Part shown: positions 1-26,994 of the stretch, piece by piece
How positions within the stretch are numbered: the first letter of the stretch is position 1
Layout: every line of letters begins with the position of its first letter
Origin: a virus
DNA: 26,994 bases
IMG/VR virus record: IMGVR_UViG_3300010970_000093
Coordinates: 1-26,994 of that record
Strand: one strand, 5' to 3'
Program-made: the position numbers and the translations under genes
The notes under the pieces: generated by a model
What the model was told of the DNA's origin: nothing
The model's input: the letters and a program-made list of their open reading frames with translations, nothing else
Databases searched by the model: none

Positions 1-55
1 AAGACGACGAAATTCGCAAACGTGATGAGATTATTAAGTCTTACACTGTGGACAT
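1..55. repeat. 55-nt terminal direct repeat identical to 26940-26994 (circular-assembly overlap)
   Basis: Read directly: aagacgacgaaattcgcaaacgtgatgagattattaagtcttacactgtggacat occurs at both ends of the window. It lies inside an ORF that stays in frame across the junction. Confidence 0.9.
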
Positions 56-401
56 GCCCTTGGTCAATACCGCAGCACAATTAGGTGCAGTAAACCCCAA
101 GCAAGTTCAAGCATTATTGAAGCCTAATCTTAGATTAGGAGAAACAGGTGAAGTCGAGGTACTAGATGAAAAAGGTACCGTTAGATATTCAGACAAGGGA
201 CAACCATTCAAGGTTGAAGACTTAGTCAAGGAATTTCTAGACACCAATCCTCACTTCAAGGCAGCTGGACCATCGACCTCACAGAGTAAGTCAAACGTAA
301 GCCAGTCACGTGAAAAACTAGACATTTCAAAATTGAATATGTCCAACCCAGTAGACAGAAAACTTTACGCGGAATACCGCAAAACTGCTGGAATTAACTA
401 A
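1..401 (+). CDS. Scaffolding-like protein, C-terminal part (continues from 26672-26994 across the circular junction; 222 aa in total)
   Basis: The frame of track ORF 48-401 is open back to nt 3. After the 55-nt overlap is collapsed it is in phase with the ATG at 26672 (669 nt). The N-terminal half is charged and coiled-coil-like. The gene sits between the portal and major capsid genes. Confidence 0.7.
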   Translation, partial: DDEIRKRDEIIKSYTVDMPLVNTAAQLGAVNPKQVQALLKPNLRLGETGEVEVLDEKGTVRYSDKGQPFKVEDLVKEFLDTNPHFKAAGPSTSQSKSNVSQSREKLDISKLNMSNPVDRKLYAEYRKTAGIN

Positions 402-419
402 ACTTAAAGGAAAATTATC

Positions 420-1280
420 ATGGCTGGATCAACCTCCGCAACATTAAACGATTTGTTACCTACAATCGTCCAAGAGGCAATGTTTGTTGCCCAAGAACGC
501 TCTATCATGCGCGGTCTAGTAAAGAATTACCAATTGGCACCAAGCCAAGGTAAAACAATTCAAGTTCCAATCTACCCACGTCAAACTGCTGCTGCATTGA
601 CAGAAGGTAACGAATTCGACAACACTGCTGTTTCTACAGACGTGGCAACTTTCGACGTTGCACAAGTTGGTATCCGTACATTGGTTACCGACCTTGCATT
701 GAACGCAAGTGCTTCTAACGTAGTTGCAGACTTAGGCCGTTTATTCGGTGAAGCTATTGCTACTAAGATGGACAAAGACTTGATCGCTAAGTTCTCTTCT
801 TTCACATCTAACACAGTTGGTTCTACATCAACAACTATCACTCCAGCTCTATTGATGCAAGCCATCACTAAGTTGAAGAACGGTGCTGTTCCAACAGACG
901 GTTTAGTTGCTGTTTTACACCCAGCTATTGCTTATGACTTGAAGTCTGCTATCACTACTTCTGGTTCTACAGCATTCGGTGGCAACGGTCAAGGCGAAGT
1001 TGCTAATGAAGCAATGCGCAATGGTTTCGTTGGTTTCTTGTTCGGTGTTCCAGTTTATGAAACATCTAACTTCACTGCTGCAACAGACGCAGGTGACTTC
1101 GTTGGTGGTGTATTCCACCGTGACGCTTTGGGTCTTGGCATTATGCGTGACATCCAAATCGAAACACAACGTCGTGCTTCTTACCTAGGTACTGACATCG
1201 TTGCTTCTGCAATGTATGGAACAGGCGTAGTTTACGAAGGCTACGGTTGCGCAGCTACTTTCGACTCTACAGTTCTTTAA
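420..1280 (+). CDS. Major capsid protein (HK97-fold type, 286 aa)
   Basis: AAGGA Shine-Dalgarno (SD) site 8 nt upstream. Size, position after the scaffold gene and strongly biased, highly expressed-looking codon usage fit. The N-terminus MAGSTSATLNDLLPTIVQEA...RSIMRGLV resembles small HK97-like coat proteins. Confidence 0.8.
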   Translation: MAGSTSATLNDLLPTIVQEAMFVAQERSIMRGLVKNYQLAPSQGKTIQVPIYPRQTAAALTEGNEFDNTAVSTDVATFDVAQVGIRTLVTDLALNASASNVVADLGRLFGEAIATKMDKDLIAKFSSFTSNTVGSTSTTITPALLMQAITKLKNGAVPTDGLVAVLHPAIAYDLKSAITTSGSTAFGGNGQGEVANEAMRNGFVGFLFGVPVYETSNFTAATDAGDFVGGVFHRDALGLGIMRDIQIETQRRASYLGTDIVASAMYGTGVVYEGYGCAATFDSTVL

Positions 1281-1294
1281 TCTAGGGGAAGACA

Positions 1295-1825
1295 ATGGCT
1301 TTCATTAATCCAGGACAAACAGGTGTAATTGCATTCGCTGAATACAGTGATGTAACAGATTGCGATCAACGCCTATTCGAGGCTAATGAAGGCATTGCTG
1401 ACTCGACAATAGTGGAAGATCTAACTGTTAAGGCCACAAGCCGCATTTTGCAGTTGATCAAGAATACTAATTGGTGGAAAAGATATTATCTTATTGAAGC
1501 CAATGAAACCGCTAGAGAAGCAACTAGAACATTGTCCACTGTAGACGTTCCTCTGCCTGATGCTGATTTAATCGTCGGTCGTCAGGCAGACTTCACAGAC
1601 CTTTGCGTATATCTTACATTGTATGAATACTTGCTACCAAAAGTGGCAGACTTCAGCAGTCAAGACAATGCAGAAGTTGTGAAGATTGGCGTTTATAGAA
1701 CAAAGTTCGAAGTGCTATTCAAGGAACTAATCGAAGATGGAAGCTGGTATGATTTTAATGCTGATGGCGTTGTCGTTAGCACAGAGAAACTACCAACTCG
1801 AGTTAATCTTGTGAGAGTAAGATGA
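1295..1825 (+). CDS. Head-tail connector / head completion protein (by position)
   Basis: 176-aa ORF immediately after the capsid gene. Its stop overlaps the next start (ATGA). Confidence 0.5.
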   Translation: MAFINPGQTGVIAFAEYSDVTDCDQRLFEANEGIADSTIVEDLTVKATSRILQLIKNTNWWKRYYLIEANETAREATRTLSTVDVPLPDADLIVGRQADFTDLCVYLTLYEYLLPKVADFSSQDNAEVVKIGVYRTKFEVLFKELIEDGSWYDFNADGVVVSTEKLPTRVNLVRVR

Positions 1826-2220
1826 GAACTGAATTGTTATCCGCAATCACTACCGCTGTCAGCACACTAACTCAGTTTGCTGTTAGCCAAGAATTGCCGT
1901 GGTCACAAAACGGAACTCCTCTCTATCTCAAGAACATGAAAAAGATTTATGTCGACAGAGAACGTCAGGAGCAAACAACATTGATCCCTACGCTCAACGG
2001 CGGCGATGTTTATCAGAACGATTTAATCTGCGAAGTATTTGTAGCAGTGGATGGTAAGAATCCTCCTAGTCAGTTAGATACCTTAATTACTAAGATACTA
2101 GACACAAAAAATAGCATAAGTGTGGTCAACTTCGGAACTGAAAGCGACTACACATTGTCTAAGGAAGAAGATGTAATGTATTACACTTTCGAATTTAGAC
2201 TAAACCAAGCAACAACATAA
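1822..2220 (+). CDS. Neck / tail completion protein (by position)
   Basis: 132-aa ORF translationally coupled to the previous gene, directly upstream of the major tail gene. Confidence 0.5.
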   Translation: MRTELLSAITTAVSTLTQFAVSQELPWSQNGTPLYLKNMKKIYVDRERQEQTTLIPTLNGGDVYQNDLICEVFVAVDGKNPPSQLDTLITKILDTKNSISVVNFGTESDYTLSKEEDVMYYTFEFRLNQATT

Positions 2221-2232
2221 AAGGAAAAAGCG

Positions 2233-2688
2233 ATGGCATACATCAACGTAAGCGCTCCTACAAGCAACGCAACTATCCAGATCTCTACTGCTACTATCAG
2301 CACAACAAGTTCTGGTTACACCGTTCCAGCTTTACAGGACGTAACAATCAACAACGCAGCAGGCGTATTCAACTGGACTCAGTTGGACACATTTGCACAA
2401 CTAGCAGTTTCAACTCCAGCTACCAACAGCGTAACGGCTAACATGGTATTGGATAGCACAACATTCTTCACTGGCAGTAACGGTGTAGACGGTCTATTCA
2501 ACCTAAGCAACGACGCAGTAGAAGTTAACTTCCGTGTTTACTTCAATGGTAAGTTGACAGGCGCAAAGTATGTAAGCGGCACAGGCTTCATTACAAACTT
2601 GGCACCAACTGTTAATCCAACAGCTCCAGTTTGGGTATCTCCAATCACAATCTCTGTGAACGGTGACTTGACAGCTGGCACAGTTTAA
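2233..2688 (+). CDS. Major tail (tube) protein
   Basis: 151-aa Ser/Thr/Asn-rich protein with an AAGGA SD. It is followed by an intrinsic terminator and lies upstream of the G/GT chaperone pair and tape measure (canonical siphovirus order). Confidence 0.65.
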   Translation: MAYINVSAPTSNATIQISTATISTTSSGYTVPALQDVTINNAAGVFNWTQLDTFAQLAVSTPATNSVTANMVLDSTTFFTGSNGVDGLFNLSNDAVEVNFRVYFNGKLTGAKYVSGTGFITNLAPTVNPTAPVWVSPITISVNGDLTAGTV

Positions 2689-2710
2689 TTAAATTAAATT
2701 GACGACTTGA

Positions 2711-2739
2711 AAGGAGGGCATATCCGCTCTCCTTTTTTT
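2711..2739 (+). terminator. Intrinsic terminator after the major tail gene
   Basis: Stem 2711-2719 (aaggagggc) pairs with 2726-2734 (gctctcctt): 9 bp including one G:U. Loop is atatcc, followed by T7 (2733-2739). Confidence 0.75.
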
Positions 2740-2771
2740 GTTTGCGATAAGTAATAGGATAGGAGATTAAT

Positions 2772-2933
2772 ATGGACCTAAGGGAACATCCCACAGAGGA
2801 TCTGATTAAAAGTTTAGAGGCAGAGATTGCTAAATCACTTGCCGAAGTTAAGAGCGCACAAGGCGACCTTGACAAGATTAACTCACGTTTAAGATTTGCA
2901 TTAGCAGTCTTACACATTATTAAAGAAAGATAA
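2772..2933 (+). CDS. Small coiled-coil protein (53 aa), unknown function; not in the ORF track
   Basis: ATG at 2772 is preceded by AGGAG (2761-2765). Translation: MDLREHPTEDLIKSLEAEIAKSLAEVKSAQGDLDKINSRLRFALAVLHIIKER. It fills the gap between the terminator and gpG. Confidence 0.55.
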   Translation: MDLREHPTEDLIKSLEAEIAKSLAEVKSAQGDLDKINSRLRFALAVLHIIKER

Positions 2934-2945
2934 AAAGGAATAAAG

Positions 2946-3290
2946 ATGGACATTACAAATTTCGTAAAAAAACCCCAACTAATGGAAGTAGCTATCAATG
3001 ATGCAGATATCATTGAGACTTATGGTGAGGAAGTAAAATTCTACATGAAGGATCATCTTGATCTCGACACATATTTCGACTTCTATAGATATCAACAAGA
3101 ATCTAGCAGTGAACAACTTATGTCCACTCTACGTAAAATCATTTTAAAACAAGACGGATCCAAAGCTATTGCTGATGAGGAAGTGTTACCTCTTGATTTA
3201 ACATTGGCTGTTTTAGTAAAGGTAAATGAAAATTTGGGAAAGTCCGGAACCAAGAAGTCAGAGAATCAAACTGGGACACATCAAGACTAA
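2946..3290 (+). CDS. Tail assembly chaperone (gpG-like)
   Basis: 114-aa acidic protein between the major tail gene and the tape measure. It contains the slippery heptamer near its 3' end. Confidence 0.8.
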   Translation: MDITNFVKKPQLMEVAINDADIIETYGEEVKFYMKDHLDLDTYFDFYRYQQESSSEQLMSTLRKIILKQDGSKAIADEEVLPLDLTLAVLVKVNENLGKSGTKKSENQTGTHQD

Positions 3291-3478
3291 TAACAATCGG
3301 AACGTTGGCTAGACATTATCGCAAACTTCCAAGTGAGATAGTAGAGCAAGCAACAACGTTCGATGTTATGGTTATGGATGTCATGACTACTTGGGAAAAT
3401 TACCAAAGAGATCCTCAGAATGAAACGAATTATAAAACTGAAGACCTCGAAGAATTAGTTAAAAGGACAAAAGGATGA
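2946..3478 (+). CDS. Tail assembly chaperone frameshift product (gpGT-like), join(2946..3241,3241..3478), 177 aa
   Basis: The -1 frame is open from 3230 to TGA 3476-3478. It encodes ...LARHYRKLPSEIVEQATTFDVMVMDVMTTWENYQRDPQNE... The frames are joined at GGGAAAG. Confidence 0.75.
3236..3242 (+). promoter_or_regulatory. Programmed -1 ribosomal frameshift slippery site G GGA AAG
   Basis: X XXY YYZ heptamer in the zero frame of gpG (codons GGA 3237, AAG 3240). The same heptamer is used by lambda G/GT. Confidence 0.75.
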
Positions 3479-3750
3479 GCGGAGAAATAACTCTAAGGTT
3501 AAAGCAAATTGAAAAAGAAATCACTGCTGAAGCCATGGCTAAAGAAGGATACACTTACTTCCGCAAGGTCACTCCATTTAGAACGGGTAATGCTAAACAA
3601 AATACCTTTCTAAACGGGGATACCATTGAAGCCACTTATCCTTATGCTCGTAGACTAGATGAAGGCTATAGCCCCCAGGCTCGAGACGGTATGACAAGAC
3701 CCACTGTGACACATGTCCAAGAGTGGGTTAAGAAACAAAGCAAAGGATAA
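3475..3750 (+). CDS. HK97 gp10-like tail/neck component
   Basis: The pattern TPFRTGNAKQNT...YPYARRLDEGYSPQA matches the P-x-D/R-TG-x-L...YA-x-x-E-x-G signature of the HK97-gp10 family. The start ATG overlaps the TGA of the T frame (ATGA). Confidence 0.55.
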   Translation: MSGEITLRLKQIEKEITAEAMAKEGYTYFRKVTPFRTGNAKQNTFLNGDTIEATYPYARRLDEGYSPQARDGMTRPTVTHVQEWVKKQSKG

Positions 3751-3756
3751 TGTGCT

Positions 3757-5925
3757 ATGGCAACCATAGAGAATTTCTTATTAAAATTTAAAGTAGAAGG
3801 ACAGGCAGCTCTTAATAATGCCAGTAATTCTGTCAAAGGACTTGGCAGTCAAGTTGCAACCCTAGCAGGAGGCCTTGGAGGTCTTGCTTCTGGGGTTGGT
3901 GTCGTAGGAGGAGCGTTTGTTGCCCTAGGCATGAAAGCCATTACCTTAGCAGATGAGATTAGCGACATCAGTGATGCCACTGGCATTAGCGCAGGAGCCC
4001 TATTAAATTTTAAACAAAGTTTAATTGAAGCAGGCGGTAAGGCTGAAGACTTTTCCACCCTAGCTGCTAAGTTAAACCAAAACATTGGTGATGCTGCCGA
4101 AGGTAGCGACAAAGCACAAAAGGCATTCCGCAATCTTGGAGTGTATGTTACTGATGCTGGTGGCAATGTTAGAGACACTGAAGTTATTCTACGTGATGCC
4201 ATTGCACGAATTGCTGCCATTGAAGATCCAAGTAAACGTGCAGCAGCGGCAGTTGATCTATTTGGTAAGTCAGCAAATAAATTAGACTTTACTAAACTTA
4301 CCGCAATGCGTGATCCTGTCATGGACGCTGACATTAAGCGCCTAGCTGAGTATCAATCAGCTATTGATAAGATACGTAATACATTAGAAACAAAACTTAT
4401 TAGCTTCTTTGGTGGTGTTGCATTAGAGATTGACAAATCCAGTCAGAAGATGGCTGAATTAGAAAAACAAGCTAATGCTCGTGGCAACACCACAAAATAT
4501 TCTGGCTATGGTCCTGGACCGTTATCAGGTATCAATCCTTTTGGTATTGGTGCTCCAGCAGGCGAAAGAGTAATGACTGCTCAAGAAAAGGAAGCATTAC
4601 GTATCAGTCAAATGGATCGCTTAATGGCTCCTGCCCTAGGCAAGCCAAGAGGTAGAACACAAGAAGCTATTGATGCAGCAGCGTCCTCTGGCAAGGGCGG
4701 TTACGGTGCAGAGTCAGATGCTATGCGTAAACGCCGCATGGAAATTGAAGCAACCAGCGGTGCTTACAAATTACAAAATAGTTTATTGCTTGACAACATC
4801 AACTTCGAAAAAGGTATGATCGGTAAGACTGATGAATACGTTCAGGTTGAAAAAGCACGTGAAGAAGTCCTAAAACGTGCGGCAGCAGAAAGTTTTAAAC
4901 TTCAAGAAGCTAAAAAGGCATTGGGCAAAGATGAAGGCGCATTAGCCTCAGTCTATGATCAACAAATTGCTAAGATTCATGAAGTAGCAAAAGCTGATGC
5001 TGATCGTATTGCCAATGCTACTCAAGGTCTAATGAATCTTAAAACATTAGAAAAATCTAGATTAAGCCTAGTTGATGAACTTCGTAAGCAACAAGAAAAG
5101 GCTGCTGACTTAGAATTTGCAGGTTCCAAGAAAGGTAAGAGTCCATTAGAACAACAAGTAATGGATATCCGTGAAACAGCTAGAAAGTCTGCAGAAGAAG
5201 CAAAGAAATCATTTACTGAAATATTCAGCGGACAAGACATGGCTGACCCAGCAGTATTCTTAGCATGGACAGATGGACTTGAAAAGATAAAACAAGGTTA
5301 TCAAGAACTTGCTGACAAACAAATTGAAGGCATGGGCGTAAGCAAGGAGTTTGCTACGGCAGGCATCGATGCATTACAATCATTACAGGATGAGATTAGA
5401 GGCGGAATGACAGAAGCTTGGGATGAATATAAATCCAAAGCTAATGATACTTCGGGACAAATTAAGAATTCATTTGCAACCTTTACCTCTGGCATGGAAG
5501 ATGCACTTGTTAGATTTGTGCAAACTGGCAAATTAAGTTTTGCTGATTTGGCTAACAGTATTATTGCTGACTTGGTTCGTATTGCAGTTAGAAAAGCCAT
5601 TGTGTTTGCAATGACCGGGGGCACTGGTAGTTTGTTTGGCTTTGCCAACGGTGGACCTGTTATGGGTGGACAACCTGTCATCGTAGGTGAACGTGGACCA
5701 GAATTGTTTGTTCCTGCCGCAGCTGGTAAGATTGTAAACAACGCAACATTAAATGGTGGCGGCAATTCGGGCAACGGATCAGGTGGATCACAAACCATAG
5801 TCAACTACAACATTCAAGCAGTGGATGCAAGTAGCTTCCGCAGTTTAGTTGCCAAGGATCCAAGCTTCATTTACGCAGTAACAGAACAAGGTAGACGCAG
5901 TCAACCTACAAGAGGAATTAGATAA
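3757..5925 (+). CDS. Tail tape measure protein (722 aa)
   Basis: Long Ala/Gly/Lys-rich helical protein after G/GT. C-terminal GGPVMGGQPVIVGERGPELFVP motif is typical of tape measure proteins. Confidence 0.85.
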   Translation: MATIENFLLKFKVEGQAALNNASNSVKGLGSQVATLAGGLGGLASGVGVVGGAFVALGMKAITLADEISDISDATGISAGALLNFKQSLIEAGGKAEDFSTLAAKLNQNIGDAAEGSDKAQKAFRNLGVYVTDAGGNVRDTEVILRDAIARIAAIEDPSKRAAAAVDLFGKSANKLDFTKLTAMRDPVMDADIKRLAEYQSAIDKIRNTLETKLISFFGGVALEIDKSSQKMAELEKQANARGNTTKYSGYGPGPLSGINPFGIGAPAGERVMTAQEKEALRISQMDRLMAPALGKPRGRTQEAIDAAASSGKGGYGAESDAMRKRRMEIEATSGAYKLQNSLLLDNINFEKGMIGKTDEYVQVEKAREEVLKRAAAESFKLQEAKKALGKDEGALASVYDQQIAKIHEVAKADADRIANATQGLMNLKTLEKSRLSLVDELRKQQEKAADLEFAGSKKGKSPLEQQVMDIRETARKSAEEAKKSFTEIFSGQDMADPAVFLAWTDGLEKIKQGYQELADKQIEGMGVSKEFATAGIDALQSLQDEIRGGMTEAWDEYKSKANDTSGQIKNSFATFTSGMEDALVRFVQTGKLSFADLANSIIADLVRIAVRKAIVFAMTGGTGSLFGFANGGPVMGGQPVIVGERGPELFVPAAAGKIVNNATLNGGGNSGNGSGGSQTIVNYNIQAVDASSFRSLVAKDPSFIYAVTEQGRRSQPTRGIR

Positions 5926-6920
5926 TGTCAATACAAAATATTATAGATGCAGCACAGCAGATTGAAATCGATCGCCGTAGAGTAGTTGCACAAACAATTA
6001 GTCGTAGTCAACGTATCAAGACCAGTGAGCGTAGTTCCTCACAACCTTGGAAGTTTACAGTAACCCCAGCTGGAAGTATGAGCTGGGCAGATAGCCGTGG
6101 CTTCATGGAAGTTATTAGCTTGAATGATCGCGTAGGTGAATATTCCATTAGCTTGAATAACAATTCTAGAATGAATTACATCACTGAGTATCAAGGTAAC
6201 TTAAATTCTACACAGCTTGGTGCAATCACAATTCAGACAGCTTCCACTGCTTCAATTAGCATTACAGACTTACCTGACATTGGTGATACCATTACCAGCA
6301 GAAGCATTACAATGACTGCACAAAGTTTCAGCACAACAACCAGTGCAACTTATAACAGAGCATTGAGTACTTCACGCAGCGATTTCTTAATCCCAACTGA
6401 TACCTATGATGCAAATTATTACAGCATTCAGTCTGGCGATGCAGTGACAGCAACTACCTACATCTATGGTGGACAAACTATTTCTGCAATCACTAGAGAT
6501 TACATTAGATTGAATGGTAACAGTTATACACGAGTTATTCTAAGCAGCCCACCTAACCAAAATAGTAATGCTGCCGCAGTGGATGGAGATCATAATGTTG
6601 TGGTCACTGACAGCAGTTCCAATCTAGTTTCCAGCAGCACAGTTATCTTTGCCATTGGAGATATCATTCAACCTAACAACAGTAGATATCCCTATACGGT
6701 AACTGCCAATGTCACACGCGGAGTCAATACCACAACCTCAGTATCACTACACAGAAGTATCATAACTAGTGAGGGGGTTACATTAGCGGGACAAACTCTT
6801 AAGGTTGGAAATAGTTGCACTTGGCAAGTTGTTGTATCAGCATTACCAAGTTACGCATTGATTCCAGGTAAGAGAGTTCAGTATACAGGTGACTTCGAAC
6901 TAATCGAAAAGGTAATTTAA
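5925..6920 (+). CDS. Distal tail protein (Dit / gpM position)
   Basis: 331-aa ORF overlapping the tape measure stop (TAATG). Called by position only. Confidence 0.5.
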   Translation: MSIQNIIDAAQQIEIDRRRVVAQTISRSQRIKTSERSSSQPWKFTVTPAGSMSWADSRGFMEVISLNDRVGEYSISLNNNSRMNYITEYQGNLNSTQLGAITIQTASTASISITDLPDIGDTITSRSITMTAQSFSTTTSATYNRALSTSRSDFLIPTDTYDANYYSIQSGDAVTATTYIYGGQTISAITRDYIRLNGNSYTRVILSSPPNQNSNAAAVDGDHNVVVTDSSSNLVSSSTVIFAIGDIIQPNNSRYPYTVTANVTRGVNTTTSVSLHRSIITSEGVTLAGQTLKVGNSCTWQVVVSALPSYALIPGKRVQYTGDFELIEKVI

Positions 6921-6921
6921 A

Positions 6922-7512
6922 ATGTCTATCAGTATTCCAGCATTAGATTCAACAAACATCAAGCATTGTTTGTTAATTGATCTACAGGTCAATACTACTA
7001 CCTACTATATCAGCAATGCCTATGCTCCAATTACTTACAATGGTCATTCCTACACACAGTTAGGTCACATGGTTAACCTAGGTGAAATGCAGGATGACTT
7101 GAAGATTACCAACAATCAATTAAGTTTATCACTAAGTGGCATTCCACCTGATGACGGCAGTCCTAACTATATGTCTGTTGTTTTAAACAGCAACATCAAG
7201 GGCAGTAAGATACAGATTTATCGTGCATTCTTCGATACCAGCACAGGCTTCTACAATCCCTCGCAGGTATACTTACGCTTCAGTGGTTATGTTTCTAATT
7301 ACAGTTTAAGTGAAAACTGGGATCAGGAAAATAAACTTGCCTCCAACAACATTGGCATTCAATGTTCCAGCATTATCGGCATCATGGAGAAGCAATACAC
7401 AGGACGTAGAACCAATGACAATGATCAGCAATTCTGGTATCCAGGTGATACTGGCATGTATAAGGTCAAGGCATTGAGTGATGCACAGTTCGACTTTGGA
7501 AAGCCAGTCTAA
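6922..7512 (+). CDS. Tail hub protein (gpL / DUF2163-like)
   Basis: The N-terminal pattern CLLIDLQVNTTTYYISNAYAPITYNGHSYTQLGHMVNLGEMQDDL resembles the conserved 'x-F-T-x-x-D-x-x-I-x-W-x-G-x-x-Y-x-x-x-G' core of lambda-L/GTA-g13-type hub proteins. The position fits. Confidence 0.55.
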   Translation: MSISIPALDSTNIKHCLLIDLQVNTTTYYISNAYAPITYNGHSYTQLGHMVNLGEMQDDLKITNNQLSLSLSGIPPDDGSPNYMSVVLNSNIKGSKIQIYRAFFDTSTGFYNPSQVYLRFSGYVSNYSLSENWDQENKLASNNIGIQCSSIIGIMEKQYTGRRTNDNDQQFWYPGDTGMYKVKALSDAQFDFGKPV

Positions 7513-7961
7513 TGATTAGACAAGCCGTTCCTGATGATACAATGGTTGTAGTTGCATTGTTGAGAAAGTTCCTTGGTGAGACAAGTTACAGTCAAGCTGA
7601 AGAAGCTGCCAAGGACTTAGAACACCTTTGCAAGATTGTTTGGACATGCTTTCAATATGGTTACATTTGGTTAGCATACGCAGATGAACAACCAGTGGGC
7701 GTGTTAATGAGCATTAAGGAACCGAACATGTGGTATCCTAAGGCTAAAGAATTAAGAGAAATAGTTTGGTATGTAACACCCGAACAGAGAAAGAATAGTA
7801 TCGGTGGTAAGTTGTTCTTAAGTTATTGTAAGAAGGGCGACGAGTTAATGAAGATAGGAGCAATCCAAGGTTACTTCACAACACAAATGACCACAACAGA
7901 TACAATTGACTTGGAGCGTAGAGGCTTTAAGTTAAAAGAAAGAACATATTTAAAGGATTAA
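7512..7961 (+). CDS. GNAT-family N-acetyltransferase-like protein
   Basis: 149 aa. Beta4/alpha3 segment IVWYVTPEQRKNSIGGKLFLSY aligns with the V-x-P-x-x-R-G-x-G-I-G-x-x-L acetyl-CoA loop, with G replaced by S at one position. C-terminal LERRGFK matches the typical GNAT ending. Confidence 0.55.
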   Translation: MIRQAVPDDTMVVVALLRKFLGETSYSQAEEAAKDLEHLCKIVWTCFQYGYIWLAYADEQPVGVLMSIKEPNMWYPKAKELREIVWYVTPEQRKNSIGGKLFLSYCKKGDELMKIGAIQGYFTTQMTTTDTIDLERRGFKLKERTYLKD

Positions 7962-7965
7962 GATT

Positions 7966-9870
7966 ATGCCAGCATTTACCGCAGCAGCAGGTTATATTGT
8001 TGCAGAATATTTAGGTGGAGTTGTTTTAGCTGCCGCCATTGGCAGTGCAGGTATTGCCTTTGTAACTTCTGTTATTGCCGTTGGTCTAGCATTAGCCACA
8101 GCACGTTTGTTAGGTTTAACAGGTGGTGGCGCAGGCGGAACAGCACAGGATCCAGGTGTGCGTATTCAGTTACCGCCTGCCACTAACAATAAAGTTCCTG
8201 TAGTTTATGGACACGCAAACACCAAGGGTGTAATCACTGATGCTCGCATTAGCAACAGCAACAAGACCATGACTTATGTTATTGTGTTGTCTGAAGTTAC
8301 ACAAACAGGCACATTCAGCATTGGCAACATTTACTGGAACGATCAACAATTAGTATTCAAGACAGATGCAGGCAGTGAACACATTGTTGGCAGCAGCATT
8401 GACCAAAACGGTTTAGGCACAAGCAATACAAACTTCGATGGATTGATCCGCATTCGCGTATATTCGGGTAACGTAAACAGTGGAAGTCAGATCTTTCCTC
8501 CACAGGCAACAACTAACACTGTCAATGCTAGAACAACGCTTGATGAATCAGACACAAATTATGTAATGAACAACCTAGTGTTTGCAGTTATTCAGATTGA
8601 TTACAACAGCAGCAAAGGCATTACCGGACTTGGGCAAATGACTTTCGAAGTTACAAACAGCTTGAAGAATCCCGCAAGTGTTTGGTATGACTACATGACA
8701 TCACCACGTTATGGTGCTAACATTCCTACTTCTCAGATCAATACATCTACAAGTATCAGCACAGCAAACACAATGAGTTTATATAATTGGTCGGAAACTA
8801 TTCCACCTAATCAATATCTTGCTGACGGAGTTACCACAAGCACACAGGTTCGCTATGAACTAAACGGTGTTATCTCAGCTGGCGAGAACGTTAAGAACAA
8901 CATTGAAAAGATCAGCGTGGGATGTAATTGCTGGACCTCATTCGATTACAACAGAGGACAGTGGAAGATCATTTCCAACCGTGCTGCCACTACCAGCGAA
9001 TTAGCAGATGCATTTGTATTCAATGACGATAACATCATTGGTGAGATTGGCATTACTGCAACCAACTTGGAAGACTTATATAACTTGTTAGAAGTTGAAT
9101 TTGCAAGTCGTAAGATTCGCGATCAGAATGACTACTATCGTGGGGCAATTGCTGATTCTGAAATGAACGACTTAGAACCAGCTAACACACTAGGCTTTCG
9201 TTTAGATCTAGCCAACAATGCACTACATTGTGCTCGTGTTGGATTGATTGAATTGAAGGGAAGTCGTGTTGATTTAATCATTACATTCCGTTCTGACTAC
9301 TCAGCACTACAATGTGAAGCAGGTGACGTTGTTAAAGTTACCAATGATGTATATGGCTTTGCGGACAAACTATTCCGCATATCTAAGATACGTGAAGTTG
9401 AAGATGACAGTGGTAGCATTACTTGTGAGATTACTGCATTGGAATATAGTGCAGGTGTATACGATGATGAAATATTAGTGGACAGTCCTGACACTCCGGG
9501 TTCAGGTATTCCAGTGTTCGGCGGCAGTGCAACATTGCCTGCACCAAGCACACCTACAGTGACTACAATCTCCACAACTACACCTAGCTTTAGATTGTCA
9601 ACAACTATTGCCACAGGCAGTAGCCCAGTGGATGAAGTTCAATGGTGGTATAACACAACCAGCACAGGTAGCTTTACATATCTAACCAATGAATACAATT
9701 CAACAGGTGGATTTATTGCAGGTGACGTTGTTATTGACACAGTGACAATTCCAGCATCGGGCACATTCTACTTTAGAGCTAGAACAGGTGCAAGCACACA
9801 ATATAGCGAGTTTAGTCCGTCGACTACAACAGGATTCAATTGGAATCCTAACGACTACGGCGGCATTTAA
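7966..9870 (+). CDS. Tail tip / central fibre protein (gpI-gpJ-like, host specificity)
   Basis: Hydrophobic Gly/Ala-rich N-terminus, then VPVVYGHANTKGVITDA as in J-type proteins. There is an FN3-like Thr/Ser-rich C-terminal domain. It follows the hub genes. Confidence 0.65.
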   Translation: MPAFTAAAGYIVAEYLGGVVLAAAIGSAGIAFVTSVIAVGLALATARLLGLTGGGAGGTAQDPGVRIQLPPATNNKVPVVYGHANTKGVITDARISNSNKTMTYVIVLSEVTQTGTFSIGNIYWNDQQLVFKTDAGSEHIVGSSIDQNGLGTSNTNFDGLIRIRVYSGNVNSGSQIFPPQATTNTVNARTTLDESDTNYVMNNLVFAVIQIDYNSSKGITGLGQMTFEVTNSLKNPASVWYDYMTSPRYGANIPTSQINTSTSISTANTMSLYNWSETIPPNQYLADGVTTSTQVRYELNGVISAGENVKNNIEKISVGCNCWTSFDYNRGQWKIISNRAATTSELADAFVFNDDNIIGEIGITATNLEDLYNLLEVEFASRKIRDQNDYYRGAIADSEMNDLEPANTLGFRLDLANNALHCARVGLIELKGSRVDLIITFRSDYSALQCEAGDVVKVTNDVYGFADKLFRISKIREVEDDSGSITCEITALEYSAGVYDDEILVDSPDTPGSGIPVFGGSATLPAPSTPTVTTISTTTPSFRLSTTIATGSSPVDEVQWWYNTTSTGSFTYLTNEYNSTGGFIAGDVVIDTVTIPASGTFYFRARTGASTQYSEFSPSTTTGFNWNPNDYGGI

Positions 9871-9879
9871 GGAAATATC

Positions 9880-12800
9880 ATGGCAGGAATATTAGATTAC
9901 AAAAGATACTTAAACACACTACAAACTATCAATGACATTGACAATGTATTTCCCAATGAGCAAACAAACTATACCTTTAGTGTAAATCGTTCTGGTGCAC
10001 AGGGCTGGACTGCTGACATTGCTTGGACTACATTACTCATTGATAAAGTAGAATGGGATCGTGAGAACAAACCTGTTTTAACCAACAGCCAGATCATTGG
10101 TTACTTTCCAACTATGAGTGGCACAGCTTCTCAGGCAGGCACAGGACTTATTAACTTCCCTGCAAATATGTATACTGGACCTATCCTGCCACAAGCAGAT
10201 GTTTACGTTCCAGTGACCATTGTTAATGTTACCTGGACTAAATCAGGTAGCAACACCTACACGGAAAACATTGCTCTAATCCAAAACTGGAAGCCAGGAG
10301 TTAATCCTAACAGCCCATATGACTATGTGGACTTCTATCCTATTGATCCTGTTGCCAGCGTATTAACCTTAACTGGTGATGACCTTGTAATCTACGAGGA
10401 TGACTTTTATCTAACAGCAGTCAGTGATATACCAATCCCACTTGGCGATGCAAATCCATGTAACTTTTACGTTTTAGAAGATGGTGGACGTAGACTATTG
10501 GGCACAACTTATTTTGTTGACCATATTGCACATATTGTATTGAACAGCTTTGGCCTGATAGGCATAGGCAACTGGGAAATCGTTGCTGAGTTTAATGGTC
10601 GTCATGAATACGGCAAAACAACAAGTAACACATGGTCATTGGAAGTTGTAGAAGGCATCCCATTATTAGTTGATGAAGAAACATTTACTCCTAGCAAAGA
10701 TCCTTACTTCCCAGGTGATCACATTGACTACCACTTGAAGTTAGTGCAAAGCCCAGACTTTGCTCCAACTGGTGTTCCTATCAGCAATACTGCCACTGTG
10801 AACATTCGCAATGAATTTCCGCCAGCAAGTCCTGTGGAAATATTCAATGGCAACTTCTATAACGGAGAACTAGACACAGCATTTACAGTTGATGCCAGCA
10901 TGATTGACATTGGCATTACAAGTTCTACAACTGACTACACCATTCTTGATTACACCCTAAGTGGGGGCAATTACATTCCTCGCATTCAAGTTACTAACCA
11001 AGAGCGCATTACCACAGCATGGCAACGTCAACGCATTGGCAAGTATGCTCGCGGCAGTCACAACGTAGATGTCAATGTTGCAAACACAACCACTCGCGTA
11101 ATTCCAATCAACACATTTACGCTGTCTATTTCACAGAGCAATACAAGTTCCTTATTAGAGGAACCATTTACAATCACTGTAGACACAACAAGCTCGGGAT
11201 ACACACAGGACATCTTTATCACTGCAAGTCCATTGGGCAGCACAGATACAAATATCTTATACTATGGCAACCACAGTGGTCAGGGTGAGTTCGATGCAGA
11301 AGTATCACTGCTATCCACAGGAACTTGGACCATTGTTGCAACTTACGCAGGTGACTTTGGACAAAGCATCTATTGGGGCAACGACCATTCTTCAAGTAAT
11401 GTATTGACTCATACTGTTCGCAGAGGCAATGATTTAAATGCAAGATTCATCTTTAACAGAACAACCAATACTGACGTATTGACTGTTTGGGGATTTACTT
11501 CGACTAACCTAATCAACACAGTTACATTCCTAACCAGCAGCACAGTGGTTGGCAGCACAGCTACTTGGACACGTGATTATATTGGCACACCAACGATTAG
11601 TGTGTTAGTTCAAGGTGGTTCCATTGAAAGTGCATTCCCTAGTGTTAATTTTAAATCAACTAACACAAGCATTAGCCTAATGGATTCTACAGGTAGTCCA
11701 GGCAATCTAAGTTCTAACCAAACTGATGTTAGACAAATATTCGGTTACTGGGACACTACCTCTAGAACTAGAGTTGGAGCACAGTTGCCAGGGTATGTAA
11801 ACACACCAAAGATTACACAATATTACAGCGCATCCGGACAAGGGTATGGATATCCTACATGGCCCTATGATGTTGACCAGGGATACTTGACAGCTAATCG
11901 CGGTGGACAAACTAATCCTAACAGATATAGATTGTTCAAGTATTATGATGGAACTAACTATAATCTATCCGCAGTCACGGGCACAAACATCGACGGAATA
12001 CTTGATCCAATCACTACAGGCACTTGGAATGTAACTTTCATTGAAAGCCAACCTAGTGCCTCTATCTGGGGACAAGGCGTTGAGATGAATGAGTATCTAT
12101 CTGATTACCCTGCCGCCAGCTCAGGTGCTACCTATCCTAGTGGTTATCAATTCGACTTCTATGATATCTATAGAGATGACGACATTGGAGATACTCGTGG
12201 CTATAACGTAGTTGCATTACACGCAACTGATGCAATGCCTAGACCGGAAGTAAGCGTGGCAAATCCAAGACGAGTATTCTTCAATGCTCCTAAGTTCGCG
12301 GGCGTTTCCACTGCAACATTCCATATCGACTTAGTTGAATACATTGGCACAGCGCAATGGGTTAAGCCTATCCAAAACAATGCACAAGCAGCGGGCACTG
12401 AAGCTAGAGAAACTGTCACTGCATGGTTGTATAGATTTACACCGGAGGTAAGACAAACTAACTTTACCTTTAGAAATCACAAACCACTTGCTGAACAAAT
12501 TGCTAGATTGCCAGCCAATGAATATCAATATGACGCTCGTGCAATTGGCAATTCCTGGTATAAGAAAATTCCTGTTATTAGAAATAACAATATATTCAGA
12601 GACAAGCACGGTGATATTAAAGTAGCTAGATATCAAGCTATAGATGCAGATGATAGTTATGGCATTAAGACATGGTACTCAAGAAACCCTAACGATCCTG
12701 TTGAGAATGAATACACAGCATTCTGCAATGCATTCTTCAATACATTTGCCTATAATTCTACCCAAGGCACAGTTACACCTCCTGTGGTTGAAACATTATA

Positions 12801-13788
12801 TACTTCAACTAATGCCGAGTATGTGGACCTAAATAGAAGCTTTGCAAGAATTGAGTTGCCATTGAACACAATTGAATCCACTGCTACATTACACGCTACT
12901 TGGCCTGGCACAAGATATCTTGGAGCACAGTACGGTAAGTTCAATGACTTCGATATCTATGCTGAATTGCCAGTTGCACAAATATCATTGGGTGCATACA
13001 ATGTTGCAACCTCTGGCATCCATACAACTGCCACAGTGGTATATTCTACAAATCCAGTAAATCTTGAGGCATTACTTGTCCCAAGTGACTTAGGTTACAA
13101 AGTTCAATACAATGATGTTACGCTTTATGATTCTGATTCTAATACTGATTTGTTGACAGAAGCAGTTGTGGGCAGCACAGCAACTTTTGTGGTAATTGCC
13201 AATGACTTAACCAGTTCAGTTAATGCTCCATTCTTAAATCTAAGAGCTAGAGCCGACCAGGCAAGCCACAGCAACATCCTTCGATTGCAAGCAGTTAGAA
13301 GTCCATATACAAGTGGATTAACTTATACTGATAACTTAACAGAATGGGCAACACTACTTGAGAAGACATTTGCTACTCCTAAGAGAACTAACAATGTTAG
13401 AGTAGATGGCACATTGAATATCGTTATGCCGTTCTTCGATAGAGCATTAGCAGGTAGCTTGGAAAGTCATAGAGTTACCATTGCCATAGACTTTAAGAGC
13501 ACAGCAGGACAGGAAACTTGGAACACTGGCTTTAGATTAACTGATAAGTGGTGGTTTGCAACTAGATTAAGCGGACAGACAACACCCGTCAGTCTAACTG
13601 CCTCAGTTACCACAGCACAAGCAGCATTCCCAAGTTTTGCATTTAACAATGATGTCTACGCTTATAGACTGCGAGTGCAAGTATTAGCGTATGGTGGAAG
13701 TAATTCTGATTATCCGGATACTAATACCGGTGTTAAGAATCTTACTAGAGCATTCTATACAACGAACTTCGAAGATAGAACTCCATAA
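9880..13788 (+). CDS. Large tail fibre / receptor-binding protein (1302 aa)
   Basis: Longest ORF, after the J-like gene. Its N-terminal ~150 aa are paralogous to ORF 13884-14396. Confidence 0.65.
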   Translation: MAGILDYKRYLNTLQTINDIDNVFPNEQTNYTFSVNRSGAQGWTADIAWTTLLIDKVEWDRENKPVLTNSQIIGYFPTMSGTASQAGTGLINFPANMYTGPILPQADVYVPVTIVNVTWTKSGSNTYTENIALIQNWKPGVNPNSPYDYVDFYPIDPVASVLTLTGDDLVIYEDDFYLTAVSDIPIPLGDANPCNFYVLEDGGRRLLGTTYFVDHIAHIVLNSFGLIGIGNWEIVAEFNGRHEYGKTTSNTWSLEVVEGIPLLVDEETFTPSKDPYFPGDHIDYHLKLVQSPDFAPTGVPISNTATVNIRNEFPPASPVEIFNGNFYNGELDTAFTVDASMIDIGITSSTTDYTILDYTLSGGNYIPRIQVTNQERITTAWQRQRIGKYARGSHNVDVNVANTTTRVIPINTFTLSISQSNTSSLLEEPFTITVDTTSSGYTQDIFITASPLGSTDTNILYYGNHSGQGEFDAEVSLLSTGTWTIVATYAGDFGQSIYWGNDHSSSNVLTHTVRRGNDLNARFIFNRTTNTDVLTVWGFTSTNLINTVTFLTSSTVVGSTATWTRDYIGTPTISVLVQGGSIESAFPSVNFKSTNTSISLMDSTGSPGNLSSNQTDVRQIFGYWDTTSRTRVGAQLPGYVNTPKITQYYSASGQGYGYPTWPYDVDQGYLTANRGGQTNPNRYRLFKYYDGTNYNLSAVTGTNIDGILDPITTGTWNVTFIESQPSASIWGQGVEMNEYLSDYPAASSGATYPSGYQFDFYDIYRDDDIGDTRGYNVVALHATDAMPRPEVSVANPRRVFFNAPKFAGVSTATFHIDLVEYIGTAQWVKPIQNNAQAAGTEARETVTAWLYRFTPEVRQTNFTFRNHKPLAEQIARLPANEYQYDARAIGNSWYKKIPVIRNNNIFRDKHGDIKVARYQAIDADDSYGIKTWYSRNPNDPVENEYTAFCNAFFNTFAYNSTQGTVTPPVVETLYTSTNAEYVDLNRSFARIELPLNTIESTATLHATWPGTRYLGAQYGKFNDFDIYAELPVAQISLGAYNVATSGIHTTATVVYSTNPVNLEALLVPSDLGYKVQYNDVTLYDSDSNTDLLTEAVVGSTATFVVIANDLTSSVNAPFLNLRARADQASHSNILRLQAVRSPYTSGLTYTDNLTEWATLLEKTFATPKRTNNVRVDGTLNIVMPFFDRALAGSLESHRVTIAIDFKSTAGQETWNTGFRLTDKWWFATRLSGQTTPVSLTASVTTAQAAFPSFAFNNDVYAYRLRVQVLAYGGSNSDYPDTNTGVKNLTRAFYTTNFEDRTP

Positions 13789-13791
13789 ATT

Positions 13792-13815
13792 GAGCCCTTT
13801 AGTGGGCTCTTTTTA
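13792..13815 (+). terminator. Intrinsic terminator after the 1302-aa fibre gene
   Basis: GAGCCC (13792-13797) pairs with GGGCTC (13804-13809). Loop is tttagt, then TTTTT. A second hairpin, 13839-13845/13854-13860, follows. Confidence 0.8.
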
Positions 13816-13883
13816 TACCTTCTATAAATACAATCACTGCCAGAGTCCTTAGGCTTTGGCTTTCATCCTTTAGGAGTATATCA

Positions 13884-14396
13884 ATGGCCTCAGGCGTCCT
13901 TAATTTTGCACAGTATCTCGGCGGTGCAGATAACATTCAGATCGAACAGATCTTCCCCTCAACGCAACGAACATTAAACTATAATTACAGTCGTGATATC
14001 ACTGGATGGACATTTCACGTGGATCATCAGACCATTGTAGTTGATACAGTTGCTTTCGATCGTAACACAGGACAACCTAACTTTGCTAACAGCAATGTCA
14101 TTGGTTACTTCGCAAGTGGAGTTGTTTCAACTAGCAGTTATGTCAGTGTTGTAAGTCAACCAGCTGGTACCGTAAACATTACGATACCTGGATCAATTTA
14201 TACTGGTCCAATTTTACCAGATGCTCGTGCAAACGTTCCAATTACCATTGTTGGTATAACATGGCGTGACAATAGTTCCCCAGTTCAGATCAATACACAT
14301 CGTTGGGCATTCATCCAATGTTGGGAGCCGGGTGTTACCCCAGGTGATCCTACATTAAGCACCAGTCCGCTGTTCTCATCAATAACAGTAAGCTAA
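13884..14396 (+). CDS. Fibre anchor/adaptor protein, paralog of the N-terminal domain of the 1302-aa fibre
   Basis: Clear protein-level similarity, for example NSNVIGYF...IYTGPILPDARANVPITIVGITW versus NSQIIGYF...MYTGPILPQADVYVPVTIVNVTW. AGGAG SD upstream. Confidence 0.7.
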   Translation: MASGVLNFAQYLGGADNIQIEQIFPSTQRTLNYNYSRDITGWTFHVDHQTIVVDTVAFDRNTGQPNFANSNVIGYFASGVVSTSSYVSVVSQPAGTVNITIPGSIYTGPILPDARANVPITIVGITWRDNSSPVQINTHRWAFIQCWEPGVTPGDPTLSTSPLFSSITVS

Positions 14397-14397
14397 T

Positions 14398-14850
14398 ATG
14401 GCATTCAGCAATTTCACAGTCACAGAAGTTACTTATAACTTCACTGCAACCGTAACAACTCCTCTAGAGTTAGCAATGGTTGGCACAGACACCACTGTGG
14501 TTGTGACAAATAGCACAGCCACAGTTAGTGTAATCAACACGACACAGCCAGTTACCATTTCAGGTGGCGGCGGCGGTTCATCATATGACCAAAGTCTGAA
14601 TACCACGGACAACGTCACATTCAATAATTTAACAGTAGGTTCAATATATGGAGCAGCTGGAGCACCAGTTAGTTTCCCCACAGGCATTAGTGCTGCTAAC
14701 TATGGCACAGTATTCAGCGGTGGATTAGACTTCGGAATGATATTCGGAACCTATACGAACGTATTAAGTCTGCTATTCGCAGCAATTCCAATTGACATGG
14801 GAACCATTGTTGTTCAACCACAATACTCAGTCAATATGGGCAACATATAA
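14398..14850 (+). CDS. Small tail fibre protein
   Basis: 150 aa, Thr/Val-rich, with a GGGGG linker. It shares the motif YDQSLNTTDNVTFNNLTV with the next ORF (EDQNLGPTSDVTFNKIDI). Confidence 0.6.
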   Translation: MAFSNFTVTEVTYNFTATVTTPLELAMVGTDTTVVVTNSTATVSVINTTQPVTISGGGGGSSYDQSLNTTDNVTFNNLTVGSIYGAAGAPVSFPTGISAANYGTVFSGGLDFGMIFGTYTNVLSLLFAAIPIDMGTIVVQPQYSVNMGNI

Positions 14851-14861
14851 AAGGAAAGATC

Positions 14862-16490
14862 ATGGCTTTACAAATTAGACGCGGCACTAACGCAGAAAGA
14901 TTAACAATTACTCCCCTAGAAGGCGAGTTAATATTTTGCACCGACACACAAGAGTTGTGGATTGGTGATGGCACGACAGTAGGTGGTGTTGAGGTCAGTG
15001 AAGACCAAAACCTAGGTCCTACTAGCGATGTAACCTTTAACAAGATTGACATCACCACAACTGGCACATTCAACAATGTTATCACAAACAGCCTTAAGGT
15101 TAATTACTGGGGTGACATTACATACGTTCGTTCTAGCTATATGCGTGGTATCACAGGTACTAACGTTGTCATTGAAAACGGCAGCAACGTCGGTGGTAAG
15201 ATTGAACTTAATGATGGTGAAGGCGCAGGTGTTACTCTTTCAGCTAACAGTGAAACCATAGTTGCAACATTCAACACAGCCACTTCAGAAATCAAGAGCG
15301 ACACAGTTAATATTAAGTCTAACTCGGGCACACAGCGCTTGGCAATTGCCAATGGTTATGTAAGAAACGACACTAACACATTGTTTGGCAGTGCTTCGGG
15401 CAGTGATGCTTTCATTACTACCAACGCACTAGGTGACGACCTTTGGTTGCAAACAGGTGCAACTGGCGCAGTTGCAGGACTTGGTGGTAAGATTGCAGTT
15501 AAGTCTGGATCACTAGCAGGTGTTGACATTTACGCTGACAGCAATCAATTGGTTGCAGAATTCAGCACAGGCACAACAAAGATCAGCAGCTATTTAGAAG
15601 TTGATGGTAATGTCATGCCACACACTGCAAGTCTTGACTTGGGTAGTGCAGAAAATCCATGGCGTGGTGTTTACACCAAAGGTTTAAGAATGTTAGCCGA
15701 CGATGGCACATATGGACATATCTTTGGTCCACGTGGAGACCAAAGCTGGAGCACTGCTAACATTGAATTCCGTGCAAGCAGCAGCACTGACGAAGTAAAA
15801 ATCTATGCTTACAACACTGCCACAAGTGCTGCAAGTTATGTTTGGGTTAAGAACAACGCTGTAGAACTTTCAGCCAATGGTAATACTGCTTCTTTGGGAG
15901 CTGATGGTAACTTCCAAGCTACTAGAATCTCAGCCAGTGGCGGAGATGCTACCTATGCAAGTTTTACATCAGTTGGTGGAAACGTAGACGTAGAACCAGA
16001 TGGCTTCCCAGAGTATCATCACTTCTTAGAAGCAGGATGTTACAATCAAGATTCCAGTGACATTTTAAGCAAGCACTTCCGTGTAAACAACACAGGTACA
16101 CTACAAATTACCAATGATGCCAATGATACAGTTATCATGTCATTGACTGACAGTGGTGTTCTACAAACCAAAGGCTTTGCTGAAACAGTTTATGATCTAG
16201 GCACAGGCAGTGGTACTATTAACCCAGATGCAAACAGCGCAACAATCTTCAAGTTAACCTTAAATGGTAACTGGACATTGAGCTCTATTGCTAATGCAGT
16301 CACTGGCACTAACGCAACTATCCTTGTCAAGCAAGATGGCACAGGTGGACGCACATTAACAACTTCCACAGGTTGGTTGTTTGCAGGTGGTGCTAAGACA
16401 TTAACAACATCGCCAAACGCAGTTGACATGATCAACACATTCTATGATGGCACAAACTATTATGCCAGCTTATCAAGAGGATTCCTATAA
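14862..16490 (+). CDS. Tail fibre protein with Mtd_N-type N-terminus
   Basis: N-terminal MALQIRRGTNAERLTITPLEGELIFCTDTQELWIGDGTTVGG is the widespread fibre N-terminal motif seen in BPP-1 Mtd and HylP-type proteins. The body is Gly/Ser/Thr-rich. Confidence 0.75.
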   Translation: MALQIRRGTNAERLTITPLEGELIFCTDTQELWIGDGTTVGGVEVSEDQNLGPTSDVTFNKIDITTTGTFNNVITNSLKVNYWGDITYVRSSYMRGITGTNVVIENGSNVGGKIELNDGEGAGVTLSANSETIVATFNTATSEIKSDTVNIKSNSGTQRLAIANGYVRNDTNTLFGSASGSDAFITTNALGDDLWLQTGATGAVAGLGGKIAVKSGSLAGVDIYADSNQLVAEFSTGTTKISSYLEVDGNVMPHTASLDLGSAENPWRGVYTKGLRMLADDGTYGHIFGPRGDQSWSTANIEFRASSSTDEVKIYAYNTATSAASYVWVKNNAVELSANGNTASLGADGNFQATRISASGGDATYASFTSVGGNVDVEPDGFPEYHHFLEAGCYNQDSSDILSKHFRVNNTGTLQITNDANDTVIMSLTDSGVLQTKGFAETVYDLGTGSGTINPDANSATIFKLTLNGNWTLSSIANAVTGTNATILVKQDGTGGRTLTTSTGWLFAGGAKTLTTSPNAVDMINTFYDGTNYYASLSRGFL

Positions 16491-17530
16491 TGAGTCGCAG
16501 AGTAGGCTTAGTAAGAGGCGACCCTACGGTTGCCTGGGGGCATGCCACCACCCCCTATTTGTCTCTATATAAACAAAACTCTAACGACACTACCAGTACC
16601 TTTGTTAAATTAACAGGTACTGTTCCTGTGCCGGGAACGAGTTGGGTAACTGGAACAGACTGGAGTCCTTGCGGAAACTATGTTGCAGTATCTATCAACG
16701 CCACACCTTGGTTTGCAGTATATCAACGTGATGGTGATAAGTTCAGTGCCAACCTAATAAGTCCAGCACCATTTTCAAGTGGTAACAGCTATGGAGTATG
16801 TTGGAGTCCAGATGGAAAGTATGTCACAGTTCTTTCTACAGTAAGTCCTTACGTTGCTACCTATAAGCGAGCAGGCAACACATTTACTAAAATTGGTAAT
16901 CCAGGAACTGCACTTAGTGGAGCAGCTGGCGGAGTTGCATGGAGTCCAGATGGAAAGTCATTGGCATTTGGCTTAACAGCTAGCCCATGGATTAACATCT
17001 ATAACTTCAATCCTGATACTGACACTTATACAAAATTAAGTCAGCCAGCAACAGCACCCACAGCAACTTGCTTGTCAGTAAGTTGGACAGTTGATGGAAC
17101 TAGATTGGCAGTTGGCTATCAAGCTACACCATTCATGATTCACTATGCTAGAAGTGGAAATACATTTACTGCGGGCACAGTCTCCGGCACTGGTCCAAGC
17201 ACATCTGCCTATGTAGACTTCTCCCCAGACGGAACACAATTGGCAGCAGGTAGCAACACCACTCCATACATACGGTTATACAACCTAAGTGGAACAGTGG
17301 CAACTAATGCTAACATGACTATTTCGGGATCTAACCCGGGTGCCTCTATTAACGGAGGAATCACTTGGAGTGCAGATGGCAAGTATCTTGCCGCGGGAGT
17401 ATATCTATCACCGTACTTCTGTGTGTTGAAAAAGACCGGTGCAGCTACAATGACTAGAGTCACTAACCCAACAACATTGCCAACAGGCAACTCCAATGCC
17501 AAACCAACTTGGTGGCCTAAGAAATATTAA
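16490..17530 (+). CDS. PD40/TolB-like beta-propeller repeat protein (6-7 blades)
   Basis: Six units of about 46 aa carry W/F-S-P/A-D/C-G-x-x-L/V-A: WSPCGNYVAV, WSPDGKYVTV, WSPDGKSLAF, WTVDGTRLAV, FSPDGTQLAA, WSADGKYLAA. Each is followed by T/S-P-Y/W/F. Confidence 0.8.
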   Translation: MSRRVGLVRGDPTVAWGHATTPYLSLYKQNSNDTTSTFVKLTGTVPVPGTSWVTGTDWSPCGNYVAVSINATPWFAVYQRDGDKFSANLISPAPFSSGNSYGVCWSPDGKYVTVLSTVSPYVATYKRAGNTFTKIGNPGTALSGAAGGVAWSPDGKSLAFGLTASPWINIYNFNPDTDTYTKLSQPATAPTATCLSVSWTVDGTRLAVGYQATPFMIHYARSGNTFTAGTVSGTGPSTSAYVDFSPDGTQLAAGSNTTPYIRLYNLSGTVATNANMTISGSNPGASINGGITWSADGKYLAAGVYLSPYFCVLKKTGAATMTRVTNPTTLPTGNSNAKPTWWPKKY

Positions 17531-17543
17531 GGATATAAAGATT

Positions 17544-17900
17544 ATGACAACAACATCAACAGTTTCGACTTCAGTAATACAATACGACCTAGTCATTCAT
17601 GGCGTGGCAGCAGATCCTACTAACATTGTTACTAGAGTCTATTGGGAACTCAGCGGACAACTTCGCCAAGAAGGCACTGACCACATTCACCGTGATGCAA
17701 TCACTGGATGGGTTAATTTAGTAGCCGGTCCTAACATTACTCCTTTTGCAGAATTAACTGAAGCACAAGTTTTACAATGGGTCCGTGATACATTGGGCGC
17801 GAACTATGAGAAGTATCGTCAAGTGGTAGAGTTATATGTTCAGCGTTTGGCAGATGACCATAACGTAGAATATAAACCATTCCCTTGGGAACCTCAATAA
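17544..17900 (+). CDS. Hypothetical protein at the end of the fibre module (118 aa)
   Basis: I prefer ATG 17544 (AAGGA 10 nt upstream) over the track start 17496, which would overlap the propeller gene by 35 nt. Confidence 0.6.
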   Translation: MTTTSTVSTSVIQYDLVIHGVAADPTNIVTRVYWELSGQLRQEGTDHIHRDAITGWVNLVAGPNITPFAELTEAQVLQWVRDTLGANYEKYRQVVELYVQRLADDHNVEYKPFPWEPQ

Positions 17901-17906
17901 TAGATC

Positions 17907-18143
17907 ATGCAAGACACCACTGAACTAGAACGCACCAGCTTAGAAGCGCACGTTGATTTGTGCGCTCTACGTTATGGTAGCCTCGATAAAAGACTGGTCA
18001 CTTTAGAAGCAAAACTGACCGATATCGATGAAAAACTAGACCAGATCAGTCTTGATTTCTTTAAAATCTTAGTGGGAACATGCGGCACAATCGTGGTAGC
18101 TATCATTGGAGCAGTTGCCATGGTCTACACCAAAATCCTATAA
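17907..18143 (+). CDS. XhlA-like tail-anchored membrane protein (possible lysis/holin-associated)
   Basis: 78 aa. N-terminal coiled coil (LVTLEAKLTDIDEKLDQIS) plus a single C-terminal TM segment (ILVGTCGTIVVAIIGAVAMVY). This architecture matches the XhlA family of prophage lysis modules. Confidence 0.45.
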   Translation: MQDTTELERTSLEAHVDLCALRYGSLDKRLVTLEAKLTDIDEKLDQISLDFFKILVGTCGTIVVAIIGAVAMVYTKIL

Positions 18144-18179
18144 TTTAAGAGCCATCTTTTCATATGGATAATTACCCAT

Positions 18180-18440
18180 ATGGAACCTACACTATTCACT
18201 AACCTAATCAAGGACTTGGGGCGATTCGAAACTAGATTCAAGGGCACACACGCAAGTGATGCACCCGAGGATCTAGTTTTTAAAGTAAAAGAACATGAGC
18301 CCGAATGCCCAAACTGTTTCGACGGTCTGGGACGTCAGGTCATGATTGAAAAGAAACAAGATATTAAATTTAGAACTTATTGGCGAATTAAGTGCAAATT
18401 TTGTCGTGCATTTAACCGCGTAAATCACCCAATTAGTTGA
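18180..18440 (+). CDS. Zinc-ribbon protein (CPNC...CKFC)
   Basis: 86 aa with two CxxC pairs. There is no SD. The start codon lies in the 3' arm of a perfect 7-bp inverted repeat (18161-18167/18176-18182). Confidence 0.55.
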   Translation: MEPTLFTNLIKDLGRFETRFKGTHASDAPEDLVFKVKEHEPECPNCFDGLGRQVMIEKKQDIKFRTYWRIKCKFCRAFNRVNHPIS

Positions 18441-18465
18441 CTATTTTTTAGAATTATGTTTAAAT
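18437..18465 (+). promoter_or_regulatory. Candidate sigma70-type promoter TTGACT-17-TTAAAT
   Basis: -35 at 18437-18442 overlaps the TGA of the Zn-ribbon ORF. -10 at 18460-18465. Predicted TSS near 18472. Confidence 0.4.
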
Positions 18466-18471
18466 AGTATT

Positions 18472-18668
18472 AAGAACAGTGTTAGGCCATCACATAACGC
18501 CATTTGTGAATCCTTAATCTGATTACCCATTCCTAACATTGTTCTGCTTATCATTGCGTCTAACACCCTATATTAGATGGATTTTTTGTTTACAGCGCGG
18601 CAATGCTATTCACCAAAACCAATGATAAGTCGAGAAGCTCCTGATGCAATGTCCGGGGCTTTTCTTTT
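18472..18668 (+). ncRNA. Candidate ~200-nt structured sRNA (promoter-to-terminator unit)
   Basis: 14-bp helix 18473-18486/18532-18545 (one G:U) encloses hairpin 18490-18494/18505-18509. 10-bp helix 18547-18556/18620-18629 encloses 18559-18563/18573-18577. It ends in the terminator at 18635-18668. No ORF. Confidence 0.45.
18635..18668 (+). terminator. Intrinsic terminator inside the non-coding block
   Basis: AAGCTCC (18635-18641) pairs with GGGGCTT (18655-18661), one G:U, 13-nt loop, then TTTTCTTTT. The 3' half GGGCTTTTCTTTTGG is identical to the terminator at 22885-22899. Confidence 0.55.
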
Positions 18669-18683
18669 GGCGGAAATAATCCC

Positions 18684-18712
18684 TTTACAATACCCTTTTA
18701 TTTGTCTATACT
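18684..18712 (+). promoter_or_regulatory. Strong sigma70-type promoter TTTACA-17-TATACT (probable early promoter)
   Basis: -35 at 18684-18689, exact 17-nt spacer, -10 at 18707-18712, with an AT-rich AAATAAT element upstream. Predicted TSS near 18719. Confidence 0.6.
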
Positions 18713-18796
18713 AAATAACTGTAGCTTTGCCGCAAACAAAAAATCTGTTAATTCGGATTTTAATTTGCGGCATGCTATGTTATATAGCACAAGGTT

Positions 18797-18846
18797 GACG
18801 GGCCGTTTAATCATACCGTTAGTGAATCCGTTCTGATGTGTGACGG
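18797..18846. repeat. Cluster of short CCGTT / GACGG repeats (iteron-like)
   Basis: GACGG at 18797 and 18842 flank three CCGTT copies at 18803, 18816 and 18828 (spacing 13 and 12 nt). Further GACGG copies occur at 18900 and 19136. Confidence 0.35.
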
Positions 18847-18940
18847 CAGCTAGATCCAATCGCTATAATTGGGCTTTTATGCACTACCCTTCGCTCTGCG
18901 ACGGATGCCTTAAATTAAACACGCTTGGCGTGCCACTAAT

Positions 18941-18971
18941 TTGCATAATCGGAATGGTTGAAATATATAAT
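18941..18971 (+). promoter_or_regulatory. Candidate internal promoter TTGCAT-17-TATATA (or 19-nt spacer to TATAAT)
   Basis: -35 at 18941-18946; -10 at 18964-18969 or 18966-18971. Confidence 0.3.
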
Positions 18972-19330
18972 TTCTTAATTAATCTATGGAACACTTAATG
19001 CATAGCAAACAGTGACCATTCTGTAATGTAGTCAATAAAGCACCTGAGAAGACTACTTAAAAATCCTTGTAAGTTGGGTAAGGAAGAGAGCCCATAACAG
19101 AAGTCCATAGTAAACAAAATCTTACTGTTCGACGCGACGGCAATAGCCCGCAAGTTTAGAGCATCACTCGAAGGAGTGGTGCTCTGGCTCTTGCAATGGA
19201 TGTCAATGACTTTACTTCATTACGAGTTTCAATTAAACTTAAAAGAAAGAAGTAATTGCTATAAAAACAAAATACGAGTTAGCGAGTGTTTTGTTTATGT
19301 AGTGATTAGAACTTAGTAAGATCTTATACT

Positions 19331-19531
19331 ATGAAATATACTAAACAAGAAACAGATGCTTGGAAAATCGGATTAAAGATTAGAGGAATAAAATCTAATA
19401 AGCGTAGGTCTGAACATCTTCCAAGTCCTATATTAATTGTCAATGCCCTAACTGGTGAACGAACAGAGGTTAAGCCAGTGACATATAAACCTACAGTAAA
19501 GAAACGTAAGTCTAAAAAGAAGTCAAAATAA
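19331..19531 (+). CDS. Small basic protein (66 aa, C-terminal KKRKSKKKSK)
   Basis: First ORF after the non-coding block. No clear SD. A TATACT hexamer abuts the ATG. Confidence 0.45.
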   Translation: MKYTKQETDAWKIGLKIRGIKSNKRRSEHLPSPILIVNALTGERTEVKPVTYKPTVKKRKSKKKSK

Positions 19532-19572
19532 TACCATTAGCTATACTTTTTCCATCATCCTACTAAATAAAG

Positions 19573-19974
19573 ATGAAGGAAAAACAAATGGCAGAATACG
19601 TTAAATTATCACCCAACCACTTAGACAAACTAATCACAGTTCTACAATGGACAGTTGATTACAAAGCACAAAGTCTCAGTCCACATAATTGGAAGACATT
19701 CGAAACAGAATACTTACCCAAGGCAATCAATGCTATTAGGGATAATAAATTTAAAGTTGCAGATGTTCACAATAACATTGTCACATGGCTTATAGACAAC
19801 ATTGTGCATTCACGCAAAGTAGTGGATGGGGTCACAAAGAAAGATTGGATACCACTCATCGACATTGAAGAAGTGCAGTCAGTGCTATCAATGCTCAGAG
19901 CCGCAAGTAAAGGTCAGTCCAGTTATAATCTTTACTCCAGCAACAATACAACATATCAAGATCTATTCCAGTAA
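19573..19974 (+). CDS. Hypothetical early protein
   Basis: The more likely start is the in-frame ATG at 19588, preceded by GAAGGA. Confidence 0.6.
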   Translation: MKEKQMAEYVKLSPNHLDKLITVLQWTVDYKAQSLSPHNWKTFETEYLPKAINAIRDNKFKVADVHNNIVTWLIDNIVHSRKVVDGVTKKDWIPLIDIEEVQSVLSMLRAASKGQSSYNLYSSNNTTYQDLFQ

Positions 19975-20024
19975 TAATAGTCTTTTAAAATGTATGTAAT
20001 AAATAACTATCAAGGAGATACACT

Positions 20025-20444
20025 ATGGCTAAAAGAAATTACCACAAATACAACTCACAATGGACTTGGATGCGAGCAGTAACATGCCGCCCTAATCACC
20101 CAAGTTATTACAAGTACGGTGCCAAGGGCATTGAATGCTTTTGGGAAAGAGGAGAATACTTCGAATTCGAAGCATGGATTGAAAAGCACTTAGGTCCAAG
20201 ACCAGCTGATCATCACTTGGGCAGAAAGAACAAGCTAGGACACTTCGAACCTAAGAATCTATTCTGGGAAACAAGCAAGCATCGTTCACGTAACATGCCC
20301 CAAATCAATACCATGCTTACCTATAAGCGTAAGACACAACCATTGGCTGTTTGGGCAGATGAATTAGGTGTGCCAGCTTACACTATTCGATCTAGATTAA
20401 AGCACGGACATACCATGGCACAAATTGTCAAGGAATTTAGTTAA
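20025..20444 (+). CDS. HNH-like / DNA-binding phage protein
   Basis: AAGGAG SD. The pattern W-x-W-M-R-x-x-x-C-x-x-P-N-H-P-S-Y-x-x-Y-G-A-K-G-I-E-C...G-P-R-P-x-x-H-H-L-G-R-K-N-K-L-G-H-F-E-P-K-N-L-x-W-E-T...R-N mirrors the common phage family Y-G-G-R-G-I...D-R-I-D-N-x-G-N-Y-E-P-x-N-C-R-W-A. There is a C-terminal HTH-like tail. Confidence 0.6.
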   Translation: MAKRNYHKYNSQWTWMRAVTCRPNHPSYYKYGAKGIECFWERGEYFEFEAWIEKHLGPRPADHHLGRKNKLGHFEPKNLFWETSKHRSRNMPQINTMLTYKRKTQPLAVWADELGVPAYTIRSRLKHGHTMAQIVKEFS

Positions 20445-20773
20445 TGGCTAGACCACGTAGATTCGACCGAGAGTTCGATCACAATCGTGCCAAGGCTTTC
20501 ATACGTAGTAAGTGTCAAGCTGACTATCGTGGAGAGCCTTGGGAATTAACACTCCCTCAGTATTGCACATTCTGGAAAACTGAAGAACGTTGGAAGCAAC
20601 GAGGTAGACATAGTGAAGACCTAGTGCTTACTCGCAAGGATGTTGAAAAGCCCTGGAATACCACTAACTGTGTGATCATAACTCGCATGGCGCATTTACA
20701 AGCAAAGAGCGCACGTGATAACGGATACGAATACTCACATTTTTATAAGGATGCTATCAAGTATGGAAAATGA
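20444..20773 (+). CDS. Hypothetical early protein (A-x-x-x-R-x-K-C-Q-A-D-Y-R-G-E-P-W-E-L-T family)
   Basis: TAATG overlap with the previous gene. 109 aa. Confidence 0.6.
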   Translation: MARPRRFDREFDHNRAKAFIRSKCQADYRGEPWELTLPQYCTFWKTEERWKQRGRHSEDLVLTRKDVEKPWNTTNCVIITRMAHLQAKSARDNGYEYSHFYKDAIKYGK

Positions 20774-21002
20774 TCTTTTTAATAACATATCTAACCCATA
20801 TGATAGAATAGAAGAACTAGAAACAGTCACTGAACAGATTGTTGAGGCATTGCAAGAAGGCAGCACAATTATGCAACACCAAGGTGAAACATTATTGCAA
20901 TTAACACGCCACGTAGAGAACATGAGTAGGGTAGTAAGAGGACAGCATACTCTAATCATGGACCTTCGCAAACAAATTATAAGGTTAGAAGAAAATCAAT
21001 GA
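20763..21002 (+). CDS. Hypothetical acidic coiled-coil protein (79 aa)
   Basis: I prefer ATG 20763 (MENDLFNN...) to the track start 20715, which lies deep inside the preceding gene. Confidence 0.55.
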   Translation: MENDLFNNISNPYDRIEELETVTEQIVEALQEGSTIMQHQGETLLQLTRHVENMSRVVRGQHTLIMDLRKQIIRLEENQ

Positions 21003-21229
21003 AAACAAAGAACACATTAAAGCCCGCATTGCTGGAAAGTGACGAAGTTAAAAGTTATGTAGTTAAGATTAATCTTAATGGTGGTCGTTGGGCAGAACTA
21101 GAGTTCAGTGGACGTGATATGGCACGTGATGAGTTTAACAGAATTAAAGCCGCGGGCATTTACTGCGGCGCTTGGGTTGACAGCATGGCCCTTGGTGAGA
21201 AAATTTTAACAGCAAAGGAAACAAAATGA
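20999..21229 (+). CDS. Hypothetical early protein (76 aa)
   Basis: ATGA overlap with the previous ORF. Confidence 0.6.
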   Translation: MKTKNTLKPALLESDEVKSYVVKINLNGGRWAELEFSGRDMARDEFNRIKAAGIYCGAWVDSMALGEKILTAKETK

Positions 21230-21363
21230 AAAACAAAAACGGCAAACTATGGCGCAAGATTGGTTACAGAAACCTCAGTGGTAGATTATATGGAGCAGCT
21301 AGACAGCAAGTCTACATCTCCAGTCCCAGTCCTTTAATTTTACATTTAATCAGTGGACTCTGA
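21226..21363 (+). CDS. Hypothetical small basic protein (45 aa); not in the ORF track
   Basis: ATGA overlap at 21226. Translation: MKNKNGKLWRKIGYRNLSGRLYGAARQQVYISSPSPLILHLISGL. Confidence 0.4.
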   Translation: MKNKNGKLWRKIGYRNLSGRLYGAARQQVYISSPSPLILHLISGL

Positions 21364-21562
21364 AATCGAAACAGATTGGCTCCAAGTTGATTCACTTCAA
21401 TTTTGGAAGACCAATGTAACAGCACGTGACATGCCCCAAGAAGACTACAGGTATGATGCAGTGCGTATGCAGTATTGGATTAGAAACCCTAGTCCAACTG
21501 CCACAATACTAGCCCTCAAGGGGGTTAGATTTGGTCCCAAGTGGGGTCAGTCCGTTTGGTAA
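21353..21562 (+). CDS. Hypothetical protein (GTG start, 69 aa)
   Basis: From the ORF track. Overlaps the previous small ORF by 11 nt. No SD. Confidence 0.4.
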   Translation: MDSEIETDWLQVDSLQFWKTNVTARDMPQEDYRYDAVRMQYWIRNPSPTATILALKGVRFGPKWGQSVW

Positions 21563-21565
21563 GAT

Positions 21566-21590
21566 CGTTGTAAAAACACAACGGGGTTTT
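21566..21590 (+). terminator. Weak terminator-like hairpin
   Basis: CGTTGT (21566-21571) pairs with ACAACG (21578-21583), followed by GGGTTTT. The T tract is short. Confidence 0.3.
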
Positions 21591-21616
21591 AAACACTTAG
21601 ACAGTATACTATTAAC

Positions 21617-21970
21617 ATGAACTTATTTTTAAGCAAAGAGCAAGTAGATGAAATGACCTATGAGGAATGTCAAGGTCATTTGGACATACTTCAGAAGAAT
21701 TACAAATTCGAGAAAACTATTAAGATTGACGAAGATTGGAAGGACATTGATGCATTGACGGACACCATTCTATATCTCGAAGATCGCATCAGTGAATACA
21801 ATAGTCCAAAGTTTGGAAGTCCCACTATTGAACCCGAATGCGACAGTGTCCAAACTCCTTTGGGCATATTTGGTTCAGCTAAACTTGCAGCCGAAGCACA
21901 CGGTTGGCACGTGACAAACATTTACTATCACATTAAGAAAAGTCCCAACGAATACAAAAGGCTCATATGA
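21617..21970 (+). CDS. Hypothetical protein with a C-terminal small DNA-binding-like module
   Basis: C-terminal TPLGIFGSAKLAAEAHGWHVTNIYYHIKKS resembles the short phage HTH/NUMOD-like motif T-P-x-G-x-F-x-S-x-x-x-A-A-x-x-x-G-x-x-x-x-x-I. Confidence 0.55.
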   Translation: MNLFLSKEQVDEMTYEECQGHLDILQKNYKFEKTIKIDEDWKDIDALTDTILYLEDRISEYNSPKFGSPTIEPECDSVQTPLGIFGSAKLAAEAHGWHVTNIYYHIKKSPNEYKRLI

Positions 21971-22221
21971 AATATCTCCTAATCATTCTTACCCTTTGTT
22001 CATTGACAGCCTGCGCACAATCAGGTGGATATGGTCGTAGTAGTGCCTACAACGATACACAGTATGTTCGCGACACCAAAGGAAATACTTTATACAAGAT
22101 ACAAGATGGAAACATTTACACTCCTAACGGCACAAGAACAGCTAAGATTGATAGCAGTGGTAATATCTATTCTACTCGTGGTGCTACTGCTGGACAACGA
22201 GTAGGCAGGATCAGCAAATGA
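21967..22221 (+). CDS. Lipoprotein (lipobox LTAC)
   Basis: Signal MKYLLIILTLCSLTAC followed by QSGG. The mature part has three G-N-x-x-Y type repeats. ATGA overlap upstream. Confidence 0.7.
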   Translation: MKYLLIILTLCSLTACAQSGGYGRSSAYNDTQYVRDTKGNTLYKIQDGNIYTPNGTRTAKIDSSGNIYSTRGATAGQRVGRISK

Positions 22222-22424
22222 AACCCGTTGAGCGTTCTGGATATATTGATGTTTGGATCATTGTGCAACAAGGTGTGGATGGAAAGTTCCTGCAACAAAC
22301 AACTCATATGGGCGCCTTGGGCAGTGGCTTTTTTGCCACACTAAAAGATGCACAACACGAGCAGACAATTCAGTTGTTAAAAGGCAACAAAGTCCAAATC
22401 TTTCACTTGGAATTCCCATTATAA
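22218..22424 (+). CDS. Hypothetical early protein (68 aa)
   Basis: ATGA overlap with the lipoprotein gene. Confidence 0.55.
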   Translation: MKPVERSGYIDVWIIVQQGVDGKFLQQTTHMGALGSGFFATLKDAQHEQTIQLLKGNKVQIFHLEFPL

Positions 22425-22460
22425 TTTGTTGCACAAAAACAACACATAATAACCCTACGA

Positions 22461-22489
22461 TTGTGCAGGGTATTGATTGAGGTTATAAT
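22461..22489 (+). promoter_or_regulatory. Candidate promoter TTGTGC-17-TATAAT
   Basis: Perfect -10 at 22484-22489. The -35 is weak and overlaps the 3' arm of hairpin 22430-22436/22461-22467. Confidence 0.35.
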
Positions 22490-22521
22490 AGATACATAGC
22501 AAACAACAACTGGATTAGAAA

Positions 22522-22839
22522 ATGAAAAAACTTATTGCAGCCTTACTGATTACCATTAGTCTTCCTGCATTGTCCATGGGTGATGATTACAAAAAAACAT
22601 CGAATGGCGGATATGTTTTTACTGGTGGATCACATCTTAAAGGTTGTAGCAACAAATTTCAAGTTGGATCTAGCACAAAACAGTTTGTAGTTGACTGCAT
22701 GAAAGTTGATGCTATTGCAGTTCGCACTCCAAACAAACAACGTTCTATTGTAGACCGTAATGGAAAACGAGAAATCATTGAGTTTGGACAAACAATTTTC
22801 TATTTCCAGAATGGCATACTCGACGGCATTATTCAATAA
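22522..22839 (+). CDS. Secreted (Sec signal peptide) small protein
   Basis: N-terminus MKKLIAALLITISLPALSMG. 105 aa with two Cys in the mature part. Confidence 0.65.
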   Translation: MKKLIAALLITISLPALSMGDDYKKTSNGGYVFTGGSHLKGCSNKFQVGSSTKQFVVDCMKVDAIAVRTPNKQRSIVDRNGKREIIEFGQTIFYFQNGILDGIIQ

Positions 22840-22868
22840 TTTAAGAAACTCCCAATAAGAGGAGGTTT

Positions 22869-22897
22869 AAGCCCACTTAACCGTGGGCTTTTCTTTT
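22869..22897 (+). terminator. Strong intrinsic terminator between the early genes and terS
   Basis: AAGCCCAC (22869-22876) pairs with GTGGGCTT (22883-22890): 8 bp perfect. Loop is ttaacc, then TTCTTTT. Confidence 0.85.
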
Positions 22898-22915
22898 GGA
22901 TACTTAAATATCATT

Positions 22916-23320
22916 ATGCAAGATAATGATGCAAATAATCCCACCTCTAGAAAGAAAACAGGACCTAAGCCTAAGGAACTGATCTCTGTTGAAGTAGTAG
23001 GATATGAGATCGGTAGAGGCCCTACTAAGCGTGTAGTATTCGACGATGACGTCTATAAGTTAGCTGCCATGGGTTGCACTAACAGAGAAATAGCAGTATG
23101 GTTCGACTGTGATGAAGATACTTTAAAACGCAACTTTGCGTCCATTATAGCAAAAGGACGTGAAGATATGAAACAGCGTCTAAGACAAGCACAGATTCGC
23201 CTAGCACTTAGCGGCAATGCTACAATGCTCATATGGTTAGGAAAGAACATCCTAGGACAATCAGATAGTCCACTAGACTCAGAAGCTAACACTCCATTAC
23301 CTTGGACTGACGAAGAATAA
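22916..23320 (+). CDS. terS: Terminase small subunit
   Basis: Directly upstream of terL and overlapping it (TAATG). HTH-like segment YKLAAMGCTNREIAVWF and ending NATMLIWLGKNILGQSD are typical of small terminases. ATG 22916 is preferred because the GTG at 22883 sits in the terminator stem. Confidence 0.75.
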   Translation: MQDNDANNPTSRKKTGPKPKELISVEVVGYEIGRGPTKRVVFDDDVYKLAAMGCTNREIAVWFDCDEDTLKRNFASIIAKGREDMKQRLRQAQIRLALSGNATMLIWLGKNILGQSDSPLDSEANTPLPWTDEE

Positions 23321-24564
23321 TGGCACTGAGCGCTCCCCAACAGCAGATAGTAGAAGCCACACAACGATTTAAAGTTGTCATTGCCGGTAGACGCTTTGGT
23401 AAGACACACTTATCAATTAGAGAACTGTGCTACCACGCTAGAGAACCAGACAAGGAAGTTTGGTATGTTGCCCCTACATACAAGCAAGCAAAGATGATTG
23501 TGTTTAAGAAGCTCCGTAAGAAGCTTCAGCAACTTCGCTGGGTGCGTAAGATCAATGAAACAAACCTAAGCTTCGAACTTAAGAACGGCAGCACTATATC
23601 ACTTAAAGGTGCTGACAACTATGATAGTCTCCGTGGTGTGGGCTTGGACTTTCTAGTATTAGATGAGTTTGCGGACATCGATCCAGAAGCATGGTTCGAA
23701 ACACTACGTCCTACCCTAGCTGATAAGATGGGCAAAGCATTGTTCATTGGCACACCCAAGGGCATGAACTGGGCCAAAGACTTGTATGACATGCGTGATG
23801 AATATCCTGAGGAGTGGGTGAGCTTTCAATTTACTACCATTGACGGTGGTAATGTTACACCCGAAGAAGTTGAAGCAGCACGCCGCAGTCTTGATGCTAG
23901 AACATTCTCACAGGAATTCTGCGCAACATTCGAAACATTCTCGGGCAGAGTATTCTATGCGTTCGATCGCAAATATAACCTACGTCCTTACTTGAAAACA
24001 GCAGACGACATTATGTTGCCTGAACTGCATATAGGCATGGACTTTAACGTGGACAACAATAGCTGTGTTATCGCAATTAAATCTACGACACAAACCCTAC
24101 ACATCATTGACGAAATTAAACTCATGGGATCTAACACCGATGAAATGGTCCAAGAGATTAAGAATCGTTACCCATTACATAAAATTACAGTGTATCCTGA
24201 CCCTGCTGGCAGTCAACGTAAAACATCAGCTGGAGGCAGGACAGATCACACTATCCTGCGTAATGCTGGGTTTACTGTAAAAGCACCCCACGCACACAAT
24301 GCAATTAGAGATGGAGTCAACGCTGTTAATGCCAAACTCCTAAGTTCTAGCGGCATAACAACATTGTTCTTCGACCCCAAGTGTAAATATAGCATTGAGT
24401 GTCTGGAGAAGCATACCTACAAAGAAGGCACCAGCATCCCTGATAAGGACAGTGGGTTCGATCACATGAATGATGCGCTAAGATACATGGTGGATTATCT
24501 ATTCCCAATCCGCCAACCAGTTACACCACCTTCAACAAGAATGTGGAATCATAAATTAGGATAA
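23320..24564 (+). CDS. terL: Terminase large subunit
   Basis: Walker A AGRRFGKT, Walker B FLVLDEF, and a C-terminal nuclease-type region with DHMNDALRY. Confidence 0.9.
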   Translation: MALSAPQQQIVEATQRFKVVIAGRRFGKTHLSIRELCYHAREPDKEVWYVAPTYKQAKMIVFKKLRKKLQQLRWVRKINETNLSFELKNGSTISLKGADNYDSLRGVGLDFLVLDEFADIDPEAWFETLRPTLADKMGKALFIGTPKGMNWAKDLYDMRDEYPEEWVSFQFTTIDGGNVTPEEVEAARRSLDARTFSQEFCATFETFSGRVFYAFDRKYNLRPYLKTADDIMLPELHIGMDFNVDNNSCVIAIKSTTQTLHIIDEIKLMGSNTDEMVQEIKNRYPLHKITVYPDPAGSQRKTSAGGRTDHTILRNAGFTVKAPHAHNAIRDGVNAVNAKLLSSSGITTLFFDPKCKYSIECLEKHTYKEGTSIPDKDSGFDHMNDALRYMVDYLFPIRQPVTPPSTRMWNHKLG

Positions 24565-24571
24565 TAAAAAT

Positions 24572-26056
24572 ATGAGCAATCAGACGTTACTTGACGACTA
24601 CCGAGCGCTATCAAGCACCCATTGGCTTTACAACAGAAACAGAGATAGATGGCAATTCCTCTATGAATCATACGCAGGTGGCGAAGAGTATCGCAGAAGC
24701 GGTCATCTCACACGCTACAATCTAGAAACTCAAGGTGAGTACGATGCTAGATTAAAGAACACCCCATTAGACAATCACTGCCAAAGTGTTATCGCAACTT
24801 ATATCAGCTTCTTATATCGTGAAGAACCAGATCGTGAATTCGAATCGTGGGAAGGTCAACCTGACGTTGAAGACTTCTTAAAAGACTGTGACATGGAAGG
24901 TCGTTCATTAGATGCCTTTATGAAACAAACAAGTATTTGGTCTGGTGTGTTTGGTCACTCTTGGATCATTATGACTAAGCCTAACCTAGGTGCAACCACA
25001 GTAGGACAAGAGCTTGAGATGGGCGTTCGCCCTTACGTTAACCTACTTACTCCATTGATCGTATCAGACTGGACATGGGAACGCAAGCCAGGTGGCAGCT
25101 ATGAATTAAGTTACTTCAAGTATGTTGAAGAAGTATTAGATCAGACTTCCGTTGTTCGTGAATGGACTAGAGAAAGCATTAAGACTTGGATACTAGATGA
25201 CACTAAGAAAGAAGCTTACCTTGAAGTCGAAGAGATTAACTTCCTAGGCAAGATACCGGCTATCCTAGTCTACAACCAACGTGGCATCAGCAAGGACATT
25301 GGCATTTCTGATATCTCTGACATTGCTGACTTACAAAGACAAATCTACAACTTGACTTCAGAGAATGAACAAAGCATTCGAATGGATGGACACCCTAGCT
25401 TGGTTGCACCTAGCTCTGCACAATTAGGTTCAGGTGCTGGCGCTATCATTCAACTACAAGAAGGCAGTGATCCAGGATTGAATCCATATTACTTAGAGCA
25501 CGGTGGTAACGGTGTTGCCAGCATTCACTCTAGCATTGACAAGTTAGTTGAAGCTATTGATCGCATATCCTTCACAGGTGGCGTTCGTGCTACTGCTACA
25601 CGCACAATGAGCGGAGTTGCAATGGAAACTGAATTTCAATTGTTAAATGCCAAGTTAGCTGAAAAGGCTGACAACATGGAATTAGCCGAAGAACAGATTT
25701 GGAAGTTGTTTGCCCTATACCAAAACAAAGTATGGGAAGGTGAAGTAGAATATCCTAGTTCATTCAACGTTCGTGACACACAACGTGAGTTTGCACAATT
25801 AACACAGGCCAAGTCTGCTGCCACTGATCCACGTGTTCTTACATTGATTGATCATGAGATTGTAGAATTGCTAGGTGAAGATCCTACATTAGTTCTAGGA
25901 ACTACAGAATACTTGCCAGCTGAACAACTTCCTGCAGAGGAGCCATTCGAGCCACACACTATGATTGACCTAGTAACTGGCACAGAATATATTGCTCGCA
26001 CTGAACAAGAACACTTAGACTATGCTGCTCTAGGATATGTTCACAAAGAGGAATAA
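24572..26056 (+). CDS. Portal protein
   Basis: 494-aa ORF immediately after terL with an acidic C-terminus. Called by order and size. Confidence 0.75.
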   Translation: MSNQTLLDDYRALSSTHWLYNRNRDRWQFLYESYAGGEEYRRSGHLTRYNLETQGEYDARLKNTPLDNHCQSVIATYISFLYREEPDREFESWEGQPDVEDFLKDCDMEGRSLDAFMKQTSIWSGVFGHSWIIMTKPNLGATTVGQELEMGVRPYVNLLTPLIVSDWTWERKPGGSYELSYFKYVEEVLDQTSVVREWTRESIKTWILDDTKKEAYLEVEEINFLGKIPAILVYNQRGISKDIGISDISDIADLQRQIYNLTSENEQSIRMDGHPSLVAPSSAQLGSGAGAIIQLQEGSDPGLNPYYLEHGGNGVASIHSSIDKLVEAIDRISFTGGVRATATRTMSGVAMETEFQLLNAKLAEKADNMELAEEQIWKLFALYQNKVWEGEVEYPSSFNVRDTQREFAQLTQAKSAATDPRVLTLIDHEIVELLGEDPTLVLGTTEYLPAEQLPAEEPFEPHTMIDLVTGTEYIARTEQEHLDYAALGYVHKEE

Positions 26057-26065
26057 GGAGATATC

Positions 26066-26131
26066 ATGAGAGCACTACCCCTAAGAGGTTCTAGAACTAA
26101 AAAGAATCGCAACAAACCACCGAGAAAATAA
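26066..26131 (+). CDS. 21-aa Arg/Lys-rich micro-ORF; not in the ORF track
   Basis: AGGAG (26056-26060) lies 5 nt before the ATG. Translation: MRALPLRGSRTKKNRNKPPRK. Confidence 0.4.
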   Translation: MRALPLRGSRTKKNRNKPPRK

Positions 26132-26132
26132 T

Positions 26133-26288
26133 ATGCCCATTCACAAAGCAAAAGGACCCCGAGGTGGCAAGGGGTGGCAATATGGCACGCAAGGTAAAGT
26201 ATATCCTAATCGAGCAGATGCTGTTCGCCAAGCTCAGGCTATCAAGATTAGCCAGGCAGCCGCAAAAGCAAAACAGAAAGGAAAATAA
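26133..26288 (+). CDS. 51-aa basic protein; not in the ORF track
   Basis: Translation: MPIHKAKGPRGGKGWQYGTQGKVYPNRADAVRQAQAIKISQAAAKAKQKGK. It fills the gap between the portal and the next ORF. Confidence 0.5.
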   Translation: MPIHKAKGPRGGKGWQYGTQGKVYPNRADAVRQAQAIKISQAAAKAKQKGK

Positions 26289-26291
26289 ATC

Positions 26292-26564
26292 ATGACGGAT
26301 GAAGAAATCACCGCTTTAGATGCGCTGAAGTTTCAAACATTAGGAACAGGCCCTACTGCAACCACTAGCACTGCAATCATGCAACAAGAAGTGAGAGTCA
26401 TAGGAATCAAGGCCAATCACTTTATCACAACCAATGGTACCATAGCTACCACAAGTAGTTTTGTAGTACCCGAGGGAACTATTATCAAGGTTAGAATCGA
26501 ACTAGGTCAACGAATTACTGCAATCACAGATGGCGGCAATGGACACTTGACCATAGCATATTGA
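26292..26564 (+). CDS. Hypothetical head-module protein (90 aa)
   Basis: From the ORF track. AAAGGAAAA lies upstream. Located between the portal and scaffold genes. Confidence 0.6.
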   Translation: MTDEEITALDALKFQTLGTGPTATTSTAIMQQEVRVIGIKANHFITTNGTIATTSSFVVPEGTIIKVRIELGQRITAITDGGNGHLTIAY

Positions 26565-26588
26565 TTAAAAAGCCGGCAAATAATACCC

Positions 26589-26609
26589 TTTATTGATCCA
26601 TTCAATAAA
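26589..26609. promoter_or_regulatory. Perfect 8-bp inverted repeat TTTATTGA-tccat-TCAATAAA upstream of the scaffold gene
   Basis: Read directly. It is preceded by CGGCAAATAATACCCTTTA, which resembles CGGAAATAATCCCTTTA at the early promoter (18671-18687). Confidence 0.4.
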
Positions 26610-26671
26610 TATCAACACTGGCATAGTCATTCCGATTGTGCCAACTTACTTTAACAAAAGGCGATGCGACG

Positions 26672-26994
26672 ATGTCAGACAATACATTGGCTAACGAAGA
26701 TACTGGATCTTCTGAAACAAACCAGGCACAGTCAGTAAAAACTTACACGCAAGAGGAAGTTGATAATATGATGGCTCGCACCAAAGGTGCTATCCAAAAG
26801 AAATATGAAAAGACTTTTGCAGAACTAGGTGATATTGACGAACTACGTCAACTCAAGGTAGAAGCAGAATCACGCAAATTGGAAGACCAAAAGAAGCGTG
26901 GTGAATACGATAGAATTATCGCAGAGCTAGCTGCTAAGAAAGACGACGAAATTCGCAAACGTGATGAGATTATTAAGTCTTACACTGTGGACAT
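26672..26994 (+). CDS. Scaffolding-like protein, N-terminal part (runs off the window end and continues at nt 56-401)
   Basis: ATG at 26672 with AAAGG upstream. The frame is open to the end of the window: MSDNTLANEDTGSSETNQAQSVKTYTQEEVDNMMARTKGAIQKKYEKTFAELGDIDELRQLKVEAESRKLEDQKKRGEYDRIIAELAAKKDDEIRKRDEIIKSYTVD. Confidence 0.7.
   Translation, partial: MSDNTLANEDTGSSETNQAQSVKTYTQEEVDNMMARTKGAIQKKYEKTFAELGDIDELRQLKVEAESRKLEDQKKRGEYDRIIAELAAKKDDEIRKRDEIIKSYTVD
26940..26994. repeat. Second copy of the 55-nt terminal overlap
   Basis: Identical to nt 1-55. Confidence 0.9.

What the first reader, a model, noticed from the sequence alone, without database searches (positions are those of the whole stretch)
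18441..19330. 890-nt ORF-free, hairpin-dense block at the late/early junction: candidate large phage ncRNA locus
The genome is otherwise almost entirely coding, with gaps mostly under 100 nt and many ATGA/TAATG overlaps. These 890 nt have no ORF of 60 aa or more in any frame, and I found no SD-preceded short ORF. Base composition looks like the coding parts rather than an AT-rich spacer. The block carries its own sigma70-like promoters (18437-18465 and 18684-18712) and an internal intrinsic terminator (18635-18668). It also has many helices that are perfect or interrupted only by G:U: 18473-18486/18532-18545 (14 bp); 18547-18556/18620-18629 (10 bp); 18728-18736/18764-18772 plus 18740-18745/18756-18761; 18773-18778/18784-18789; 19028-19033/19051-19056; 19159-19169/19174-19184 (11 bp) closed by 19150-19154/19190-19194; and 19265-19272/19289-19296. 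Candidate long-range pairs are 18819-18824/18934-18939, 18877-18883/18942-18948 and 18984-18990/19104-19110. The size and phage context fall in the range of the large ornate phage-associated RNAs (GOLLD, ROOL). I cannot recognise either consensus by eye. The block may therefore be an undescribed RNA class, a cis-acting leader, or a host-dependent origin.
Basis: partly seen in the sequence, partly recalled or inferred. Interest (0 to 1): 0.75.

Follow-up and report, generated by a model that had tools for sequence, protein, structure and literature searches.

The report
Large structured phage RNA gene
The gene-free 890 bases of this small freshwater phage genome encode a large, intricately folded non-coding RNA whose core is a distant, enlarged relative of an orphan RNA motif (Polynucleobacter-1) that turns out to be common in lake phages, and whose function is still unknown.

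Summary
In detail: 18441-19330 has no ORF over 53 aa, and stops are dense in all six frames. It is a composite block, not one RNA. (a) 18466-18668 holds two hairpins and an intrinsic terminator that end the late operon. (b) 18684-18712 is a promoter. (c) About 18720-19300 is a predicted ~580-nt transcript. Its core is a two-domain RNA. The 5' domain (18789-18960) has 28 base pairs, 96% paired across 41 diverse homologues against 74% in shuffles. The 3' domain (18984-19125) has four nested helices plus a pseudoknot, all covarying. Two more conserved hairpins follow; the second looks like a terminator. Rfam finds nothing in the window. However, the 5' domain shares a 26-nt stretch and the helix layout of Polynucleobacter-1 RNA (RF01718). 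A model built only from window-like sequences finds bona fide RF01718 members at the same coordinates. The family occurs in more than 200 viral contigs, from 27-kb siphoviruses to jumbo phages. Flanking genes vary in family and orientation, so a trans-acting stable RNA is the best reading. Its function remains unknown. Verdict: a real, enlarged variant of a known orphan RNA.

The parts
18437..18465 (+). Weak promoter-like site TTGACT-17-TTAAAT overlapping the stop codon of the 86-aa gene. Probably not part of the RNA gene.
   Evidence: It fails the -10 criterion of the scan. About 80% conserved in L005, which lacks the RNA.
18473..18545 (+). Upstream hairpin A: 14-bp stem (18473-86/18532-45) with a conserved 45-nt loop (CAUAACGCCAUUUG...AUCCUUAAUC).
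   Evidence: Inverted repeat I13; pairs verified. In L004 the stem is replaced by GGGUAGGG/CCCUACC while the loop is conserved. Found only in this lineage. Unit 18466-18672 has z = -3.4 on + and -0.5 on -.
18547..18629 (+). Upstream hairpin B: 10-bp stem (18547-56/18620-29) enclosing the conserved UUGUUU...GCGCGGCAAUG.
   Evidence: I25, 100% complementary. L004 has UGUUAG/CUAACA at the same place.
18636..18668 (+). Intrinsic terminator T1: stem 18636-41/18655-60 followed by UUUUCUUUU. Ends the late operon or the upstream unit.
   Evidence: Read from the sequence. Compensated in L004 as ACCCAC/GUGGGU followed by UUUUCUUUU. Missed by the scan because the loop is 13 nt.
18684..18717 (+). Promoter of the RNA gene: TTTACA-17-TATACT (18684-18712), overlapping an ACTAAATA element (18710-17). 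The predicted start is near 18720.
   Evidence: 10 of 12 match. Conserved in L004 as TTTACA-17-TATTAT. A sigma70-like promoter occurs upstream of the RNA in 43% of loci against 17% of controls (p = 7e-5). [CT]TAAATA occurs in 31% against 4.4% (p = 2e-8), and also upstream of the Rfam seed members.
18728..18772 (+). Leader hairpin (18728-36/18764-72 and 18740-45/18756-61). Lineage-specific.
   Evidence: Pairs verified. Not conserved in L004. Other loci carry tandem WAGGCA boxes here instead.
18789..18960 (+). 5' domain, the Polynucleobacter-1-like core. Helices: P1 18797-801/18816-20; P2 18821-23/18849-51; P2a 18828-31/18843-46 with the conserved loop UCUGAUGUGUG; P3 18855-60/18868-73; long-range P4 18877-83/18942-48, enclosing P5 18888-94/18898-904 and P6 18920-24/18928-32. 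Conserved strands: AAGGUUG, CACUACC, GGAUGCCUUAAA, UUUG, AUCGGAAUGGUU.
   Evidence: Model R1 scores 153.8 bits, E about 1e-39. 28 pairs are 96.1% paired against 73.6% in shuffles and 28-46% when slid; 24 pairs show double changes. The exact 21-mer occurs in 114 viral contigs.
18960..18974 (+). Short linker hairpin GAAAU/AUUUC. Lineage-specific.
   Evidence: Pairs verified. L105 has GAAGU/ACUUC.
18984..19125 (+). 3' domain. Helices: S0 18984-90/19104-10; S0a 18992-95/19011-14; S1 19020-24/19097-101; S2 19028-33/19051-56; S3 19064-68/19084-89; pseudoknot 19069-73/19121-25. Conserved strands: CACCUGAGAAG, CUUAAAAAUC, GGGUAAGG, GAGCCCA.
   Evidence: S1-S3: 15 pairs, 97.1% paired against 64.6% in shuffles and 37-52% when slid. 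S0: own-versus-permuted duplex energy -122.1 against -72.2 +/- 7.7, 0 of 2000. Pseudoknot: -174.3 against -147.1 +/- 8.0, 0 of 2000. A pattern scan finds this domain in 33 viral contigs. No Rfam match.
19150..19194 (+). Tail hairpin 1: 11-bp stem 19159-69/19174-84 closed by 19150-54/19190-94, then UGGCUC. There is no U-run, so it is not a terminator.
   Evidence: A hairpin with a different stem sequence is present at this position in 10 of 10 homologues.
19253..19308 (+). Tail hairpin 2, terminator-like (T2): A-rich arm, stem 19265-75/19286-96 with the conserved inner loop GAGUUAGCGAG, and a U-rich arm followed by UUUAU. The predicted 3' end of the RNA is near 19300.
   Evidence: I4. Present in about 7 of 10 homologues, with covarying arms and a conserved GAGY...AGCGA loop. 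The terminator function is inferred.
19296..19330 (+). Conserved promoter-like segment for the downstream genes: GTGATT-17-TATACT (19319-24), abutting the ATG at 19331.
   Evidence: Bases 19286-19330 are about 97% identical to L004, while the neighbouring 133-aa protein is only 61% identical. TTGAT-type -35 and -10 elements occur in L060, L048 and L046. A leaderless start is speculation.

Best explanation
Bases about 18720-19300 are a gene for a large structured non-coding RNA. It has its own promoter (18684-18712) and ends at a terminator-like hairpin (19265-19300).

Shown:
- The core, about 340 nt, folds into two domains whose helices are maintained by compensatory substitutions across dozens of unrelated phage contigs.
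- The 5' domain (18789-18960) is a divergent, enlarged homologue of the orphan Polynucleobacter-1 RNA.
- The 3' domain (18984-19125, with a pseudoknot) and the tail hairpins are additions found in a minority 'long form' of the family.

Inferred: the RNA acts in trans as a stable folded molecule. It would present its conserved unpaired elements (the UCUGAUGUGUG loop, GGAUGCCUUAAA, CUUAAAAAUC, GGGUAAGG, GAGCCCA) to a conserved host or phage partner, or to other copies of itself, as ROOL and GOLLD do. It would not regulate a neighbouring gene in cis.

The first about 230 nt of the block (18466-18668) are a separate structured 3' region that ends the late operon at terminator T1.

Confidence by part: about 0.9 that this is a real structured RNA related to Polynucleobacter-1; about 0.4 for the trans-acting scaffold or binding mode. 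The biochemical function is not known. The overall figure of 0.7 weighs these two parts together.
For: No coding capacity.

Covariation:
- 5' domain: 28 pairs, 96.1% paired against 73.6% in shuffles, 263 double-change cells against 76, 0 of 500 shuffles as good on any measure, slid controls 28-46%.
- 3' domain: 15 pairs, 97.1% against 64.6%, slid 37-52%.
- S0 and the pseudoknot pass own-versus-permuted tests, 0 of 2000 each.
- Tail hairpins recur with different stems.
- The P2a stem covaries around a fixed loop: CCGU/ACGG, CCGC/GCGG, CCAU/AUGG, GGU/ACC.

Relationship to RF01718:
- The exact 21-mer is shared with contigs that Rfam calls Polynucleobacter-1 at 67-81 bits.
- Model R1, built only from long and mid forms, finds all classic members end to end at the Rfam coordinates (37-59 bits). 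It also finds members lacking the 21-mer at E about 1e-4 to 1e-5.

Independent transcription unit:
- Promoter and upstream terminator T1.
- Enrichment of promoters and of the CTAAATA element upstream across loci.
- Terminator-like T2 followed by a new promoter.

Trans rather than cis action:
- Flanking protein families differ between loci, and no family is shared across contexts.
- The downstream gene is convergent in the classic lineage (35 loci) and in L057, L087 and L115.
- In large phages the RNA lies on the same strand as nearby tmRNA and tRNA genes.
- The related phage L005 carries two ORFs in the same slot, so the RNA behaves as a replaceable cassette.
Against: - There is no expression data. 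The promoter, transcript ends and stability are predictions.
- No partner or activity is identified, so 'trans-acting scaffold or binder' is chosen by elimination and by analogy.
- In about 85% of long and mid-form loci the next gene is co-oriented with the RNA, so the RNA often heads an operon. That would also suit a cis-acting leader.
- Most loci were retrieved with exact sequence patterns, which inflates the apparent invariance of those motifs. Related sequences also inflate the shuffle statistics.
- The window's own pseudoknot is only 5 bp and is not better than cross-pairings.
- The two conserved domains are not thermodynamically exceptional (z near 0).
Confidence: 0.7

Rival explanations
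1. Cis-acting leader RNA. The structure sits between a promoter and the next operon (66-aa gene ... HNH ... terS/terL). It would control that operon, for example by modifying RNA polymerase to read through the T2 hairpin as HK022 put RNA does, or by acting as a riboswitch-like sensor.
For: Promoter-RNA-hairpin-genes layout in the window. The next gene is co-oriented in most long and mid-form loci, and upstream genes are often divergent, so the RNA often heads a transcription unit.
Against: Downstream genes belong to many unrelated families. In the classic lineage the RNA follows a GIY-YIG gene and faces a convergent gene (35 loci). L057, L087 and L115 are also convergent. A separate conserved promoter follows T2. 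About 340 nt with a pseudoknot is far larger than known antitermination RNAs (from memory).
Confidence: 0.13
2. Replication origin or primer RNA. In this 26.9-kb genome with no recognisable replication gene, the block would be the host-dependent origin, and the structured transcript would prime or activate DNA synthesis, as ColE1 RNA II or T4 origin transcripts do.
For: The genome is complete, with a 55-nt terminal overlap. No replication protein is detectable. This is the largest non-coding region. Cumulative GC skew has a shallow local minimum at 18-20 kb. Tandem WAGGCA boxes spaced about 10-12 nt apart lie next to the RNA in other loci and look like iterons.
Against: The same RNA occurs in jumbo and T4-like contigs that encode their own replication and recombination genes, in quite different positions. 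The window has no iterons or AT-rich unwinding element. All genes are on one strand, so the skew is confounded. Covariation shows selection on RNA or single-strand pairing rather than on duplex protein-binding sites.
Confidence: 0.08
3. Mobile or catalytic RNA: a remnant or ORF-less self-splicing intron, a self-cleaving ribozyme, or the RNA part of a homing-endonuclease cassette.
For: Patchy distribution across unrelated phages. A SegE-type GIY-YIG endonuclease gene lies immediately upstream in the classic lineage and adjacent in L009 and L033. An HNH gene lies 0.7 kb downstream in the window.
Against: No Rfam intron or ribozyme model matches, even at E <= 10. The flanking ORFs are intact and not split. 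Most long-form loci have no nuclease gene within 3 kb. The CUGAUG in the conserved loop does not fit the hammerhead core (inspection).
Confidence: 0.05
4. Non-functional spacer or decayed gene. The block would be a pseudogene remnant or junk whose hairpins arose by chance, or a DGR template repeat for the Mtd_N tail protein.
For: L005 has two ORFs in the same slot. The 542-aa tail protein has an Mtd_N domain.
Against: The L005 proteins have no tblastn similarity to the block. Stops are dense in every frame. Helices are conserved and compensated across more than 40 diverged sequences. The genome has no TR/VR repeat and no reverse transcriptase.
Confidence: 0.01

Closest known systems
Polynucleobacter-1 RNA motif (Rfam RF01718; Weinberg et al. 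2010, PMC2864571)
   Same: - A 26-nt stretch (GUGAAUCCGUUCUGAUGUGUGACGGC) is identical to bona fide members.
- The order of elements is the same: 5' hairpin with a GCC-containing loop, hairpin with the UCUGAUGUGUG-type loop, third hairpin, then a long-range helix enclosing CACUAYCC-hairpin-GGAYG and a further hairpin, then UUUG.
- The reciprocal covariance-model search links the two.
- Both come from freshwater settings and show Burkholderiales-type host hints.
- Both have a CUAAAUA element upstream.
- The function of both is unknown.
   Different: - The window scores nothing against RF01718, even at E <= 10 in a 261-nt search. None of the long or mid forms tested reach its threshold.
- P5 and P6 are enlarged.
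- A conserved 3' domain of about 140 nt with a pseudoknot and two tail hairpins are added, giving a predicted transcript of about 580 nt against 141 nt.
- The RNA has its own promoter, rather than lying just after a GIY-YIG (probably GOS11034) gene.
- The 2010 paper found no example in any purified phage. Here the family is overwhelmingly phage-borne.
ROOL and GOLLD large ornate phage and prophage RNAs (Rfam; Kretsch et al. 2025, PMC12286853)
   Same: All are large structured RNAs with pseudoknots, encoded by phages and of unknown function. No dedicated protein partner is evident. In some large phages the RNA lies beside tRNA or tmRNA genes. Like GOLLD, this RNA has one universally conserved domain and one facultative domain.
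   Different: There is no sequence or structure match to either model. The conserved core is smaller, about 340 nt against about 580-800 nt. Here the conserved domain is the 5' one, whereas in GOLLD it is the 3' one. Oligomerisation is untested.
Processive antitermination RNAs such as HK022 put (from memory)
   Same: A phage RNA structure placed just downstream of a promoter and ahead of a terminator-like hairpin and an operon.
   Different: put RNAs are about 70 nt with two stem-loops and are always in cis ahead of early operons. This RNA is about five times larger and occurs in contexts with convergent downstream genes.

Membership tests
Polynucleobacter-1 RNA (RF01718) | Scores at or above Rfam's gathering threshold (37 bits) with the curated covariance model | tested here: not met
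   No hit in the whole window at gathering. No hit at E <= 10 in 18300-19450 or in 18740-19000. Classic loci score 67-81 bits.
Polynucleobacter-1 RNA (RF01718) | 5' hairpin followed by a hairpin carrying the conserved loop (the well-conserved 5' half of the motif) | tested here: met
   P1, P2 and P2a are present and covarying. The 21-mer is identical to RF01718 members. The stem covaries around the fixed loop.
Polynucleobacter-1 RNA (RF01718) | [quoted passage not shown] | tested here: met
   P4 18877-83/18942-48 covaries at 7 of 7 pairs, with P5 and P6 inside. Compare the Rfam alignment of L007. P5 and P6 are larger than in the seed.
Polynucleobacter-1 RNA (RF01718) | Homology detectable reciprocally by a profile | tested here: met
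   R1, built without classic members, finds them full-length at the Rfam coordinates (37-59 bits). It finds members without the 21-mer at E about 1e-4 to 1e-5. Part of the score comes from the shared 21-mer.
Polynucleobacter-1 RNA (RF01718) | Genomic context: directly downstream of a GOS11034-family gene (Weinberg 2010) | tested here: not met
   In classic loci the RNA follows a SegE-type GIY-YIG gene. In the window it follows a terminator and its own promoter, and no GIY-YIG gene is present. That GOS11034 equals this GIY-YIG family is assumed, not verified.
GOLLD / ROOL / OLE / HEARO and other large Rfam RNAs | Match to the family covariance model | tested here: not met
   All 4227 Rfam models give 0 hits at gathering. 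In E-value mode there are only five chance-level hits, all far below each family's threshold.
Group I / group II introns and self-cleaving ribozymes | Match to Rfam intron or ribozyme models, and a host gene split into exons | tested here: not met
   No Rfam hits. Flanking ORFs are complete and have homologues of the same length.
DGR template-repeat RNA | TR/VR imperfect repeat pair and a reverse transcriptase gene | tested here: not met
   The only repeat in the genome is the 55-nt terminal overlap. No RT domain is found in any ORF tested.
tRNA / tmRNA | ARAGORN or Rfam detection | tested here: not met
   0 genes in the window.

The most novel reading that the evidence does not exclude
The long form is a previously unrecognised class of large, ornate phage RNA. 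It would be a two-domain, pseudoknotted molecule with a core of about 340 nt and a transcript of about 580 nt. The 141-nt Polynucleobacter-1 motif would be only its conserved 5' module. It would be widespread in freshwater phages from 27 kb to over 300 kb, with a sophisticated biochemical role of its own. Candidates are an RNA-only higher-order assembly like ROOL and GOLLD, a ribozyme, or a mimic that captures a component of the host translation or RNA-repair machinery. The last idea is suggested by its placement beside phage tmRNA and tRNA genes.
Probability: 0.3. Interest if true: 0.85.

Novelty: new variant of a known kind. Interest (0 to 1): 0.62.

Why it matters
Polynucleobacter-1 has stayed an orphan since 2010. 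It had 16 examples, no function and no known phage member. The only paper in the searched library that discusses it is the original description.

This window changes that picture in four ways:
- The motif is the 5' module of a larger, modular RNA.
- That RNA is overwhelmingly phage-borne, in more than 200 IMG/VR contigs.
- It spans very different phage types.
- A 26.9-kb phage spends 2-3% of its genome on it.

Large RNAs with this much conserved tertiary-type structure have historically turned out to be ribozymes, riboswitches, RNP scaffolds or, most recently, RNA nanocages. The long form is therefore a concrete new candidate for structural and functional work.

It is also a methodological caution. 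The current Rfam model misses the whole long and mid subfamily. The conserved core has no thermodynamic signal (z near 0), so energy-based scans would not find it.

Tried and rejected
- **Recoded or decayed gene.** Rejected. Reading through any one stop codon gives at most 159 open codons across scattered frames. The two ORFs that occupy the slot in L005 have no similarity to the block.
- **GenBank phage similarity for the block.** None, even with blastn in distant mode.
- **tRNA or tmRNA.** None.
- **Iterons or tandem repeats in the window.** Only short chance-level repeats.
- **Anchor protein 16490-17530 for related loci.** No relatives found. The 133-aa protein worked.
- **Kink-turn reading of the conserved loop.** Rejected. 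The would-be sheared A covaries as a Watson-Crick partner: U-A changes to A-U and C-G.
- **Hammerhead reading of CUGAUG.** Rejected on inspection: the motif lies in a hairpin loop and A9 is absent.
- **Closing helix between AAGGU (5' end) and ACCU (3' end).** Not supported. That 3' segment instead pairs with the S3 loop, forming the pseudoknot.
- **GGG/CCC pairing (19076-78 with 19091-93).** Invariant, so it cannot be tested.
- **DGR template.** Rejected.
- **More relatives of the upstream unit.** The viral scan returned only the L004 lineage, and a metagenome scan with a lineage-specific 22-mer returned nothing. So the first 230 nt rest on two lineages only.
- **tRNA proximity as a general feature.** Rejected. 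It holds in only a few large-phage loci.
- **Column-based pair counting for the tail hairpins and the pseudoknot.** Abandoned because MAFFT misaligned them. Replaced by per-sequence folding and own-versus-permuted duplex tests.
- **Fremin et al. 2023 catalogue.** Its supplement is not held, so I could not check whether this RNA is among their 8,495 IMG/VR candidates.
Full report
**1. The observation**

Bases 18441-19330 contain no ORF longer than 53 aa on either strand. Each of the six frames carries 19-32 stop codons across 18300-19450, and reading through any single stop codon does not produce a gene-sized frame. At 890 nt this is by far the largest gap in the genome; the next largest is 387 nt.

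The window has a 55-nt terminal direct repeat. It matches a 26,968-nt contig from an independent assembly and a JGI contig at 100% identity, so it is a complete circular assembly of about 26.9 kb. Two independent gene callers leave the same gap empty.

The layout is that of a siphovirus: major capsid protein, tape measure, tail proteins, a holin-like gene and an 86-aa zinc-ribbon-like gene. Then comes the block, followed by small genes, HNH, terS, terL and portal, all on the + strand. No cultured phage is close; TerL is at most 52% identical to anything in the collection.

**2. Known-family searches are negative**

Rfam 15 gives no hit in the window at gathering thresholds, and only chance-level hits at E <= 10 in the block. 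There are no tRNA or tmRNA genes, and no DNA similarity to GenBank phages.

**3. Folding energy**

The + strand of the block folds 6.3 sd below dinucleotide shuffles, and the - strand 3.4 sd below. The predicted transcript 18720-19300 gives z = -6.3, against a mean of -1.9 (range -0.3 to -4.6) for ten coding segments of the same length.

This signal comes from the peripheral hairpins: the tail (19131-19300) has z = -4.7. The two evolutionarily conserved domains have z near 0 on their own.

**4. Homologues**

The 133-aa gene downstream served as an anchor. It led to a related lineage (L002, L003 and L004, identical in this region) that carries an ORF-free block of about 883 nt at the same position, 68% identical over 611 nt. 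A more distant relative, L005, has two unrelated ORFs in that slot. The block therefore behaves as a replaceable cassette.

A 21-mer from the block (GAATCCGTTCTGATGTGTGAC, 18824-18844) occurs exactly in 114 IMG/VR contigs of 4 kb to 356 kb. A pattern taken from the 3' part finds 33 contigs, 21 of them new. In one-per-species bacterial genomes the 21-mer occurs only on four freshwater MAG contigs, including one from Limnohabitans.

Profile searches sort the loci into three types:
- Long form: homologous to the window from about 18780 out to about 19100-19330.
- Mid form: homologous only to about 18965.
- Classic form: the majority.

**5. Link to Polynucleobacter-1**

Rfam calls the classic loci Polynucleobacter-1 RNA (RF01718, 141 nt) at 67-81 bits, but it calls none of the long or mid forms tested. 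The window gives no RF01718 hit even at E <= 10 in a 261-nt search.

Even so, the window shares the element order of RF01718. A covariance model built only from 41 long and mid-form sequences (R1) scores the window at 153.8 bits. It recovers every classic locus end to end at the Rfam coordinates (37-59 bits). It also recovers loci that lack the 21-mer (L126, L127, L132, L135, L136) at E about 1e-4 to 1e-5. Several of these (L126, L135, L136) combine a classic-type 5' domain with the 3' domain. The 5' domain is therefore a divergent homologue of Polynucleobacter-1, outside the reach of the curated model.

The original description listed 16 examples and gave no function. It remarked that the 3' half is not always detected and reported no example in any purified phage. 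No other paper in the searched library discusses the motif.

**6. Structure of the 5' domain (18789-18960)**

On 41 sequences dereplicated at 92% identity, 28 pairs in six helices are 96.1% paired, against 73.6% after shuffling the partners (0 of 500 shuffles as high) and 28-46% when partners are slid by 1-3 columns. 24 pairs carry double changes. There are 263 double-change cells against 76 expected.

| Helix | Window coordinates |
|---|---|
| P1 | 18797-801 / 18816-20 |
| P2 | 18821-23 / 18849-51 |
| P2a | 18828-31 / 18843-46 |
| P3 | 18855-60 / 18868-73 |
| P4 (long range) | 18877-83 / 18942-48 |
| P5 | 18888-94 / 18898-904 |
| P6 | 18920-24 / 18928-32 |

All pairs were verified at base level.

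The apparent invariance of the 26-mer is partly built in, because the loci were retrieved with it. Loci found by other patterns show that the P2a stem covaries (CCGU/ACGG, CCGC/GCGG, CCAU/AUGG, GGU/ACC, CCCA/UGGG, GCA/UGC), while the 11-nt loop UCUGAUGUGUG stays conserved.

**7. Structure of the 3' domain (18984-19125)**

Three nested helices are 97.1% paired, against 64.6% in shuffles and 37-52% when slid; 13 of 15 pairs carry double changes.
- S1: 19020-24 / 19097-101
- S2: 19028-33 / 19051-56
- S3: 19064-68 / 19084-89

An outer helix S0 (18984-90/19104-10) closes the domain. MAFFT misaligns it, so I compared duplex energies for each sequence's own strands against permuted partners: -122.1 against -72.2 +/- 7.7, with 0 of 2000 permutations reaching the observed value.

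The 5' part of the S3 loop pairs with the conserved segment AAAnACCUAYUGUC, forming a pseudoknot. The two sides change together:

| Locus | Loop / 3' segment |
|---|---|
| window | GUAAG / CUUAC (19069-73 / 19121-25) |
| L002 | GAUAGGU / ACCUAUC |
| L015 | GCAGGU / ACCUGC |
| L048 | GUUGU / ACAAC |
| L139 | ACAGUA / UACUGU |

Own pairings sum to -174.3 against -147.1 +/- 8.0 for permuted ones, 0 of 2000. The window's own pseudoknot is short, at 5 bp.

The conserved unpaired strands are CACCUGAGAAG, CUUAAAAAUC, GGGUAAGG and GAGCCCA. This domain has no Rfam counterpart.

**8. Tail and transcription signals**

Where homology extends further (nine loci), two more hairpins recur with different stem sequences.
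- 19159-69/19174-84 is followed by UGGCUC and no U-run. It occurs in 10 of 10 sequences.
- 19265-75/19286-96 has an A-rich 5' arm, a U-rich 3' arm, a conserved inner loop GAGY...AGCGA and a trailing UUUAU. It occurs in about 7 of 10. I read it as the terminator of the RNA, which is an inference.

Downstream lies a conserved -35/-10-like pair. TATACT (19319-24) abuts the ATG at 19331. Bases 19286-19330 are about 97% identical to L004, although the neighbouring protein is only 61% identical.

Upstream, TTTACA-17-TATACT (18684-18712) is the best promoter match in the region and is conserved in L004. Across 42 long and mid-form loci, a sigma70-like promoter lies within 150 nt upstream in 43%, against 17% of control windows (p = 7e-5). 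A [CT]TAAATA element is present in 31%, against 4.4% (p = 2e-8). The same element precedes the Rfam seed members, including the Polynucleobacter genome copy.

Together these define a predicted transcript of about 580 nt, from about 18720 to about 19300.

**9. The first 230 nt**

Bases 18466-18668 contain two hairpins and a terminator: stem 18636-41/18655-60 followed by UUUUCUUUU. In L004 all three stems have different but complementary sequences, while the loops are conserved. The unit folds better on the + strand (z = -3.4) than on the - strand (z = -0.5).

It occurs only in these two lineages, so there are no statistics. I read it as the structured 3' end of the late operon, or possibly a separate small RNA. 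It is distinct from the large RNA.

**10. Context and mechanism**

The classic loci form one syntenic lineage: an SbcD-like gene, an SbcC-like gene, an 84-aa gene and a SegE-type GIY-YIG gene, with the RNA starting a few tens of nt after its stop. A convergent gene often follows.

Long and mid-form loci have diverse neighbours on either strand. No protein family is shared across contexts. In a few large phages the RNA lies on the same strand as an adjacent phage tmRNA (L120, L128, L119) or near tRNA arrays (L119, L136), but this is not general.

The evidence points as follows:
- The varied contexts argue against a cis-regulatory leader and against a dedicated protein partner encoded next door.
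- No intron or ribozyme model matches, and no gene is split.
- There is no DGR.
- An origin or primer role cannot be excluded for this phage, which has no recognisable replication gene. It fits poorly with the RNA's presence in jumbo and T4-like contigs.

The explanation that fits all contexts is a stable, trans-acting, elaborately folded RNA expressed from its own promoter. It would use its conserved loops and junctions to bind a conserved host or phage component, or to self-assemble. That is the way the phage RNAs ROOL and GOLLD, also of unknown function and often near tRNA islands, form RNA-only cages. This last step is inference by elimination and analogy. I give it about 0.4.

**11. Verdict**

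The finding is real and more interesting than an ordinary intergenic region, but it is not an entirely new class. It is an enlarged, two-domain, pseudoknotted variant of an orphan RNA family. Current Rfam models do not detect it, and it is widespread in freshwater phages.

Scores: novelty is 'new variant of a known kind'; interest is 0.62.

Noticed in passing
window 1-55 and 26940-26994: There is a 55-nt exact terminal direct repeat. The window is a complete circular assembly of about 26.9 kb, with all genes on one strand and no recognisable replication, integration or repressor gene.
   Followed up: partly
L139 about 9330-9420; also L009, L046, L048, L061, L086, L113, L120, L121, L128, L131, L133, L134, L136, upstream of the RNA core: Tandem WAGGCA boxes spaced about 10-12 nt apart lie between the -10-like element and the RNA core; L139 has four copies of CATAGGCAAA. 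UAGGCA and UUAAGGCA are complementary to the conserved AUGCCUA and UGCCUUAA junction of the 5' domain. The window lacks these boxes.
   Followed up: partly
L120:2967-3366 (tmRNA) next to L120:2605-2899 (RNA); L128:2656-3125; L119:5802-6139; tRNA arrays at L119:201-1713 and L136:114-3843: In several large phages the RNA lies on the same strand as a phage-encoded tmRNA of the Betaproteobacteria type, or as tRNA arrays. This recalls the tRNA-island context of ROOL and GOLLD. It is not a general feature of the family.
   Followed up: partly
classic loci, e.g. L023 (ORF ending 56 nt before the 21-mer); also L009 and L033: A 141-aa SegE-type GIY-YIG endonuclease gene (PF19835, E = 2e-31) ends a few tens of nt before the classic Polynucleobacter-1 RNA. 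The same family lies next to mid-form RNAs in two other arrangements.
   Followed up: partly
window 19286-19330: This 45-nt segment is about 97% identical to L004, although the neighbouring proteins are about 61% identical. It contains GTGATT-17-TATACT, with the -10 directly abutting the ATG at 19331, which could mean a leaderless mRNA for the 66-aa basic protein.
   Followed up: no
L005:8758-9947: A related phage carries two ORFs (240 and 156 aa, no Pfam or PHROG match) exactly where the window and L004 carry the RNA block. They lie between homologues of the 86-aa and 133-aa genes.
   Followed up: partly
window 14862-16490: The 542-aa tail protein has an Mtd_N domain (the major tropism determinant of DGR phages), but the genome has no template/variable repeat and no reverse transcriptase.
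   Followed up: yes
window 7512-7961 and 16490-17530: A GNAT acetyltransferase-like 149-aa protein sits inside the tail module, and a 346-aa WD40/PD40 beta-propeller protein sits among the tail-fibre genes.
   Followed up: no
loci, e.g. L008, L013, L022, L028, L032, L041, L050, L058, L074, L077: About 10 of 46 whole-contig loci carry the motif within 500 nt of a contig end, roughly twice the number expected. The likeliest cause is assembly breaks at an element shared by co-occurring phages.
   Followed up: no
window 18840-18869: A promoter-like match, GTGACG-18-TATAAT (10 of 12), lies inside the RNA and overlaps P2a and P3. It is probably a by-product of the conserved GCUAUAAU loop of P3 rather than a promoter.
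   Followed up: no
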